Made by a program: the position numbers and the translations under genes
Origin: a virus
DNA length: 64,000 nucleotides
Virus record (IMG/VR): IMGVR_UViG_3300017991_002758
Coordinates: 35,602 to 99,601 of that record
Strand: one strand, 5' to 3'
Shown here: positions 1-64,000 of the stretch, one piece after another
Numbering within the stretch: position 1 is the first letter of the stretch
Layout of the letters: each line of letters opens with the position of its first letter
Notes under the pieces: generated by a model
Seen by the model: only the letters and a program-made list of their open reading frames with translations
Database searches by the model: none
What the model was told of the DNA's origin: nothing

Positions 1-257
1 ATCGGACTAACCGCCAACGGGCAGGCAGGGGAGTGACCCAGTTCCTCATCAATGAGATGGGCAAGGGAGCGTTTCGCTCAACGAATCCCGCGGACGCATT
101 TTTCGTCGACGCGTCCGACGCGCTCAATCCCGTGGCCAACGAATTCGCGGGCATCATGACCATTCGCATAGGCTTGGCGACGAACAAGCCAACAGACTGG
201 ATCATCCTGCTCATAACTCAGGATACCAGGGCGCTCGAGGAAAGCCTCGCGGCCTAA
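1..257 (+). CDS. Tail sheath protein, C-terminal end (truncated by window start)
   Basis: GAF...AFFVDASDALNP...IRIGLATNKPTDWIILLITQ resembles the sheath C-terminus; lies directly upstream of the tube gene. Confidence 0.85.
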   Translation, partial: RTNRQRAGRGVTQFLINEMGKGAFRSTNPADAFFVDASDALNPVANEFAGIMTIRIGLATNKPTDWIILLITQDTRALEESLAA

Positions 258-269
258 TAGGAGGAGACC

Positions 270-725
270 ATGGGAACACCGACCAATTGGGATAAAAAGT
301 TCTCCTTCGTAGTGGAGATTGACGGTGTGGCGCGTGCAGCTTTCGCTCGTTGCAGCGAGATTGCCGGCGAAGCCGCAAACGTCGCCTACAAAGAAGGCGG
401 ACGGCTGCACCCGCACAATGCGCCCGGAACCGTCACCTTCCCCGAGGTCACACTCGAAAGGGGAGCGACGGACGACTACGACATGTACAACTGGTTCCGC
501 GACACATACGATGCCGCGGCCGGGACGGGTATGGTGCCACCGGATCTGTTCAGAACGCTGGACGTAGTTCAACGCGACAGGGCCGGCGAGGAGCTGAAGC
601 GATTCAGGCTGTACAAATGCTACTGCCGCAGATGGTCGGGAGGCGATTGGGATAACGACGCTGACGAGGTCAGGATCGAAACTTCCATCATCGTCTACGA
701 TTATTTCGAGCAGCTGCCAGTTTAG
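270..725 (+). CDS. Contractile tail tube protein (T4 gp19-like / CIS-type tube)
   Basis: F.F.VEIDG..AAF..CSEI..E...YKEGG...PG.V.F.EVTLERG...YNWF pattern; GGAGG SD; follows the sheath. Confidence 0.9.
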   Translation: MGTPTNWDKKFSFVVEIDGVARAAFARCSEIAGEAANVAYKEGGRLHPHNAPGTVTFPEVTLERGATDDYDMYNWFRDTYDAAAGTGMVPPDLFRTLDVVQRDRAGEELKRFRLYKCYCRRWSGGDWDNDADEVRIETSIIVYDYFEQLPV

Positions 726-847
726 AAGAAGTAATGGCCGTGCTGGTGCGGCCGTGGGAATAGGCAACGCCGAGGACGGAGCGCATCGCGCTCCTACTCG
801 GCCGGTCCCCAAAATTGGGACAGAAAAGGAAAGGCAAGGAGGGGTAT

Positions 848-1678
848 ATGCATACCGAGACCGTGAAATTGCCCTCTAGGGCAGTGATTACAATCCGCAA
901 AATGTCTCTAAACGATCAGAGCAACCTGGCTTCAGTGATGCGTTCGCAACGCGCCAAGCAAGACCAGGTGCTAGTCGACATGGTAGCCAGATGCGCTTTG
1001 GGATTCGAGGATACCGGGCCTTACCCGTGGGCCGAAGAAAGCAACAAGATCATTTGGAAGGACATGCTGCAAGGCGACTTTCTCGCGGCGCTGATCGCGC
1101 TGAGAAAATTCTCCTACCGAGAGGGCAAGGAGTACGAGGTTGACCTGAAATGCCCGGACAGAAGTTGCAATAACAGGTTCCAATGGAAGGTGGATCTCGA
1201 TGATGATCTGTACTACCAGGAACTGCCCGAAGAGTCGTTCGAGAAAATAAAGAACGGCGAGCCATTTATCACGGAGGTAGATGGCAAAAAGGTCACGTTC
1301 GATCTCTCGTATGTTCGGGACAATGACATGATGGAAAAACTGGCGAAGCGATTCCCGGGCCGTGACATGGCCATCATGTTCAGATCTCGGATCAAGAGTG
1401 TCGAAACAGTTGATCCCAAGGACTTGATGAATTGGCTCGACGGAGAGGGCAAAGGCCCATACGAGGGATTGCTCGCCGACGATGCCGAGGATATGAGAGC
1501 GACGTTTCAGAAGGTCGATTGCGGAATAGATACGGAGGTCGAAGCCGAATGCCCACGGTTTAGCTGTGGCAACGTCTTCACATTTGACCTCCCTTTTGCC
1601 GGCATGCTGACCCCTGGCCGCGGAGCAATGAGGAAGAAGAAGCTCCGTCGCGATGGAGCGGATTCCTCGGAGGATTAA
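848..1678 (+). CDS. Tail assembly chaperone (G-like) with two CP-x-C Zn-ribbon-like motifs
   Basis: Lies between tube and tape measure; SD AGGAGG before ATG 848. Confidence 0.75.
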   Translation: MHTETVKLPSRAVITIRKMSLNDQSNLASVMRSQRAKQDQVLVDMVARCALGFEDTGPYPWAEESNKIIWKDMLQGDFLAALIALRKFSYREGKEYEVDLKCPDRSCNNRFQWKVDLDDDLYYQELPEESFEKIKNGEPFITEVDGKKVTFDLSYVRDNDMMEKLAKRFPGRDMAIMFRSRIKSVETVDPKDLMNWLDGEGKGPYEGLLADDAEDMRATFQKVDCGIDTEVEAECPRFSCGNVFTFDLPFAGMLTPGRGAMRKKKLRRDGADSSED

Positions 1679-1863
1679 CCTCTGAGGAAGTCAGGAAGAT
1701 CCGATTCGAGCTATCCTGGCTGCCGCTCTTTGGTTCGGGCCTCCATATGGGCTGGGAGGAAACGCTGGGCCTGGAAATGGAGGAAGTTGCTGACTTGCTA
1801 GAGTGGTCGGCAGAAGAGAGAGAGCGGGAATTCAGGGCTGCTTTTAAGCCCAAGAGAGGATAG
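1591..1863 (+). CDS. -1 frameshift extension (T part) of the tail chaperone
   Basis: Slippery heptamer C CCT TTT at 1591-1597; -1 frame open to TAG 1861-1863, two bases before the TMP start. Confidence 0.8.
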   Translation, partial: PFCRHADPWPRSNEEEEAPSRWSGFLGGLTSEEVRKIRFELSWLPLFGSGLHMGWEETLGLEMEEVADLLEWSAEEREREFRAAFKPKRG

Positions 1864-1865
1864 CG

Positions 1866-4544
1866 ATGGCCCTCAATCAGTTCGGAGCTGGATTCCTACT
1901 GCAAGGCCGTGACATGGCCAGCCCGGTAATCAAGCGGGTTGGCGCGTCGTTCATGGGCCTGAATAAGACCGTTCAAACCGGAGCAATGGGCATGGGCAAA
2001 GCTCTGGGCTCGCTTGCAATAGGATTCGGCGCGCTGAAGATCGGGCAGGGCATGATGGGCATGGCCAAGGCCACGGCCGATGCTGCGGGTAAATTCGAGC
2101 AGGGCTTGGCCGGCGTCGCCGCGGTTTCGCGCGCCACGGTCGAAGAGCAGTTGATGCTGCACGACAAGGCCCTGGCATCGGCGATGAAATCCCAATACAG
2201 TCCCGATCAGGCGATTGAAGGCCTCACGAATTTGGCCACCGCCGGCCTGAAAGCCAAAGAGCAGATCGAAGTGCTGGACCCTGTGCTCAACTTGGCCGCG
2301 GGTTCCATGGGACAGCTCGGTCTGGGTGATGCGGCCAACGCCGTCGTCGGTACCGTTAAATCTATGGGGTATGAAGTTGGGCGAGCAACGGAAGTCACTG
2401 ACAAGCTGCTGAAAATAACGCAGCTCACCAACTTCCAAACTCGTGATTTTTCAATTGGATTGTCGAGGGCGACGGCAACGGCCAAGATCTACGGACAGTC
2501 GCTAGATGATGCTCTGATCCAGATGGGTCTTTTGCGTAATATGAACATCGAGGCATCGGTAGCATCAACCTCATTGCGCGAGGCCTGGCGTAGACTGGCC
2601 ACAGATCAGAAAGGCCAGCAGGCATTACAAAAGCAAGGCGTGCAGGTATTCGACGAGCAAACGAAGAAAGTTCGGCCAATGCTGGATGTGATGAGTGAGC
2701 TCGCGGTGAAGACCAAAGATCTCGACGACAAGGAACGCATGCGCCTGGCTACAGTGGCATTCGGTATTCGAGGAATGGCCGCTTACAATGCCGTGGCCGA
2801 GGCCAGTCAAACAATCATGGTGGACGGAATTGCAGTAAATCTGAAGGGCATCGACGCCATCAATGCCATGAGAATGGAGCTGATGGAGCAAGGCAAAGTG
2901 CTGGACGAAAATACTCAGGCCTCATTGAAAGCCTCGCTTGGCATAGAAGATCTCAGCGCGGTAATGAAATCGTCCACTGGCACAGCCGAAGCGTTCAGGA
3001 AAAAACTGCTCGACACGTACGAAGGTCAGAAGCAATTAATTACCGGCGCGAAGGAGGCCGTGGCAGTAGTAACTGGCGAGGCCGCGGCGAAACTATTCAA
3101 GCCAATCGCCGCCGGCGTCTTTATGGTGCTGTCCAAGCTGGCGGAATTCTTAAATTCAATACCTCCGGAGGCAAGGCAGGTGCTGATTGGCGTCGTGTCT
3201 GCCCTCGGTTCATTAATAGCGATGGCCGGTGGCATCCTTCTCCTACAAGGCGTTATGAACATGCTCGGCCTTTCCTTCGGGGGTATTGCAATAACCCTGG
3301 GCAAGTTCCTTTTGGTGGCGGCGCCGGTGATGGTGTCGATGACCGGGCTCGGCATTGGGATCTATGCGCTGTACCGCGCTTTCAATTCCAATGCACAGGG
3401 CATCGGCCTCAGTTGGAAGGATATGGTCGACCGAATAAAAACCGGCTGGCAAGTGATTACTGCTGTGGTCAAGGGAGAGGATTTCAGCAAGGCACTCAAG
3501 AAAAATATAGAGAAGCTTGGCATGGAAGGTTTCGTCAAGAAGTTCGAGAACTTTTGGGGCCGAATGCAAGCTCTGTGGAAGGGAATAAAACAGGGGTTCG
3601 AAGTAGGCGTAGCGGCATTGGCCGACTCTCCGGCATTTGCTCGTTTGCGGCAGACCATGAGCGGAGTGATCAGCCTGTTCACGGGCACGGAGATGACGGA
3701 CAGTCAAGCTGCTCTCAAGGGCTGGGAGGAACGCGGCAAGGCCGCGGGTATGAAGTTGGCTAGCCTGGGCGAGATCGCAGCCGACGTGCTGAACAAAATG
3801 ATCGAGCTGGGTCAGGGCTTCATGACCTTTATGAAGAACGTAGATGCCTCGGACATCGAATCCGGAATACACAATTTGGTCGACGCTTTCCGTACGCTTT
3901 GGGACATACTGAACGTGGTGAAAACGGCGTTCATGGGCATCTACAATACGGTAAAGCTCGTCGTTTCAGTCGTATGGGAATCCTTCCGCTGGATTATTCG
4001 CCTAATAGAAGCAGTTGGTGACCTTTGGGCATTGCCGGGCTCGAAGCATACTCTGGATGAATGGCGCGACTTTTACAAAGACAAGCTCGTTGGTGGCCAG
4101 GCATTCAACTGGACGACTGCTGCCGCCGGCGACCTGGCCGATACCTTCACCTCGGAAGCTGACAGATTGGCACAGCGCGACGAGAGCGCACGCACCAGGG
4201 GTAACCGCGAAGTACAAGCCCAACAAAGGCTCATCAACCTTGATAGATTGCGCGGCCGGAAGCGCGAGATCGAGGAATGGGTAAACATGTCCGCCGAGAA
4301 ATTCCACGAGAAGTACAAGGGAACAGCGGCGGAGGGCAACCTGGCATTCGGCGAGGCGCCGCTTGAAATGCAGCGGCAATTCTTGAAGGAGCTCGAGAAT
4401 GTAAGCAAGTCAATAGAAAAGCTGGCGAAGTCGCCGGTTACGGTAAATATCGATGGAGAGAAAGCGGCGGAGATCCTGGGCAGGCAACCGTCATTCAGCG
4501 GCGAGGATTCGCTGGACGATTCTGCTCCGGTATTTGTGCCGTAA
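1866..4544 (+). CDS. Tape measure protein (TP901-type core)
   Basis: 892 aa, Ala/Gly-rich helical; FEQGLAGVAAVS, YSPDQAIEGL..LA.AG and VLNLAA motifs; hydrophobic mid-segment. Confidence 0.92.
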   Translation: MALNQFGAGFLLQGRDMASPVIKRVGASFMGLNKTVQTGAMGMGKALGSLAIGFGALKIGQGMMGMAKATADAAGKFEQGLAGVAAVSRATVEEQLMLHDKALASAMKSQYSPDQAIEGLTNLATAGLKAKEQIEVLDPVLNLAAGSMGQLGLGDAANAVVGTVKSMGYEVGRATEVTDKLLKITQLTNFQTRDFSIGLSRATATAKIYGQSLDDALIQMGLLRNMNIEASVASTSLREAWRRLATDQKGQQALQKQGVQVFDEQTKKVRPMLDVMSELAVKTKDLDDKERMRLATVAFGIRGMAAYNAVAEASQTIMVDGIAVNLKGIDAINAMRMELMEQGKVLDENTQASLKASLGIEDLSAVMKSSTGTAEAFRKKLLDTYEGQKQLITGAKEAVAVVTGEAAAKLFKPIAAGVFMVLSKLAEFLNSIPPEARQVLIGVVSALGSLIAMAGGILLLQGVMNMLGLSFGGIAITLGKFLLVAAPVMVSMTGLGIGIYALYRAFNSNAQGIGLSWKDMVDRIKTGWQVITAVVKGEDFSKALKKNIEKLGMEGFVKKFENFWGRMQALWKGIKQGFEVGVAALADSPAFARLRQTMSGVISLFTGTEMTDSQAALKGWEERGKAAGMKLASLGEIAADVLNKMIELGQGFMTFMKNVDASDIESGIHNLVDAFRTLWDILNVVKTAFMGIYNTVKLVVSVVWESFRWIIRLIEAVGDLWALPGSKHTLDEWRDFYKDKLVGGQAFNWTTAAAGDLADTFTSEADRLAQRDESARTRGNREVQAQQRLINLDRLRGRKREIEEWVNMSAEKFHEKYKGTAAEGNLAFGEAPLEMQRQFLKELENVSKSIEKLAKSPVTVNIDGEKAAEILGRQPSFSGEDSLDDSAPVFVP

Positions 4545-4559
4545 TAGGAGGAATGTAGA

Positions 4560-5213
4560 GTGCCACCGCAGCAATCAGGAAGTCCTGCAGTAACCTCCGA
4601 GCCCAATCTCGGCGCAAGTGCTGGAGAGCGTCCGGCCGAGGGCGCGCGAGGCTGGGTGAAGAACTTGCTCCTGGAAGAGACTGGCAACCCGGACAACCCG
4701 GATATGATTGGGTTTCCCTTTAGACCCACTACCGTCAGCGTAAATACCGCAGTGAACGACGAGAGCATGGACGTCATTGGCATGAGCCACCAATACGACA
4801 CTTACGTGAACACCAGCAATGTCATTGTGACTTTTGAGATTTACATGAACGCGCTGATGATGATCAAGGAGGGCATGGCTGAGGGCTACAATAAGGAAGG
4901 CGGCAAAACAGACCTCGTTGCGGCCTCGAATGAGATAGAAAAAGTCAGGAGATTTTTACAGTCCATTTGTTACCCGGGACTGACGTCAGCCGCGATCATC
5001 GGCAGTCAGCAACCGCCGGTTATTCTGTGCATTCCAGGAATTTGTTGCATTCGTACAAAGCTCAAGCAGCTCGAGGAATTGCATGAGCGATGCGATATAG
5101 ATGGCTATCCGGTAGAACTGCGCCTCCGATGCGTGTTCAAGGAAAACCCAATGTCGCGAATAACGATGGAAGACGTTGCGAGCAACGGCCTCTATAGAAC
5201 GTGGGGAGTGTAA
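4560..5213 (+). CDS. Tail tube initiator / CIS tube N-terminal-like baseplate protein
   Basis: Follows TMP; FPFRPTTV, PP.ILC..G, DG.PVEL.L...FKE pattern. Confidence 0.6.
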   Translation: MPPQQSGSPAVTSEPNLGASAGERPAEGARGWVKNLLLEETGNPDNPDMIGFPFRPTTVSVNTAVNDESMDVIGMSHQYDTYVNTSNVIVTFEIYMNALMMIKEGMAEGYNKEGGKTDLVAASNEIEKVRRFLQSICYPGLTSAAIIGSQQPPVILCIPGICCIRTKLKQLEELHERCDIDGYPVELRLRCVFKENPMSRITMEDVASNGLYRTWGV

Positions 5214-5566
5214 TGGCTTCAAGCGAATACAGCAGATACCGATATTGCACGATCTTGGACGCTGGCGATATTGGCGGGACTCCGGGTACCAAGCTGTTGG
5301 ATGAACGAGAGCCGTTCCGTTTTCGGGATGAGTCGGACAATCGCTTTCACACGGTCGTCGAAGGCGACACTTGGTGGGGCTTGGCATGGAGGTATTTCCC
5401 GTCATTCCCCAATAAATCATTGCTTTGGTTTATCCTTTGTGAATTTCAGCCCGAGCCTGTGGTGGATCCAACTATCAGGCTGGAAAAAGGTACGCAGATA
5501 ATAATTCCCAGCGAGAGGCTGGTCAGGACGAAGGCGTTCAATAGGGAACAGCGGAAGTTCCACTAG
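5213..5566 (+). CDS. LysM / gpX-like baseplate protein
   Basis: HTVVEGDTWWGLAWRYF...LW.IL...DP...L..G.QIIIP. Confidence 0.8.
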   Translation: MASSEYSRYRYCTILDAGDIGGTPGTKLLDEREPFRFRDESDNRFHTVVEGDTWWGLAWRYFPSFPNKSLLWFILCEFQPEPVVDPTIRLEKGTQIIIPSERLVRTKAFNREQRKFH

Positions 5567-5574
5567 GAGATACG

Positions 5575-6960
5575 ATGCCATTTGGCGGAGCACAGGTCAT
5601 CATTCAGCTCATCGACTACGACTCGGGAGATGAGAATTTTTATGGCGACCCAGGCATGATGGCTCAAGCTCTGCAAGAACGGCTGATTATGTTCAAGGTA
5701 ATCGACAAAGACAGGGGTAAGGATCGATTGGAAATCTCGCTCAGGAATGACGATTTTAAAATGATCGATTCACCTGTTTTCGCCAAGGGTCAGAAATTGC
5801 TAGTCGCCTGGGGCTGGCCCGGCGAATTGAAACCGCCTCGGCGTTTCGTAGTGCAAAAGGTAAAGGGCTCCAATCCGATAACCGTCGTTGCTCATTGCAG
5901 GCTTTCACTGCTGGATAAAGAGAAAAAGTCGCGATTGTTTGAGAACATGACGGACTCCGAAATAGCAACGCAGGTCTGTGAGGAATATGGTTACTGCGGA
6001 GGGTTTCAGTGGATCCAGAAGACCGACGTGCGGCGCGATGTGAATCAGGGCCGGCGAACGGATGCCCGGTTCCTCAATTGGCTGTCGCGGAGGAACGGAT
6101 TTGTTTTTTACGAGGACGCCAGCGGCATACATTGGCATGAGAGAAATACTGGGATCGATGCCGCGTACTGGTACATCTATCGCCAAGATCCTGGCCGTGG
6201 AGATGTACTCAGCGAGCCACGGTTCGACATAGATATGAGCCGTGGCATTTCCAAGGTACAGGTGATGTTCCGCGATCCGCGGACAAAGGAATACGGCGAG
6301 GTTTACGGAGGCCCTGACGATACAGAGATAAACTCCCTGGGCGAAGAAGATGAAATGGGGAATCCTGACGATTCCAATCAGGGTAAACGCGCCGACCGTG
6401 TCACGCGAATTGATACGCGATACGAAGGTGTCATCACCAGGGAGGAAGCTCAGTCAATAGCCAATGCCCGGTACAGAATTACAGCGGAAAAGAAATACAA
6501 AATGACCGTTCAGGTCATAGGCAACAAGGTAGTTGGTGCGAAGACGATAGTTGGTTGGGCTGGCATCAGTGATGTGCTCGACGGCCTTTATTACGTCAAG
6601 GAATGCGAAGATATTATCGCCGGCGGCAAATTCGTTCAGAACCTCAAATGCCAAAAGAACGCGCTGAATAAAATCAAAACAGCGAAAAAGGCCAGGCTGG
6701 GAACAAAGGAGAAAAAGAACCCGGCGGTCGGCGCAGACGTTCCGGTGGAGAACATTCCGAAGTTGGTTCAAACTCTGACGTGGACCACCGACCCGGCCGG
6801 CAATGTAATCCCGGCGTACACATTGGTCGATGAGGCTGGCTACTCGCCCGGCGCACTCACGACCTTGAACCAGGATGAAATTGATGCATTAAATGATCAG
6901 CAACTAGAGGCGCTTTACCAGGCCGGCTCGCAATCGGCCGAGCCGGATTCGGCAACGTAG
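5575..6960 (+). CDS. Baseplate hub protein (gpD / gp27-like)
   Basis: FENMTDSEIA, TDARFL.WLS.RNGF.FY and LDGLYYV..C motifs; expected position. Confidence 0.8.
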   Translation: MPFGGAQVIIQLIDYDSGDENFYGDPGMMAQALQERLIMFKVIDKDRGKDRLEISLRNDDFKMIDSPVFAKGQKLLVAWGWPGELKPPRRFVVQKVKGSNPITVVAHCRLSLLDKEKKSRLFENMTDSEIATQVCEEYGYCGGFQWIQKTDVRRDVNQGRRTDARFLNWLSRRNGFVFYEDASGIHWHERNTGIDAAYWYIYRQDPGRGDVLSEPRFDIDMSRGISKVQVMFRDPRTKEYGEVYGGPDDTEINSLGEEDEMGNPDDSNQGKRADRVTRIDTRYEGVITREEAQSIANARYRITAEKKYKMTVQVIGNKVVGAKTIVGWAGISDVLDGLYYVKECEDIIAGGKFVQNLKCQKNALNKIKTAKKARLGTKEKKNPAVGADVPVENIPKLVQTLTWTTDPAGNVIPAYTLVDEAGYSPGALTTLNQDEIDALNDQQLEALYQAGSQSAEPDSAT

Positions 6961-6968
6961 GAGATACG

Positions 6969-7583
6969 ATGGGCGGAGGAACAGGATTTGAAGGTGATGA
7001 TCATGGCGGCCAAAAGTACCACGGCCTGTACATGGGCAGTGTGGTCGACCGCAATGATCCCAATGGTGACGGCCGGGTGCGAGTGAAAATACCCGGCCTC
7101 ATCGACGACAAGTCCGCCTGGGCCAGGCCCAAGGGCATGGGCTACACCTTGTGGGGAATGATCAGGGTTCCTCCGCAGGATGCCGATGTGTACGTTCAGT
7201 TCATCAATGGAGAGCTGGACCAGCCGGTTTATGAGCCGGCCGACGCCGGTACTCGAGGACCGGATGGCGAGCGGGAGATGTTCAAGGAATTTGAAGATCC
7301 GGACGTCATCGTCGCCGGCTTCGGTCCATTTCGCCTGGTAATAGACCTGAGGGAGGACGAGGAGGCCGGAGTCAAGCCCACGTGTAGGCTTAAACAGATC
7401 GCTACAGTAAACGGCGAGGAAACCGATGTCGCGTGGTTCCAGTTGGGCGAGAATTCGGCTCAGATATACGCAGATTCAGCGGTGCAGGCCAAAGCCGGCG
7501 CGATGCTGGACCTGGACAGCGATGGAGACGTCCAGGTGAAGCGGCGCAAGGTTATGCCCTCGAGCAAACCGCTGTCAGGATAG
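6969..7583 (+). CDS. Baseplate spike (gpV / gp5 OB-fold), short
   Basis: YHGLYMGSVVDRNDP.G.GRVRVKIP...WARP...PP....VYVQFING...P. Confidence 0.85.
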   Translation: MGGGTGFEGDDHGGQKYHGLYMGSVVDRNDPNGDGRVRVKIPGLIDDKSAWARPKGMGYTLWGMIRVPPQDADVYVQFINGELDQPVYEPADAGTRGPDGEREMFKEFEDPDVIVAGFGPFRLVIDLREDEEAGVKPTCRLKQIATVNGEETDVAWFQLGENSAQIYADSAVQAKAGAMLDLDSDGDVQVKRRKVMPSSKPLSG

Positions 7584-7691
7584 AGGCGCAACAGGAGGCT
7601 GCTCAGGGCCTCATGGATTTGGCCCGGCCCAGGGCTTGACCCGGCCGGGAAACAGGAGAGAGGGGACGGCCTGTGCGTCCCTGGAGGTGAA

Positions 7692-8468
7692 ATGGCATTC
7701 CCACCCGAAGACCTTTGTATACCGCTGCCGGATATACCGTCGCTGGATGATATTTGCTTCCCGGGAGGGTTCTGTCTGAGCTACATTTGGGACGCCATCG
7801 ATAAGATCCCTCACATGGCCGATGTGAGCCTCGACTTTTTTAGCCAGATCGGGCCGGCCATGGCTCCTCTGCAACCGCTGTTCAATATCCTCGACACGGT
7901 ACTCGCTATTTACCGCTGCGTTGCCGCCATTCCCGATGTGATAACCAGCCTCGATCCCAGCGAGCTGCTGAATTGCCTTCCGGCGCTCGCCGCGCTCATC
8001 GACAAGCTCCTGAAACTGATTCCGCAACTATCTATACCCAAGATGATTATCGCGGCGCTGAAGAACCTGGCGACGCTTCTCAGGGCAATCGCCGCGGATC
8101 TGGAATACATCAAGAGTCAGATACAGCGAATTGCGGACATGATTGACCGCGGCGCCGAGCTCAATGACGTAAAAATGAATGGGTTCTTGGTTTGTGCCCA
8201 GGACACTGTCGAAGGCAGCGTGATGTCAACGGCCGAGGCGCTCAGGGGAATAGGCCGGATTGTGCTGCTGATCAATATCTTCATCGGCATGTTTGGAGGC
8301 CAGGAGATACCGTGCTTCGGAACCCTGTTCTCAGAGCATCTCGCTGACGGCCTGGACGTCATCATCGATTTGCTGTTGGCGATTGCAGAGGTGATTTGGG
8401 AAATAGCGTCGGCGATACCAGATCCGGATTTGGTCCTGACTCTTTTGTTGGGAGACACGAAGTGCTAG
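7692..8468 (+). CDS. Hydrophobic helical baseplate-region protein of unknown function
   Basis: Leu/Ile/Ala-rich with several Cys; SD GGAGG; between spike and gp25. Confidence 0.6.
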   Translation: MAFPPEDLCIPLPDIPSLDDICFPGGFCLSYIWDAIDKIPHMADVSLDFFSQIGPAMAPLQPLFNILDTVLAIYRCVAAIPDVITSLDPSELLNCLPALAALIDKLLKLIPQLSIPKMIIAALKNLATLLRAIAADLEYIKSQIQRIADMIDRGAELNDVKMNGFLVCAQDTVEGSVMSTAEALRGIGRIVLLINIFIGMFGGQEIPCFGTLFSEHLADGLDVIIDLLLAIAEVIWEIASAIPDPDLVLTLLLGDTKC

Positions 8469-8480
8469 GATGGAGATGAT

Positions 8481-8894
8481 ATGGTTCAATTAAAAGAACA
8501 GTTCGGCAAAGGTATTGTCACGCCATTCCAGCGAGACGGTAAAGGCGATTTTGCCAACGACTCTGGCATGCGACTCCTGAAGGACGACATTGGCGAGTTG
8601 CTTGGCATTATTGGTCCGACACCGACCAAGCCGGGTGAGCTCCCGTGGGATCCAGATAGAGGCAGCGCAATTCGCTCCTTGCGCCACCGTCGCATGCACT
8701 TGGACATGACGAAGGCCCTGGCCGAGCAATACACTGCGCGCACAGTCAGGATTTACGAGAAACGTGTGATTGTAGGACCGGCGAAGGTGACCGTGGAAGA
8801 CGACAATAAATTGCGGGTCGATTTCGGTTTTTATCCGAAGGGAACCCAAACCGGCGAGATGGAAACCGTGCCGGTCTACCCGGAGGATCTGTAA
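8481..8894 (+). CDS. gp25-like baseplate wedge / sheath initiator
   Basis: FGKGI..PF, T.PGELPW.P..GS and YEKRV motifs. Confidence 0.8.
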   Translation: MVQLKEQFGKGIVTPFQRDGKGDFANDSGMRLLKDDIGELLGIIGPTPTKPGELPWDPDRGSAIRSLRHRRMHLDMTKALAEQYTARTVRIYEKRVIVGPAKVTVEDDNKLRVDFGFYPKGTQTGEMETVPVYPEDL

Positions 8895-10426
8895 TGACTC
8901 AAATTCTTCCGACTAGTTACGATTACACGGACAAAGATTTCCTTGCCATCAGGGAACGGGTTTTCGATTTAATTCGCTCAGTATTTCCCGATTGGAGCGA
9001 CGAAGCCGTTGCGAACTTCGGCAATGTGCTGGTCGAATCGTTCAGTTGGATACTAGAGGTTCTGACATTTTATCAGGATCAGCAGGCCAGGGAAGGGCGC
9101 ATCGCATTTGTACAGCTTCGGCGGAATATGATCGCTCTGGCAAAGCTGGTGGGCTACGAGCTGGCATCGGCTGAGGCCGCAACCGCCGATGTTACATTGA
9201 CCATCTCCAATGCTTCCGCACTTGTTGGCACGGTGACGCCGGCGGCGACTCCTGTTGTGGTGCAAACCCAGGAGGTAACTGATCCGATAAAAGGCGAATT
9301 GCAGGGCACCGTTTCTTTTGACCTTTCCGCCGGCGAGACTTCCAAGGATTTCACCTGGGAGCATTCACAGACTCAGACTCCGTACGTGCAGGCTTCGAAC
9401 AATCGAGCAGACCAGGAGATAAACCTCCCGTTTGGCCCATTCCTCGACCGCAGCGAGCAACCTTCAACGCCAACCCAGGGAGATTTCACGAGGGTTGATT
9501 CTTTCTTTAATAGCGGACCCACTGATTGCCATTACCGCGTACAGATTGATCAGAACGACAAGGCCACTGTCATCTTCGGCGACGGCAAGAACGGCGCAAT
9601 ACCAGTGGGAAATATCACCACCACGTACAAAACTGGTGGAGGGATCTTTGGCAATGTCGAGCCCAATTCCCTGGTGAAGGTAGTTGGGAAATTCGTCGAC
9701 TCCGTTGGCACCGAGGCGTACATCACAGCAACGAACGCCAACGCCGCAGCAGGTGGCGTTCCACGCGAGGAGGTGGACGCTGCTCGAGTAAACGTGCCGG
9801 AGTCAACCCGTGTGCTTAACAGAACCGTGGCCCGAGAGGACTTCGAGATCAATGCCAAGCGAGTAGCCGGAGTCGGCCGCGCTCTGATGCTGACGTCCAA
9901 CGAGGACACCGTCATTGGCGAGAATAGGGGCAAGTTGTTCATCGTGCCATCGACCGGCGGAGTGCCGAGCTCGGCGTTGCTCCAGGCCGTGCGCGACATC
10001 CTGACATTGCCGCCACCGGACGGTTATCCGCACACGCTGACCTTTCAACTGGAAGTATTGGCCGCGGTTTACAGGAACGTCGATGTGAACTGCACCATTT
10101 GGCTCAAGGAGGGCTACCTGCCCAGCGCGGTAAAGCAATCGATCTCCAACAACTTGGCCGACTACTTCGAGCCCATGCTCGCAAGCGGCGCGCCAAATCC
10201 CAATGTGGACTTCGGGTACTACTACAAGGATTCCGAAGGCAACCCGGCCGGCGAGATTCCCTGGTCGGACATCTTTGATATAATTCGCGATACGACCGGC
10301 GTCAGAAAGCTCGAACATACCATGCAACTGAACGGCGTAACTGACGACGTGCAGATAAACAACTGGGAATTTCCAGCGATGGGCCTGCTCACGGTAATAA
10401 ACGGCGCAACGGCCGGAGCTATTTAG
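8894..10426 (+). CDS. Baseplate J-like wedge protein
   Basis: DYTDKDF, F.DW.D, FGDG.NG.IP, Y.TGGG..GNV and RTVAREDFE motifs. Confidence 0.9.
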   Translation: MTQILPTSYDYTDKDFLAIRERVFDLIRSVFPDWSDEAVANFGNVLVESFSWILEVLTFYQDQQAREGRIAFVQLRRNMIALAKLVGYELASAEAATADVTLTISNASALVGTVTPAATPVVVQTQEVTDPIKGELQGTVSFDLSAGETSKDFTWEHSQTQTPYVQASNNRADQEINLPFGPFLDRSEQPSTPTQGDFTRVDSFFNSGPTDCHYRVQIDQNDKATVIFGDGKNGAIPVGNITTTYKTGGGIFGNVEPNSLVKVVGKFVDSVGTEAYITATNANAAAGGVPREEVDAARVNVPESTRVLNRTVAREDFEINAKRVAGVGRALMLTSNEDTVIGENRGKLFIVPSTGGVPSSALLQAVRDILTLPPPDGYPHTLTFQLEVLAAVYRNVDVNCTIWLKEGYLPSAVKQSISNNLADYFEPMLASGAPNPNVDFGYYYKDSEGNPAGEIPWSDIFDIIRDTTGVRKLEHTMQLNGVTDDVQINNWEFPAMGLLTVINGATAGAI

Positions 10427-10435
10427 GAGGCAGCC

Positions 10436-13400
10436 TTGGCGAAGGCGTACAACAAATGGGACCCGGGAGCCAATGCGAGCCTGGTAATCCCTCCATCGGA
10501 AGGACCGCTGGTAATAAGCGGTGGCGATTCGCGCTGGCCTCTGTTGGTTCGCAATGAAATCGAACCGGCGCTTTATCGCAACGATGATTGGATTGGATTC
10601 CAGCAGGAGCTTCTCTTCGAGGATGGCGCGGCGCCGGCGACAGGCGCAAGGGTCAGGGGATTCCAATACATGCCGGCCAATGTCTCCTTCACATGGTTAG
10701 ATCCCGTCAATGGCGAGCCCAGGCCGGACGATTCCGCTGACGGTTGGTGGAGTCGCTTTTACCGATATGTGAACATGGGCTTTAGGATGCCATTGCGCGG
10801 CCTGATAGGTTCCGTTGTCGACGGCGTGCTGAACGTGGACTTCCAGGTGAAATGGGGAGATCCCGTGACACGGGCAGTGGCCGCTACTCGAGGAGCATGG
10901 ACCGGAGCGTTGCTTGCGGTATTGAATGGCGAGTCGGCCGAGGCGGATTTCCTTGCCTATGCATTGCATGGAAAACGCCAAGGCGATGCCTCGTGGGAGC
11001 ACAGGGGAAGTCTGGTGGATGCGCCAATAGCAGGGTACACGCCGGCGACAGTTACCGACACTCCCTGGGATGGAGTTTCTGAGGGCCAAGTTCGAGTGCT
11101 CATAACTGGCGGACCTTCGACATGGGAAGTGAAGACGCAATACTGGGATACTGGCATACCGGACTGGAAAGATCTTTCCAGTAATGTGGTCGATCTCAAG
11201 CAATACGCTGTTCCCGGCCATGAAGATCTGTTCGCTCTCATGGGATTTTTATTTCACGGGGCAACGAAAGTTTTCCCCGGCTCAATGCCGGCAGATCCTC
11301 CTGTGCAGGACACGTACTTTCAGGAGGTTTCTATTTCGCAATTCACGCCGTTCGTGCTCGACGTCGCCGATTGGTCGCTGCGTGAGCGCCAAGAGAAACT
11401 GTGGCAACCGGATTGGTGGCTGGCTCCGCTGGAAACCAAGACGCCGGCGCTCGACATCATCACCTGGCCCGAGGGATCTGAAAAAGGGCCAACGACTCTG
11501 CGCGAATTCGACACCGACGAAGAGCTATGGGGAGTGCGCTGTGCACCAACCACGGAATTGCTGATGACTTCCATTCACGAGCGCAAATTCCTGGCCGAGG
11601 AAAACACCGAATGGAAGTATATGATCCCAACCTGGCTTGCCGACAACGAAGCTCCCAATGGAGCCGATCTGCCATTCGCCTATGTTGGGCGCTACAAGTT
11701 GAGCGACCTGGCGTCATGGACAGGCGAGCGCACGCTGGCTTCGTTTGGGTATGCCGGGTGGCGAGCAACGCCGGCGGCGACCGAGGCCGGCCTGGGCTTG
11801 ACGTGGCGGCCGGACAATGGCGGAGAGCTCGTCTTGCGGTATTGGGATTGGTCTGCTCCGGATTGGTTGACACTCGTAGCCCCATTAAAGGCTGAGGACT
11901 ACGACGGCCGCATGGTCAGCATTGGCTTCGCCTGGAGCGGTTCACCACCTGTTCCGACGGAAGAACTGATACTGCCGCGCCAGCAGTTGAGAATCGTTGT
12001 CGATGGAATAACGGTAGCGACCGCAGACGATTGCGTCGTGTGTTTCACTGGAGGCTGGTACTCATCCATAGGATCTGGTGACACTTCGGCGCGCGAAACC
12101 TTTGAAGGTCTGTGGTTTGGCGGAGTAACTTTCATTGAACAGGTAACTGACACCGATCTGTTGAATGCGTTCGACACCGACGACGAAACGGTATTTGATA
12201 ACCCGTCTTTTGAGGTGGCAGATCCCGGCGGCCGGCCCGGTGAAGCGGACAAGTGGACATGGAATTCATTTCAATCGCAGGGAGGCTGGGCTGATTTCAG
12301 CGCATACCGCCAGGATCTCGCGCCATACAGATATGGCCGCGAAGGTTTCGAGGGTGGCTGGCTCGTTGGGTATTCATGGGAATACGCCGATGAAACAGCA
12401 CGGTTGGCGGCAACGGGATTCACTGAAGACGACGTTGGGCGAATGGCCTGGCAAGTTGACATCAACAAGAACTTCATCTTAACGAATTACTCGCCAATCA
12501 CATGGGTAGAATCCGAGGCCGGCGAGAACCAGGGTGCGGTTTTCAATCTCGAAGACGCCGAAATATCGGCCGGAGTATTCAACGCAGGCATACCCAACTT
12601 CGAGAGTACGATGGAGATCTTCGCCATTTGGGGTCGCACCTGGGATGCAATGACCTGGAGCGGCGCTCCGTGGTTGGATTCGTACAATCTAATCGCTCCG
12701 TGCAATGACGTCCTCGGCCCATACTCTGGGCCCACTGGCTTCGATGGCTGGTACGATTACCTGTACGCTACCAACGATGATCCGCTGTGCGTTGAATCGT
12801 TCGACGAGGCATGGGGTAACGATCCACTCTCGACCGCCGGCGGACAGACTTGGATTCCCGTAACGGCACCAGGCGCGAAGTTGAGCGGCACGGCCATCAA
12901 CTTTCCCCTGGAGATCGCTCCGAATAAAAACAAACTGGTTCTAACTTCGGATCTTTTTGGCGCTGTTTTCTTTTCCTTACCCACCCTGGAATATGCCGAC
13001 ATCGCTTCGTTGGTCAGCGATTTGAATGCCGAGCTTTCAACGCATATCCCGGTCGCGGCTGGCTTGACTTTTGGTTATTGGCAAAAGAACGGCGAACAGG
13101 GATTGACCTTCGGGTGGGATGGCGCAACCTTCAGTGCGCTGTGGGTTGCTTTCGCGGTGCTGGAATCAGAGGCTACAACCGATCTCAGAGAACCGCTTGG
13201 ACTTTCATCGTTCAGTCCGGGTGGCAATTATACCGGCGTTGGAATACCTGTTTGGTCTTACCCTTCGCCACCGTCAGGCATTGATCCTGACGACCGAGTA
13301 CTGATGGACTCCTGGTCATACATGGAATTTTTCATAACCGTGGATTCAGTGCTCGGAATAATTCCCATTGAGTACAGCATGGTAGGGGCGGTATTCGATA

Positions 13401-13582
13401 CTGCCGTTCCCGATCCTACATTGCTCGAGCGTTTCACATTGCAAGGCTGGGTATCACCATCGGCACAATGGGCCGACGATCTGTCCGCGCTTTCAATTAC
13501 GCCGGCGATGTTCGACTTGGGAATTAAATCAATAGAGATGTTCGACGCTGCGAACTGGCCCGACGAGCCGTTCCCGGCATAG
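10436..13582 (+). CDS. Large acidic, Trp-rich virion protein with beta-sandwich-like segments
   Basis: 1048 aa; TTG start after GGAGG; DNPSFE motif; inside the baseplate cluster. Confidence 0.6.
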   Translation: MAKAYNKWDPGANASLVIPPSEGPLVISGGDSRWPLLVRNEIEPALYRNDDWIGFQQELLFEDGAAPATGARVRGFQYMPANVSFTWLDPVNGEPRPDDSADGWWSRFYRYVNMGFRMPLRGLIGSVVDGVLNVDFQVKWGDPVTRAVAATRGAWTGALLAVLNGESAEADFLAYALHGKRQGDASWEHRGSLVDAPIAGYTPATVTDTPWDGVSEGQVRVLITGGPSTWEVKTQYWDTGIPDWKDLSSNVVDLKQYAVPGHEDLFALMGFLFHGATKVFPGSMPADPPVQDTYFQEVSISQFTPFVLDVADWSLRERQEKLWQPDWWLAPLETKTPALDIITWPEGSEKGPTTLREFDTDEELWGVRCAPTTELLMTSIHERKFLAEENTEWKYMIPTWLADNEAPNGADLPFAYVGRYKLSDLASWTGERTLASFGYAGWRATPAATEAGLGLTWRPDNGGELVLRYWDWSAPDWLTLVAPLKAEDYDGRMVSIGFAWSGSPPVPTEELILPRQQLRIVVDGITVATADDCVVCFTGGWYSSIGSGDTSARETFEGLWFGGVTFIEQVTDTDLLNAFDTDDETVFDNPSFEVADPGGRPGEADKWTWNSFQSQGGWADFSAYRQDLAPYRYGREGFEGGWLVGYSWEYADETARLAATGFTEDDVGRMAWQVDINKNFILTNYSPITWVESEAGENQGAVFNLEDAEISAGVFNAGIPNFESTMEIFAIWGRTWDAMTWSGAPWLDSYNLIAPCNDVLGPYSGPTGFDGWYDYLYATNDDPLCVESFDEAWGNDPLSTAGGQTWIPVTAPGAKLSGTAINFPLEIAPNKNKLVLTSDLFGAVFFSLPTLEYADIASLVSDLNAELSTHIPVAAGLTFGYWQKNGEQGLTFGWDGATFSALWVAFAVLESEATTDLREPLGLSSFSPGGNYTGVGIPVWSYPSPPSGIDPDDRVLMDSWSYMEFFITVDSVLGIIPIEYSMVGAVFDTAVPDPTLLERFTLQGWVSPSAQWADDLSALSITPAMFDLGIKSIEMFDAANWPDEPFPA

Positions 13583-13591
13583 GAGGATCAT

Positions 13592-14347
13592 ATGGGTCAA
13601 CTTGATTGGAAAGATATAGGCGGTGCATTGAACGAAGCGAGCCTGGCCCGAGGAGTGACCAACGGCATAGACCGGCCACCTTCGGCAATCACCAATGACT
13701 TTGTCTTCGGCTATAATTCGCTGGACGGCACGGTCACTGGCGCGCACGGAAAGTACGTTGACCTCGCCGGCTTCACGCCCACGGGTTCATTACTTTCCGA
13801 TCCTGACGGCGGAGGATCGATCCGTGGTTGCGTGAAACGGGTTTCCTCGCCGAACAATACCGGCATGAGTCCCATGCTGTTCTTCTGTGCCCAGGGAGCT
13901 CCAGTTTCGGCCAACGATTACTGCTACATTCTCGGTCTTTCCGACGCCGATCCGTATGAGATCGTGCTCGCGAAGGCACAGTTGGTGAGCGGCCTGGTTG
14001 CCGATGCGGAGAACGTAACGATCCTGGCCAGGTCTTCGAGCCAATATGCCATGGGTGATGGCCTGTGGCATCACCTGAGATTGGATGCCATCGTTGAGCC
14101 CAACGGCGACGTTCTTCTCAAGTGCTACGAGAACAACCTGACCACGCATCCAATTGGCACGCCTGGAGGACCGGATTGGCAGAACATCCCGGGTTTTCCT
14201 TCGGGAGGCGTGGTGGACGACGTGCTTCAGATCCTGACGAGCTCGCCTCCATTGTGGGGTGGGTACGCCGGCTTCGCATTTCAGGTTGCGGAATCGCTGA
14301 ATAGGCGCGGAGCCTTCGATGCAATAGAGGTTTACAGGGTAACCTAA
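13592..14347 (+). CDS. Virion protein, concanavalin/lectin-like
   Basis: WHHLRLDA and GYAGFAF...FDAIEV beta-sandwich pattern. Confidence 0.5.
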   Translation: MGQLDWKDIGGALNEASLARGVTNGIDRPPSAITNDFVFGYNSLDGTVTGAHGKYVDLAGFTPTGSLLSDPDGGGSIRGCVKRVSSPNNTGMSPMLFFCAQGAPVSANDYCYILGLSDADPYEIVLAKAQLVSGLVADAENVTILARSSSQYAMGDGLWHHLRLDAIVEPNGDVLLKCYENNLTTHPIGTPGGPDWQNIPGFPSGGVVDDVLQILTSSPPLWGGYAGFAFQVAESLNRRGAFDAIEVYRVT

Positions 14348-15486
14348 TGAAAACGACTTGGCTTGACAGACTGCGTGGTGAGGGCCAGGGACGCACGATC
14401 CCAAATGGGTTCGTTGCGCCAGATGGCCAGCACGTGTTCGTATTGGGCGGCGACGGAGTACTCGAGTCGGCAATTCTCACAGGAGGAGATTACACAGAAG
14501 TCAAGCAAGTCGTGGACCTCACCAATTGGGATCTGGTTGCGGCGACCATGAATACAATCGGCAAGGTCATGGGCCAGGCCCAAGCCCAACCCGGTCTGCT
14601 CGTCTACCATACTCCGCTCTGGCATTTTAATTACAATATCGGAACTGCGCTCGAGCGCAATTTGATCGACGGAGCCTTCGACCTGGAAAACCAGGGCAAC
14701 ATGGAAGTTGATAACGAAGATTACTCACCAGTTCTGACGCGCTGCAGAAAGATTCCAGTTGGGAGCACGACGGCCTATATGCTGGGAGAGAATACTCCGC
14801 AATGGTGTTCGCTGACCTGGCTTGACCACTACACTTTTCAAATGTGGCTGAACTTCGATGCCGAATCGCACGCTGCTTCGTGGGGAATAAACCCGACATT
14901 ATTCAAATGCGTCGACGGCGTTCCTCAGGGAATCGACATCAGTCTGGAAGGTGTCGTTGGGCCTCCCAATAAATGGCGCGTAAAAGTGACACATCACGAA
15001 GGAGGCGGATCTGCCTCTGCGCTGTTCACTCCATTTGTGTTCGAGACTCCGAATAGGGGATGGACGCTGATCACTATTTGCTTCGATTGGACTTTACCAA
15101 TAGCACAGCGCATCAGGATGTACATCGATAATAATCTCGGCCCTTATTGGCCGGTAGTAAATATGACCAGAGTACCAAAGCAACCAGCGGTGGGAACACC
15201 AGTGGAAGTGGCCCATCCCGATCTGTGGGGCATGTTCGATGAGATGCTATTGATCCCGCACATGCTGTCGTACAGCGAGATGCTGGACACGTACGATGCT
15301 GCAACCATTATGCCGACGCCTGTCGACTACGAGTGGCTGATGCAGATCCGTGTCAATGGCGAAGTTTATGGAGAGCGCGTCGTCAGGCCTGGCGAGGAGC
15401 GGCGCTGGACGGATTTCAAGGCGCCTGTGCGTCATATAAATGGAGAGGCTGAGGTGGCGTTCAGATTAACGCTACAGGAGATTTGA
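14347..15486 (+). CDS. LamG-like virion protein
   Basis: YTFQMW, W..ITI.FD, RMYID and GMFDEM...LS..E motifs. Confidence 0.6.
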   Translation: MKTTWLDRLRGEGQGRTIPNGFVAPDGQHVFVLGGDGVLESAILTGGDYTEVKQVVDLTNWDLVAATMNTIGKVMGQAQAQPGLLVYHTPLWHFNYNIGTALERNLIDGAFDLENQGNMEVDNEDYSPVLTRCRKIPVGSTTAYMLGENTPQWCSLTWLDHYTFQMWLNFDAESHAASWGINPTLFKCVDGVPQGIDISLEGVVGPPNKWRVKVTHHEGGGSASALFTPFVFETPNRGWTLITICFDWTLPIAQRIRMYIDNNLGPYWPVVNMTRVPKQPAVGTPVEVAHPDLWGMFDEMLLIPHMLSYSEMLDTYDAATIMPTPVDYEWLMQIRVNGEVYGERVVRPGEERRWTDFKAPVRHINGEAEVAFRLTLQEI

Positions 15487-15487
15487 A

Positions 15488-15943
15488 ATGTCGGATACAC
15501 CTTTAAAAACGACCCGGCTCGAAATTCCATACCCACCAGAAAATGGCGAGGATTGGTGGACTATAGAGAACGCCGCCGGCGGTCGCATGGACATGCTCGA
15601 CAAATGCATCTATGCCGCAATGGAAAATCCCAATTTGTGGGTGACGCAAAGCGGATATTGGACCTATTCCGGAGGAGAATTCACGGTCCAGGCTGGGCCA
15701 GTGACGGTTAACTCTCCTGCTGGCGGCACAATAGTTTTCGAGGACGAGCTCTCGGTCACAGTAGAGGATGGCGATTACGTTTATTTTGAAGTTCCCCAGC
15801 GGCCGGTTGCGAGTACTGGGCTAACTGGCGTACTTGGTGCGTCGTCTACTTATTTGGAACGGCCCGATAGATGTCTAATAGGACATCGCCGCGGTAGCAA
15901 TTTTGATTGGCTACATCCGCACATGCGCATCAACGCACTTTAG
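15488..15943 (+). CDS. Short tail-fibre anchor-like protein
   Basis: N-terminal T.L.IPYP..E..W motif typical of fibre attachment segments. Confidence 0.45.
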   Translation: MSDTPLKTTRLEIPYPPENGEDWWTIENAAGGRMDMLDKCIYAAMENPNLWVTQSGYWTYSGGEFTVQAGPVTVNSPAGGTIVFEDELSVTVEDGDYVYFEVPQRPVASTGLTGVLGASSTYLERPDRCLIGHRRGSNFDWLHPHMRINAL

Positions 15944-15952
15944 GAGGACGAT

Positions 15953-17302
15953 ATGGCAACAATGCCCAAAACAGGACTGAGGACGCCGGCGGAATATACC
16001 GATCCGTTTATGCCCCAATTCGATGACGAGTTTGCCACCGACCTCGATAATTGGATTGATGCCAATGCCGCGGATCTCAAGCAGGTTCTGAGGGCCGATT
16101 CCTACGATCAACTCCCGTGGTACGACCAACAGTCCGGCAAGGTGAAATGGGGTGAATTCACAATAGGTTCGCCCAGGTATGCCAATGTAATGACGGTGGC
16201 CGCGGCTGGCGAAGCGGCAATGACCGGCGACAAGGTGCTGTACGTTGATGTGCCTTCGACCAGACCCTACGGAGGAACAGTGGTGCCAGCCGTTGGTACG
16301 CTGCCGCAGAACGGTCGCGACCGGGTAATCATAGGAGTGCTTCTTGGCGGTGAAAAATTCCATTTAATTGGCCGCGTTCAGCAGGATCTTCTTGGATATG
16401 GCCCAGGCCCGGCCATGGTAATACACATTGACAACAGCACTACTACTCTAAGGCATTCCGAAAGTGGACGATTGTTCATAGTGGATGAGGGCAAGACATT
16501 GACATTGCCCGATCCGACCAGCAGAAAGCAAAGCTACTTCATAAAATGCAACGGAACCCCAGCCCAATACTGCATTCTTGCCGGCGGCCTTGGCACGCTT
16601 GGCTTCCTAGGTCCGCATGAAGAATCGTATGGGGCTTTCAATAGCTCGATCAGAGTATTTGGTGGCGGAGGCCTACTGAGGGTTGTTGCCCACGAGCCGG
16701 TACCAGGCAGTGGTGATTGGGGGTGGCTTGTGCGCGGGGAAACCGCACACTACTCCAATGATTCGACACCAACTGAAGAATGGTTTCTCAGTGGATTATC
16801 TACCTCTTCCACTCATTATTCAGTTGGATCCACGCCACCAGCTTCGCCGTCTACGGGTTCGCTGTGGTTCAATACTGCGGCTAACTGGAACATTCTGATG
16901 TACTGGGATACCGCGCGAAGCAAATGGCTGTCGGTGGAAACCGAGATCTTATCCTGGGCTCACGACTCGGCCGATGGTAATGCGCTGTCCGGGTTCGGCA
17001 TCTCCGTGGCCGGCATTGGAACGGGATACCTCGTCGACCGTGACGCATGCATAGTCGAGGCCGCAGCCAGGGGCAGAGGTGGCAACCTTACGAAAGCATT
17101 TCGGCTGGACAAGGACAATGCAGGTACGCCAGTAAACCTTCACTCCTTCAGCTTGGCGGCTGGAGTGTACAAAGCCAAAGGCCTGGACATCGATCTGGCG
17201 GAGGACGACGACATTTGGGCATATGCCGCAGCAGCCGGCGCCGCAGCCGAGGACGTGACCGTGAGCTACACAATTCGCAGAAGGGTAACGCCGACCCCAT
17301 AG
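15953..17302 (+). CDS. Tail fibre / receptor-binding protein
   Basis: Anchor-like N-terminus; PPASP.TG.LWFNT...YWD...KW fibre motif. Confidence 0.6.
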   Translation: MATMPKTGLRTPAEYTDPFMPQFDDEFATDLDNWIDANAADLKQVLRADSYDQLPWYDQQSGKVKWGEFTIGSPRYANVMTVAAAGEAAMTGDKVLYVDVPSTRPYGGTVVPAVGTLPQNGRDRVIIGVLLGGEKFHLIGRVQQDLLGYGPGPAMVIHIDNSTTTLRHSESGRLFIVDEGKTLTLPDPTSRKQSYFIKCNGTPAQYCILAGGLGTLGFLGPHEESYGAFNSSIRVFGGGGLLRVVAHEPVPGSGDWGWLVRGETAHYSNDSTPTEEWFLSGLSTSSTHYSVGSTPPASPSTGSLWFNTAANWNILMYWDTARSKWLSVETEILSWAHDSADGNALSGFGISVAGIGTGYLVDRDACIVEAAARGRGGNLTKAFRLDKDNAGTPVNLHSFSLAAGVYKAKGLDIDLAEDDDIWAYAAAAGAAAEDVTVSYTIRRRVTPTP

Positions 17303-17312
17303 GAGGTGACAC

Positions 17313-19694
17313 TTGTCACTGACGGTTGAACAACTGCTCGCAACACTTGGCATTGACCTTGCCGCGGTCGAGGTTTCAACGTCGGGTCGCTACGTCCTGA
17401 TACAGCGAGATCCGCAACCGGATGAAACGGGCATAGATATTGACACCGATGTCGTTTTCACGCTGGTTGATTTAGACGGAGATCCCACGGACGCTTCATT
17501 GCTTCCGCCCAATTTCGACGTGGATGTCGAGGGCAACAGTGTGCTCTCGTATTCCGGCGGTTCAGCTACATGGACCTCTCCATGGACGGGCACAGTTGAA
17601 ACCCACACGGCTTCTTCGCCGTTTGCGTTTTGGAAAGTAATAGCGCAGCAAACTGGATTGTTTGAGTCCGAGCAAGTTGTCCAGGTCCAGATCGATCTTT
17701 ATACCACTGGCGGTTGGGGCCATGGATCATGGGGGCATTTCCCCTGGGGCCATCCTCCGGTTGCCCCGGTTTCAATAACTTTCCAGTACGAATTCACCAT
17801 TCAGGATCTCACGCCTCCGAAGCTGATTGCTGCCGAAGGCATGGACCCATTTACACTCCGCGTCACATTCGACGAGGACATGGCATTGGCCGGCGACGGT
17901 TCGCCATTGAACATCGATAATTGGCTGGATTCTATATTGCGCTGGAATGTAGATCCCGAGCCCGGCGTTAACTTGTCAGTGGTGGCCTCCGAGGTTGCGG
18001 ATTCGGTATCTCCCAATCCAATTCCCATTGAATGGACTTACGCCGATGAAGCTGAGAGATTGGCGGCCACTGGATTTCAGCCCGAGGATGTTGGCAAAAT
18101 TGCTCTGCAGGAAAGCGATTCAACCTATTGGATGCTCATTGATTACGCATACGCCTCGGGAGCCTACGGTTATGCCACCTACGGACATTTTCCCTATGGA
18201 CATACCCTGGGCTTGACCGGCCCACTGTGGTTGCAGGTTCAGATCGGAACGCAATTCGACCTGACTTTGAATTGGGAGATGACTCCCGGTTGTTCTTACC
18301 AGATAACTGCTGGGCCCAACACCGAAGACGATGTCGGTAACCTAATCGACACTACCTATAACACTACCTTTTTTACAGGCTTCATGCCGGAATATCCCGA
18401 AGGCCGGGCATTCTCGCATTGGAAGCACATGGTGCCGTTGAAGAACAGGCTGGAGGATGCAACTCAGGATCTGAAGCGAACCAGTAATTGCATCCAAGAA
18501 GTTCTCAACTGGATGATGTATTACATCGACCACTTCACTGATCAATGGGACCCGGACAAGGCAACGCCAGAGCAGATCGATGCTATGCTTTATGACATGG
18601 GCAACCCGTTTGCATCGTGGACCGAGCTGGAGCTCACCGACATTGAAAAGAAAAAGCTCCTGCGGATACTGATTGACATTTACAAAAGCAAAGGTACCGC
18701 ATGGGGCATCGAGCAAACTGTATACTTCCTATTGGGCGAAATCGTCGACTGCGTTGAATACCTGACCGGCGGTTGGGTGCTTGGCGTGGATGAGCTCGGC
18801 AGCGGTTCCATTGCCGAAGTTATGAACGACGCTCCGGAAACTTGGGATTTCACGGCCATTGCAGCGCCGTGGGAATTGGAAGTGAAACTGAACGGCGACC
18901 CGGCCCAGGTGATTACCTTCACGCCAGGTGATTTTGCCAACACCAGTGCGGCAAAGGCCGACGAGGTAATTGCTGTGATAGCTGCCCAGCTGGTAGGCGG
19001 GTCGGCATACAAGCTGTTCCCTGGACAGCCAGCGGTCGCCGCGGGAACCAACCTTGGGACCTTTGCCATTTCGCCTGGCGATTCGCTCGGAATGATTATC
19101 GGCGATGATCCCACGGTGCATACTGTGATCTTCACGGCCGATGACATCGCCACGCCTGGGGCAGCCACAGTTGAAGAGATTGTCAGCGCCCTGAATTCGG
19201 CCCTGGCGGACCTCATCTTGGCCCTGGTAGTTTCATCCAAGGTGTCTATTGAAACCGTCGTCAGAGGAGATATGGCGAGCCTGGAGATTCAATCCGGATC
19301 TGTCCAGGCCGCTCTAGGATTGCCAACGGCCGAACAGCAGGGAACCGACCTGGCTCAATTGTCTATTTACAGCAACAAGGCCGGCGTCGAGGCCTCGGTA
19401 GAAATAAGTGGGGGCTCGGTAAATGATGCCCTGGAATTCGATACGCAAATGGTGGGATCAACCGGCGGAGCAATATTGGCTCCGGACGACTCGTACACCA
19501 TGTACTCGTTCGACATCGAGACTCAGAACGTGCTAACATCTGAGGAGACGTCAATAGTGCGAAAGGTGGCCGAGTACATGAAGCCGGCGCATACCCATTT
19601 AATCGAAATAAGAACGGCGCAAACGCTGCCATGGCCAGATGGCTGGGTACTTGGCGTTGATGCACTAGACGAAACCGCTGAACTGGCGGAGTGA
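17313..19694 (+). CDS. Baseplate gpI-like protein fused to Ig-like domains
   Basis: DPDKA...ID.MLYDMG, IYKSKGT..GIE and KPAHT motifs; N-terminal P.PDETGI.ID.DV.F Ig-like pattern. Confidence 0.75.
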   Translation: MSLTVEQLLATLGIDLAAVEVSTSGRYVLIQRDPQPDETGIDIDTDVVFTLVDLDGDPTDASLLPPNFDVDVEGNSVLSYSGGSATWTSPWTGTVETHTASSPFAFWKVIAQQTGLFESEQVVQVQIDLYTTGGWGHGSWGHFPWGHPPVAPVSITFQYEFTIQDLTPPKLIAAEGMDPFTLRVTFDEDMALAGDGSPLNIDNWLDSILRWNVDPEPGVNLSVVASEVADSVSPNPIPIEWTYADEAERLAATGFQPEDVGKIALQESDSTYWMLIDYAYASGAYGYATYGHFPYGHTLGLTGPLWLQVQIGTQFDLTLNWEMTPGCSYQITAGPNTEDDVGNLIDTTYNTTFFTGFMPEYPEGRAFSHWKHMVPLKNRLEDATQDLKRTSNCIQEVLNWMMYYIDHFTDQWDPDKATPEQIDAMLYDMGNPFASWTELELTDIEKKKLLRILIDIYKSKGTAWGIEQTVYFLLGEIVDCVEYLTGGWVLGVDELGSGSIAEVMNDAPETWDFTAIAAPWELEVKLNGDPAQVITFTPGDFANTSAAKADEVIAVIAAQLVGGSAYKLFPGQPAVAAGTNLGTFAISPGDSLGMIIGDDPTVHTVIFTADDIATPGAATVEEIVSALNSALADLILALVVSSKVSIETVVRGDMASLEIQSGSVQAALGLPTAEQQGTDLAQLSIYSNKAGVEASVEISGGSVNDALEFDTQMVGSTGGAILAPDDSYTMYSFDIETQNVLTSEETSIVRKVAEYMKPAHTHLIEIRTAQTLPWPDGWVLGVDALDETAELAE

Positions 19695-19706
19695 TCAGGA
19701 GAGAAC

Positions 19707-21566
19707 ATGGACATTTTTGACTGGTATTTCAAGCAAATCGTGACGCAGGGTCAGATGGACTGGGCGTTTGACCGCGTCCAGTCGGCAATGTATGGAATCT
19801 CCGTCGACAACGACATGGTCGGAATCGTCGATGGTCTAACCGTTACCCAACATGCGCCAACACCGGACAAGAACGTGGATATTGCCGGGCCTGGAACGGC
19901 GTTCGATAAATCAGGCCAGCGATGCTACGTTCCAGATCTCCTGAGCGTAGTCGATTGCTCGCAAGATGAATTTGGAACCGACTCGAATCCGCCCACGGCC
20001 ACCTATCAGCGGTACATTTCGGTATTCCTCAGATTCAACCGCAACTTGACGGACCCGGCGCTGGACGGCAATAATATCCAGGTTTACACCAAGCAGCTCG
20101 AGTCATTCGAGCTGTTCGTCAGGCTCGGCGCCGAGGCCGCCCCAGCTTCGGCCGTACCACCGCCTTTGATGGACGATGCCATACTACTCGTGGACATTCT
20201 GGTGACCAACGGCTTCACCGCGATAGTCAACGGCGACATGGACTTCAGCCGGCGCGAGGACTGGGTTCGTTTCTTGGGCAGTGTATTGGGCAGCCGAGTA
20301 TACGGCACGGCTAAGGAGGGCCTCGAGGACGTGCTCGCGCTGATCGAGAGCTGGGGTGGCGCACTGCCGTTCTCATTCGGAGCTACCTGGTTTGGATCGG
20401 TCGCCGTAGCGGGATCTTCACCGCCACCGGCAACCATGCAGGACGCGCTGAACGCGATAGTGTTCGATCTCGCGAAGGCGGGAGCGACGCCGGCTGGGAC
20501 GGAGCACATCGGCGCGCTCGACTCGCCAGCGTGGACCTACGTCACGAACTGGGCAAGCGCGAGCCTCGCGGCTGTCCTCGCAAGCCTCGGCGGAGATCTC
20601 AACTCCCATATCGGAGGAGCGGCGCCGTACCACCCGGCGAGTGCGATAACCTTCGCCGCATATTCGTTCCTGACTTCTACCGATGTACAAGCCGCGATGC
20701 AGGAGATGATCGATGACCTTGCGCTAACCACCGGAACACCGGGAGCTACCAGAATCGGAGGAGGAGCGATTTCGGATTCGCCAACGGGTCTCGCTGGTGG
20801 AACATTGACCGCGCAGATCACCGCACTTCTCGCGGCAATAAATGACCGCGCAAGAATAGCGAGCGCGGAGACCATCACCGCCAACTGGATATTCGACGCG
20901 ATCATCAGGCTCGCCGACGAGGGCGCCTATGTCCGCGGCGAGGAGACGACGTCCGGCCACTACTTCCCGATCTTCAGGCATAGCTCGCTTCGCGGCGGGA
21001 TATGGTATTCGGGATCTAGCGGAGCCATCGCCATTGCGTACAACTGCTACTGGGATTCAGGCAGCTCGGTCTGGAAATACATTCTCAGCAACGAGCACTC
21101 GTACGTCCTGATGCTGTCCAGTTCAGGGCTCTACCTGGAGAAAATGGACAAGGATGATCCCAACCATATTTCTGGTGGTTGGACGGATCTCGATTGGACT
21201 GGCAATATCAGCCTGGGCAGCGATACGAGTGGCACAATCGCAATGAACGTATTCGCCTTGGCCGGAAGCACCAGCGGTTTCCAATTCTACGACCGCGTCA
21301 GATATGCACTGCACGTTTACAATACTGGAACTGCATCGCATGTCATGACGAATCATTGTGCCTGCACCTGGCACGCCAAGATGCCCTCCGCATTGGTGAG
21401 TGGTGACATTACCGTCAGTCCAGACAGCCAAACCAACTGGTCTGGTACTCCGTCGGTTGTTGGCGTTGATTCATACGGATGCACGGTGTCGGATTCCTGC
21501 GACGCCATAGCCCAATACGGCCAGGCATGGAACTACGGCTCGCTTGAGCTGGACATGACGGTATAG
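19707..21566 (+). CDS. Tail fibre protein
   Basis: G.V.GL.VT N-terminus; H.A.AITF and STDVQAAMQE fibre motifs; follows gpI. Confidence 0.7.
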   Translation: MDIFDWYFKQIVTQGQMDWAFDRVQSAMYGISVDNDMVGIVDGLTVTQHAPTPDKNVDIAGPGTAFDKSGQRCYVPDLLSVVDCSQDEFGTDSNPPTATYQRYISVFLRFNRNLTDPALDGNNIQVYTKQLESFELFVRLGAEAAPASAVPPPLMDDAILLVDILVTNGFTAIVNGDMDFSRREDWVRFLGSVLGSRVYGTAKEGLEDVLALIESWGGALPFSFGATWFGSVAVAGSSPPPATMQDALNAIVFDLAKAGATPAGTEHIGALDSPAWTYVTNWASASLAAVLASLGGDLNSHIGGAAPYHPASAITFAAYSFLTSTDVQAAMQEMIDDLALTTGTPGATRIGGGAISDSPTGLAGGTLTAQITALLAAINDRARIASAETITANWIFDAIIRLADEGAYVRGEETTSGHYFPIFRHSSLRGGIWYSGSSGAIAIAYNCYWDSGSSVWKYILSNEHSYVLMLSSSGLYLEKMDKDDPNHISGGWTDLDWTGNISLGSDTSGTIAMNVFALAGSTSGFQFYDRVRYALHVYNTGTASHVMTNHCACTWHAKMPSALVSGDITVSPDSQTNWSGTPSVVGVDSYGCTVSDSCDAIAQYGQAWNYGSLELDMTV

Positions 21567-21578
21567 GAGGAGGACCCC

Positions 21579-22061
21579 ATGGGATTAGTATCATATAACG
21601 GCGAAGAGAAAACCATCACCTTTCGATGCAAAAGATGCGAAGAGCTTGGGCATGAGCCAACAAGGGCTATTCAGGAAAACGACATCATACTGGCAGAAGG
21701 AGCCGGATTTGTCGGCGTCGAATTGCCCCTCTGTCCCAACTGCAAATCGAGGAGTTACATTTTACCAGGCCAAGAATTAAAAGGCCCCATGACTCATCTT
21801 CGCGCCATTCTGCACAGGAGAATATACGAGGCGGCCGGAGGCGACGCCAATCTGGATCTGGCAAAGCACAAGGAATTCATCGACTCCATGAAGACCTCGT
21901 ATTCCAATGTCGCAACCAAGGATGCCAAGGACGAGTTTGACGGCAAAAAGAACTTCAGCAGCGCCGATAAAACCGGCAAGCCGTTGAAGGAAATGGCCAA
22001 TCCGGTGCAGCCGATTGAAAAAGAAAAAGAGAAAGAGAAAAAGGAGTCCGCTTCCCAGTAG
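21579..22061 (+). CDS. Zn-ribbon protein (CxxC twice) in the fibre cluster
   Basis: CKRC and CPNC; strong SD. Confidence 0.55.
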   Translation: MGLVSYNGEEKTITFRCKRCEELGHEPTRAIQENDIILAEGAGFVGVELPLCPNCKSRSYILPGQELKGPMTHLRAILHRRIYEAAGGDANLDLAKHKEFIDSMKTSYSNVATKDAKDEFDGKKNFSSADKTGKPLKEMANPVQPIEKEKEKEKKESASQ

Positions 22062-22076
22062 GACAAGGAGGAGCCA

Positions 22077-25000
22077 ATGGCTGCTGAGTTTTGGATTAGA
22101 CGAACGCCGGCCGGCGATTTCACTATCGATGACCTCGGCCTGACGGTTGAAGGCAGTGGCGACGAAATAGATCTGCTGACAATGTTCGATACCGAGCAGA
22201 TCGTGAACAGTGCGGATCTGGCAGCGGCAATAGTGGCCGATGATGTTACGCGGATCGACGGTCCTGCCGGTAGTCCAATAGCCGCGGCCGATGCGTTCAA
22301 GGACATCCAGCCGCAGCTGCCGCTAACCGGCAACGAGCACCAGTTCCTGAACGGAAAGGGTGAATACTCAGCGCCGGTCAGCTTCATCATGGCGAAGAAC
22401 ATGAGGTTCGGCTGGAACGATCAGTATGAGTATGACCTGACTTTCACCGACGGCACGCGCCAGCTCGACATCACGCCCACAGGAGCCTCCTTCACTTGGT
22501 ATCAAGGAATCTGGGAATACCAGAAGACCTCGGACAGCATAATAATCTCCACCGCCGAGGGTCTGCACATGGTGTTCTACAACGGCAACACCTTGACCGA
22601 GACGGTGAACCCCACCGGCGATCAGATTGCCTCGGTGCTGAGGGATAATACGCTGGTGGCCTTCATCTACTGGGATGCCACCAACTCGAAGGCAATCTAC
22701 CTAGGCTACGAGTCGCACTCATTTGTGATGCCGCCCGAGACGCACATCAACCTGCACCTGACGCGAGGTGCGCAGTACATATCAGGGAACGGGGCGACCA
22801 ACGTCGTGGCCGACGGCAACGGAGATCTGGACGTCCATGCACAGTTCGGAATCAGCTCGGGTAGAATGGCCGACGAGGATGTGTACACGGATTCCGCCGG
22901 CGTTGGTTCCACGACCGGATTGCCCATATATCATCTCGAAGGCTCAGAGGCTTCGCCAAATATCAGGCAGGTAATCAACTCTGGATTTTCTGTGAGGACA
23001 ACTGGCAGTGGAAGATTGGCATACAATCTGCTTTCGGGAGGATCGTGGTCGGTTGCCGAGGTAACGAACAACAACTTTGTTCTATGCCATGTTCTGGCGT
23101 CCAATGATTCGGTTGAAAGCCGTAAACTGATTGCCTTCATGGGACAGGCCCAATATGCAAACATTGCAGCAGCTAGGGCAGCGGCAGAAGAAGAAATCAA
23201 TCGGCTGGTTCTGGGCCGCTGGGCCTCACAAGAAATGGTCAAGCTGTTCACTTTCATTTTCCAGACCGCAGACGGTTACGCCAACAGTGTAAAAGGTCGC
23301 ATTAGAACTACAGATACCGGAGCAGATTACATTGATTGGCGTGGCACTTCTGCATTCGCGGCAGCCGGTGATGCCGCGGGAACAACTTTCAGTGATAATG
23401 ACTTTGGCCTATTCAATGACGCCGATCCGACCAAGCAGGCCGATTTCGATCTTTCGGGCATTTCCTCTGGCTATAAAAGGACGGTGACACTGCCCGATAA
23501 AAATATAGAGGTAGACGACAAGAATGATTCGCGGCCGCCAACCAGCCATGCCTCAACTCACCAATCCGGTGGTGCTGATTCCATCAAGCTCGATGACTTG
23601 GCCGCACCAGACGACAACACGGATCTCGACGCGACGACCGGGCAACACGGCCTGTTGCCGAAACTCGGAGGCGGCACGGCAAATTTCCTCCGCGCCGACG
23701 GAACCTGGGCAACACCTTCCGGAGGAACTCCTGGAGCTCACGCATCGACTCACGAGAATGGTGGTTCGGATGAGATCTCTGTGGCCGGCTTGAGCGGAGC
23801 ATTGGCCGATCCCCAGACGCCAAGTTCGCACGCTTCCACTCACGACGCCGGCGGCGCCGATGCTATGGCAATCGATGCCGCGGCCGGCACGGGTAGTTTG
23901 CGAACGCTGGGAACAGGATCTCAGCAGGCATGCGCCGGCGATGATGCAAGGCTTTCCGATGATCGAAATGATCCCGATGCAATTCACGACAATGTAGCGT
24001 CCGAGATCTATCCCATCACCGAAAAGGGAACGCCGGTCACGACCGACGTGCTACTCATCGAGGACGCAGCAGATTCTTACAATAAAAAGAAGATTCGCAT
24101 TGGAAGTCTGCCGGCCGCGCAGCCAGCGGCGCACCATACCAGCCATGAGTCGGGAGGTTCCGATTCCATCAAGCTCGACGACTTGGCCACGCCGGACGAC
24201 AATACCGACCTCGATGCCACGACCGGGCAACACGGCCTGTTGCCGAAACTCGGAGGCGGCACAGCGAACTTCCTGCGCGCCGACGGAACCTGGGCAGCTC
24301 CCGATGGAGGCACGCCGGCCTCGCACGCTTCCAGCCATGAAAATGGTGGCTCTGACGAGATCTCTGTAGCCGGGCTCAGTGGCGCACTGGCCGATCCGCA
24401 AACGCCTGAGTCCCATGCATCATCTCACGAGAATGGCGGTGCTGATGAAATGAGTGTAGCCGGGCTCAGTGGCGCACTGGCCGATCCGCAAACACCAAGC
24501 TCTCATGCCTCAACTCACCAATCCGGTGGTGCTGATTCCATCAAGCTCGACGACTTGGCCGCACCAGACGACAATACCGATCTCGACGCGACGACCGGGC
24601 AACACGGCCTGTTGCCGAAGCTAGGAGGCGGCACGGCTAACTTCCTCCGTGCTGACGGCAGTTGGGCTTCACCAGATGGAGGAACGCCGGCGGCGCATGC
24701 TTCAACGCATGAGAACGGTGGTGCTGATGAAATGAGTGTCGCTGGGTTGAGCGGCGCACTGGCCGATCCCCAAACTCCGTCTTCTCACGCATCGACGCAT
24801 GAGAACGGAGGAGCTGATGAGATGTCAGTCGCCGGCCTTAGCGGAGCATTGGCCGATCCTCAGACTCCTTCTTCGCACGCTTCGAGTCACCAATCTGGCG
24901 GAGCTGATTCTATCAAGTTGGATGACTTGGCCACGCCGGACGACAATACCGACCTCGACGCGACGACCGGGCAACACGGCCTGTTGCCGAAGCTTGGTGG

Positions 25001-26030
25001 CGGGACCACCAATTTCTTGCGTGCTGACGGCACCTGGGCGGCGCCTCCCGGCGGTACCCCTGATCCGCACGCATCTACACACGAGAACGGTGGATCCGAT
25101 GAGATTTCCGTAGCCGGCCTCAGCGGAACACTGGCCGACCCGCAAACACCAAGCTCTCATGCCTCAACTCACCAATCTGGCGGCGCCGATGCAATAAAAC
25201 TCGACGACCTAGCAGCGCCAGACGACAATACGGATTTGAACGCAACCACTGGGCAACACGGCTTGTTGCCCAAGCTTGGAGGCGGAACCTCAAACTTCCT
25301 CCGCGCTGACGGCAGTTGGGCCTCTCCCGACGGAGGAACGCCGGCCTACCATGCATCAAGTCACCAGTCCGGTGGAGGAGATTCGATAAAACTCGACGAC
25401 CTGGCAACGCCGGACGACAACACCGATCTCAACGCGACCACCAGCCAGCACGGCCTGCTGCCGAAATTGGGCGGCGGAACCACGAACTTCCTGCGCGCCG
25501 ACGGGACCTGGGCGGCGCCTGGGGCCAGCTCTTCGTTCCCCACGAAATACTACGACGCCGACATGCTGGACTTGCCGCTGAGCTCAGATTGGGCCGTAAC
25601 TGACAATGCGGCACTCGCTGCGGACAGCAACAATTCGGCCCTTTCCGTTCTGAATTTCGATGACACTGATGAGGAAGGATGTGGTCTGTTGGTGCAGCCG
25701 CCAAGTGGCGCTACAAATATTGTTATCACGATTCGTTCTCGCGCCGATACGGCACCGGGAGGGACGAGTGGCGTGGCTCTGCTTCTGTACAAGCGCGACC
25801 TGCCCGACAACTCGGCTGTCGGCTCTTGGTCGGGCGGATACCAAATGACGGACCTGTCATTCCCAACCAACGAATATTGGCAGTACGACTCGCAGACCAT
25901 CGCGCTGTCGACGCTGGGCATCACTGCCGGGAGGCTGACCCAGCTAGAGCTGGTGCGCGACACCATCGACGGCGGAGACACGCTGTCGGGCGACTGGGTG
26001 CTGTCCAGGCTGCAGATTGGGTGGACCTAA
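22077..26030 (+). CDS. Long tail fibre with tandem His-containing repeats
   Basis: 1317 aa; 13 HxxxH modules; FLRADG.W fibre motif. Confidence 0.8.
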   Translation: MAAEFWIRRTPAGDFTIDDLGLTVEGSGDEIDLLTMFDTEQIVNSADLAAAIVADDVTRIDGPAGSPIAAADAFKDIQPQLPLTGNEHQFLNGKGEYSAPVSFIMAKNMRFGWNDQYEYDLTFTDGTRQLDITPTGASFTWYQGIWEYQKTSDSIIISTAEGLHMVFYNGNTLTETVNPTGDQIASVLRDNTLVAFIYWDATNSKAIYLGYESHSFVMPPETHINLHLTRGAQYISGNGATNVVADGNGDLDVHAQFGISSGRMADEDVYTDSAGVGSTTGLPIYHLEGSEASPNIRQVINSGFSVRTTGSGRLAYNLLSGGSWSVAEVTNNNFVLCHVLASNDSVESRKLIAFMGQAQYANIAAARAAAEEEINRLVLGRWASQEMVKLFTFIFQTADGYANSVKGRIRTTDTGADYIDWRGTSAFAAAGDAAGTTFSDNDFGLFNDADPTKQADFDLSGISSGYKRTVTLPDKNIEVDDKNDSRPPTSHASTHQSGGADSIKLDDLAAPDDNTDLDATTGQHGLLPKLGGGTANFLRADGTWATPSGGTPGAHASTHENGGSDEISVAGLSGALADPQTPSSHASTHDAGGADAMAIDAAAGTGSLRTLGTGSQQACAGDDARLSDDRNDPDAIHDNVASEIYPITEKGTPVTTDVLLIEDAADSYNKKKIRIGSLPAAQPAAHHTSHESGGSDSIKLDDLATPDDNTDLDATTGQHGLLPKLGGGTANFLRADGTWAAPDGGTPASHASSHENGGSDEISVAGLSGALADPQTPESHASSHENGGADEMSVAGLSGALADPQTPSSHASTHQSGGADSIKLDDLAAPDDNTDLDATTGQHGLLPKLGGGTANFLRADGSWASPDGGTPAAHASTHENGGADEMSVAGLSGALADPQTPSSHASTHENGGADEMSVAGLSGALADPQTPSSHASSHQSGGADSIKLDDLATPDDNTDLDATTGQHGLLPKLGGGTTNFLRADGTWAAPPGGTPDPHASTHENGGSDEISVAGLSGTLADPQTPSSHASTHQSGGADAIKLDDLAAPDDNTDLNATTGQHGLLPKLGGGTSNFLRADGSWASPDGGTPAYHASSHQSGGGDSIKLDDLATPDDNTDLNATTSQHGLLPKLGGGTTNFLRADGTWAAPGASSSFPTKYYDADMLDLPLSSDWAVTDNAALAADSNNSALSVLNFDDTDEEGCGLLVQPPSGATNIVITIRSRADTAPGGTSGVALLLYKRDLPDNSAVGSWSGGYQMTDLSFPTNEYWQYDSQTIALSTLGITAGRLTQLELVRDTIDGGDTLSGDWVLSRLQIGWT
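23544..25524 (+). repeat. Coding repeat array: six 64-aa (A) units, six 30-aa (B) units and one unique spacer (C)
   Basis: Order ABCABBABBABAA read from the translation; last A unit slightly shortened. Confidence 0.9.
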
Positions 26031-26752
26031 TGGCTTGCTATTTCAACGGAACATCATATCCCGGCGACGGCGCCAATTTTTACGATCCTACAACGCTGAG
26101 GAATATAACCACCAAAACGCTCTCGGCATGGATTCTTCCGTTCGGATGGGGTGAGGGTAACTACGGACGAATAATATCCAAGAGCTATACCACATTCAGT
26201 GAAGGATGGCTTTTATTTCTCGCAAATGGCGGAGGTCCAAACGGAACGCAAACGCTGGCATTCAGCCAATTCCGAAGCATTATTGATTGTGATGTGCGAG
26301 GCGCCAACTATGCAATAACACTTAATGAATGGCAGCATGTCGCGGTCACGTACCAGTCGAGCGGAACAGTGCTGTATGTCAATGGCCAGGCAATAGGCAC
26401 CGTCAACTACAATGCCGGCAGCGGAGGTGAATCCGATGACACCGACAGCTGGCTCTTGGTCGGCCAACAGGATTGGAGTTACGACCGGGAATTCGATGGC
26501 CTGATCGAGGACGTCAGAATTTGGAACAGGGTTCTCAGCGCCAGCGAGATCTCCGCGCTATGGAAGGCGCGTGGTGGCGACTCAATACATTACGGAGAGA
26601 TAGCACGCTGGCCATTGAATGAATTGCCGCCGGCGACGGTAATTGGAACCGGAACACTCCGCGACATTTCCAACAACAAGAACGATGGCGATTCCCTGCA
26701 AGAGGATTTCCCATACGCAGCGGGAATAGTCGGTAGAAGGAAGGTGGCATAA
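26030..26752 (+). CDS. LamG-domain (concanavalin-like) virion protein
   Basis: TLSAWI, NEWQHVAVTY, LYVNG and FDGLIEDVRIWNRVLSASEI; ATG overlaps the upstream TAA. Confidence 0.88.
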   Translation: MACYFNGTSYPGDGANFYDPTTLRNITTKTLSAWILPFGWGEGNYGRIISKSYTTFSEGWLLFLANGGGPNGTQTLAFSQFRSIIDCDVRGANYAITLNEWQHVAVTYQSSGTVLYVNGQAIGTVNYNAGSGGESDDTDSWLLVGQQDWSYDREFDGLIEDVRIWNRVLSASEISALWKARGGDSIHYGEIARWPLNELPPATVIGTGTLRDISNNKNDGDSLQEDFPYAAGIVGRRKVA

Positions 26753-27159
26753 TGGCAAACGTGATAAACAGAACGACCTACGAGTATCTAGAAAGCGTCA
26801 ATACACCGGATTACTCGGAGGTCGATTGGCTTCACGATCCTGACGTCAGCGCATTGGAATCAGTGGAGAGAAAATATTGGAAGGTTGTCGACGACGAAGT
26901 GCTCGAGATGAGCCAGGCAGAAAAAGACGCAGTCGATGCCGCGATCTATGCCGCTCAGTTGGCAGCGGCCGTTTCCGAAGCCAAGGATCTGGTGGATGCC
27001 GCACAAAAATGGAAAGGGGTTTTCGAGCGAGCATACAGAGCTCTAGTCATGGTAACGCTGTCGGAAATAAATATTCTGCGCGTTGAGGCAGGGCTCTCTG
27101 AGCGAACAGTGGCGCAGGTAAAGGCGGCAATAAAAGCACAGATTGACGGCGAAGGTTAA
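26752..27159 (+). CDS. Tail fibre assembly / chaperone-like protein
   Basis: KYWKV....V.EM...EK.AVD pattern; last in the fibre cluster. Confidence 0.5.
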   Translation: MANVINRTTYEYLESVNTPDYSEVDWLHDPDVSALESVERKYWKVVDDEVLEMSQAEKDAVDAAIYAAQLAAAVSEAKDLVDAAQKWKGVFERAYRALVMVTLSEINILRVEAGLSERTVAQVKAAIKAQIDGEG

Positions 27160-27178
27160 CCGGGCACAGGAGGATCTC

Positions 27179-27730
27179 ATGGCTGGCAGAAGCGATTCAC
27201 CACCACCATTTCATGCACCCAAAGCAAGCCCCATCAGTGAACATTCATTGCTGCCTTCTTGTAGTGCGGCATTTGCCGGGCTCGAAGTCACACTTAAAAC
27301 CATTACCAGTGAGATGAAAGGTATGCGTAGAGATGTGCAGGAGATGGGGCGAGTCCAATCGGGTCAGGCCGAATCTATCAAAGGAGTATGGCACGAGATC
27401 CGCGATGAGATAAATCCAGCGGTGAAAGAAATACCTGGAAAAATTGCCCAAGATTTTAAAGAACATGAAGGTAATTGCCCAGCTCGCCGGCGCGCGATGA
27501 GGAAAGCTGAAAGTGGTGGCTCCAGCGATCAGATTAACGCACGTGCGCTGATCGGTCAGCACCTCGAAGAACACACCGGAACCATCGTCACTCAGCGTCG
27601 TGGAATCATCAGAAACAGTGCGAATGGCCACTATGAAATTCCCCGGCCGATCCTCTGGATAGGAGGCCTGATTGGAGCTGCGGTTGCCGCTTCAGGCTAC
27701 GTCTATCACCTCCTGACTATGTCCCAGTAG
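27179..27730 (+). CDS. Coiled-coil protein with C-terminal TM helix
   Basis: ILWIGGLIGAAVAASGYVY; SD AGGAGG. Confidence 0.55.
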   Translation: MAGRSDSPPPFHAPKASPISEHSLLPSCSAAFAGLEVTLKTITSEMKGMRRDVQEMGRVQSGQAESIKGVWHEIRDEINPAVKEIPGKIAQDFKEHEGNCPARRRAMRKAESGGSSDQINARALIGQHLEEHTGTIVTQRRGIIRNSANGHYEIPRPILWIGGLIGAAVAASGYVYHLLTMSQ

Positions 27731-27851
27731 TCCCCCAAAGAACACCAAAAAAACCCCCAATTTAGGCCCGGCTCGCATTTTTTTGGAGCCCTGTTTCGGC
27801 CTGCCGTTGAAGGCCCTCGCGTTTTTTATAGGTTATAAAAAACTATACCGT

Positions 27852-27898
27852 GTAAAAAAATACTTTATGAGGGTTAAAAAAGGGGCTACTAATTAGTC
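27852..27898 (+). promoter_or_regulatory. AT-rich promoter/operator, copy 1
   Basis: GTAAAAAAATACTTTATGAGGGTTAAAAAA, closely matching 31997-32026; heads the early gene block. Confidence 0.6.
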
Positions 27899-27934
27899 AT
27901 GAAAAGAAATTCAGACAAAAAAAGGAGCGGAAAA

Positions 27935-28405
27935 ATGGCAAGACGTAAAATTTTCATCCCGGAAAATCTACGCTTAGCAACCATTAAAACCACCGGCCGG
28001 CGCTTCATTGTTTTGCGGATCGATTTTCGCGAGCGCATTGTTTTCACCTACGGCCGAGTGACCGGGTTCGTCTACAACGAAGGCGCCAAAACAGCAGGCC
28101 TACAAGTTGAAGAGAAGGGCCTGAAGTTGAAGCTTGACGAGGTGACAATTTCTGAAGCCTGGAAGAGCCCAACGCTGGCGGCCGAGCTAGCAGAGCAGAC
28201 CCGAGATGACGAAGCTGACAAGGGTTATTATTGGGACCGCGAAGTGAGCGGAGGACGGCGAACCCGATCAACTTATTGGATAAGGCGAGAGGCCACCAGC
28301 GAACAGGCTTTGAACCACGCAGCACGGATGGAGAGCATGGGGCACACCGATTCCGCCAAGCTTTGGATGAGGATCGCAGAAGGCGCAGCAAACGCAGGGA
28401 GATAA
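27935..28405 (+). CDS. Hypothetical early protein
   Basis: SD AGGAG; alternative in-frame ATG at 27899. Confidence 0.6.
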   Translation: MARRKIFIPENLRLATIKTTGRRFIVLRIDFRERIVFTYGRVTGFVYNEGAKTAGLQVEEKGLKLKLDEVTISEAWKSPTLAAELAEQTRDDEADKGYYWDREVSGGRRTRSTYWIRREATSEQALNHAARMESMGHTDSAKLWMRIAEGAANAGR

Positions 28406-28444
28406 AACAACCGGCGGCCACGCGCCGCCACAAGGAGAGCAGCC

Positions 28445-28639
28445 ATGAAAAATTTTATTAGAAAAACAGCGAGGAACTTGGGCGGAAGAATTGTTAATTT
28501 TTCCGACAGCGGCATTGAGGTTTCGTTCCGCTCGCGAGAGCAGGCCGACGATTTTATGGACGCAGTGATGATGAAGTTTCCGAACATCGCGTATGCGGTA
28601 CCGGAGGACAACCAGTTTGCGTTTGATACGAGCAATTAA
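28445..28639 (+). CDS. Hypothetical protein
   Basis: SD AAGGAG. Confidence 0.55.
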   Translation: MKNFIRKTARNLGGRIVNFSDSGIEVSFRSREQADDFMDAVMMKFPNIAYAVPEDNQFAFDTSN

Positions 28640-28700
28640 AACCCCTGCCGGCAACGCCGGCTTAACCGGCGCCGAGGGCGCCGACGGAAAGGCAAGAAAG

Positions 28701-29588
28701 ATGACAAACCAAATTTCAGTAAAAGCAAATCAGTTCACCAACAGGCTTGGAACCCCGGAGGTTCGTGACTTCATGCACAGGGTTTTGGTGTTCGCCGAAA
28801 TTAACCCCGAGGGAATGAAGTTCAGCTTGACTGAGCGAGAGATTGTTCCCGAGGCCAGCGGCAACACGATAAAGCTCTCCTTGGAAACAGGCGTTTTCAG
28901 CTTCTGCAAATCGCTTGTTCGCATGGCGCGCTGGGTGGAGCTGGTTCACAGCGGGGAAGCCGACAGCCTGAACGCGAAGCAAATGGACGCTGTGGTTGAT
29001 GCCCACGAAAAGCACTACCTGGGCGACGTTTGGTATGGACTCGACACCGATGAGCAGGACGCCTGGGACAGGGAAGTGGAATCCATAGAGCGGTTCAAAG
29101 TTGAAGTGCAACGGAAGCGCGAGGCCGAGATTTATAGCCGGCCGGTCAGAATATTGGGTGAGATTGAGCGCGAGTTGAATAAAACGAAAAAGTATCTGGC
29201 CGAGCAGATGGAACGGCTCAGCAAGAACCCATCCTACGAATTCTCCTGGGTAGTTGAAAGCATCGGCATTAACGCTCACTTGCAGCGGTCGTATGAGATG
29301 CTGTTCAATAACCTGCAGCCGGCAAACAACGAGCACATGAGAGGCGGACCAGTGGGAAGGCTGGAAGAGATCGAGAGGTTCGTCACCGCAATGCGTGACG
29401 AAGCTGTTCGTGAGATAGTGCGGCGCAAAGATTGGGCCGATGGCGGCAAGCCGGGCACCACGCTGGACAATATTTGCAAGTCCAGGTCCCACGCCGAATT
29501 CATAGAATTCGTTGAGCGGTTGCTCTTGGAGATCAGTTGGATGACAGGGCGCGACGGCAAAAACGTAAAACGCTACGGAAGCTACTAG
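28701..29588 (+). CDS. Hypothetical protein
   Basis: Open frame after a hairpin and purine-rich leader. Confidence 0.6.
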   Translation: MTNQISVKANQFTNRLGTPEVRDFMHRVLVFAEINPEGMKFSLTEREIVPEASGNTIKLSLETGVFSFCKSLVRMARWVELVHSGEADSLNAKQMDAVVDAHEKHYLGDVWYGLDTDEQDAWDREVESIERFKVEVQRKREAEIYSRPVRILGEIERELNKTKKYLAEQMERLSKNPSYEFSWVVESIGINAHLQRSYEMLFNNLQPANNEHMRGGPVGRLEEIERFVTAMRDEAVREIVRRKDWADGGKPGTTLDNICKSRSHAEFIEFVERLLLEISWMTGRDGKNVKRYGSY

Positions 29589-29599
29589 GAGGCACTGAG

Positions 29600-30193
29600 A
29601 TGAACACCACAAAAATACAACCTAAGGTAGGTGGAGTTTACGAAATCCGCGGACGCCGAGGAACAGTGACAGGCACGGTGGTCAGCACGCGCCGGGTTCA
29701 GCGCGGACGGTTCGCTGGCATGACCGAGTATACGCTGGCGCCGATGGAAGACATGGGCAAAGTGTTTGGCTTCACAGCGATTGGCGAGAGCTTGTTCCTC
29801 CGCGATGTGACGGAAAAGTTTAAGCAAGGCCAGGTGAAGGCCGCCGGCGGCGAGCTGCACACCAGGAAGGCCGAGAAGGAGAAGGTCATAGCGGACAAGG
29901 CGGACGCTGGCTACGAGGCCATCACTACCACGGATGTTTCGGTCGGCGACGAAGTGCTGATCGGATACCGGAACGGAACCTACTGGGAAAAGGTGATAAA
30001 GATAAACTACCGCACGGGCAAGATCGGGATCGAGCGAGAGGACGCGGACAGGCGGAAGGCGCGCAACGCAAAGCGCGAACAGGACGGCATGGGGCTCTAC
30101 CTGGTGGCCGGAATCAAACCGAAGAAGGAGAGGCTGGTACGCTGGATACCGGCGACGCTAATAAAGGAAGTGAAGAAGGGAGGGAACAAATGA
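29600..30193 (+). CDS. Hypothetical basic protein (SH3/KOW-like strands)
   Basis: SD AGGAGG. Confidence 0.55.
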   Translation: MNTTKIQPKVGGVYEIRGRRGTVTGTVVSTRRVQRGRFAGMTEYTLAPMEDMGKVFGFTAIGESLFLRDVTEKFKQGQVKAAGGELHTRKAEKEKVIADKADAGYEAITTTDVSVGDEVLIGYRNGTYWEKVIKINYRTGKIGIEREDADRRKARNAKREQDGMGLYLVAGIKPKKERLVRWIPATLIKEVKKGGNK

Positions 30194-30870
30194 AAAGGGA
30201 CCCCAACACCACTATTGAAGTGAGGTTCATGGACGTGCCTATGACGGCCGATCAAAAGGAGGCATGCCAATTCGCGGATGCCAGCAAGCGAGCGGCCGGC
30301 ACGCTGTGCAAGGCAATTAAGATACTGACGCCAAAAGACGGGCTCGACGCCGGCATGGACGGCATGAACGATTTCGAGCTGAACGTAGTGGACCGAGCGG
30401 TCGACATTCTGCGCTCAGTTTGGGCCTCTGTGACAGCACGCTCCGATTCCGAGAAAAAGATGGAAAGCAGGAGCTTGTCGCGTGGCGAAAAGGTTAAGCT
30501 GGCTTCAGATGTCGGAAACTCCGACGACGACTTTCTCGAGACGCGCATGGTCGATGCCAAGGTCATTGCCGTCGACGGCGCCACTGCCCTGGTTGCATTT
30601 CTGCACAAGGAGGATCTCGGAGACCTGATGTACTACGTTTTGGTGCCGCAGTACTACTTAATCCCAAAGTTCTATTCGCAGGCCACCCAAAAGCACATCG
30701 AAGTGATTGTGCACTGCGCTCCTGATGCAATCATCTGGGCCCTGGATGTCGGAATAAGCTGGATGCACGGCATGACCAAGGCTGACCAAAACAACTACCA
30801 AAAGGCCTGTGAAACTTGCGAGCAGATTCTGGCAAAAAGCAGAGAAACAAGGACCGACAATGGCAGATAA
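30190..30870 (+). CDS. Hypothetical protein
   Basis: ATGA overlap with upstream gene. Confidence 0.6.
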   Translation: MKRDPNTTIEVRFMDVPMTADQKEACQFADASKRAAGTLCKAIKILTPKDGLDAGMDGMNDFELNVVDRAVDILRSVWASVTARSDSEKKMESRSLSRGEKVKLASDVGNSDDDFLETRMVDAKVIAVDGATALVAFLHKEDLGDLMYYVLVPQYYLIPKFYSQATQKHIEVIVHCAPDAIIWALDVGISWMHGMTKADQNNYQKACETCEQILAKSRETRTDNGR

Positions 30871-31108
30871 ACTGACACCAAGGAAGGCATGGGAACAGCG
30901 GTGGTATCTGGTGATGAAAGCTTGGATAGCCAACCACCCCAGGCCGCGAAGCCGAAAGGATCGCGAGAAGCTCAAGGCATGGGAATTGGCTAAAGCCGAG
31001 TACGGTCAGAAGTGGCAGCGAGAAAACCCGGCTCCACCTCTGACTGCGGAAGAACAGGCCAAAGCCGACAGGTTGCGTGCGCTAAACAAAATGTTAGGAG
31101 GCGGATAA
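30860..31108 (+). CDS. Hypothetical protein
   Basis: SD AAGGA; stop overlaps next start. Confidence 0.5.
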   Translation: MADKLTPRKAWEQRWYLVMKAWIANHPRPRSRKDREKLKAWELAKAEYGQKWQRENPAPPLTAEEQAKADRLRALNKMLGGG

Positions 31109-31500
31109 TGCCCGGTGATTGCTACGCCAGCGCAGGCCGGCATTTGATGGACGCCTGGATTGCCGACCGGGAACAGGGGATGACCCTTGTGCACGGCCGG
31201 CCTACGCTTACGGTTGAGCCGTTCGCTGAGTACGGTCATGCCTGGATAGAATTTCTGGTTCCAATGGAGAAGCTCGGCGAGCTCACCGGCAAGAAGTGTG
31301 AGCTGGTGATGGTGTACGACACCGAAAGCGAGGGAGTTTTCCCCAGGGAGCTGTATTACCGGGTGGGCCAAATCGATCCGGAAAAGTGCTTCCGGTACGA
31401 CATTGACCAGATGCGCCACTGGGTACTCTCCACCGGTCACTGGGGACCGTGGGAGGGACCGGAGGCCTGTGGCCCGGTCGATGACAGAAACAAGGCCTAG
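31108..31500 (+). CDS. Papain/transglutaminase-like small protein
   Basis: GDCY...LVHG...GHAWIE Cys/His/acid pattern. Confidence 0.5.
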   Translation: MPGDCYASAGRHLMDAWIADREQGMTLVHGRPTLTVEPFAEYGHAWIEFLVPMEKLGELTGKKCELVMVYDTESEGVFPRELYYRVGQIDPEKCFRYDIDQMRHWVLSTGHWGPWEGPEACGPVDDRNKA

Positions 31501-31537
31501 CGGCGCCCTCGGCGCCGAGGAAGGAGATTGGTAAAAG

Positions 31538-31933
31538 ATGGACAACGAGAACAAACTGGAGATTGGGATCAAGGCCGGCGACGTACTGTGGCTGGTGCTT
31601 TCAAACTACAAGATCCGGAAGTGCGTAGTCGAGTCGCTCAAGGAGGATGAACACTGGGATTATCATCTGCATATCACGCTGCTGCCGTACGACGAGAACG
31701 GTAAGAAAAAACCCAGGCGGAAAGTCACGATCAACAAAGACAACTGGGGCAAGGGCTGGGCCTGCGAAAAGAAGCAACTCGACTACAATCTGTACTTCGA
31801 ACTGGCCGACGCCATTCATAACATAGACAGGTCAACTCGAGCCAACGTGACAATAGCTACCAGAGCGTTACAGCGAACAAGGCAAATCAGGTCCGAGGCC
31901 GTGAAGGTAGCTCAGGTCTGGGCCGGCAAGTAG
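31538..31933 (+). CDS. Hypothetical protein
   Basis: SD AAGGAG. Confidence 0.55.
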   Translation: MDNENKLEIGIKAGDVLWLVLSNYKIRKCVVESLKEDEHWDYHLHITLLPYDENGKKKPRRKVTINKDNWGKGWACEKKQLDYNLYFELADAIHNIDRSTRANVTIATRALQRTRQIRSEAVKVAQVWAGK

Positions 31934-31961
31934 GAGGCCGGCTCAAGCGACGGGGATTAAT

Positions 31962-32060
31962 AAGGTTTTTAACCTGTATAAAAAAAATGTTATTTAGTAA
32001 AAAAATATTTTACAAGGGTTAAAAAATGAGGTAAGAATATATCGTTATGAATTATTATAA
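31962..32060 (+). promoter_or_regulatory. AT-rich promoter/operator, copy 2
   Basis: GTAAAAAAATATTTTACAAGGGTTAAAAAA, with an upstream AGGTT-TTT-AACCT dyad. Confidence 0.6.
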
Positions 32061-32142
32061 CAAAACAAAAAACGCAGACGGCCGGGACGGAAGCCCGGCA
32101 ACAACCAACGCAGGCCAACCCTGCAAGAAAAAGGAGACAGCT

Positions 32143-33735
32143 ATGACAAACCAGACAGAGAACACCAGGCCCGAGAGCAAGACCGACATCGTTGAGATCA
32201 TGATGGCCATCGCCCGAGTGATCTACAAGGACAGCATGGCCCACCCCAAAACCCGGAAGGTGGCCCGGAATTTCCTGAAGCGCAAACGCGATCAGCGCGA
32301 GAGCGTGGCGCCGAAATTTTTGGCCGAGATGATTGAGGCCTACGGCCTGGCGAAAGACGCGACACCGTTTCACCTGATGGCCGCGATAACCAACGAAGAG
32401 CCGAAGCCCGAGCCCAAACCCGCACCGGACCACGAGAAAGCATCGAAAAAGGCGAGAGCAGCCAAGAAAGCCGAGCCGAAGCCGGCCGAAGAGCCCAAGG
32501 CGAAGAAGCAGGCAGAGAAAAAAGCCCAGGCGCCAGCGCCGAAGGCGGAGGAGCCGAAGGCGGAGGAGCCCGGTAGCGACGAGCCGGTTCCGACTTTTTG
32601 CGAGGAGCTGGGCATAACGCCGGCGACGGTGGCCAAACCCCAAGCGACGATCAGAGTGAAGTCCGTTGCCGAAGCCATCGCTCAAGCCGAAGGCAAGCAC
32701 CTTGGAGATCTGTGCGGCTGGTCGATAGCAGGATCGCGACCGAAGGCCCAGGTTGAGGCAGCCGCGCTGAAGCACGGCCTGGTGGACGACCTGGCGCTGC
32801 CGAGGCTCACGCCCAACGCCTGTTACCGAAAAGCGATCAGCGAGGTTTTCAACCGAGGCGGCAAGAACGAGCGCAAGTGGATCGCGGTCCTGGTCGAGGA
32901 CAGCGCCGAGAAGATCGTTCACTCCATTGTGGCGCGCGAAGTTGTGGACGACGAGAACGACGCGGTTTCCAGCAAGGACGCAGCGTTCAAGACCGAGATC
33001 AAGGTCGGCTTCGACAAGGAAGCCTACCGAAACGGCGCCAGCGCCGCCGGCTGTTTCGTGACCGAGGACTTCAGCCACCCGGCCGCGATCAAGTTCAAGG
33101 ACACGTACCTGGAACTGGCGGAAACCTACCTGGCCTACGACATTCGCAACAGCTTTCAGCAGGCCTTCAGGAGCTGGTCGGCCTGTCCGCTGCTCCCCCA
33201 CGGTGGCCTGTGGTACATCCCTTCGGTTTTCGCCGACAAGGTACGCGCCTGGAACGACTTCATGATCGACCTGGGCATGACCACGGTTGTCATCCCGGCG
33301 TTCGACACCAAAGAGACCATCGAGTCCTTGAAGGCCGCCACGCGCAACGGCCTGGAAGCCCAGCTCGCCTCGGTGCTCGAGCTTCTGGATTTCTACTCGC
33401 AACAGGGATGGAGCCGAATACGCACCAACACCTTGGAGACGAGAGTGGCGGAATTCGAGGAGCTGAGAAACAAGGCCGAGCTTTACACCAACATTCTCGG
33501 CACCTTCACCGACGACCTGACCAGCAAGGTTAAAATGGCAGCCGACCGCTTGACCGCGGACATAACGACCCGGCGCGAGCAAGAGGAGCGCGAGGCCAAG
33601 GAGGCCGCCGAGCAGAAGGAGGCCGCGAAGAAGGCAAAAGCCGAGGAGAGGGCCGCAGCTAGGAAGGCCAAGAAAGAGGCCGAGACAGAGACGGACGACG
33701 CCGGCCAGACCGACGGGAAAGCGAGGGTAGCGTAA
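32143..33735 (+). CDS. Unknown protein with a Lys/Ala/Glu/Pro linker and a DUF6744/DUF3150-like core, likely partner of the AAA-vWA pair
   Basis: GG.W.IP and ELRNKAELY..ILG recalled from that family type (unverified); SD AAGGAG. Confidence 0.55.
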   Translation: MTNQTENTRPESKTDIVEIMMAIARVIYKDSMAHPKTRKVARNFLKRKRDQRESVAPKFLAEMIEAYGLAKDATPFHLMAAITNEEPKPEPKPAPDHEKASKKARAAKKAEPKPAEEPKAKKQAEKKAQAPAPKAEEPKAEEPGSDEPVPTFCEELGITPATVAKPQATIRVKSVAEAIAQAEGKHLGDLCGWSIAGSRPKAQVEAAALKHGLVDDLALPRLTPNACYRKAISEVFNRGGKNERKWIAVLVEDSAEKIVHSIVAREVVDDENDAVSSKDAAFKTEIKVGFDKEAYRNGASAAGCFVTEDFSHPAAIKFKDTYLELAETYLAYDIRNSFQQAFRSWSACPLLPHGGLWYIPSVFADKVRAWNDFMIDLGMTTVVIPAFDTKETIESLKAATRNGLEAQLASVLELLDFYSQQGWSRIRTNTLETRVAEFEELRNKAELYTNILGTFTDDLTSKVKMAADRLTADITTRREQEEREAKEAAEQKEAAKKAKAEERAAARKAKKEAETETDDAGQTDGKARVA

Positions 33736-33792
33736 CCCGCTGATGAGCCCTGGGCACAGGGCGAAACCGGGCTCCGGCCCGGTCCGGGATGC
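33730..33792 (+). ncRNA. Type I hammerhead ribozyme
   Basis: cccg CTGATGA gccctg-ggca-cagggc GAAA ccgggc-tccg-gcccgg TC cggg; all core nucleotides and three stems present. Confidence 0.93.
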
Positions 33793-33826
33793 AATAAAGC
33801 ACCCATAAAAACAGGAGGCACCCCAG

Positions 33827-35227
33827 ATGACAAAAAAAGAGAAGATGGAAAAAACAATGATGGCGCTGGCCGACGTAGTCGTCAACGAGGAACAGTTTCC
33901 TGCCGTGAAGCTACTCAAGGAGCTTCAGCTCAAGGAGCTGGTCAAGGAGTACGGGAAGGTGACCAAGCGCGATGAGCTGGCCCAGCGCCGGAAGGACGCG
34001 GAGAAGGAGCGCAAGGCGGAGACAGCAAACAGGTTGAAGGCGGCCGAGCAAGTCGCTGACACGGACGCCAAGGGCCTCTCCAAGAGGCTGAGCAAACTGC
34101 GCCGGGAGATGAAGGCGCGCTTCATCGAAAGAGGGCCGCTGGTGGACGGTGCGCTGACCGCTACCATCGCCAACGACCACCTGCTCATGTTGGGCCCTCC
34201 GGGTACCGCGAAAACGGATTTCGCTGAGATGCTCGCCGAGTGCTTGGGCCGAACTTATTTCAGCCACCAGGTGGCGAAGGACACCACACCGGAGGAGATC
34301 CTGGGCATGTTCAGCGCAACGGCCATGATCGAAGAGGATGAGTACAGGCGAAACACCGAAGGCGTCGCACCGCAGATGGAAGTGTGGTTCTTGGATGAGA
34401 TTTTCAAGTCGAGCAGCGCGCTGCTCAACGCCTTCTTGCGCGGCATGGAACAGCGGATAATGAGGAACGGCCCGGAGGTGGTTGAGCTTCCGCTCGAGTC
34501 GGTTTTCGCTGCTTCCAACGAGTACCCGGAGGACAAGGATCTGGACGCACTCTACGACAGGTTCGCGATGAAATTCTGGCTGGACTACATTGGCGACCAG
34601 GATAAGCTCGAAAAGCTTATCGCAAACGGCGCTCCGAAAGTTACCGCGAGATTGAACCGCGAGGATCTGGACGCGCTCCGCATACTCTCGCAACGGGTGG
34701 CCTGGGGCAAAGACGAGGCCTCCATCCTGATGAAGATCAAGCGAGCAGTTGAGGAAGTCGGGTTCATTGCCAGCGACCGAACATGGATAGGCAAGGCGCC
34801 GAAGTTGGTAAAGGCACGCGCCGCAATGAACGGCCGCGATTACATTACCACAAGCGACTGGCTGGTTCTGGTTGATGCCCTCTGGAAAAAGCACACTGAT
34901 CGTCCTGCTCTACTGAAAGCCGTTGGCAACGCAGCGGACCCCTACGGCGCCAGAGCAACAAGCATCATCGACGGCGTGAGGATCGCGATGAGGGAAATGC
35001 CGACGTTGGACGATGTGAAAGCCGGGACGCTCACCAAGGCGGCCGCGATGAAGAAAATGGGCGAGGTCAACGCACAGCTTGCCGGCCGGCGCGACGCCAT
35101 CATGGAGGTTCAGGAAAAGGCAGCGGACAACGAGGCGGTCAAAGAGGCGGTCGAAGCAGTGGACGCGGCATTGAACAAACTGACGGCAGTGGGCCGCGAG
35201 ATCACCATGTACAGGCCGGTGGTTTAG
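33827..35227 (+). CDS. MoxR-family AAA+ ATPase (RavA-like)
   Basis: Walker A GPPGTAKT, Walker B FLDEIFK, ASNE.P, ALYDRF, sensor-2 SDR.W. Confidence 0.9.
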   Translation: MTKKEKMEKTMMALADVVVNEEQFPAVKLLKELQLKELVKEYGKVTKRDELAQRRKDAEKERKAETANRLKAAEQVADTDAKGLSKRLSKLRREMKARFIERGPLVDGALTATIANDHLLMLGPPGTAKTDFAEMLAECLGRTYFSHQVAKDTTPEEILGMFSATAMIEEDEYRRNTEGVAPQMEVWFLDEIFKSSSALLNAFLRGMEQRIMRNGPEVVELPLESVFAASNEYPEDKDLDALYDRFAMKFWLDYIGDQDKLEKLIANGAPKVTARLNREDLDALRILSQRVAWGKDEASILMKIKRAVEEVGFIASDRTWIGKAPKLVKARAAMNGRDYITTSDWLVLVDALWKKHTDRPALLKAVGNAADPYGARATSIIDGVRIAMREMPTLDDVKAGTLTKAAAMKKMGEVNAQLAGRRDAIMEVQEKAADNEAVKEAVEAVDAALNKLTAVGREITMYRPVV

Positions 35228-35233
35228 GAGGGC

Positions 35234-36700
35234 ATGATGACTGGACTCATCTACAACGCAAGCGACTTTCAGCGCCATCTCTGGGACGACCATAAGATGG
35301 CTGACGAGGCCGCAGACGGGGCAGAAAAAGTCGCGGCGAAAAGGTACGAGGCGTTCCCGGAATTCGCCGGCGAGATGTTTCACTACTTTCACGCTGAAGA
35401 ACCAGAGACCCTGGAAGAGCCGGCCTCGGGCAGCGAGGTTTTTCAGAAGCTGGACGCAGCCATGAGACAAGTTCCCGAGGTTGAGGATCTTCGGGCCCAG
35501 ACCATTGGCAACGACCGCTGGGCCGGCGTCGTCACCGCAAGCATGATTGATACCTTGCTGCACAAGGTGCCAGCGCCAGATAAAAAGGTAGAGGATGTAC
35601 GAAACGACGAAGACGCCATTGAGTATTTAGAGAGGCTGCTCGAGCAGGCGGAAGAGGACGGCGACAGTGAACAGGCCGCGGGAATTGAAGAGGCGCTCAA
35701 CGAGCTGATAGACGGCCTGGAGGAGAAGCGGGATGCAGCGGAAGCCGCAGCCGACCAGATGGACCCGACCGACGTGAGACAGGCCATTCGCAAAGCGGTT
35801 AAACAGGCGTCCAAGGATATCGAAGACGCACAGGCCATGCTTGACGCTTTTGGCATTGGCACCGATCAGCACTCAGGGCGAAAGGCTCAGATGGCGACCG
35901 GCGCGAAACTGGCCAAGCTTGTTCAGGGCAACGACCGACTCAGGCGCATCGCGGAATTCGCCGGCCGCCTTCGCAGGATCGCAAACGAGGAACAGCGCAA
36001 GAAGCCACGCTTCGGTTGCGGCGAGCGCGTTGGGCGGAAACCCGACAACGATCTGGCCAAGCTCTGCCACCGAGAGCTGATTTACGGAGCCGAGCCCTTG
36101 CGTCACATCTTCGGTATGAAGTACGCCGACCGCTCGCTCGTGTGCGTCGAAAAGGCCGACCGGAAGAAGCAACAGAAAGGTCCGGTGGTCATGGTTCTGG
36201 ACAGTAGCGGATCAATGAGTACCGGCGACGCCGATGTTTGGGCAGCCGCTGTTTGCTTGGCGTACATGGACGTGGCCCGGCAGCAGAACCGCGACTTTGC
36301 GATAGTTCATTTCGGCTCTGCTGTTTTGAGGATCGACAAGTTTGTGGGCAAGGATTCGATGACGCCGGAGGCAATAACCGAGGCGGTCAACTTTTTCGCC
36401 GCCGATGGCGGAACCAATTTTGAGGATAGCCTAATGGCAGCGGTGAAGATAATCCGGGAGACCGGCGAATTCAAGAACGCGGACATCGTGATGGTAACCG
36501 ACGGTTGCGCCAGCGTGAGCAACGCTTGGCTCGATTCGTATGAACAGGCCAAGGCCGAGCTGGACTTCAGTTGCTATTCGGTGCTGGTTGGATCCTACTG
36601 CAAAGGCGAAGTAAACGAGAAGTTCAGCGACGAAGTTGAGCACCTGGCCAATGCGATCAGGGATGAAGAGCAAATGCATCACCTGTTTGGGAAGGTTTGA
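35234..36700 (+). CDS. vWA-domain protein (ViaA-like)
   Basis: KGP...LDSSGSM MIDAS, GGTNF, ADIVMVTDG. Confidence 0.9.
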   Translation: MMTGLIYNASDFQRHLWDDHKMADEAADGAEKVAAKRYEAFPEFAGEMFHYFHAEEPETLEEPASGSEVFQKLDAAMRQVPEVEDLRAQTIGNDRWAGVVTASMIDTLLHKVPAPDKKVEDVRNDEDAIEYLERLLEQAEEDGDSEQAAGIEEALNELIDGLEEKRDAAEAAADQMDPTDVRQAIRKAVKQASKDIEDAQAMLDAFGIGTDQHSGRKAQMATGAKLAKLVQGNDRLRRIAEFAGRLRRIANEEQRKKPRFGCGERVGRKPDNDLAKLCHRELIYGAEPLRHIFGMKYADRSLVCVEKADRKKQQKGPVVMVLDSSGSMSTGDADVWAAAVCLAYMDVARQQNRDFAIVHFGSAVLRIDKFVGKDSMTPEAITEAVNFFAADGGTNFEDSLMAAVKIIRETGEFKNADIVMVTDGCASVSNAWLDSYEQAKAELDFSCYSVLVGSYCKGEVNEKFSDEVEHLANAIRDEEQMHHLFGKV

Positions 36701-36703
36701 GAA

Positions 36704-37045
36704 ATGGCGAAGAAAAAGTTACCACCAATTGACCAATTCGCTGTCGGCAATGAAGTGACCCACATGGTGGCGCTCGCCGACCTCGTCATCGATAACCAAA
36801 TTACCGCCAAAGACGGCGCAAAGCGGATCAGTAAATCGTTCGACCGGCTCCATGAGGTCGTGATGAAAGGAGGTCAGATAGATCGGGACGAGGCCGCACA
36901 GGTTATTTACGCTCTGGCCACAGGGCTCAAGGGAGCGGTCCTGGCCCTGGGTAAAAAAGGCCCGGTCATGGTCCGATACATCGACGGAGAGGCTCTAGTA
37001 ACTCTGCTCATGCCCGACGGCCCACCGCCGGGTATGGGCGGATAA
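36704..37045 (+). CDS. Hypothetical protein, probably co-transcribed with AAA-vWA
   Basis: Starts 3 nt after the vWA stop. Confidence 0.55.
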   Translation: MAKKKLPPIDQFAVGNEVTHMVALADLVIDNQITAKDGAKRISKSFDRLHEVVMKGGQIDRDEAAQVIYALATGLKGAVLALGKKGPVMVRYIDGEALVTLLMPDGPPPGMGG

Positions 37046-37054
37046 ACAGGCCTC

Positions 37055-37151
37055 AGCTCGGGCTACCTAGCAGGCTCCTGAGTCCCCTTTTACCGGCAGG
37101 GGTGCCCTTTGTAGGAGAGCCGGCTCAGGAGCCTACTCGGAGGCCCGAGCT
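37055..37151 (+). other. Long imperfect intergenic inverted repeat / RNA hairpin
   Basis: 30-nt arms with 5 differences, plus inner stems. Confidence 0.8.
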
Positions 37152-37214
37152 AAACGAGAACGAACTTTAAGAAGGAATCGACCGTTCGCGCGGTCAATAA
37201 AGAAAGGATCTGTT

Positions 37215-37709
37215 ATGAGTGAAACACAATTCTTCCAAACTGTAATGGGTAATAGGTTCTACGAGGGAACCATGCCGGCGCTGGTCAAGGCCGTTACCAG
37301 GGTGGCGGATCGGCTGGAAGCTCTAAACCCACCCGAGCCGGCCGAGGACGCCTCCGAGGGCGCCGCCGGCGACGACCCGGCCATCCGGGCAGGGAAGCTG
37401 ATAAACAAGCTGAGAGCCGTAGTACGCAGCACGTACGCTGACCTCGTGGACACCAGCGGACGACAGGAGGCGGAGGCCTGGATAGCCCTTGTCCATGCCC
37501 GGCTGAATGAGGCTCTGGGCCTACCGGCCGAAAACGCCGGCGAAGCGGTGAAGGTTCTCGCTGTTCGCCGTGGGTTTAAAAAGGCAGCTCATCTTGCGGA
37601 ACATTTTTTCGATGACGGCCTGGATGTTTCGACAACAAGTCAGCGAGCAACACTCGATTCGTTTGCTTTTTATCTGGCTCAGCACGCTGAAACCTACGCC
37701 GGCGAATAG
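37215..37709 (+). CDS. Hypothetical protein
   Basis: FFQT.MG.RFYEGTMP.LV N-terminus; SD AAGGA. Confidence 0.6.
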   Translation: MSETQFFQTVMGNRFYEGTMPALVKAVTRVADRLEALNPPEPAEDASEGAAGDDPAIRAGKLINKLRAVVRSTYADLVDTSGRQEAEAWIALVHARLNEALGLPAENAGEAVKVLAVRRGFKKAAHLAEHFFDDGLDVSTTSQRATLDSFAFYLAQHAETYAGE

Positions 37710-37735
37710 CATTTCAGCAAGTTGTTTATACCAAC

Positions 37736-37773
37736 AAAAAATATTTGCTGTATAAAAAAATATTTGCTATGTT
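37736..37773 (+). promoter_or_regulatory. Sigma70-like promoter with tandem AAAAAATATTTGCT repeats
   Basis: TTGCTG (37745)-17 bp-TATGTT (37768) with extended TG; directly upstream of the XRE gene. Confidence 0.6.
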
Positions 37774-37809
37774 CAACGCAACTGTATTGCATAAAAAATA
37801 GGAGGTGTC

Positions 37810-38082
37810 ATGAGCAAAGACAAGGAAAAGGATAGTGCCCAGATAAACCACTTCAGGGCACGAATCGAAATCTATCTCAGGCAAAAGGGCTGGTCATTCC
37901 GAGATTTGGCCAAAGCCATGGGCAGAAGTCCTCAATCCCTGAGATACATCATCAATGCCGGAGATCCCAAAGTCTCCGTGCTGGAGTCTATGGCCGGAGC
38001 ATTGGACGTGACTCCCGATGATCTACTTGAGGAGGTTACGACCGAGGAATACGGCGAAGCTTTTTTGCCGACGTCAATCTGA
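37810..38082 (+). CDS. XRE-family helix-turn-helix regulator
   Basis: KGWSFRDLAKAMGRSPQSL...P.VSVLE.MAGALDV.PDDLL. Confidence 0.88.
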   Translation: MSKDKEKDSAQINHFRARIEIYLRQKGWSFRDLAKAMGRSPQSLRYIINAGDPKVSVLESMAGALDVTPDDLLEEVTTEEYGEAFLPTSI

Positions 38083-38117
38083 CCGAACGGCCGCAGCCAA
38101 CGGCCAAGGAGGAGGCA

Positions 38118-39344
38118 ATGATCGAAGTGAAAAAAGTGAGGCCGCCTAACCTATTCACGCGACGGATGTTAGAAACTTTCAGTACATGCCGCGCCAGGTA
38201 CCACACTGAATACGAGATGGACTACAGGCTGAAGCGCCGGCGTCCGTGGCCCTGGCCACCGACAATGAAGTTTGCGCTGCATGCCGCATTGCGTGAGCGA
38301 GATTTTGCATTGACCCGCGGCATTGGGAAGCTGAGAGTACTAAGCGCCGGTGATGCTGTACTGGACACCTATGCCAGGCAGCTAATGAAGAGCGCGTTCC
38401 TGCCACCAGTTGAAAATAAAAATGTTAAAAAGGTCGAGGAGTTGCTCGAGCAAACTAAGCGAATCATCGCGCACTACAATGATGTTCACGAAGCTGATAT
38501 CGCCGGCGAGGGAATGAAGTTTCTAACTACATCCGATGGCCGGCCTATGGTGGACTATTTGTCCACCGATAGTCTGTGGATTCCAGAAGGCGAACCGGCG
38601 TATAATACCACACCGTACAAAAGGACCGCGCCGTGGCAATTCGCCGAGAGGATCGATGGTATAATTAAGCGCGATGGTTTGCCGCCGGCCGTGTTGATCA
38701 GGAGGTTGACTTCATCAACTGACCCGGTCGAAGTAGAGCGCGAGCTCGCTTTGGACCTGACGATTCCTGGCATGATGTGGGCCGCTTCCCGTCTCATTGG
38801 TGATTTTGTTTTATCCGCAGTAGTCGATGTTGTCAGAATTAAACCGCCATCGGTGCCCGAGACGGTCAAATGCCGCTCATGTAAGGGCAATGGGCAAGGT
38901 AAGTATGGAGATGATGGCGGGTCGGGAACGACAGCCTGTCAAAAATGCGGAGGAACAGGCGTGGGCGGCATGAGCAAAAAACCGTGCGACACCACTTTGG
39001 ATATTTGGGAAGCTGAGGTAAGAAAGCACGGATTGGATGTTACAACGGAATGGCAAAGATGTAAGCCGGTCGTTGAGAGGATAAGGGAAAAAGGAGAATC
39101 GTTCGCATATCGTATTCATGTTGAAACGTCTGAGCAGGCGCTTAGAAAGTGGAATTCCGATGCGTACATGACAGCAGATGAAATAGCAATCGCCAGGAAG
39201 AGCGGTCATTGGCCGCGGAACCCGGCAGCGTGCGTTGGTGTCTCAGGGCCATGCCCATATAGACGAGCGTGCAGCCAAACTGCCGACAGCGACCTGGCGT
39301 GGTTTACCCGGGAAGTTGAACCCTACCCAGGGCTCGACAACTAG
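38118..39344 (+). CDS. Cas4/RecB-like PD-(D/E)XK-fold protein with DnaJ-type Zn finger, apparently degenerate active site
   Basis: N-terminal F.TC.AR; C-terminal WPRN..AC.....CPY...C; CRSCKGNG / CQKCGGTG. Confidence 0.7.
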   Translation: MIEVKKVRPPNLFTRRMLETFSTCRARYHTEYEMDYRLKRRRPWPWPPTMKFALHAALRERDFALTRGIGKLRVLSAGDAVLDTYARQLMKSAFLPPVENKNVKKVEELLEQTKRIIAHYNDVHEADIAGEGMKFLTTSDGRPMVDYLSTDSLWIPEGEPAYNTTPYKRTAPWQFAERIDGIIKRDGLPPAVLIRRLTSSTDPVEVERELALDLTIPGMMWAASRLIGDFVLSAVVDVVRIKPPSVPETVKCRSCKGNGQGKYGDDGGSGTTACQKCGGTGVGGMSKKPCDTTLDIWEAEVRKHGLDVTTEWQRCKPVVERIREKGESFAYRIHVETSEQALRKWNSDAYMTADEIAIARKSGHWPRNPAACVGVSGPCPYRRACSQTADSDLAWFTREVEPYPGLDN

Positions 39345-39356
39345 AAAGGAAGAGGC

Positions 39357-40604
39357 ATGGGACTAAGCAAACAAGAACATTTGAAGTGGTTGCAAGGTAG
39401 ACAGAATGGCGTTGGTTCGTCCGATTCGCCAGTGCTGGCATTGCCACCTGAAAAGGTATTCAAGAAGACGGCCGTCGATTTATACATCAGCAAAATCAGA
39501 GACATAAAGATGGAAGATGTCGAGGACGAAGGCGAAAATCCCAACTTCCGCCGCGGCCACACGTACGAGCCATTGGCGGTCGCAATGTTCCAGGCGCAAA
39601 CAGGAATTAAGGTATACGCGCCGGTCACCGACGAGGAGAGGTTCAAGACATTTCAGGTTCAAGATCCTGATTCACCGCTATTTGCCGACTTCGATGGCTT
39701 TTGCGAGGACGGGTGGGTTTATGAAGGCAAAGCGCCAGTGCAGCGAGTATGCGATTCATTCAAGACCCAGGGCATTAAAGAATACTACATGGTACAGGCC
39801 CAACACCTTGCTCACCTGGCCAACGTCTGCGAGCTTCCCTTTCTAGGAAAGGACTCTAAGAAATGGCTTGGTAAAATAAAAGGCACGCGCCTGGTAGTGT
39901 ACGAGCCGGAGAATGTTCAGTTGCAGATCGTCGAGCTGCCAATCGACCAGGGTATGATCGGCGCCATAATCAAGAATGCCAAGACGTTTTGGGCCGACTA
40001 TGTAATGAAGAGGGTTCCGCCGGCGGATACCATTTACGAACAGCCTGTTTCGCAAAAAGCTACCAAGGGCCGATACAAGGAGATGACGCAGAAGGAATGG
40101 CAGGACGCTGTCAATCTGTTCAAACTGGCCAAAGAGCAGGCAGCAGTTGCCGAGGCCAAACTCGACCAGGCCAAGGACGGAATGGCCCACAGAATGCAGG
40201 AAGCCGGCGAGGAAGCGGTCAATGTAGGGCCGCATAAGTTTCTCTACCGTATGGTCGCCGGCCGGAGATCATTCGACAAAAAAGCATTGCAAGCGGACTT
40301 CCCCAATCTCGACTTGGATAAGTACATGAAACAGGGGAAGCCCATAAAGCAATTCAACTATTACGGTCCAAGGAACGACGCGAATCCCTACCTCGAGAAC
40401 GATGATTCGACCACAATGACCATTCATTCTGAGTTAGAAGCTTTCGCTAAGCAAAACAATATTGATCCCGAGGAGGCGGTTGATATTTTTGATGAGTTGA
40501 GAGCCCGTGCGGATCTCTATGCCTCGGTGCTCGAGATGGAGCTCGGGGCAATACGCATGGGAGTGGATAAAGCAGCCGAAGCAGTCACCAAAAAACTTGG
40601 CTAG
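39357..40604 (+). CDS. YqaJ-like (lambda-exonuclease family) recombination nuclease
   Basis: WL..R..GVGSSD, RGH.YEP, ADFDG, EGK and Y.VQ.QH motifs. Confidence 0.85.
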   Translation: MGLSKQEHLKWLQGRQNGVGSSDSPVLALPPEKVFKKTAVDLYISKIRDIKMEDVEDEGENPNFRRGHTYEPLAVAMFQAQTGIKVYAPVTDEERFKTFQVQDPDSPLFADFDGFCEDGWVYEGKAPVQRVCDSFKTQGIKEYYMVQAQHLAHLANVCELPFLGKDSKKWLGKIKGTRLVVYEPENVQLQIVELPIDQGMIGAIIKNAKTFWADYVMKRVPPADTIYEQPVSQKATKGRYKEMTQKEWQDAVNLFKLAKEQAAVAEAKLDQAKDGMAHRMQEAGEEAVNVGPHKFLYRMVAGRRSFDKKALQADFPNLDLDKYMKQGKPIKQFNYYGPRNDANPYLENDDSTTMTIHSELEAFAKQNNIDPEEAVDIFDELRARADLYASVLEMELGAIRMGVDKAAEAVTKKLG

Positions 40605-40628
40605 GCCAAAGAAAGGAAGAGGCAGAAT

Positions 40629-41852
40629 ATGGGAAATGAGAATTACGAAAAAATTAAAGCTCGCCTGGAGAGCGACAGCCTGAAGGAAATGATCGAAGGC
40701 TCGCTACCTTCGTCAATCGATGCCACGTCGTGGATTAATTCCGCACTGACGCATGTTGGATCCGACAAGGATCTGCTCATCGCAACACCAACGTCGACCA
40801 TCGCGGCCATACTGGAAGCTGCAACGCTCGGCGTGCGTTTTGAGGGACCGCTCGGTGAGGCTTACCTCGAGGCGCGCAACAATAAAAAGAAGGATGAGCG
40901 CGGTAAAGAGTACTGGGAGAAAATAACCCAGCTGCAGGTTCAATACCGCGGCCTGATGAAACTCGCGCGGCGCGACCCATCGGTCAGGAAGATCGAAGCA
41001 ATCATCGTGCACGAGCACGACTACTTCAAGCACCAGCTGGGTACGAACCTATTTCTCGACCACACATGGGATGTTCGCCAGCCCAGGGGAAAGATGGTTG
41101 CCGTCTATGCCGCCATTCGTTATCACGACGGCTTTTATGACTTCGGGCAGCCCTACCCAATCGAAGCTGTTTATAACCACCGCAACAATGTTCTCGCCGA
41201 CAAGAACATCCGGGTCGAAATTGCCAAGGACGGCACGGAGATATTCTGGAAGCGATGGAAAAACGATGAGCCAGAGAAAGTACTTTCGCCGGCGAGCATG
41301 AGGCGCACACCTTGGATTACCTACTTCCCGGCGATGGCCCAGAAGACGGCCATCAGATGGTCCGCTAAATTTTGGGAGCTGAGTCCCGATTTCGAGCGCG
41401 CCGCCGGCCTGGTTTCCCTTGCCGAGTCTGGACACCAGCAGGACCTGGAGAAGCGGTTTGAGAGGCTGCTTGCGGAGAGGGAGGCCCAGGGCGAAGGCGA
41501 TGGCGATATGAAGAAGGAGGCGGCCGCTCAGGGAGTGCAGAACGTGAGCCTGGCAACAATGCATGGCCTCCGCGAGCAGATGCTGGCCGAAACCGGCGTT
41601 ACTGGCCAGGGCGCGATGGAAGGTCCACCGGAGGAACAGGGCAACGAAGGCGCCGAGAACGCCGAGTCTGGGCCCGAGCCCGAGGATCAATCCAGTAAGG
41701 AGCAAGAGCCCGAATCGAAGGAGCCAACGCCAGAGGAGCAAGAGGAGATTCGGGAGCGCGAACTTCAAGAGGCGGCAGAATTTCAACGCGAACAGAAACA
41801 GGGCAGTGCCAAAGGAACGGGTCGGAAGGGCAGCGGCAAGAAAGGCAGGTGA
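40629..41852 (+). CDS. recT: RecT-family single-strand annealing protein
   Basis: LGEAYL, QYRGLMKLARR, V.E.D.F, VYA and MAQKTAIR; acidic tail. Confidence 0.9.
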   Translation: MGNENYEKIKARLESDSLKEMIEGSLPSSIDATSWINSALTHVGSDKDLLIATPTSTIAAILEAATLGVRFEGPLGEAYLEARNNKKKDERGKEYWEKITQLQVQYRGLMKLARRDPSVRKIEAIIVHEHDYFKHQLGTNLFLDHTWDVRQPRGKMVAVYAAIRYHDGFYDFGQPYPIEAVYNHRNNVLADKNIRVEIAKDGTEIFWKRWKNDEPEKVLSPASMRRTPWITYFPAMAQKTAIRWSAKFWELSPDFERAAGLVSLAESGHQQDLEKRFERLLAEREAQGEGDGDMKKEAAAQGVQNVSLATMHGLREQMLAETGVTGQGAMEGPPEEQGNEGAENAESGPEPEDQSSKEQEPESKEPTPEEQEEIRERELQEAAEFQREQKQGSAKGTGRKGSGKKGR

Positions 41853-41856
41853 GCCT

Positions 41857-42141
41857 ATGGCCGACGGAAAAGTACCCGAAAGGATTCGCAAGCAAGTTTT
41901 TCGAGAGGATGGACTCATATGCGCCGTCTGCGGATTGACGGGATTTGAAGTTCCACGGCCTAGTGGTGGTGTGGGTTATTACACTCCCATTGAAGGAGTG
42001 TACATGAGCATAGACCATATTATTCCTATGGCGAAAGGCGGAACCAACAACAGAAAAAATCTGAGAGTATTGTGTACAACATGCAACACCATCAAAGGAA
42101 CTAAGATTGAAGATGGCAGGAAGCGAGCTGGCAATGCGTGA
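41857..42141 (+). CDS. HNH endonuclease
   Basis: CAVC...IDHIIP..KGG.N...NL..LC..CN..KG. Confidence 0.9.
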   Translation: MADGKVPERIRKQVFREDGLICAVCGLTGFEVPRPSGGVGYYTPIEGVYMSIDHIIPMAKGGTNNRKNLRVLCTTCNTIKGTKIEDGRKRAGNA

Positions 42142-43066
42142 TTATGGAACGGTTTCCGCCAAGTTCTGGATTGGAAATACCGGTAAAATTCTCAGAGGTG
42201 ATTGCCAAGCTCAGGTGTTAGCTCTTTATCTAATAACTTCGCCGCATTCATCGATGTCGGGATTGTATTATTGCCCAACTACCTACATGGCTCAAGATAC
42301 AGGCATCCCCTTGGAAGGGGCTTCGAAGGCCCTTCGCAAGTTAATTAATGTTGGGTTTTGCGAGTATGATGAAAAGATGGAGATGATTTTTGTCATACGC
42401 ATGGCCCAATATCAAATTGGTGGCAATTTATCGACAAAGGACAAGCGCAGAATTGGTCTAATAAAGGAGCTGAAAAAGATTCCTAACACTGTGCTTTTAA
42501 AATCATTTCTCAAGGAATATTCTGAATTGTTTAATTTGAATCCGGCTGAATTTGGGGTTGATATACATAGCCCCTTCGAAGGGGCTCAGATGCCCCTCTT
42601 GAGCCAGGATCAGGATCAGGATCAGGATCAAGAACAAGATAGGGAGTTAGGGCGGAGGCGTGAACCGCCTCCTCCCCAGCAGCCGGATTTTAAAGACCGT
42701 GTGCCGCCTGAAGGTAGCTCATATAGACTCAAGACGATCTATGCCGCAATGCAGAATGTCGACTTCAATGTGCCCGGCGTCGGTGACCAGACCATGTGGG
42801 ACAATGTGACCAAACCAAGAAAGGTCGCCGAGAATCTGGATAAGAGCGCGCCGGCGATTGACATACCCAAGCTGATAACGAAGCTCGCTGGTTGGACATA
42901 TGCGAACCCCAAAAAGGCGAAGAAGGATCTCGGACGTTTCGTTTGGAATGCCGCGATTAAAGACCAGGACATACCACGACCGACCGGCCACAATGGAGAT
43001 GATTACGCGCACGGATCTGATTTGGCGGCGAAGGTGAACAAGGCAAAACAGGGAGGTGGTCGATGA
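42134..43066 (+). CDS. Phage replication initiator protein
   Basis: MRDYG.VS..FW, LYL.TSPH, G.C.YD and QDQDQDQEQ linker; directly upstream of DnaB. Confidence 0.8.
   Translation: MRDYGTVSAKFWIGNTGKILRGDCQAQVLALYLITSPHSSMSGLYYCPTTYMAQDTGIPLEGASKALRKLINVGFCEYDEKMEMIFVIRMAQYQIGGNLSTKDKRRIGLIKELKKIPNTVLLKSFLKEYSELFNLNPAEFGVDIHSPFEGAQMPLLSQDQDQDQDQEQDRELGRRREPPPPQQPDFKDRVPPEGSSYRLKTIYAAMQNVDFNVPGVGDQTMWDNVTKPRKVAENLDKSAPAIDIPKLITKLAGWTYANPKKAKKDLGRFVWNAAIKDQDIPRPTGHNGDDYAHGSDLAAKVNKAKQGGGR
42307..42640. other. Putative replication origin inside the initiator gene
   Basis: CCCCTT(C/G)GAAGGGG dyads at 42307 and 42571, AT-rich tract between them, CAGGAT x4 at 42605. Confidence 0.6.
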
Positions 43067-44526
43067 GCACGGACAGGGTTCCACCATATGACCAACAGGC
43101 CGAGGCCGCATGCCTCGGTTCGGTGCTGTTGAACAACGAGGCAATGGCCCAAATCCGTTCGGTAATTTCAGGCTGCGAGGACTTTTATGTTGAGGCCCAC
43201 CGCAGAATATTCGAGGCTATGCTCGAGCTTTCTTCTCATGGGAAGCCAATCGATCCGGTGACGCTGGGTAATGTGCTAAAGGAGAGGGGAGATCTTGAGA
43301 AAGTAGGAGGAGCAGCTATCTTCTCTGGCTTATTGGACAGCGTTGCTACGGTGGCCAATGTCGATCACTACGCCGGCATTGTCCGCGACAAGGCCGCCAC
43401 CCGAAAAATGATTTACACTGCTCAAGAGATTTTCGCTAGAGGTTTTTCGGAGGGCATCAATATATCCGAATACTTGGCCGAATCGCGCAAGGCAATAACC
43501 CTGGCATCGGCTTTCGATGTCGCCGAAGGTCCGCGATTGGTTGGAACGGACATTAAGGAGATCTTCGCGGAGCTGGAAACAGGCAAGGCGCCAGAGGGTA
43601 TGGTGAAGACCGGAGTCGGTGTAATCGACGAGCTCACCGGAGGTCTGTGGCCAAAGCTGATGACCGTCATTGGCGGCCGGCCTGGAATGGGCAAGTCAGC
43701 TCTAGTTCTAAACATCGCCACCAATGCCGCGAAGCAGGGCAAAAAGGTGATGTACACCACCTTGGAAGACGACCGTCGCATGGTAGTTCTGCGAATGTTG
43801 GCTCGCTTTGGTGACGTCGACCTGAACAACTTGATGCTCAGGTCTGTGCCCGATAATTCATGGCCCGGATTGATCAAAGCAGCCAACACCATAAGCCAAG
43901 TACCACTGTACGTCGACGACTCGGCCGCGCTTTCTTCGGATCAAATACACCAGCGCGCCGCTTTGCTTCACCAAATGCATGGCCTGGACCTGCTCATTGT
44001 AGACCACCTGGGCGAAGTCGCCGACAAAGGCGAGAGCCTGACGGCTATTACCGAGGCCGCGGCCAAGGGCCTGCGAAATATCGCCAAGGAATTGAACATT
44101 CCAGTTTTGCTTGCTGTTCAGCTCAATAGGGAGGTAGAGCGCCGCAACGACAAGCGACCCACGCTACACGATTTGAGGCAGAGCGGAGCAATAGAACAAG
44201 TAGCGCGATTCATCTGGTTCCTGTACCGTCGAGGCTATTACATCAAAGGGTGCGAAGACGATCCTGACACGCAGCTCATCGTGGCCAAATCCAGCCATGG
44301 AAAAACAGGCATGATCAGGCTATGGTCAGATCTCTCGCGAATGTTCATGCGTGGCTGGGAAATAGATCGCGATGGGCCGTTTCCCGAGGATAATGCCAAG
44401 CACTATGAAAAGCCGGAGAGTTTCAGCGGAGAAGAGGATCGGCAGAGAAAGTTTTTTGAGAACACTGGGCCAGAGTCCAGTACAGCAAAGTCCAAGCAGT
44501 ATGATGATTGGACGAATAAATACTGA
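43063..44526 (+). CDS. dnaB: Replicative DNA helicase
   Basis: PP....AE...LGS.L, GRPGMGKS, IVDHL, QLNR.VE.R.DKRP.L.DLR.SG.IEQ. Confidence 0.95.
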   Translation: MSTDRVPPYDQQAEAACLGSVLLNNEAMAQIRSVISGCEDFYVEAHRRIFEAMLELSSHGKPIDPVTLGNVLKERGDLEKVGGAAIFSGLLDSVATVANVDHYAGIVRDKAATRKMIYTAQEIFARGFSEGINISEYLAESRKAITLASAFDVAEGPRLVGTDIKEIFAELETGKAPEGMVKTGVGVIDELTGGLWPKLMTVIGGRPGMGKSALVLNIATNAAKQGKKVMYTTLEDDRRMVVLRMLARFGDVDLNNLMLRSVPDNSWPGLIKAANTISQVPLYVDDSAALSSDQIHQRAALLHQMHGLDLLIVDHLGEVADKGESLTAITEAAAKGLRNIAKELNIPVLLAVQLNREVERRNDKRPTLHDLRQSGAIEQVARFIWFLYRRGYYIKGCEDDPDTQLIVAKSSHGKTGMIRLWSDLSRMFMRGWEIDRDGPFPEDNAKHYEKPESFSGEEDRQRKFFENTGPESSTAKSKQYDDWTNKY

Positions 44527-44537
44527 GGAGGAAATTC

Positions 44538-45830
44538 ATGAATGAGAAAAATGGTAACGGCGGAGGCATCCCAACTGACGAGACCAGGATACTCGCCTGC
44601 CAGTGCGGTTCTACTGGGTTCGATGTAAAGAAGCGAACTAAAACATCGATCTCGCTCGTTTGCGGCAAGTGTGGCCTTCGCTGTTCAGTGAAGGGCAACC
44701 TGGCAACCGTCCGTGTTCGGCAACAGGAAATTCAATATGCGTTGGAGCACACCATAGTAACTCCCGACGACTCGCCGGATGACGACGAAGGCGGAGATGC
44801 TCCGGGCGAAAAGGTCGGCGATGGCAACGGACCGGTAGGAAACCAGTACATCACGTTGCGCTTCCGAATAATGAAGGGCGACCAGAAGGACGTCATCGAC
44901 AGGGCAATGGAGGCGTGCCGGGTTCTGAATTGCTCCGCTGACAAGTTCAGGGAGCAGACCTGGCAAGGGCATGCGCTGGAATTCATCTGCGCCGATTTTC
45001 TTTCGGGATGCGATCCCAATGTGCTGCAGATAGTTGATGCCATGGACGATGCGGTTGAAGACGCCGAGCGGATCGCTGAGGATGGTGGAAAGAAGGCGCC
45101 AACGGCGAGAAAAATACGAGACCTGCGCTCGAAGGTTCGCGACAAGCTGGCGTTGGAGTCTGGTATACTGCCCAAGGATTTCTTTGGCGACGATCCCGAC
45201 GCGCCAGATCCCAGGCAACTTAGCTTGCTCGATGGCGGTAAGGATGAGGAGGAAGAAGATGGCGAGGAGGCCAGCCTCGTTTGCCCCGAGTGCGGAGCTG
45301 ACGTCGAAGCCGACGACGAGCAGTGCGGTGCCTGTGGCGTTCAGTTTTCCAAGGAAGATGATGCCGACACCGACACTGACAGCGACACTGAAGAAGAGGA
45401 GGAAACCTTCACGCCGGTACCGGATGAGGGACGCCTGCTCACCGCGGTAACCAACACCTTGGCCCAGTACATGGAAGATGCAGAAGAGGCCGGACTCGCC
45501 AATTCTGACCTTCCTCATCATCACATCGTGGACGGATCGAAACCGCCAAAGAAAATACTTGAGAAATGGGCACAGGAAGGAGGCTACCTGGTAAGGGTTC
45601 TTGGAGATCCTCGAACGGTTGATGCCAAAGGCAACAGACCAAGCGTTACAGTGCTGATCGAGTCCGAGCCGGCCGGCCTCGCGTTGGACTTCTCGGTTGA
45701 TTACGATGAACAGACCGACGAAATACTCGGCGACGGATCTGTTGAAGTCGTGGAGCTCATTCCTCCGGATTACGATCAGGTAGGACCCTGGGCGCAACCG
45801 CATTTCGCAGACAGAAGGGAACAGCTATGA
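44538..45830 (+). CDS. Acidic multi-Zn-ribbon protein
   Basis: CQCG..CGKC and CPECG..CGAC; Asp/Glu tracts. Confidence 0.6.
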   Translation: MNEKNGNGGGIPTDETRILACQCGSTGFDVKKRTKTSISLVCGKCGLRCSVKGNLATVRVRQQEIQYALEHTIVTPDDSPDDDEGGDAPGEKVGDGNGPVGNQYITLRFRIMKGDQKDVIDRAMEACRVLNCSADKFREQTWQGHALEFICADFLSGCDPNVLQIVDAMDDAVEDAERIAEDGGKKAPTARKIRDLRSKVRDKLALESGILPKDFFGDDPDAPDPRQLSLLDGGKDEEEEDGEEASLVCPECGADVEADDEQCGACGVQFSKEDDADTDTDSDTEEEEETFTPVPDEGRLLTAVTNTLAQYMEDAEEAGLANSDLPHHHIVDGSKPPKKILEKWAQEGGYLVRVLGDPRTVDAKGNRPSVTVLIESEPAGLALDFSVDYDEQTDEILGDGSVEVVELIPPDYDQVGPWAQPHFADRREQL

Positions 45831-46255
45831 ACGACGAAAAACAGCAACAGGTTAAGGCGCCCGAGGGTAGACCACTCCCAAGGGCAAAGCCAATCGAAGA
45901 GGTGGTCAAGGAGCGCGTAAGGGGTGCGGTTGCCGGAGAGTTGAGCAGACTAGAAGTTGTCGCGGCCAAGGCAATGACCGACAACGACATGGAGAGCTAC
46001 TGCCGAGCATTGGAGGCGATGGCGGCAATAAAGGGCCGGTCCGAAACCTATTGCATACAAATTGAGATGGCGGCCAAGACAGCGGCAATGGCCAGCGTTG
46101 CAATGCAGAGACCGGCTGGTGGGCCAGATGAAGGTGGTCTGAAAAATCTCAGCGAATTAATAAATAAAGCACGCGGTGGCCGCGGTAAGCCGGCCGAACT
46201 TACGGAGGATCAGCAGGCCGAAGCACCTAAAGATGACCAGAAAGCGTCTGAGTGA
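45827..46255 (+). CDS. Hypothetical protein
   Basis: ATGA overlap. Confidence 0.55.
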   Translation: MNDEKQQQVKAPEGRPLPRAKPIEEVVKERVRGAVAGELSRLEVVAAKAMTDNDMESYCRALEAMAAIKGRSETYCIQIEMAAKTAAMASVAMQRPAGGPDEGGLKNLSELINKARGGRGKPAELTEDQQAEAPKDDQKASE

Positions 46256-46291
46256 TATTATATCCTGAGACGCAGGAGAGGAGATCGGGTA

Positions 46292-47182
46292 ATGGCGATT
46301 AGAAAAAGAGTTTCGCTAACTGGCTTTCCCTTCAGCGGGGAAAATGCTCTGGTGCTGGACGGTGTCGCGTTCGACATTGGCAGCAGGGTTATCAAATGGT
46401 GGGAGGATGAAGGCTTCAGCCAGTACGGTACCGACCGTGTTGTTGTCCAAGAGGAGGACAATGCAACAGGTAAGGTAAAGAAGAAGATCATTCAGGGCAA
46501 GCGGTATTACGAGAGGAAGAAAGGCGTTCCCAGCATACGCCAGGTATTCATACATCACGCCGGCGCAGATCGGGAGAGCCCGAAGATCATGCATGATGTG
46601 CTGCACAATCAGCGCGGCCTTTCTGTTCAGTTTGCAATAGAGGACGACGGTCGCATATATCAATTCCTCGACGCTGAAAAGGCGGCAAAGCACGGGGGTA
46701 CCCACAACCAGATCAGCATTGGCGCCGAGTGCTGTCTATTTCCTGATGCCGGCAAACGTCCTAACTATTACTCTGTGAGCAATAGACGCAGGACAGGCAA
46801 TCTGCCCCACACCACAAAAGTCGAAACCCTACAGGGCATGAAGAAGAAAGTGTTCTGTTTTACTGATGAACAGGTAGAGGCCGTGTGCCGTTGGGCCGCC
46901 GGCCTGTGGGTCGCCATTGGTTATTTGAGGAAGGAGGTCAATGAGTTAGACCCAAACACGGAGATCGGGAAGCTATTCAACGAGCCACCAGTATTCCCGA
47001 AAAACAAAGAAGGACGGATTCCTCGAAAGGTATTCAAGAAGCACATGGAGCACGTTGGCCTGATTGGTCATCTCCAGTGTTCACCTCGCAAATGGGACCC
47101 GGCCGGCTTTCCCTGGGAATATGCCGAAGAGAGGACCGGCGAGTATTTCTGGGAATTTTTCAGAAGGCTCACTGTCACATAG
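46292..47182 (+). CDS. N-acetylmuramoyl-L-alanine amidase (Amidase_2) endolysin
   Basis: FIHH, SVQF.IE.DG.IYQ, A.H.G..N..SIG.E, IGH......K.DP. Confidence 0.88.
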   Translation: MAIRKRVSLTGFPFSGENALVLDGVAFDIGSRVIKWWEDEGFSQYGTDRVVVQEEDNATGKVKKKIIQGKRYYERKKGVPSIRQVFIHHAGADRESPKIMHDVLHNQRGLSVQFAIEDDGRIYQFLDAEKAAKHGGTHNQISIGAECCLFPDAGKRPNYYSVSNRRRTGNLPHTTKVETLQGMKKKVFCFTDEQVEAVCRWAAGLWVAIGYLRKEVNELDPNTEIGKLFNEPPVFPKNKEGRIPRKVFKKHMEHVGLIGHLQCSPRKWDPAGFPWEYAEERTGEYFWEFFRRLTVT

Positions 47183-47191
47183 GAGGATTGA

Positions 47192-48037
47192 ATGAAGAGT
47201 CTGATAGCATTGCTGACTATCGGTGTCGTGCTGTTGCTCATCTTGGGCGCAGCGGTAGTTCCCGGTAGTCATAAAGCGGAGGCCAGGGAAAAACCATGGT
47301 TGGAACCTGGGGAGCAGACCACTGAACCTGTATTCTACGAGCATTGCTGCGAATGCGACTACCTTGAGCAGAAAGATCAAGCTGCAAATGATTGTCAGGA
47401 AATAGTCGAAACGGCCGACATTGCCGAATATCAAATGAGCCAGGAGAGGATGGTTGCCGAAGTTGAGATGCTGTGGAACATGTGGTTCGACGACGAAGGC
47501 GCGAGCCCAGCAGATCCGCGCAGAGATAGATTCACAGAATTTGCGGAATATCTGGTGGACGCGGCACTAATGTACCGCGATAAACCGACCGACATAGGAG
47601 GCCAATTTCCTGGGGCCAAGAATGATCACTTGGTATTGGCGTACATAGCGGCAAAGGAATCTTCCGTAACACCGGACGTGGTAAACAAGAATGGAAAAGG
47701 CGAAGTATGTCTGATGCAATTGCATGGAGCGGCGCTCGCCGGGTACGCCTCGGATAAAGTACTGCACAACCCGAGACTATGCCTGCTTCTGGGAGCTCGT
47801 TGGCTTGCAGCGCAGATCCCTAAATGCGAACAGGATGGAGCCGGTGGAATTTATGGCGACGAATTCTCATGGGAGGATTCAGATTGGGTCGGACCTCTGT
47901 CGGTGTACGCCGGCGGCGAGCGTGGCATTCGCAAAGACGGACGTTGCGCCAGATTCAAGGTTATGAAGGAAAGGATCTCAGCAGTGAGGTTATATCGAAT
48001 ACGGATAGACCACGCGATGGAAAATTGGGTAGATTGA
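47192..48037 (+). CDS. Exported lytic transglycosylase (SLT-like)
   Basis: N-terminal hydrophobic helix; IAAKESS (catalytic Glu), GEVCLMQ, GARWL, Y.GG. Confidence 0.65.
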   Translation: MKSLIALLTIGVVLLLILGAAVVPGSHKAEAREKPWLEPGEQTTEPVFYEHCCECDYLEQKDQAANDCQEIVETADIAEYQMSQERMVAEVEMLWNMWFDDEGASPADPRRDRFTEFAEYLVDAALMYRDKPTDIGGQFPGAKNDHLVLAYIAAKESSVTPDVVNKNGKGEVCLMQLHGAALAGYASDKVLHNPRLCLLLGARWLAAQIPKCEQDGAGGIYGDEFSWEDSDWVGPLSVYAGGERGIRKDGRCARFKVMKERISAVRLYRIRIDHAMENWVD

Positions 48038-48038
48038 A

Positions 48039-48353
48039 TTGGAACGCGATCTACTCGAAATAATAAGCGAGCTGCTCGAGTTTGCTCGCCCAGGAGGAAC
48101 GGCGCATAAGCGTCTTATGAAATACCGAGACCAGGTGGCCCGGAATGTTATGCTCGGGCCATCTGTGTTGAAATATATTGAGAGATTAAGGCTGACTGTA
48201 TTGGATGATATCGAATGCAAGCATCTCACTGAAAGGGGTATTTGCAAACATAAGAAGAGACTATGCGACCACGTGGAAAACAATAAAGCGTGCAGCCTTT
48301 ACGAGGGCAATCGTCCTGTGCTGAAAGGCGACCCGCTAGGGAGGATTCGATGA
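48039..48353 (+). CDS. Hypothetical Cys-rich protein
   Basis: C-terminal Cys cluster; tight gene packing. Confidence 0.5.
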   Translation: MERDLLEIISELLEFARPGGTAHKRLMKYRDQVARNVMLGPSVLKYIERLRLTVLDDIECKHLTERGICKHKKRLCDHVENNKACSLYEGNRPVLKGDPLGRIR

Positions 48354-48724
48354 GCAACAAAAAAACAATCGTCGGTATCTACAGGCGTAATAAAAAGGCC
48401 AAGGAAAACGAGCCGGCCTCTGAGCTGATGAAGAAGATCGAGGTCGAGGGCGGACTCAAGGAACTGATGAGAATCGGGTCATGGAAACAGACATTAACAC
48501 GACGGGTGCAGGTCGAAGTCGGAGAGAACGCCGAGGTACTGTCGGTCAGCGCAGTGCATGACGATGGCGGCCAGGGCATTCACGTAGCGGTAACTATCGA
48601 ATACCGACCGCCTAAATTCGGGCAACGCAAGAAGCCGGTGAAATTGGGCAACAGGGCACTGGGCAATGGCCCGGTGAAGACCGGCAAAACTATGGCGGCC
48701 AAGCGCAGAAGCTCCAATCGATGA
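48350..48724 (+). CDS. Hypothetical basic protein
   Basis: SD GGAGG; ATGA overlap. Confidence 0.55.
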   Translation: MSNKKTIVGIYRRNKKAKENEPASELMKKIEVEGGLKELMRIGSWKQTLTRRVQVEVGENAEVLSVSAVHDDGGQGIHVAVTIEYRPPKFGQRKKPVKLGNRALGNGPVKTGKTMAAKRRSSNR

Positions 48725-49593
48725 GCGATTGGGCAAAGCTACTTGGAGCTCCCGATAGTCCATACGAATTCGCGCTGGGATTGGAGGTGGGATCTGTATT
48801 TAAAGTTCCACCTCCGTACCCTGATCTCTACGTGAAGTCGGTGGCCGAGCGTTATCCGCGCAGAATAGTTGTCCAGAAGATCGACGTTGAGGCAAGCGCC
48901 GAGGAACATGGCAAGTCAGAAAACATCAGGGTATTAGTCGTTGTGCTGGAAACAGAGGACGGCGAGCAGATAGAGCTCACCAGGTATGCGGCGCCGGTAG
49001 AAGAACTTGATGCACCAGTGATCGACCTGACCATATGCGAAGCCTGCGGCGGAGAAATACCAGAGGGACAGGCTCGGGTATTCGAGAACAAGGCATATCA
49101 CCCAAGATGCATGACGGAGGAGAGCGATGAAGATCGTGCTATTCGTGCTGCTCGGAGCAGCAATCTCGTTGGTGGTGGTGTGGGCGGTACTGGCAGTGGC
49201 GTCGGAGGATCTGAAAAAAAGCAGACAGAATCCGAGGATGGAGCTGCACCAAAGGCTTCGCCGAAGACGGTAAGTAAAACTCGCGGCATTGGCAGCAGTA
49301 TTTCCCACATGGTGACAGTGACTGACCTTGGCGACGACAAGCACATGGTGACACTGTGGTCGATGGACAATGGAGGAATCAGCGGAACTGCCAGTGGGCG
49401 ATGGATGACCGGCCTGTGCGAAAGGGAGATTCCCAGGGAAAGCGATGTGCAGTACATCAACTACAAATTTTTCAAGGGCGCGTGGATTGCAAAGGCAGAT
49501 GACCTTCGGGTATGGAACCGACTGTACACCAGTGCAATGAGAGAAATGGGATATGCCCGTTTCCCGTCCGGATCAGACTGGGAGGAAATATGA
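48721..49593 (+). CDS. Hypothetical protein with LIM-like CxxC...HxxC finger
   Basis: CEAC...YHPRC. Confidence 0.55.
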   Translation: MSDWAKLLGAPDSPYEFALGLEVGSVFKVPPPYPDLYVKSVAERYPRRIVVQKIDVEASAEEHGKSENIRVLVVVLETEDGEQIELTRYAAPVEELDAPVIDLTICEACGGEIPEGQARVFENKAYHPRCMTEESDEDRAIRAARSSNLVGGGVGGTGSGVGGSEKKQTESEDGAAPKASPKTVSKTRGIGSSISHMVTVTDLGDDKHMVTLWSMDNGGISGTASGRWMTGLCEREIPRESDVQYINYKFFKGAWIAKADDLRVWNRLYTSAMREMGYARFPSGSDWEEI

Positions 49594-49916
49594 CAACCAA
49601 GACTGACATCATCGATGCAATAAAGGCGGCTGCAGATGCCACTGGTGACAATAACATCCGGATCTCGCTGGGTGCCACAGGCAATCACCTGAAGAACACC
49701 ATTGGCGAAACCAAACCTACGGGAGCAGCGTGGAATCCAGAACCGAAAACCTGGCCAGTGATATGCGAAGGCCTGGCGAATTGGGCTGACTCGCTTGGCA
49801 TCTCAGGCGTGAAGGATAAGTTGAACGATCTGATCGGCCAGTACAATCAACTGCTCGAAGATTACAACAACAGCACGGTGCCGTCATCGGCGTCGGAAGT
49901 TGATCCGCTGCCATGA
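49590..49916 (+). CDS. Hypothetical protein
   Basis: SD GGAGG; ATGA overlap. Confidence 0.55.
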   Translation: MTTKTDIIDAIKAAADATGDNNIRISLGATGNHLKNTIGETKPTGAAWNPEPKTWPVICEGLANWADSLGISGVKDKLNDLIGQYNQLLEDYNNSTVPSSASEVDPLP

Positions 49917-50440
49917 TGCTGGACAAGCGAAAGCCCTGGAGATCTCCCGCGTTCATGAAGTTCTGTCACGAGCGCATGCGTGGCGCTATGTGCTGTACGT
50001 GTGGTGAAAAGCCATGGGTCCAGCTCCACCATTGGGGCGACGACGGAGGCATGGGGCTGAAGCCTACCGATCTGAAACTGGCGAGGGTTTGCCGAAAGTG
50101 CCATGATAAGTATGGGTACAAGGAGCGCGCATTGATGTCGCCTCGGTGCGGCCTCGGCCTGGAAACGGCGAGATTGATATTGTCCAATTTCAGGCGCGAC
50201 GCGATAAAGCTCCTCGAGGCATACGTTCAGTACCTCGAAGGAGACGAAGGGCAAAGGCATGATGATTGTTCTGTCGATGAGCTGAACGAGTGGCTCGCGA
50301 CAGAGGCCCACAGTGTTGGGCCGGACAAGCAAAGGAACTGGCTTCTCGCGTGGGCGGACAGGCGCGCCGCTGAAATTGTGGAAGCCTATGAGGAAAGGGT
50401 TGAAGGACATGGGCAAGACGAAGATCGAGTGGTGCGATGA
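49913..50440 (+). CDS. DUF968-like HNH-fold protein
   Basis: CCTCG...HH....GMGLKP.D....VCR.CH. Confidence 0.65.
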   Translation: MMLDKRKPWRSPAFMKFCHERMRGAMCCTCGEKPWVQLHHWGDDGGMGLKPTDLKLARVCRKCHDKYGYKERALMSPRCGLGLETARLILSNFRRDAIKLLEAYVQYLEGDEGQRHDDCSVDELNEWLATEAHSVGPDKQRNWLLAWADRRAAEIVEAYEERVEGHGQDEDRVVR

Positions 50441-51269
50441 AACCGTAAATTTCATCACCGGATGTCGCAATAACTGCGCTTACTGTTACGCCAGGGGAAC
50501 CGCGGAGCGCAATGCGCGCATGGGCGTCGAGCGGTACATGGCCGTGAAATCTATAACGGGTCACGCCTTTTCGCCGGCCTACCACGACAATGTGATGAGG
50601 AAGGAGCGAGAGCGTCTGTCGCGCGTCACCAGACCGCGAGTAATATTCATTGGGTCGATGTCCGACCCGGCCACAGAAGGCCGCTGGCTTTATCTGGACG
50701 GAACTGAGCGCGGCAAGGGTCGAGTCGCCGGGGACAGCTGGGTCCAGGATATGATCTCCGACTTTTGTCGGAACCTACCTCAGCATAGGTTCATACTTCT
50801 GACGAAGAAGCCTCAGAACCTGATCAACGACTGGCCTCCTAACGTATGGATTGGAGTTTCCGTTGCTGACCACGCCGGCGCCAGGTACCGGATTCCGATG
50901 CTGCTCACCGACAGGCAAACCACGGTTCTGGAGTCTGACCCGGTTCTCAGATGTGGCGGTCTACTGATCAGCGCAGAGCCGTTGCAGGGAGGACCTGACC
51001 CTGGAGATTTCGTCGATCCTGATTGGCTGAACGGTGTCGCGGTTAAACCCGGTTGGCTCATCATAGGATCTCAGACCCGGCCGGCGCTTCCGCCGGACAA
51101 GGTTCCTCACGTGGTCGAAAACGGCCGTCAGCTCGTTGCCTGGGCCGCGGAGAACGAGGTTCCGTGTTTCACCAAGCACAATATGGTGCAGCTCGCTCCG
51201 GAGATGTCGTGGCCGATGGAATTTCCCGAGGATATTAAACAGGTGAAGAAACCCAACAAGGAGGTTTGA
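50409..51269 (+). CDS. Phage Gp37/Gp68 (DUF5131) radical-SAM-like protein
   Basis: TKIEWCD.T.N.ITGC...C.YCYA, IF.GSMSD, LTK.P, NVW.GVSV, S.EPL. Confidence 0.85.
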   Translation: MGKTKIEWCDETVNFITGCRNNCAYCYARGTAERNARMGVERYMAVKSITGHAFSPAYHDNVMRKERERLSRVTRPRVIFIGSMSDPATEGRWLYLDGTERGKGRVAGDSWVQDMISDFCRNLPQHRFILLTKKPQNLINDWPPNVWIGVSVADHAGARYRIPMLLTDRQTTVLESDPVLRCGGLLISAEPLQGGPDPGDFVDPDWLNGVAVKPGWLIIGSQTRPALPPDKVPHVVENGRQLVAWAAENEVPCFTKHNMVQLAPEMSWPMEFPEDIKQVKKPNKEV

Positions 51270-51270
51270 T

Positions 51271-51639
51271 ATGACCGATGAGGACAGGAAATACTTGGCG
51301 TTCGCGTACGAGAAGTCGTGGTATCAGAGCAAGAAGTTTATTGCCTTTTTGCTCATGGAGCTACTGCTGGCGGCGATGGCGATGGTCGCGCTGTTCACAC
51401 AGAAGGAGCTGGGCTGGCCGCTGGCGTCGTTCATGACGGGCATAGTCACGGTAATGGGCGTCATCGCTCTGGTCTTCAACGGATACCAGGCGAAGACCGA
51501 CATGCTGGTCCGCGCCTTGGCGTTGACCGGGCAAGCGCCGAGGAGCGTAATGGAAAAGCTGTTCGGAGCAATAAAGAAACCCAGTAAACCAGATTCGTCT
51601 GAACCCGGCGAAGGCGAAGAGGACGAGGAGGAGATATGA
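51271..51639 (+). CDS. Putative holin (two TM helices)
   Basis: WYQSKKF followed by two hydrophobic helices and a charged tail. Confidence 0.55.
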   Translation: MTDEDRKYLAFAYEKSWYQSKKFIAFLLMELLLAAMAMVALFTQKELGWPLASFMTGIVTVMGVIALVFNGYQAKTDMLVRALALTGQAPRSVMEKLFGAIKKPSKPDSSEPGEGEEDEEEI

Positions 51640-52031
51640 TGTGGTTCGCGCCAAGCTGGAAGTTGCTAAAGGACGCATGGCCGGCCTTCGTATTGATGGC
51701 TCTCGTGGTGCTGATCTTCCTGGCCGCGACGATGTTCGCGTTCAGCCGGTGCTCGCCTGAGCCACCAGACCACATGGAAGAGCAGCGGGACATGGTGCTC
51801 GAGCAACTTAAAATCGACAGGGAAAAAAACGATAAACGCCTGCTTGAGCTCGAAGGCGAAATGAATTCCCTTAAATTCCAGGTTGAGATCCTGGACGAGG
51901 AAATTGCCGAGAGTGCACAGGAGAGAGAGGAGATACAAGATGCGATTAGCAACGCTGGTAGCATTGATGCTATTGACCGCATCCTCAAGAGCGGTATCCC
52001 AGGAGCAACCGGCGGACGCCGGCGTAAGTGA
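51636..52031 (+). CDS. Putative i-spanin (N-terminal TM plus coiled coil)
   Basis: Predicted topology and position after the holin-like gene. Confidence 0.5.
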   Translation: MMWFAPSWKLLKDAWPAFVLMALVVLIFLAATMFAFSRCSPEPPDHMEEQRDMVLEQLKIDREKNDKRLLELEGEMNSLKFQVEILDEEIAESAQEREEIQDAISNAGSIDAIDRILKSGIPGATGGRRRK

Positions 52032-52488
52032 GCCGGCGAAGGTCGAGCGCGTCAGGCCTCCGGAATTGATCGACGTGCCTGAGGGTATGGTGCTGAGGCC
52101 CAGGGACGACGAAGGGCGCCGTACGCTATTTAAGCCGGACCAAGAATACAAGTGTTTCGCAACGCCGGGCTGGGGGCAGATGGGGCAGTTGATTGTAGAC
52201 TACCGCTGGTTGTTCTATTACGCGATACGCATGGAGGCCAAGGTCGCCGCGCTGGAGCAGCAGATTGGCAACCTCGAACTTCAGTTAGAGATCTGGAATG
52301 ACAACACGGATAAAACCGAGCGCGCATTAAACAGTATGACCGGACTGTTTAATAAGGAACATGACTGGCGACTCAAGGCGGAGAAGAACGAGAACATTGA
52401 ACTATGGGCGTGGCGAGCCGGCACGGTGGTTGGCCTGGTATTGGCAGGAGCGTTCGCCGGCGCCTGGGGAGCACAGAGATCAAAATGA
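51940..52488 (+). CDS. Signal peptide + coiled coil + C-terminal hydrophobic helix; spanin-like partner
   Basis: Overlaps the i-spanin-like gene; SD GAGGAG. Confidence 0.5.
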   Translation: MRLATLVALMLLTASSRAVSQEQPADAGVSEPAKVERVRPPELIDVPEGMVLRPRDDEGRRTLFKPDQEYKCFATPGWGQMGQLIVDYRWLFYYAIRMEAKVAALEQQIGNLELQLEIWNDNTDKTERALNSMTGLFNKEHDWRLKAEKNENIELWAWRAGTVVGLVLAGAFAGAWGAQRSK

Positions 52489-53156
52489 AATACTGGCAGA
52501 GAATAGAAGACCGCATGGCGACGCAGGGCATTGAGACTATAACGCACAAGGCGACCATTGAAGACGGTCAGCGGGACAACGATTTTTATATCAAGATTGG
52601 CTGGTGGCGCGGCCGGCCGGTTTCTATTGATGTAACGATGGCCAGGCATGGCGAGAAAATGAATAATGACACGCTGGACATTCACAAGTCCGCGTTGCCT
52701 TTGGTTGTCGATTTGCGTCAGCGCATATTGGAAAACACCAGAGCCTCGCTGGAGCTGATATGCCGAGAGGCCTCGTTGCTTCTATCATCGAGGCGTTGCA
52801 AGTTGGACGATCTGGCGGAACTTTGGAGGGTCACGCAGATGGAACCCAAGGGTCACTGTAAACAGGTAGAGGACGAGCTGGGCGATAGAGTTAATGGGCC
52901 ACTGGACGCCGCGGCGAAGCTGTTCAAATTAAAAGAGGCCCAATGGGAGAAGGACATGGCCTACAATTACAGCGAAGATGAAATAGAAGGTATGATTAGA
53001 GATTGCCAGGAGGCACTCGAAGAGCGACCGGACGACTTCACTGGCTGGGAGCGTAGCTTTATTGAGGATATTGAGGATAATAATGAGACAACTCATCTCA
53101 GCGAGGGCCAGATCGAAAAGCTCGAGCAGATATGGGAGGAGCGGAACTGTGGGTGA
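52485..53156 (+). CDS. Stand-alone NrdJ C-terminal (TSCPD-like) domain fused to a small helical domain
   Basis: THK.TI...YI.IG...GRP..I..TMA..G...SL.L...EP.G...LD pattern. Confidence 0.5.
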   Translation: MKYWQRIEDRMATQGIETITHKATIEDGQRDNDFYIKIGWWRGRPVSIDVTMARHGEKMNNDTLDIHKSALPLVVDLRQRILENTRASLELICREASLLLSSRRCKLDDLAELWRVTQMEPKGHCKQVEDELGDRVNGPLDAAAKLFKLKEAQWEKDMAYNYSEDEIEGMIRDCQEALEERPDDFTGWERSFIEDIEDNNETTHLSEGQIEKLEQIWEERNCG

Positions 53157-53703
53157 GGATCTGCCAGATGTGATACTGATCGAGCCCGAGATGATTCCCG
53201 AGTATCTCACCGGAGAGGGTCACGCCGGCAGTGGTGTCTTTGTTGTCAAATGCGAGGACATCGACGTTTGCCGGTACACTGACGGGAAGCTTACGCATGT
53301 TGCATGCGATCATCCCAGGCATGGCTCTCATCCCAAGTTTGCAAGCAACTATGCTAAAATTAAAATGTTATCGGAACGGCTCAAGTTCATTGGCTACAAT
53401 GATGACGGGCCTTGTCCCAAATGCGATGGGAAGTATTGGCTTGACCTCAGTAGCCCTGCTGCACAGCAGCAGGTGGTGATGTCGCTGGCGTTCGGAATGT
53501 GGCGAGGAATTGCTTACACTGCGCGCCAGTTGAAACCCGAAGACACAAGTGCTATGATCAGCGCATTCCTCAAGATCTCCGGATCTGAGGGTGCCTCTTC
53601 CAGCTCGGTCGGGATGGCTGCTCCCGGCCGGGCTAATTTTTCAACCGACGCAGTCACCGTGGGCAAAGAACCAGGCAAAGGAGAAGATGATGAGCAAGGA
53701 TGA
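53149..53703 (+). CDS. Hypothetical Cys/His protein
   Basis: GTG start after GGAGGAG; CPKC. Confidence 0.5.
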   Translation: MGEDLPDVILIEPEMIPEYLTGEGHAGSGVFVVKCEDIDVCRYTDGKLTHVACDHPRHGSHPKFASNYAKIKMLSERLKFIGYNDDGPCPKCDGKYWLDLSSPAAQQQVVMSLAFGMWRGIAYTARQLKPEDTSAMISAFLKISGSEGASSSSVGMAAPGRANFSTDAVTVGKEPGKGEDDEQG

Positions 53704-54100
53704 TGTGAGTGTAGAAATATTGTGCAGGAACGAAAGCAAGGTGGTGGGCATTATTGCAGTGCCAGTAGAAACAGGCAAAAGGGGATACTTGCTTTCGTCA
53801 CGGGTAATCTGGGGTGGCTTCCGACCTGTAACTGAGGAATACAGGTTGCCACGAAAGATGCAAGGCGATGGACAGGTACTGAGCTGCCCTAGGTGCATGG
53901 GTATGCTTTGTATCAAAGGCGACAATCCCACGAAAAAGGCAGAGACCGATAAGGTCATAGCTGCCAGGGAGGAGGCGCGTAAGCGCATATTGGAACAGGC
54001 GAAAAACGACGGCGAGGTGCACGAGCATCTGCCCAGCCACGGCGTTGATGCAGACATGGCCCCAATCATATTGGGCAAAACCAGGATCAGCGCGCGATGA
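53687..54100 (+). CDS. Hypothetical Zn-ribbon protein
   Basis: SD AAGGAG; CPRC. Confidence 0.5.
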   Translation: MMSKDDVSVEILCRNESKVVGIIAVPVETGKRGYLLSSRVIWGGFRPVTEEYRLPRKMQGDGQVLSCPRCMGMLCIKGDNPTKKAETDKVIAAREEARKRILEQAKNDGEVHEHLPSHGVDADMAPIILGKTRISAR

Positions 54101-54492
54101 GTGGGGCAACGCCGGAGGAAGGCGGGAATAAAATGAGCCCTGAAGAATTGCAAGCGGAAAACAGGAGGTTAGAGGAAGAGATCCGCAAAGCCCACAATTA
54201 CGTGGACCAATTGAAACGAGAACACGGCGAACAAATGGCAGCGCGCAAATCTGAAATAGAACTGCTTAAGAAGCAAGTAGCACTATTGGAAAGTTCACCA
54301 TTGCCGTTTCCCGGAGAAGAGCCGGCCGAGATAGAAATAGAATTCCCGGGTCTGATGAGAATCAAGCTGACCGGCCAGGCCGCTGCTCGTTCCTGTGTAA
54401 CGGAGGATTTAATTGAGGGAAAGCATCGAGAGAATAAAAAAGACGCGGGGAAAAAGGCTCGAGAGAGTGGCAAGGTCGTGGCGTTTGAGTAA
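54097..54492 (+). CDS. Hypothetical coiled-coil protein
   Basis: ATGA overlap. Confidence 0.5.
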   Translation: MSGATPEEGGNKMSPEELQAENRRLEEEIRKAHNYVDQLKREHGEQMAARKSEIELLKKQVALLESSPLPFPGEEPAEIEIEFPGLMRIKLTGQAAARSCVTEDLIEGKHRENKKDAGKKARESGKVVAFE

Positions 54493-55081
54493 AATAAAAG
54501 GCGAGACTGATGAGAGTTTACAAGATCGGATTGCGGCGAGGATGTTTGGCAAGGAAATGCCTGACCCTGTAATCGAAGAAGGAGCGATAGAAGGTAAGCC
54601 CAGGCGTTGGTGGCTGACCTTGATCTGGACATGGCAAGCCGATCTGGTTTCCATCCTTGTAGCATTGGTATTCCGAGTGCTTTGGGGTCGCGATCTATTT
54701 TGGGCCGACGGCATTTGGGCCGAGCTGAAGGAGCATTCATGGCCGGCGCGCACATGGTACAAGCGATGGAACGGCACCACTCTCTGCCATGGAGGATTTA
54801 TCTCGTTCGGAAAGCACAAGTGTATTCCCCATGAGCTACACCACGTTGAACAATGCGAAGCTCGTATGCTCGCCGGGTTTATTATCGGCCTGGCGTCTGC
54901 TGCAGTGACCTTGTTTTTCGACAGAAATCCTTGGCATGCACTCATTGCACTGGAGCTCCCGTGGTTCGGAGTATGGCCATTAGGCTACCTGGCGAGCCTT
55001 GCGCAGGCATATCTTCGTGGTGAAGATCCCTATTATGGTAGTCACCTTGAAGAAGCTGCGTACGCATTGGAAGACGACTAA
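54485..55081 (+). CDS. Membrane-associated zincin (HExxH, DUF4157-like); start uncertain
   Basis: GTTL.H, HELHHVEQ, YY...LEE.AY; TM helices. Confidence 0.55.
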   Translation: MSKIKGETDESLQDRIAARMFGKEMPDPVIEEGAIEGKPRRWWLTLIWTWQADLVSILVALVFRVLWGRDLFWADGIWAELKEHSWPARTWYKRWNGTTLCHGGFISFGKHKCIPHELHHVEQCEARMLAGFIIGLASAAVTLFFDRNPWHALIALELPWFGVWPLGYLASLAQAYLRGEDPYYGSHLEEAAYALEDD

Positions 55082-55111
55082 CTCATCGACCTTTCTATTG
55101 ACCAAAAAAAC

Positions 55112-55140
55112 TTGCTTTTTTGTGTCCACAAATACACAAT
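55112..55140 (+). promoter_or_regulatory. Sigma70-like promoter of ssb with a dyad operator in the spacer
   Basis: TTGCTT-17 bp-CACAAT; TTTGTGTCCACAAA at 55119-55132. Confidence 0.6.
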
Positions 55141-55259
55141 AAAAATTAGTTAAAGCAACCGTTCCTGGGTGGGGCGGAATGTCCTGAGTCGCTAATTTTG
55201 AACAACCCCCACCAATGGAAAAATGAGAGCATCGGATGATGCAATTCAAGGAGGAAAAT

Positions 55260-55751
55260 ATGTTGAACAAAGTATTCCTAATGGGTCGGCTCGGAAAAGA
55301 TCCTGAGTTATCCTACACTCAAGCCGGGACAGCTCGTTGCCGCTTTTCACTCGCTACTTCCGAGGTCTATTACGATAAACAGACCAATGAGAAGAAGGAG
55401 GAAACTGAGTGGCATAACATAATAGTATGGGGCAACCAGGCGGAGAGCTGCGGTAAGTACTTGGCCAAGGGTCGCATGGCTCACATTGAAGGCAAGATAA
55501 CGAATCGAAGCTGGGACGATCAGCAGACCGGTCAGAAAAAGTACATCACCGAAATAAAAGCCAACCGCGTCACCTTCCTGGGAGGAGGGGAACAGCAGGG
55601 CGGAGGCGGACAGCAGGGCGGAGGCGGCCGCGGAGGAGGCGGAAGCGGACGTGACAATAACAGTGGCCGCGGAGATCATGGAGGCGGATACGACGGAGGA
55701 GGAGGCGGCGGATACCAAGGTCCTCCCGAAGACGACGACATACCGTTCTAG
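55260..55751 (+). CDS. ssb: Single-stranded DNA-binding protein
   Basis: LNKVFLMGRLGKDPE, TEWH, Gly-rich linker, DDDIPF tail. Confidence 0.97.
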   Translation: MLNKVFLMGRLGKDPELSYTQAGTARCRFSLATSEVYYDKQTNEKKEETEWHNIIVWGNQAESCGKYLAKGRMAHIEGKITNRSWDDQQTGQKKYITEIKANRVTFLGGGEQQGGGGQQGGGGRGGGGSGRDNNSGRGDHGGGYDGGGGGGYQGPPEDDDIPF

Positions 55752-55759
55752 GAGGCTAC

Positions 55760-56185
55760 ATGGGAAGAGGAATTTATTTATCAAAAAAGCACGGAGTGAA
55801 TCCAGCGATTCCGCTCTGCTTCTATTGCCTGGAGCCCAAGAACGAGATCGTCCTACCTGGCCGAATGAAGGGCGATGCCCAGGCTCCTCAACATGCCGTT
55901 TGGGATGACTTGCCATGCGACAAGTGTCGCGAGCACATGAAGAACGGCATCATCCTGATCAGCGTCGATGAAAAACTTTCCGGCGGCGAAACGACCAATC
56001 CATACCGTACGGGAGGTTGGGTGGTAATAAAGGAGGACGCCATTCGCAGGATGATCGATCCAGAATCGGCCGAGCGAATACTGAGGCTTAGGTTCTCATT
56101 TGTTACCGATGAAACCTGGGACATGCTGGGTTTACCCAGGCCCGAGCCGTTGCCGGCCGCGGCCAACGGAGATACCGATGGCTGA
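55760..56185 (+). CDS. Hypothetical Zn-finger protein
   Basis: S.KHGVNP...CFYC...PCDKC. Confidence 0.6.
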   Translation: MGRGIYLSKKHGVNPAIPLCFYCLEPKNEIVLPGRMKGDAQAPQHAVWDDLPCDKCREHMKNGIILISVDEKLSGGETTNPYRTGGWVVIKEDAIRRMIDPESAERILRLRFSFVTDETWDMLGLPRPEPLPAAANGDTDG

Positions 56186-56498
56186 GCAAATGAAATATCC
56201 TCATAGGTGTAGTCGGTGCGGGTTCTGTTGCCTGTCCTGTACTTGCCCGGCGGGAATGGCTCATCACGGTATTGGAAAGTTCGAGCCCTGCCCGAGTCTG
56301 GAGTTTGATGACAAGGGCATCGCGAAATGTAATCTGGTTGAGCCCGGCCTCGTCCCTGTTGGTGACGGTTGTTGCATAAAAGCGAGAGCCTACAAAGACG
56401 GAAAGGAATTCGACTTCGCTGGCCTTCGGCCTGCAATGAAAAGCCGGGCCGTGGCTGACCTCAGAAGATCGCGCATGATGCGCATGGTAAAAAGGTAG
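56178..56498 (+). CDS. YkgJ-like Cys-cluster (Fe-S/Zn) protein
   Basis: CSRCGFCC...CP...PCPSL...C. Confidence 0.6.
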   Translation: MAEQMKYPHRCSRCGFCCLSCTCPAGMAHHGIGKFEPCPSLEFDDKGIAKCNLVEPGLVPVGDGCCIKARAYKDGKEFDFAGLRPAMKSRAVADLRRSRMMRMVKR

Positions 56499-56505
56499 GT
56501 GAAAT

Positions 56506-56856
56506 ATGAGCGAACCAATAGTGATAAAAAAGATAGAAGTGGATCGAAATATTTGCCGAGGCACCATCGATATCTACGTGAAAGGTAGCGTCGTTTCGGG
56601 CAACGGTCCCACGAAATATCTATCCGATGATGGACAATGGAAAGATTTCGAGCCTTACGCCAAACCAATGCTTTCTTTGTCATATAATAGAGATGGATGC
56701 GAAGTAGCCCAAATGTTGGCAGATGGTTTATGGGATGCTCGCATCAGACCGGCGGGAGCAAGAGGTTCTGCTGGTCAACTGACTGCGGTTCAATACCACC
56801 TTGAGGATATGAGGAAGATAGCCTTCGGGCTACTGAAAGAAGACAAGGAGAAGTAG
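56506..56856 (+). CDS. Hypothetical protein
   Basis: SD AGGTGA; HLEDMRKI. Confidence 0.55.
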   Translation: MSEPIVIKKIEVDRNICRGTIDIYVKGSVVSGNGPTKYLSDDGQWKDFEPYAKPMLSLSYNRDGCEVAQMLADGLWDARIRPAGARGSAGQLTAVQYHLEDMRKIAFGLLKEDKEK

Positions 56857-57528
56857 ATGACCAGGAGAGAAAACGACAATTACACCACGAACCTCGGCCT
56901 GGCGCGCTGGGCCGTGAAGCACGCCGCAAAAATGGCGCTGTTTAAACCGGGGGAAGGTCGCATGCTGGAGCCCTGCTGCGGAGATGACGCGCCGTTCGCA
57001 ACGGCCGCTAAGGAGATCGGCATGGAGCCTTTCGGGTTCGATATTCGAGATGTGAAACCAAAGCTTTGGGAGGGCACCGAAGGATTCGGCAACGGAGGCG
57101 CCTGCTGTACTCAAATCGATATAACTAAGTATGACCCCAAAGCGGTTCTGTATGACGTCATCGCCACTAATCCGCCGTTCACCATCGGAGAGGAGGTGGT
57201 CAGAAAATCGCTGGACATGCTCGAGCCGCATGGCGCTGCCGTGTTTCTGGTGAAGATGGCCTTTCTCGGTACGCAGGCCCGGTCCAAGCTGTTCAGGGAG
57301 AGGCCGCCGGCCGAGGTATGGATTCTCACGGCACGGCCGTCGTTTACCGGAGACGGCAACACCGACATAGCCCAGGAGTATGCCTTCGTATTCTGGAATG
57401 GAGCCCACACGGACGCTCTCATTGACTCCATCAGAATGAGAACAACAAAGCTGTACTGGCTGAACAGCAAACTACACATGACCAGCCTCGATAAACCTCG
57501 CGTGCGAATAGAGAAGGGAGGTAGTTAG
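56857..57528 (+). CDS. Amino-type (N6A/N4C) DNA methyltransferase
   Basis: LEPCCGD SAM motif, TNPPF catalytic motif, RPSF.G.G.TD. Confidence 0.8.
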   Translation: MTRRENDNYTTNLGLARWAVKHAAKMALFKPGEGRMLEPCCGDDAPFATAAKEIGMEPFGFDIRDVKPKLWEGTEGFGNGGACCTQIDITKYDPKAVLYDVIATNPPFTIGEEVVRKSLDMLEPHGAAVFLVKMAFLGTQARSKLFRERPPAEVWILTARPSFTGDGNTDIAQEYAFVFWNGAHTDALIDSIRMRTTKLYWLNSKLHMTSLDKPRVRIEKGGS

Positions 57529-57530
57529 AC

Positions 57531-57782
57531 ATGAGCGGCAAAGTGTCATTGGGCGACGTAATATTCCCATTGTTGGTGACTCAATGGGATGATGGTTGCC
57601 TATGGTATCCAGTGCCGGAAATAGATAAACAGGTCACCAAGTTGCGCGCCGAACTGAAGGCGTCAAATGAATTTGTCGACAAACTGGCAACAGTGCTCGA
57701 AGAGGAAGAATGGAATTCTGATTTTCGCCAGGTTCTTGTCGATATGGTCGCCGCGGAAAAGGCGAGAAGGGAGGGTATATGA
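57531..57782 (+). CDS. Hypothetical protein
   Basis: SD GGAGG. Confidence 0.5.
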   Translation: MSGKVSLGDVIFPLLVTQWDDGCLWYPVPEIDKQVTKLRAELKASNEFVDKLATVLEEEEWNSDFRQVLVDMVAAEKARREGI

Positions 57783-58054
57783 CTAAGAGAGTACATGAGG
57801 AGTGGGATACATTTAAAGAAATGGTGATAGATTCGGAAGCTCCAATGATTCAAAAAAATTCCATGAAGCTCGCCTTCTATTCTGGAGCGTTATCGATGAT
57901 GACCATGCTCTTTACGCTGGCTGATGAAGTTACTGACCCAGATGTAGCTGAGAAAATAGTGGAAGAATGGAAAAAGGAATTTTCAATTACCAAAGATACT
58001 TTGTTGGCTAACACGGATTTATGGAAAGCGCCTCCCAATGGAGAAGGACAATGA
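57779..58054 (+). CDS. Hypothetical protein
   Basis: ATGA overlap; AFY.GA. Confidence 0.55.
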   Translation: MTKRVHEEWDTFKEMVIDSEAPMIQKNSMKLAFYSGALSMMTMLFTLADEVTDPDVAEKIVEEWKKEFSITKDTLLANTDLWKAPPNGEGQ

Positions 58055-58554
58055 GCGGCGAGCAATTGCCACTGCCGACCTCAGCGGCCAGGGGGATCTC
58101 TCTGGCACAGGCGAAGCGCGAGATGCTGGCCAAAGTAGAGGACGGTGCGCCATGCCCATGTTGTGGCCGCTTGGTGAAGTTATACAAGAGAAAACTTCAT
58201 TCGGAGATGGCCGCCTTCCTCTGCCGCCTAGTTCGCAAATACCAACATGAGCAGAGATATTATTCAACGCGAGAGCTTTGCCCTGCGTTGACCAAATCGG
58301 CTACTGACGGATCATACCTTGTGCTTTGGGACCTGATCGAAAAGGAGCCTTCGGAGAATCACGCCGGCGGCAAAGCCGGGATGTACAGGCCAACAATTCA
58401 CGGCCAGGAATTCGTCCTTGGGTACACTACCGTTAAGTCTCATGTACATCTGCTTTGCGGAGAGGTCATCGGATTTTCCGACGACTACATTCACATCAAA
58501 GAAGCCCTGGGCAGTCGCTTCAATTACGAAGAGCTCATGGGCAGAAAGGATTAA
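58051..58554 (+). CDS. Zn-finger / winged-helix-like protein
   Basis: CPCCG, W.LIE, G.YR.T..G..F. Confidence 0.55.
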   Translation: MSGEQLPLPTSAARGISLAQAKREMLAKVEDGAPCPCCGRLVKLYKRKLHSEMAAFLCRLVRKYQHEQRYYSTRELCPALTKSATDGSYLVLWDLIEKEPSENHAGGKAGMYRPTIHGQEFVLGYTTVKSHVHLLCGEVIGFSDDYIHIKEALGSRFNYEELMGRKD

Positions 58555-58559
58555 GGGAG

Positions 58560-58907
58560 ATGGAAGATCAAAAGAAAGAAGAGCAAAAAATTTACAAGGT
58601 CGGAGAGTATTATGTTCCTGCCCAGATGATGGCCGCCATCCAGCGGTACATCAAACACAAATATCCAGTGGGCGATTTTCTTACCGCTGTCATCACCAAC
58701 AATTTAAAGGAGTCCATAAACAGGGCAGATGATAATAATCTGAAAAACCTACCGGCGTTCGTGCACTTCTTTTACAACGAAGCGCCACCTCAATGCTGGG
58801 GCTCAGTTGAGAATATGAAAAACTGGTTGGAATCCGGCGTTGCCGAGAGGGAGAAAAGACAGAATGAGTCGCAAAAAGATCAAACTGCCCAAGGCCCGGA
58901 AAGGTAA
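58560..58907 (+). CDS. Conserved phage hypothetical protein
   Basis: GDFL.AV..NNL....RAD..N...P..CWGS. Confidence 0.6.
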   Translation: MEDQKKEEQKIYKVGEYYVPAQMMAAIQRYIKHKYPVGDFLTAVITNNLKESINRADDNNLKNLPAFVHFFYNEAPPQCWGSVENMKNWLESGVAEREKRQNESQKDQTAQGPER

Positions 58908-59292
58908 AGTACGCGGCCGTCGGCAAACAGAAAGATTGGGCCAACTCGAACGAAACTTAGCACGGCAAAACATTCAGGATAATGCTCGCCGTCGTCGGCT
59001 GACGAAAAGGGATTTGATTACTGGGGAGATCTATGTGCTATCACTCCTGGCGCTGAAGGACAAGAAGTGGGTAACCGAATACAAGAAAGGGCTCGACGAG
59101 GCCTTGGCAGCAGCACCAATTACAGCAGAGGATCAGGCGGAAGCGATTCGTGGATATCTCCAGGGATGCGTCGATGCCGGACACATGGTGACCTTGGAAT
59201 GCGGCCGCGGTGATATTCCTTCATGTCGTGTTTATCAGGGCGAGAATGCCAGGGTAGTGGTCATTCGCCAAGACGATCCGGACCTTCAGTAG
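58864..59292 (+). CDS. Hypothetical protein
   Basis: Basic N-terminus; tight packing. Confidence 0.5.
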   Translation: MSRKKIKLPKARKGKVRGRRQTERLGQLERNLARQNIQDNARRRRLTKRDLITGEIYVLSLLALKDKKWVTEYKKGLDEALAAAPITAEDQAEAIRGYLQGCVDAGHMVTLECGRGDIPSCRVYQGENARVVVIRQDDPDLQ

Positions 59293-59293
59293 C

Positions 59294-60325
59294 ATGGTAG
59301 ACCTGCGGACAAAAATAGCAGCCTTGCAGCGACTCGCTGATAATCCCGGGGCAACATCTCATGAAAAAGAGAATGCCCTTCGAAGGATCAAGCAGATCGA
59401 GGAACGTCACGGTATAAATCACAAGAAAGATGAACAGCAGCAGTTTGGCCGTCAGCCTGGATTCGGCTATTCAAACATGTCCTTCGTGGATTTAATGCGC
59501 GCAATGGCCAGAGATCTCGGAATAGATTTCGACGATCAGATGAGGCCCATCTATTCAGGCAGGAATGGCCCCGCGTCGAGGCCAAGGAGGTCGGAGCAGT
59601 GCTACGATGTGGGAGAGACCCCCAGGGCCTCCTGGGACGACTTCGCGGTGGGCGCCGACGGCGAGCGTCCGCCAGTGCATCCTAATTGCCGATGCCATCA
59701 CCATCCACATCCATTTCCAGGAGAATTATTCAACAGCGGCTGGCTGGAATATCAGTTGATTAATAGTCCAGGTAGATACGGCAGGGTAAAGACTTTTTCT
59801 ATGGACCGCGATCTGCGTACCATGGATACAATATTCTCCTGGGCATGTCCAAAGTGCGGAAAGCTTGCGTCTCTGCGTATTAGCGAAGATGTTTTTATTG
59901 ACGCTTACAATACCAGCGAAGCCATGAGATCAATAGGAACGGATTTATTTCAGAGGCTCAACGGCGAGCGAGACAATATGTGCGAAGCATGCAGCGCTCG
60001 CTATTCGAAGATTAGATTTGACGGCCGAAGGCTCAGCGAATTCGCCGACTTCGTAATGGCCAGATGGGAGGAATTCAAGAACCTCGGAAATCAGGGACCA
60101 TATGGATATGTGGAACACCTTGCCAGGCATCCTGTTACCGACGAGCACGTGGATTTCCAGTGGAAATGCCGTGGGTGCGGCCAGATCTGCCGGTACCGGA
60201 TAGACTGGAGGGAGGTGAGTAAGTTGGTCAAGAACGGCCTGGTCGAGGAGTTCCTGGGCCATAGGCTGTTTAGAATTTTCAGCGGATACGACGACAATCG
60301 CTGCGATAATTGCAGCGGGAAATAG
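59294..60325 (+). CDS. DUF2786-like N-terminus plus duplicated Zn-ribbon modules
   Basis: KI.AL..LA...GAT.HE.ENA; CPKC..CEAC and CRGC..CDNC. Confidence 0.55.
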   Translation: MVDLRTKIAALQRLADNPGATSHEKENALRRIKQIEERHGINHKKDEQQQFGRQPGFGYSNMSFVDLMRAMARDLGIDFDDQMRPIYSGRNGPASRPRRSEQCYDVGETPRASWDDFAVGADGERPPVHPNCRCHHHPHPFPGELFNSGWLEYQLINSPGRYGRVKTFSMDRDLRTMDTIFSWACPKCGKLASLRISEDVFIDAYNTSEAMRSIGTDLFQRLNGERDNMCEACSARYSKIRFDGRRLSEFADFVMARWEEFKNLGNQGPYGYVEHLARHPVTDEHVDFQWKCRGCGQICRYRIDWREVSKLVKNGLVEEFLGHRLFRIFSGYDDNRCDNCSGK

Positions 60326-60334
60326 GAGGAGGAT

Positions 60335-60550
60335 ATGAAAATAAAAATAGAGATAGCGATTGCAATGCTGATCGGGATCTTGCTTGGGGTTCTAATCTGC
60401 ATTGGTGATGACCGTGTTTCCCCGGCACAGGCGCAGCAGTTCGAGCAAACGCCGGCGCATGACCAATTCCTACGAGCCCAGGACCGACAGGCGCGAGCAT
60501 TGGAGAGCATCGCGAGCTCGCTAAATAACCTGGAAAGGAAAACACGATGA
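60335..60550 (+). CDS. Small membrane/exported protein
   Basis: N-terminal TM; SD GGAGG. Confidence 0.55.
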   Translation: MKIKIEIAIAMLIGILLGVLICIGDDRVSPAQAQQFEQTPAHDQFLRAQDRQARALESIASSLNNLERKTR

Positions 60551-61059
60551 AGGCCATTACACTGTGGCCCGAGTGGGCATGGGCCGTTTGCCGCCTGGGT
60601 AAAAATGTTGAGAATCGAACATGGGATTCGAGCTTGTACATGGGTGAACAGTTTGCCATCCACGCCGGCATGGCATTCGGTGGGGCTAAAGGTGAGCGAC
60701 TCACATGGAGAGAAACCTTTGAGCCTTTGGTAATAATGGCCACACGAGCCGGCTGGCGAATGTCCTACGATCCGAAGCGTCATGCGCTTGAAGGGTACAG
60801 TACAAATAAGAGTGCCACGTTCAGCCAAAGCGTAGTCGGTATTCCGACAGGTTCAATCGTAGCCGTTGCGACGTTCATTGGAGCATTGCGGGTTCCCGGA
60901 GATGCACCAGGGGAATGGCCGTGGTGGGCTGAGGATCAGTTTGGATGGACATTCGACGATCTCCTGATATTGCCCGAACCTGTTAAATGCAGAGGCCGCC
61001 AACGCCTATGGAATATACCCGATGATGTTATGGCGAAAGTGGAATCTCAACTGGGCTGA
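60547..61059 (+). CDS. ASCH-domain protein
   Basis: KAITL.PEWAWA....K.VENRTW....AIHAG...P.P..CRG.Q.LW. Confidence 0.88.
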   Translation: MKAITLWPEWAWAVCRLGKNVENRTWDSSLYMGEQFAIHAGMAFGGAKGERLTWRETFEPLVIMATRAGWRMSYDPKRHALEGYSTNKSATFSQSVVGIPTGSIVAVATFIGALRVPGDAPGEWPWWAEDQFGWTFDDLLILPEPVKCRGRQRLWNIPDDVMAKVESQLG

Positions 61060-61085
61060 ACGATCTTCCTGATGCGATCATTATC

Positions 61086-61114
61086 TTGCTTTTGTGGACA
61101 CAAAATTGTAGCCT
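61086..61114 (+). promoter_or_regulatory. Sigma70-like promoter with the same dyad operator as ssb (inverted)
   Basis: TTGCTT-17 bp-TAGCCT; TTTTGTGGACACAAAA at 61090-61105. Confidence 0.6.
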
Positions 61115-61121
61115 CCATAGC

Positions 61122-61637
61122 ATGGATGTTATCATTGGAATTGACCCAGGGGCTACGTCAGGGTGGGCAGTTTTGACTGTAGAAGTTCAACCAAGACTGT
61201 TGCTGTCCGACAGCATGAGTTGGCCGAAGACTGGAACGCCGAAGGACAATGCGGCGAACACTCCAACAGCTATTGTACGCTCAGTAATTGACGCCATGGT
61301 TCAGTCCGGACATACCGTCATCGGAGCGGCGATAGAGGATCAATACCTCAGCGTAAACCCGGATTCCATGAAGAAGCTGGCACGCAATGGAGGCAGATGG
61401 GAGGAGGCCTGTCGCAGCCTCGGCATCCCGGTTGAATGGATAAACACACAGACCTGGCAAACGAAGGAGCTCGGGACGTGTCGCATCGACAGCAAGGAAG
61501 TGAAACGGCGTTGCAATGCCAAGGCGCGTGGCCTATGGGGAACAAAGGTAAAGGACCACGAGGCCGATGCTTCGATCATCGGCCGGTACCACGCAATCCG
61601 AAAGGCGTTTGCTGACCTCAGGAGGCGCCGCAAATGA
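61122..61637 (+). CDS. RuvC-like Holliday junction resolvase
   Basis: IGIDPG..SGWA, AIEDQY, W, DH.ADA. Confidence 0.8.
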   Translation: MDVIIGIDPGATSGWAVLTVEVQPRLLLSDSMSWPKTGTPKDNAANTPTAIVRSVIDAMVQSGHTVIGAAIEDQYLSVNPDSMKKLARNGGRWEEACRSLGIPVEWINTQTWQTKELGTCRIDSKEVKRRCNAKARGLWGTKVKDHEADASIIGRYHAIRKAFADLRRRRK

Positions 61638-61903
61638 CGATCCCATACCAAGTTGAATGTCCGTTTTGCGGCCGGACTCTGACCGTGGTGGAAACGACTA
61701 ACCGGGAACAGGCGCATGTCGGTTTGGTCTATGTGTCGACCAAGTGTACCGATTGCAACGCCAGGATCGACGGCGCCGGCGTCGGTGAAAACGCTGCTCG
61801 AGTAGCGATGAACGACAAGCTCAGAAAACGGATCGGTACACGGCCCGAACAGTGGAACATCAGACCCAGCGGAAGGACGCGAAGGCGAGGGCCCAGAAGA
61901 TGA
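61634..61903 (+). CDS. Zn-ribbon protein (Lar-like CPFCG)
   Basis: CPFCG...CTDC. Confidence 0.55.
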   Translation: MTIPYQVECPFCGRTLTVVETTNREQAHVGLVYVSTKCTDCNARIDGAGVGENAARVAMNDKLRKRIGTRPEQWNIRPSGRTRRRGPRR

Positions 61904-62061
61904 AGAGCAAGGACAACAAAACGAAACTGGTCAAGGTCAGGGTTACCGAGACTGACGAGGCCCGGCTCAAGGAACTGGCGGAAGAGCAGGGTTTGACCCT
62001 TTCCGAGTACATGCGAAGGCGTGGGCTCCGGAGGCGCAAATGCAGGGAAGAGGAGCAGTAG
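61900..62061 (+). CDS. Ribbon-helix-helix DNA-binding protein
   Basis: VKVRVT..D...L..LA...GLTLSEYMR. Confidence 0.75.
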   Translation: MKSKDNKTKLVKVRVTETDEARLKELAEEQGLTLSEYMRRRGLRRRKCREEEQ

Positions 62062-62285
62062 TCCGTGAAGAGGCACAATGCCCCGTTTGCAATGAATGGT
62101 TCGAGCTTAAATGCGAGGACTTTATCGCGCCGTTCGTCGAGCGCGACGACCTGGGTAACGAGATTGTCTCGCCGGTCCACGTATGGGGTTGGTGGTGGAA
62201 GGACACCCACAATGGAGGTGGGTGCCCGGGATGTGGCGCTGTGGTTCTGGTCGAGAGCGAATGCAATATAAGGAGGGTCGTATGA
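62040..62285 (+). CDS. Zn-ribbon protein
   Basis: CPVC...CPGC; start uncertain. Confidence 0.45.
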   Translation: MQGRGAVVREEAQCPVCNEWFELKCEDFIAPFVERDDLGNEIVSPVHVWGWWWKDTHNGGGCPGCGAVVLVESECNIRRVV

Positions 62286-62794
62286 ACGGTCAGTCACCAA
62301 AGTTGAATGGAAGAACGCCGGCCGTCGCGCTGGTGATTGCAATAACCAGTTTGATCCCGTCAGTGACCGGGTTGGTTACAGCAATCCGCGACAGCGGAGA
62401 GGACGACGCGGCAATGGCATATCAGCTACTCGCCCAACGCATTGATTTCCTTGAGAAACAAATAGCAAAAAGCGAGGAGGCATATGCCAGTGAAATTGCT
62501 GACCTAGAGGAGGATCTTGAGCAGGCGCGTGAGATGACACGTAAGATGGTCAACTGGGTCAAGGTGCTGGAAGATCAGATAGGGACAATGCCGACGGCCG
62601 TTGCATCGCGACCTCCATCCAGGAGACCGGCCGCGGCCTCGTTGCCGATTGAAAAACCAACGGCAGAGGATCTATTGATAGACTTGGATATTGAAGACGA
62701 GGAAGAGGCAGAGGAGCCGGAGTTGCCGGCGCCTCAAATTCAACAGCAGTCACCGCTTCCACCTTCGCTGGATAGTGCGAAGGCGAAACAGTGA
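62282..62794 (+). CDS. Membrane-anchored coiled-coil protein
   Basis: SD AGGAGG; N-terminal hydrophobic helix. Confidence 0.55.
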   Translation: MNGQSPKLNGRTPAVALVIAITSLIPSVTGLVTAIRDSGEDDAAMAYQLLAQRIDFLEKQIAKSEEAYASEIADLEEDLEQAREMTRKMVNWVKVLEDQIGTMPTAVASRPPSRRPAAASLPIEKPTAEDLLIDLDIEDEEEAEEPELPAPQIQQQSPLPPSLDSAKAKQ

Positions 62795-62888
62795 TGCATA
62801 TTTTTGGGCTTTAAAATCTGCATACTGGCGCGGAACGCAGATTTTCGCGCCTGATAATTTGCGCATGCCCAAGGAAGGGGTTTCAATT

Positions 62889-63065
62889 ATGGACATGAAC
62901 AGGAACACGATGGAAAGCCAGGGCCAGAAGCCGGTTCTGAAAAAGCATCTCAGGGTAGTACAAGCACAGCCGTCGAAGAAGGAGATGGTATGGACCTGCA
63001 ATGAATGTCAGGCCGCGAATTCCATCAAGGACCAGCAATGCGCCACATGCGGAGCGCCGCGATGA
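62889..63065 (+). CDS. Small RanBP2-type Zn-finger protein
   Basis: W.C..C...N......C..C...R. Confidence 0.55.
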   Translation: MDMNRNTMESQGQKPVLKKHLRVVQAQPSKKEMVWTCNECQAANSIKDQQCATCGAPR

Positions 63066-63349
63066 TAAACTTCAGAGAAATACCGGAGGTCAAGGAGCGA
63101 TTAGAGATCAATCAAAGACAGGTCTTCGACCAACTGTTGCCAGCAATGGGGCAGAAGATTCTTTTGGAGGTTGAGGTTACCGATCCTTATTTGATGCAGA
63201 TTGTCTTGATCTCTGTGGTCACTGAGAAGTCACCGCTGGGCGTGCCTGGCGCTAAGATCCTTGTAGGCCATTTCGATGGAGACAAATCGATCATCAGGAG
63301 TTGGCTCGAGAAGAGAATTGTCGAGATAGATAACGGCAGCGGAGTTTAA
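63062..63349 (+). CDS. Hypothetical protein
   Basis: ATGA overlap. Confidence 0.5.
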   Translation: MINFREIPEVKERLEINQRQVFDQLLPAMGQKILLEVEVTDPYLMQIVLISVVTEKSPLGVPGAKILVGHFDGDKSIIRSWLEKRIVEIDNGSGV

Positions 63350-63407
63350 TGATGCGGAATAGAATATAAGTATCGGCGACGATTGCCTGTCGCCAAAAGG
63401 AGGGATT

Positions 63408-64000
63408 ATGAAACGCATTATTATTGGACTTTTTTTCGTTGCATTTTTCGGATGCTCTGCCGAGGTTCCTAGGTTTGAAAACGACGAGCTGGATTCAAAC
63501 TTCGATGTTATTGACCAGTCAGATTCAGATGCTACTGAGGGGACTGACTCCGATGATGACACTTCAGTTGATACCGACACGGACACCGACACCGACACGG
63601 ACATCGACACGGACTCCGACTCGGATACGGACACCGACTCGGACGCGGACACCGACACTGATTCGGATACAAGCTCAGAAGATATAGATGAAGATGGAGA
63701 TGGGTGGGGTAGCGATCTGGATTGCGATGATGAAAATGAGGAGATAAACCCTGGTGCCGAAGAAATATACGATCCGCCAAATGGCATAGATGAAGATTGC
63801 GATGGGCTGACGGACGAGGAACCTTCAGGGGATTCCGACACCGACACCGACACTGACGCGGACACCGACACCGATACGGACACCGACACCGACACCGACA
63901 CCGACAACAAGACCAAGGCGTTCAAAATGGCGGGCGGCAACCTGGTCGGCGGCAGCGGCTCCGAAGCGCCGAAAGCCTGCTCCATCCTCGACCCTGAATG
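63408..64000 (+). CDS. Lipoprotein with Asp-Thr repeats and a MopE-like metal-binding motif (runs off window; absent from the ORF track)
   Basis: MKRIIIGLFFVAFFGC lipobox; (DT)n; DEDGDG...DCDD....INPGAEE...NGIDEDCDG; SD AGGAGG. Confidence 0.8.
   Translation, partial: MKRIIIGLFFVAFFGCSAEVPRFENDELDSNFDVIDQSDSDATEGTDSDDDTSVDTDTDTDTDTDIDTDSDSDTDTDSDADTDTDSDTSSEDIDEDGDGWGSDLDCDDENEEINPGAEEIYDPPNGIDEDCDGLTDEEPSGDSDTDTDTDADTDTDTDTDTDTDTDNKTKAFKMAGGNLVGGSGSEAPKACSILDPE

Follow-up and report, generated by a model that had tools for sequence, protein, structure and literature searches.

Self-cleaving hammerhead ribozymes flank genes in the polycistronic RNAs of prophages, and have been shown to cleave both in vitro and in vivo (PMC3088659). 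The idea that hammerheads flanking phage polycistronic genes set differential mRNA fates is likewise published (PMC3088659, PMC6765202), and the role of the hundreds of phage hammerhead, twister and similar ribozymes has been called "largely elusive" (PMC6765202). Pairs of a MoxR-type ATPase and a vWA protein are represented by RavA-ViaA of E. coli and by the ternary conflict systems, in which the couple is joined by a constant third protein (Kaur, Burroughs, Iyer, Aravind 2020, PMC7159879). Such pairs have also been noted in the replication or accessory regions of phages (PMC2147016, PMC7911831), and the p618/p892 pair of Acidianus two-tailed virus acts in tail development.

The stretch of DNA analysed in the current study (the window, 64,000 nt, positions 35,602 to 99,601 of IMG/VR record IMGVR_UViG_3300017991_002758) belongs to the ~100-kb (99.6-kb) genome of a tailed phage. 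It contains a four-gene locus encoding a DUF6744-family protein, a MoxR ATPase, a vWA protein and a 113-residue product (table 1), and every element listed in the original prediction was found at or near its expected place. As judged from sequence, the RNA between the first two genes is a known kind of phage mRNA-processing ribozyme, with predicted cleavage, inside a little-studied conserved module. Neither point is surprising in kind, as phages are known to carry hammerheads as well as MoxR-vWA pairs. The combination had been thought to be undescribed; its two parts have each been published, but the literature search found no publication connecting hammerheads with MoxR-vWA genes.

Table 1. 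Features of the locus and its surroundings (positions in the window).
Feature	Position	Strand	Basis or remark
Sigma-70-like promoter candidate, TTTACA-18-AAGAAT	32009..32038	+	9/12 matches; in AT-rich spacer 31955-32046, upstream of the DUF6744 gene
DUF6744-family protein, 530 aa	32143..33735	+	Pfam PF20529
Type I hammerhead ribozyme	33732..33792	+	Between the DUF6744 stop and the MoxR ribosome-binding site
Hammerhead stem I	33732-39 / 33785-92	+	Includes the DUF6744 TAA stop, 33733-35
Hammerhead stem II	33747-52 / 33757-62	+	Loop GGCA
Hammerhead stem III	33766-72 / 33777-83	+	
Predicted cleavage site, after C17 of GUC	33784..33785	+	Hammerhead consensus applied to the sequence
Shine-Dalgarno AGGAGG of the MoxR gene	33813..33818	+	8 nt before the ATG; read from sequence
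MoxR-family AAA+ ATPase (RavA-like), 466 aa	33827..35227	+	Pfam; PHROG 19600 ATPase
ViaA-like vWA protein, 488 aa	35234..36700	+	Pfam VWA_2, VWA_3, VWA_CoxE; PHROG 24053
Small conserved ORF, 113 aa	36704..37045	+	Follows vWA in close relatives
Rod-like hairpin, 97 nt, apex CAGGGGUGC, no U-tract	37055..37151	+	Folding compared with shuffles
RecE-like exonuclease and RecT-like annealing protein	39357..41852	+	PHROGs matches
DnaD-like loader and DnaB-like helicase	42107-44526	+	PHROGs matches; downstream of RecE/RecT

The first gene had been described as encoding an unknown protein of 530 residues. The ORF is present, with a start backed by an AAGGAGA box and by an N-terminus that is conserved in homologs, but its product is not fully unknown, as residues 172-465 match Pfam DUF6744 at 42.7 bits (gathering score 27). 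Seventeen homologs showed identities of 42-60%, and the family comprises 343 representative clusters among 1.84 billion proteins; no paper naming DUF6744 was found in the literature search. AlphaFold models suggest a helical N-terminal part (residues 13-83), a disordered linker (91-176), an alpha/beta core (~180-390) and a C-terminal helical bundle with a long helix (390-520). Structure matches in BFVD were to uncharacterised tailed-phage proteins only, and Foldseek searches of the PDB with the full model or the core gave nothing at E <= 0.001. With VIA-align, the full model matched only helical bundles (over residues 388-502), and the core matched small ferredoxin-like domains (Cas2, the PaaX middle domain, RnlA NRD) with a best Z of 6.5, below the value of 8 under which a match may reflect merely a common arrangement. 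The modelled fold thus offers no functional lead from the PDB comparisons. A likeness to RdgC (TM 0.23–0.26) was rejected as noise.

The next two genes encode the RavA-like ATPase and the ViaA-like vWA protein that had been predicted, with the vWA start 7 nt past the MoxR stop. In the ATPase, Walker A (GPPGTAKT) and Walker B (FLDE) are intact and, together with an ASN motif, invariant in the MoxR alignment, and the Pfam matches to bpMoxR (147 bits, E 4e-43), AAA_5 (67 bits) and AAA_lid_8 (42 bits) are all above the cut-offs. The vWA protein consists of helical N-terminal two thirds followed by a vWA domain (~305–488), which scores above the cut-offs for VWA_2 (35.6 bits) and VWA_3 (34.1 bits) and keeps an intact MIDAS (DSSGS...GGT...TDG; D323, S325, S327, T394 and D423 invariant in 16 aligned sequences).

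The best NCBIfam matches of the pair are RavA and ViaA, and the E. coli couple has the same gene order, similar protein sizes and the same domains, AAA_5 with AAA_lid_8 in the ATPase and vWA/MIDAS in its partner. The scores, however, lie far under the equivalog cut-offs (141.7 bits against 681 for RavA, 60.9 against 500 for ViaA). Moreover, the ATPase aligned only to profile positions 5-289 of 498, i.e. to the ATPase core of RavA, and with a match that is short of full length and a score this low it would not be called a RavA equivalog. The pair described here is also phage-borne and always accompanied by a DUF6744 partner, whereas RavA-ViaA of E. coli is without one.

Similar in setting are the ATPase-adaptor pairs of Bacillus phage 0305phi8-36 (gp66/gp63; PMC2147016) and of the haloviruses Hardycor1 and HVTV-1 (PMC7911831), which likewise lie in replication or accessory regions of large tailed phages; a third partner is not mentioned in these reports. 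Gp66 of 0305phi8-36 and gp147 of Aphanizomenon phage CL131 are 31–34% identical to the present MoxR protein. Neither phage has a detectable DUF6744. The gene directly before MoxR in CL131 encodes an LPD29 domain, and gp71 of 0305phi8-36, five genes upstream of MoxR, a WGR domain.

The linkage of the unknown protein, MoxR and vWA that had been proposed is conserved across relatives. All related contigs with sufficient flanking sequence have the order DUF6744-MoxR-vWA, and the trio is also present in Moorella phage MTATph1, where DUF6744 identity is 22% and the homolog scores 206.6 bits against Pfam DUF6744. A search of viral contigs with the MoxR protein as single query gave no matches. In a search that used only MoxR as anchor, a DUF6744-like ORF was adjacent in 44 of 51 phage loci. 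Five of these 44 have the order MoxR-DUF6744-vWA, an arrangement that speaks for a functional link and against mere inheritance of a gene order. On the evidence of gene content and order, the trio is a real, strongly conserved phage module.

A constant third component is a hallmark of the ternary conflict systems (PMC7159879), and bpMoxR, the best Pfam model for the present ATPase, was defined on such systems. Mobile elements, in addition, often carry conflict genes. The trio could accordingly be such a system, serving defence, superinfection exclusion or anti-defence rather than acting as a chaperone for replication, recombination or assembly. Its third protein, however, is DUF6744, which matches none of VMAP, iSTAND, FtsH or beta-propeller, and in none of the four proteins did Pfam detect an effector, peptidase, STAND or propeller domain. 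With neither a defining third component nor effector domains, the trio would not be classed among the ternary conflict systems by its sequence. PADLOC gave no convincing match (best E-value 5e-4 over a short stretch, marginal and partial). The module lies beside RecE/RecT/DnaB genes here and beside polymerase, helicase or nucleotide-reductase genes in other phages, and DUF6744 occurred in just one of 401 cellular genomes sampled from the phylum of a Sphingomonadales MAG, namely that MAG, which was already known as a carrier. A role in conflict is therefore considered quite improbable. The anti-defence and client roles that had been proposed likewise found no direct backing, as no PADLOC family passes and no effector domain was found. 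The proposed early timing is compatible with the data, since the module heads a RecE/RecT/DnaD/DnaB replication and recombination block whose synteny is kept in relatives.

The small ORF and the long hairpin that had been noted after the vWA gene are both present. The ORF had no match in Pfam, PHROG or NCBIfam, but tblastn detected homologs with 33–47% identity in eleven related loci (L002-L006, L011, L014, L016, L018-L020). The hairpin is more stable than expected (z -4.4; an equally good fold in none of 200 shuffles), and a like hairpin, with the same apex but other stem sequences, follows the homologous ORF in L003/L005, L011 and L014.

The hammerhead that had been seen between the first two genes has a canonical type I core and fold. 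It occupies the 91-nt spacer between the DUF6744 and MoxR genes, in coding-strand orientation, and no promoter or terminator was predicted there. The core is complete, with CUGAUGA (33740–46), GAA (33763–65), the A15.1-U16.1 pair (A33766-U33783) and C17 (C33784). Stem I has four pairs, an A.A mismatch and three further pairs, stem II six pairs and stem III seven; the pairs flanking the core are standard, and stems II and III are closed by loops while stem I is open, as in the type I topology. In this copy GCA of loop II is complementary to UGC of the 3' tail, over three pairs only.

Some of these data would also fit a chance or decayed, inactive motif in an ordinary intercistronic region. The best Rfam family for 33735-33790, Hammerhead_1 (RF00163), scores 23.7 bits, below its gathering score of 34 (E 0.028 for 6.3 kb and all families; E 1e-4 for that family and the 99.6-kb genome). 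Stem I is short, with its four pairs before the mismatch, and in a wider 111-nt context the lowest-energy fold pairs its 3' strand elsewhere. However, all invariant core bases are present with standard pairs next to them, and a descriptor search found no comparably strong site in 200 shuffled windows. The 61 nt of 33732-33792 alone adopt the hammerhead three-way junction as their minimum-energy fold, with an ensemble frequency of 46%. In an alignment of the site with 60 type I hammerheads from phages, the stems covary (8 of 14 pairs changed on both sides), and several of these hammerheads have the same flanks as the site, UAACCCG...CGGGAUGC. Across this subfamily, each member's own loop/tail complementarity beats that of permuted pairs, the observed value being reached in 3 of 2000 permutations. 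A purpose-built phage type I model gave 62.5 bits for the site, which was itself in the model seed. An inactive motif is thus regarded as very improbable.

Whether the ribozyme belongs to the module is a separate matter. Hammerheads were found at two of ~47 DUF6744/MoxR junctions, that of the present phage and that of the relative L024, whose DUF6744 is 43% identical. The L024 ribozyme is of type II (41.0 bits, Rfam cut-off 37); the stop codon overlaps its first base, and the MoxR ATG lies 27 nt past it. A second hammerhead lies upstream of the DUF6744 block in L024, which matches an arrangement already published, in which a short block of genes has a hammerhead on either side. The first descriptor, being strict on stem I, missed the type II ribozymes of L024, which were found by Rfam in E-value mode. 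No other module locus has a type I hammerhead, and the ~45 other junctions contain no hammerhead core at all. The recurrence that was to be looked for at this junction is thus real in one relative, in another topology, but not general; it had been reasoned that homologous operons without the RNA would speak against the proposal, and the L024 operon prevents this from applying fully. Searches of three complete relatives (95–98 kb) gave no hammerhead, nor did those of the 99.6-kb genome give a second one; there, a 20-bit type II hammerhead-like match was rejected as lying inside an ORF and having poor stems. As one distant relative has a hammerhead at the junction and most have none, the ribozyme is probably an optional add-on and not a defining part of the system.

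In the view originally put forward, cleavage here would be selected for and integral to the system, controlling how much DUF6744 is made relative to the chaperone pair. The sole hammerhead of the genome lies at exactly this junction, and L024 carries an independent one of the other topology at the same place; for relatives only 43% identical this is more than random insertion predicts, and leaves room for selection. In three further lineages a strong promoter (10–11 of 12 matches) occupies the same spacer, which together with the hammerheads indicates that a break in the transcript recurs here by different means. A rough count gives 2 of ~47 such junctions against 1 among several hundred other junctions in the loci, although this count is post hoc and small. 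The ~45 junctions that lack a hammerhead core argue against the proposal, as do at least eight in which the DUF6744 and MoxR genes overlap or are separated by less than 60 nt, which implies coupled expression. In addition, none of 55 phage stretches retrieved by hammerhead pattern contained the module. A ribozyme forming an integral part of the system is therefore rather unlikely. Similarly doubtful is the evolutionary form of this proposal, in which an RNA cut between DUF6744 and MoxR is under selection and two lineages independently recruited different hammerhead topologies, others an internal promoter, so as to control the proportion of DUF6744 to MoxR-vWA. Were it true, this would be the first bacterial or phage self-cleaving ribozyme with a position linked to the subunit stoichiometry of a particular protein machine, and a tractable system in which to address the purpose of phage hammerheads, a long-standing question.

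We consider it fairly likely, instead, that the trio remodels complexes, that the four genes are co-transcribed, and that the hammerhead is a lineage-acquired accessory that uncouples the transcripts. By analogy with other MoxR-vWA pairs, the MoxR ring and its vWA adaptor would most likely remodel or assemble a protein complex, with DUF6744 as a constant third subunit that may be substrate, adaptor or regulator. The spacing of the genes and the lack of predicted signals suggest a single transcript, which the ribozyme would cut in the DUF6744/MoxR spacer. Cleavage would give the DUF6744 message an end made up of two stable hairpins and a 2',3'-cyclic phosphate, and would leave the MoxR-vWA message with its ribosome-binding site in a 42-nt leader that opens with a 5'-OH. 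Each half, as a separate message with its own ends, could then be degraded and translated independently of the other. In the predicted 3' product, the hairpin at the 5' end is no stabler than shuffles (z -1.2), so that no stabilisation of the mRNA is claimed. The ribozyme would have been acquired by the present lineage from a common phage hammerhead subfamily; relatives would uncouple the two transcripts by a hammerhead or an internal promoter, and many would not uncouple them.

The predicted RNA shares its canonical core, coding-strand orientation and polycistronic setting with the intergenic hammerheads of phages and prophages (Perreault et al. 2011, PMC3088659; PMC6765202), a further parallel being HHphage of haloviruses HF1/HF2, which is located immediately before the opening gene of an early operon. 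The genes flanking the published examples vary, whereas the neighbours here form a defined, conserved three-protein module; unlike the published cases, moreover, a topologically different second hammerhead occurs at the same junction in a distant relative. One phage hammerhead is thereby placed at a defined boundary inside such a module. Natural comparisons at the same boundary (the other hammerhead type, a promoter, or overlapping genes) make hypotheses of differential expression directly testable with simple constructs. The trio is widespread in large phages, together with replication and recombination genes, and a gap in the picture of early phage biology would close if its target were identified.

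Upstream of the DUF6744 gene, the promoter candidate agrees with the sigma-70 type, but such promoter-like sites are no commoner at the locus than in shuffles (three found, 2.0 +/- 1.4 expected), and it therefore constitutes weak evidence for a promoter. The candidate also resembles a sequence, TTGTCA...AAAAAATGAGG...AATAAG, in the DUF6744/MoxR spacer of the relative L006.

Every element of the proposed module, i.e. an ORF, a hammerhead, an ATPase, a vWA protein, a small ORF, a hairpin and a promoter-like site, was found in the window (see table). The product of the first ORF had been described as unknown; the ORF is present, but its product is not wholly unknown, since it matches the Pfam family DUF6744. 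The start at 32143 agrees with a ribosome-binding site and with the N-terminus kept in 15 homologs. The Walker A (GPPGTAKT) and Walker B (FLDE) motifs of the ATPase are intact, as originally read, and so is the MIDAS motif of the vWA protein, the residues of which are invariant across 16 relatives. The top NCBIfam names for these two proteins were RavA and ViaA, with scores far under the equivalog cut-offs; judged by sequence, they are RavA/ViaA-like proteins and not orthologs.

Features of the module in the window and comparable elements in homologous loci (L-numbers)
Feature	Sequence	Position	Strand	Remarks
Promoter-like site	window	32009-32038	+	9/12 matches, TTTACAAGGGTTAAAAAATGAGGTAAGAAT
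DUF6744 protein	window	32143-33735	+	530 aa; Pfam DUF6744 42.7 bits, cut-off 27
Type I hammerhead	window	33732-33792		DUF6744/MoxR spacer
MoxR-type AAA+ ATPase	window	33827-35227	+	bpMoxR E 4e-43, AAA_5, AAA_lid_8
vWA protein	window	35234-36700	+	vWA domain, full MIDAS motif
orf113	window	36704-37045	+	113 aa
Long hairpin	window	37055-37151	+	97 nt, z -4.4, after orf113
Hairpin	L003	11612-11722		after orf113 homolog
Hairpin	L005	11613-11723		after orf113 homolog
Hairpin	L011	9168-9278		after orf113 homolog
Hairpin	L014	9080-9172		after orf113 homolog
Promoter-like site	L004	DUF6744/MoxR spacer		TTGACA-16-TATTAT, 11/12 matches
Promoter-like site	L003	DUF6744/MoxR spacer		TTGACC-16-TATTAT, 10/12 matches
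Promoter-like site	L016	DUF6744/MoxR spacer		TTTACA-16-TATGAT, 10/12 matches

The virus record (IMG/VR, 99.6 kb) has a CheckV completeness of 100%, and the + strand carries all long ORFs around the module. On the upstream side are some very large ORFs, one of which gave a virion-structural match, and several that match nothing; on the downstream side are the genes of a RecE-like exonuclease, a RecT-like annealing protein, a DnaD-like loader and a DnaB-like helicase. The module thus opens the replication/recombination block of a large tailed phage. In other phages, the neighbours of the trio (the DUF6744, MoxR and vWA genes) include a polymerase clamp, a RecQ helicase and a ribonucleotide reductase. 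By association only, the neighbours in the window and in these phages point to the replication phase of infection and not to virion assembly. An anti-defence role had also been suggested for the module, and none of the defence-system models run on it fits.

No Rfam family passed its gathering score anywhere in the window. In E-value mode, the top family at 33735-33790 was Hammerhead_1 (23.7 bits; gathering score 34), and a search with Hammerhead_1 alone over the 99.6-kb genome gave the site an E-value of 1e-4. The core is complete (CUGAUGA, GAA, an A15.1-U16.1 pair and GUC with C17 at 33784) and is surrounded by three regular helices, with the DUF6744 stop codon, TAA, inside stem I. The predicted cut (33784|33785) lies 42 nt 5' of the MoxR ATG and upstream of the MoxR AGGAGG box. 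The minimum-energy structure of the 61-nt element is the exact hammerhead three-way junction (46% ensemble frequency), and a descriptor search of 200 shuffled windows gave no site of comparable strength.

A pattern made from the core and stem I retrieved 55 stretches in IMG/VR, many with 2–4 copies, and 60 sequences from this search align with the window hammerhead into a hammerhead consensus, in which 8 of the 14 pairs have changed on both sides. The flanks of the window copy, UAACCCG...CGGGAUGC, recur in a phage type I subgroup. Throughout the type I family, loop II shows greater complementarity to the 3' tail of its own copy than to tails assigned by permutation (the observed mean was reached in 3 of 2000 permutations), in agreement with the tertiary pseudoknots known in natural hammerheads (PMC3088659); in the window copy this contact comprises three pairs only. 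On these grounds the element between the DUF6744 and MoxR genes is judged to be a genuine member of a common phage type I hammerhead group, and its cleavage is predicted.

Members of this type I subfamily (L042, L047, L091, L094 and others in A7, the alignment of phage type I hammerheads) have a GGCG or GGCA loop II and occur on unrelated viral contigs, often with 2–4 copies per contig. The conserved UAA of their 5' flank could also serve as the stop codon of the upstream gene, as it does in the window. The site at 33732-33792 is the sole hammerhead found in the window's own genome. A weak type II-like match there (G000:C1:24660-24730; E 0.007, 20 bits) falls within a 343-aa ORF, has poor stems and is probably due to chance.

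Gene linkage proved to be strongly conserved. The DUF6744 protein of the window has 17 homologs at 42–60% identity, and the loci collected with the alignment of these homologs comprise 9 from viral contigs, 26 from metagenomes and 3 from genomes. The order DUF6744, MoxR, vWA was seen wherever a locus has enough flank, and closer relatives continue with orf113, a 408-aa ORF and RecE/RecT; one locus (L034) is ordered MoxR-vWA-DUF6744. Moorella phage MTATph1 carries the same three families consecutively, the first two being separated by three small ORFs, and its DUF6744 protein is only 22% identical. As an independent test, viral contigs were searched by MoxR alignment alone and DUF6744 was then sought by HMM. 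A DUF6744-like ORF stood beside the ATPase in 44 of 51 such loci, and in 5 of these 44 it lay between MoxR and vWA.

DUF6744 was not detected beside the MoxR-vWA pair of Bacillus phage 0305phi8-36 or Aphanizomenon phage CL131. In CL131 the gene directly upstream of MoxR (gp148, L099 758-1600) encodes an LPD29 domain, and in 0305phi8-36 a gene five positions upstream of MoxR (gp71, L098 118-1050) encodes a WGR domain; the two products are candidates for an alternative third partner.

The DUF6744 family is small, with 343 representative clusters among 1.84 billion proteins, and is rare in cellular genomes, the single positive among 401 sampled being a MAG already known to carry it. No paper in the literature searched names the family. 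The predicted model (pLDDT 72 over the full length, 87 for the core) has an alpha/beta core into which a subdomain is inserted; after the core come a helical bundle and a long helix. In the clade of the window, a helical part at the N-terminus and a disordered linker are added. Structure searches matched only uncharacterised tailed-phage proteins, one of them from haloarchaeal virus HVTV-1, and the PDB gave just generic small-domain resemblances (Z <= 6.5).

Recurrence of a ribozyme at the DUF6744/MoxR junction was mostly lacking, with one striking exception in a distant relative. No Rfam family exceeded its cut-off in L002-L010, and in E-value mode five of these loci and 21 further ones gave no hammerhead except in L024. 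In this 2.9-kb metagenome contig, the DUF6744 protein of which is 43% identical to that of the window, two type II hammerheads were detected (41.0 and 40.3 bits, cut-off 37). The first base of the copy at 2506-2570 is also the last base of the DUF6744 stop codon, and 27 nt separate its 3' end from the MoxR ATG. The copy at 665-734 precedes a block of three ORFs that closes with DUF6744, and follows the ORF upstream of that block. The two copies bracket the block (161 aa, 62 aa and the 309-aa DUF6744 protein), and each has its 5' end no more than a few bases from the stop codon before it.

A covariance model trained on the 61 phage type I hammerheads matched nothing but the window copy in 645 kb of module loci, and three complete relatives (95–98 kb) had no comparable type I match. 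No ribozyme was found at Rfam gathering thresholds in 36 more distant MoxR loci, which were screened for hammerhead types II and III at curated thresholds only; the CUGANGA heptamer is missing from nearly all of their DUF6744/MoxR spacers. Altogether, a hammerhead is present at about 2 of 47 distinct DUF6744-to-MoxR junctions, and the two differ in topology. That cleavage at this boundary is under selection is considered rather unlikely, a reading kept alive by the second hammerhead type in L024.

In at least eight lineages the DUF6744 and MoxR genes overlap or have a spacer shorter than 60 nt; at the other end of the range, spacers measure 100–540 nt. In three lineages a long spacer contains a strong promoter-like site facing MoxR, where shuffles give 0.1–0.6 such sites. 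The occurrence of hammerheads and promoter-like sites at the same junction suggests that the DUF6744 message is split from the MoxR-vWA message by several means; such splitting is recurrent and far from universal. A conserved spacer of about 100 nt, made up of four stable hairpins (MFE about -50 kcal/mol), is common to L007 (7961-8061), L008 (954-1054) and L038 (6979-7076); it lacks a hammerhead core and matches no Rfam family.

The gene order, the motifs and the architecture and position of the hammerhead were observed directly. In MoxR-vWA pairs such as RavA-ViaA, CbbQ-CbbO and ATV p618/p892, the vWA protein is an adaptor bringing the target to the ATPase ring, according to work cited in PMC7159879 and PMC7911831, and the working model of the trio is based on this established role. 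A single transcript would run through the four genes from an AT-rich region near 32040 and would be cut co-transcriptionally by the hammerhead. The upstream product would be a DUF6744 mRNA that has stems II and III and a cyclic phosphate at its 3' end; the downstream product would be a MoxR-vWA-orf113 mRNA with a 5'-OH and a 42-nt leader in which the ribosome-binding site is retained. Each half would then have a lifetime of its own, as has been proposed for phage hammerheads (PMC3088659, PMC6765202); here this published idea is applied to the module operon. No direction is claimed for the effect of cleavage; the predicted 5' hairpin of the downstream fragment is not significant.

In its logic the trio is similar to the MoxR-vWA ternary systems, but it differs from them in the third component, by which those systems are defined. 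It is undescribed in the literature searched. The hammerhead RNA belongs to a known kind; what is new is its place within the module, together with the second hammerhead type at the junction of one distant relative. Overall, the original observation is sound and its interpretation partly supported, and the module is not a new kind of system. The junction offers a clean natural test bed for phage ribozyme function.

The promoter-like site expected upstream of the module is present and scores no better than shuffles, so that its role as a promoter is only suggestive. TTTACAAGGGTTAAAAAATGAGGTAAGAAT resembles TTGTCAAGATGGAAAAAATGAGGAATAAGT in the DUF6744/MoxR spacer of L006 (about 3205-3240), and this likeness could reflect a common phage promoter type set at different points of the module.

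A hairpin like that of the window directly follows the orf113 homolog in four relatives (three distinct, L003 and L005 being near-identical). It has no U-tract and no Rfam match, and its form with CAGGGGTGC is absent from L002, L004 and L006. Over 110 nt the MFE lies between -62 and -80 kcal/mol; the background value is -39.5 +/- 5.8. In the window and the four relatives the apex CAGGGGTGC is invariant and the stem sequences vary; the hairpin could be a conserved RNA (an RNase III site, for instance) or could function as DNA, for example as an origin.

Follow-up and report, generated by a model that had tools for sequence, protein, structure and literature searches.

The junction between the DUF6744 gene and the ATPase gene of this phage most likely holds a functional, pseudoknot-stabilised type I hammerhead ribozyme (33736-33792), which would cut the polycistronic mRNA by itself between the DUF6744 gene and the ATPase-vWA genes. 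The sequence analysed, called the window here, is a stretch of 64,000 nt from an IMG/VR virus record; the record is 99,601 bp long and rated complete by CheckV. All genes of the window lie on the plus strand, the sizeable ORFs at about 55% G+C. Genes for tape measure, tail and baseplate proteins are found upstream of the locus, and RecE/RecT-like, DnaD-like, DnaB-like and endolysin-like genes downstream of it. The upstream cistron (32047..33735, plus strand) encodes a 562-aa DUF6744 protein (Pfam DUF6744, E 5e-11) with syntenic homologues in seven relatives. The downstream cistron (33827..35227, plus strand) encodes a 466-aa MoxR-type AAA+ ATPase (Pfam bpMoxR, E 4e-43; PHROG 19600, E 6e-62), and the Shine-Dalgarno sequence AGGAGG (33813..33818, plus strand) ends 8 nt before its ATG. 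The co-directional partner of the ATPase is a vWA-domain protein (35234..36700, plus strand; Pfam VWA_2 and VWA_3), which is also syntenic in the relatives. Promoter-like and terminator-like sites round the junction were no commoner than chance, which, together with the uniform gene orientation, fits co-transcription across it. A tRNA search of the phage sequence found none. Farther downstream, after the small ORF that follows the vWA gene, there is a long near-perfect hairpin (37045-37155); folding of the surrounding 37040-37215 gives -78.6 kcal/mol (z -4.4), and no U-tract is present. This hairpin and the hammerhead would bracket an ATPase-vWA-orf113 RNA.

The first-pass annotation had identified the element as a type I hammerhead, complete and lying between phage genes, and its coordinates were all correct when 33730-33800 was read again; core, fold, chance test and family covariation all speak for this assignment. 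All elements lie on the plus strand. The stop codon of the DUF6744 gene (TAA, 33733-35) stands directly against stem I with a gap of 0 nt. The 5' strand of stem I, CCCG (33736-39), pairs with CGGG (33785-88), and in 88 other, distinct phage hammerheads the corresponding pairs covary. The catalytic core strand CUGAUGA (33740-46) supplies C3, U4, G5, A6, N7, G8 and A9 in exact consensus. It is followed by the stem II hairpin (33747-62), in which GCCCUG (33747-52) and CAGGGC (33757-62) form 6 bp, including G10.1-C11.1, round the loop GGCA (33753-56). GAAA (33763-66) comes next, with G12, A13 and A14 at 33763-65, again in exact consensus, and its last base forms the 15.1-16.1 pair A33766-U33783. 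This pair closes the stem III hairpin (33766-83), which has six further G-C-rich pairs between CCGGGC (33767-72) and GCCCGG (33777-82) and the loop UCCG; both hairpins are borne out by the fold and by family covariation. The nucleotide after U16.1 is C33784, an H17 (not G), and the hammerhead consensus places the predicted scissile bond between C17 (33784) and C1.1 (33785). The 3' strand of stem I would then become the 5'-OH end of the downstream RNA, and the ATPase ATG at 33827 lies 42 nt after the predicted cut, as the annotation had it. There is no mispair beside the core, where G33747-C33762 (10.1-11.1), C33785-G33739 (1.1-2.1) and A33766-U33783 are standard. Three helices surround the core, of which stems II and III are closed by loops and stem I is open, so that "type I" is the correct label. 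An intrinsic terminator was also considered at this site and rejected, as no U-tract follows either hairpin and no terminator was called there.

Folding of 33726-33796 with RNAfold gave the hammerhead three-way junction as both the minimum free energy (MFE) and the centroid structure (-35.4 kcal/mol, z -2.7), and none of 200 shuffled versions was equally stable. In a 221-nt context the MFE structure pairs the upstream coding sequence with a strand of stem III and breaks stems I and III, and correct folding would therefore depend on the order of transcription or on ribosomes over the coding region. After cleavage, the 5' end of the downstream RNA may form a small hairpin (33786-33804, plus strand; GGG.UGC / GCACCC, loop AAUAAA) of 6 bp, seen in the fold of 33785-33860, which reuses the stem I strand and the bases of the pseudoknot tail. 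Among the subclass members described below, comparable 5' hairpins occur in L011, L033 and L035 and none was seen in L017, L098 and L062; the signal across the family is weak (MFE -5.9 vs -4.7 kcal/mol in mononucleotide shuffles).

The element has many counterparts in other phages. The pattern of its stem I and core, with 25 specified bases, gave 57 matches in 42 viral loci, for which the chance expectation is estimated to be below 1. The 45 unique copies in this set have invariant cores, and their stems II and III vary in sequence yet stay paired, with compensatory changes at seven pairs and almost none broken. A second, independent pattern, in which only the core and a GGCR loop II were fixed, and a covariance model trained on the first set together returned 101 further matches. 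In the 88 distinct copies among these, 98.2% of cells were standard pairs, as compared to 30-48% (about 35%) with slid partners; 12 of the 14 pairs had changed on both sides, and all three helices covaried, including stem I. The combined set used for the counts below comprised 151 unique copies. Such conserved pairing under sequence change argues that the window's element is one of a large family of phage type I hammerheads maintained by selection. Several of the 42 loci carry two to four copies. On four contigs (L040:5979-8752, L076:11649-13166, L006:1888-6200 and L043:237-2829), three or four family hammerheads are packed into 1.5-4.3 kb, with one at each gene junction; by contrast, there is a single copy in the window's phage.

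The sequence after stem I is where our reading departs from the annotation, which had extended stem I by pairing GCGU (33730-33) with AUGC (33789-92) round an AA bulge. GCGU and AUGC can indeed pair in this sequence, and do so in the MFE fold of 33726-33796, but the pairing is no feature of the family: upstream-to-tail extensions of at least 4 bp were found in 6.6% of the 151 copies and in 6.9% with permuted tails. The extension was accordingly rejected as a conserved feature. The tail more likely pairs with loop II as a pseudoknot, as judged from how well loop II of the 151 copies can pair with the 9 nt that follow stem I. At least 3 bp could be formed with the hammerhead's own 3' tail in 77% of copies and at least 4 bp in 36%; the corresponding values were 41% and 9% for shuffled tails, 48% and 12% for reversed tails, and 40% and 5% for the 5' flank. 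Enrichment between loop II and tail was in the same direction in the first set of 45 unique copies. The window's ribozyme falls within a subclass of 30 unique copies, here called GGCR/AYGC and defined in the present analysis from sequence only, in which stem I is always 4 bp and stem II 6-7 bp, a single A serves as the linker in 29 of the 30, loop II contains GGCR and the tail reads YGC. The loop R and the tail Y form G-C in 15 copies, G-U in ten and A-U in five, and never the mismatch A-C. In the window, the linker A33789 is followed by UGC (33790-92), the proposed partner of GCA in loop II, and three pairs are possible: G33754-C33792, C33755-G33791 and A33756-U33790. The GCGU/AUGC pairing and this pseudoknot are mutually exclusive. 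Pseudoknots between stems I and II are known in all three hammerhead types, and are present in about 40% of hammerhead representatives; mutations have shown that fast cleavage depends on them (PMC3088659).

The annotation had also placed the stop codon within stem I and suggested that terminating ribosomes could gate folding. Only with the extended GCGU/AUGC stem would the stop codon fall within stem I; what stands is that TAA abuts the 4-bp stem I. This arrangement is general among related phage hammerheads. In 141 of the 151 family members an upstream ORF on the same strand, 60 codons or longer, ends nearby, and in these 141 the stop codon is 0-3 nt before stem I in 45% and inside the ribozyme in 38%, mostly at the first UGA of CUGAUGA. 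Either position applies to 83% of the 141 (38/42 in a separate count). The start codon, with a Shine-Dalgarno sequence, is usually 21-54 nt after the cut, and the 5' side is thus more tightly packed against its stop codon than the 3' side against its start codon. These observations have been weighed for a translation-gated ribozyme, in which a ribosome terminating at UAA (33733-35) would cover stem I and the core, and cleavage would take place only between or after rounds of translation; in a variant, GCGU may withhold the AUGC tail from loop II until its pairing with the tail is melted by a ribosome. The adjacency in the window and in the family, the tighter 5' side, the mutual exclusion of the two tail pairings and the misfolding with upstream coding RNA in the 221-nt context, where ribosome traffic could matter, are all in keeping with gating. 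The adjacency is, however, equally explained by compaction, by the need for a cut message to retain its stop codon, which must then precede the cleavage site, or by a possible sequence preference (RA) just 5' of stem I. Stop codons counted within the core may in part be artefactual, because any frame in that register ends at the UGA of CUGAUGA, and upstream-to-tail pairing is at the control level. Gating is on balance unlikely, and if it were true, cleavage of the ATPase-vWA message would be coupled to translation of the upstream gene. As a compact, single-copy case, this locus is well suited for asking whether the widespread stop-codon adjacency functions at all.

For the favoured reading, a pseudoknot-stabilised hammerhead that processes the polycistronic message, the following sequence of events is proposed. 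The ribozyme would be transcribed within a long plus-strand polycistronic RNA and would fold into the three-way junction during transcription, as soon as the 3' strand of stem I and the AUGC tail have been made. The UGC of the tail (33790-92) would dock on GCA of loop II (33754-56), and the RNA would cut itself after C33784. The upstream product would be an mRNA with its stop codon intact, bearing two G-C-rich hairpins and a 2',3'-cyclic phosphate at its 3' end. The downstream product would be the ATPase-vWA mRNA. It would start with a 5'-OH at C33785, and AGGAGG would lie in its A/C-rich leader of 42 nt, the first 20 nt of which may refold into the small terminal hairpin mentioned above. The stability and expression of the DUF6744 gene would in this way be uncoupled from those of the MoxR-vWA genes. 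The direction of the stability change on either half depends on the host RNases, which differ in how they handle a 5'-OH. Phage and prophage hammerheads that flank genes have been published, and cleavage has been shown for several of them (PMC3088659); bacterial and phage hammerheads probably process polycistronic RNAs, a role that has been proposed and is unproven (PMC6765202).

The relatives of the locus offer a comparison for this proposal. Seven viral or metagenomic relatives have the block of DUF6744, ATPase, vWA and small ORF in synteny, with 42-70% protein identity. None of the seven carries a hammerhead, which weighs against the proposal, and the covariation described above is a property of the family, the syntenic relatives having no copy to compare. 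The junction in five of the seven is a spacer of 177-399 nt, and that of the window has 91 nt, filled by the ribozyme and the Shine-Dalgarno leader. Strong promoter-like sites are found in three of the seven hammerhead-less relatives: the sigma-70-like sites TTGACA-16-TATTAT (L047:2881-2908, 11/12 matches) and TTGACC-16-TATTAT (L046:2847-2874, 10/12 matches) are both just upstream of the ATPase gene, and L045 is near-identical to L046 at this site. In L161 and L044 a simple scan of the plus strand found nothing promoter-like. The ATPase-vWA genes of some relatives may start a transcription unit of their own, and a spacer with its own promoter may reach the same uncoupling; here, we infer, the ribozyme-filled junction would create the boundary post-transcriptionally. 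The ribozyme would be either a lineage-specific gain or an element lost in the relatives.

The proteins on both sides of the junction differ from those of the relatives as well. Residues 1-85 of the ATPase (33827-34080) are not common to the seven syntenic relatives, in which matches begin at residues 59-87, and the K/E/A-rich tail made up of about the last 50 residues of the DUF6744 protein (33580-33735) is not found in them, with matches ending near residue 510. About 500 nt round the ribozyme are therefore lineage-specific with respect to these relatives. The full length of the ATPase is covered by only a few database proteins (P0002, P0003, P0019 and P0021), of which P0002 (75% identity) and P0003 (67%) are its closest relatives and have the same N-terminal extension. 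A scan of viral contigs with the single ATPase protein gave no match, an alignment-based scan gave 14 loci at no more than 63% identity, and a metagenome scan gave three loci at no more than 64%; identity to GenBank phages was at most 34%. The genome scan returned only cellular MoxR homologues at 29-40%, mostly from Sporosarcina, and hence gave no clue to the host.

The Rfam check suggested in the first-pass annotation did not return the element: at the gathering score there was nothing in the window nor in the remaining 36 kb of the genome. The Hammerhead_1 model (RF00163) aligned end to end on a 301-nt slice with 23.7 bits (E 0.0013), as compared to the cut-off of 34, which for a window of 64 kb would be weak evidence by itself. 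A long stem III, together with the dominance of other lineages in the model, accounts for a score below the cut-off. Rfam 15, run at its gathering score, was blind to clear type I hammerheads with consensus cores in all 12 phage loci that were checked (L008, L011, L014, L017, L018, L032, L098, L071, L033, L035, L062 and L082), and the sub-threshold score is thus a weakness of the model and not counterevidence. The gathering score is a curation threshold rather than a biological feature, and it is insensitive here; the GGCR/AYGC phage subclass seems to be invisible to routine Rfam annotation.

This bears on whether the sequence could be an inactive or relic hammerhead-like element, with no appreciable cleavage in vivo and serving at most as a stable pair of intercistronic hairpins. 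Such a relic would accord with the low Rfam score, with a single copy missing from all syntenic relatives, with a tertiary contact of just 3 bp, and with the competing folds in the 221-nt context and at the 5' end of the cleaved RNA. Core changes would, however, be expected in a decaying relic, and each core position is at consensus, with standard pairs beside it. The stem lengths, linker and tail match exactly those of the 30-member subclass, which is maintained by covariation, and Rfam likewise misses the clear hammerheads of the 12 related loci. We regard the relic reading as very unlikely.

The hammerhead at 33736-33788 looks genuine by each testable sequence criterion, and its occurrence by chance was assessed with a strict type I descriptor that demands the core, GAA, the A-U closing pair, H17, and stems of at least 4, 3 and 3 bp. 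The descriptor matched once in the whole 99.6-kb phage genome, at 33736-33788, with stems of 4, 6 and 6(+1) bp, and had no match when the genome was shuffled 300 times with a first-order Markov model; a relaxed descriptor gave 0.03 matches per shuffled genome. Neither the descriptor, nor Rfam, nor the family covariance model found another hammerhead in the genome. A chance resemblance in a pair of G+C-rich intergenic hairpins, for example an ordinary terminator or stabiliser, has a negligible probability: the region is 65% G+C and two hairpins are unremarkable by themselves, but about 14 conserved unpaired core bases are correctly placed, the flanking tail motif is common to dozens of phage hammerheads, both signs of a terminator are absent, and the shuffled genomes were empty of matches.

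Thousands of hammerheads are already known, and this kind of element is known from phages, so the locus adds one more example of modest weight. Its interest lies elsewhere. At its cut-off, the type I model of Rfam overlooks this whole subclass of phage hammerheads, and routine annotation therefore under-counts phage ribozymes. The same four-gene block in seven ribozyme-less relatives, some of them with a promoter-like spacer, makes a clean natural comparison, which bears on the idea that self-cleavage substitutes for a transcription-unit boundary.

Among known systems, the glmS ribozyme is a self-cleaving RNA in a bacterial mRNA leader, and its cut leaves a 5'-OH on the coding RNA and changes the fate of that RNA; glmS is activated by a metabolite and triggers decay by RNase J1. 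The window's ribozyme is like glmS in that, as predicted here, it would cleave itself and leave the downstream coding RNA with a 5'-OH. It differs in that glmS has its own fold, metabolite activation and the RNase J1 decay route, and the window implies no ligand or decay pathway. The closest counterparts are the type I phage and prophage hammerheads described by Perreault et al. in 2011 (PMC3088659; Rfam clan CL00010, RF00163), which have the same core and open-stem-I junction, lie between co-directional phage genes as in the window, and were proposed to process polycistronic RNA. The published ones are clustered and flank single genes or short blocks, whereas the window's ribozyme is solitary and stands between large genes (562 and 466 aa). 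As to the tertiary contact, the published pseudoknots that were tested have 4-6 bp (PMC3088659), and that predicted in the window has 3 bp, GCA with UGC, drawn from a nominal GGCA tetraloop. The window's element nevertheless resembles the pseudoknot-stabilised hammerheads of Perreault et al. both in the predicted Watson-Crick contact, by which the loop of stem I or II pairs with a tail beyond the other, and in its constrained lengths, with a stem I of 4 bp, a linker A and a stem II of 6-7 bp.
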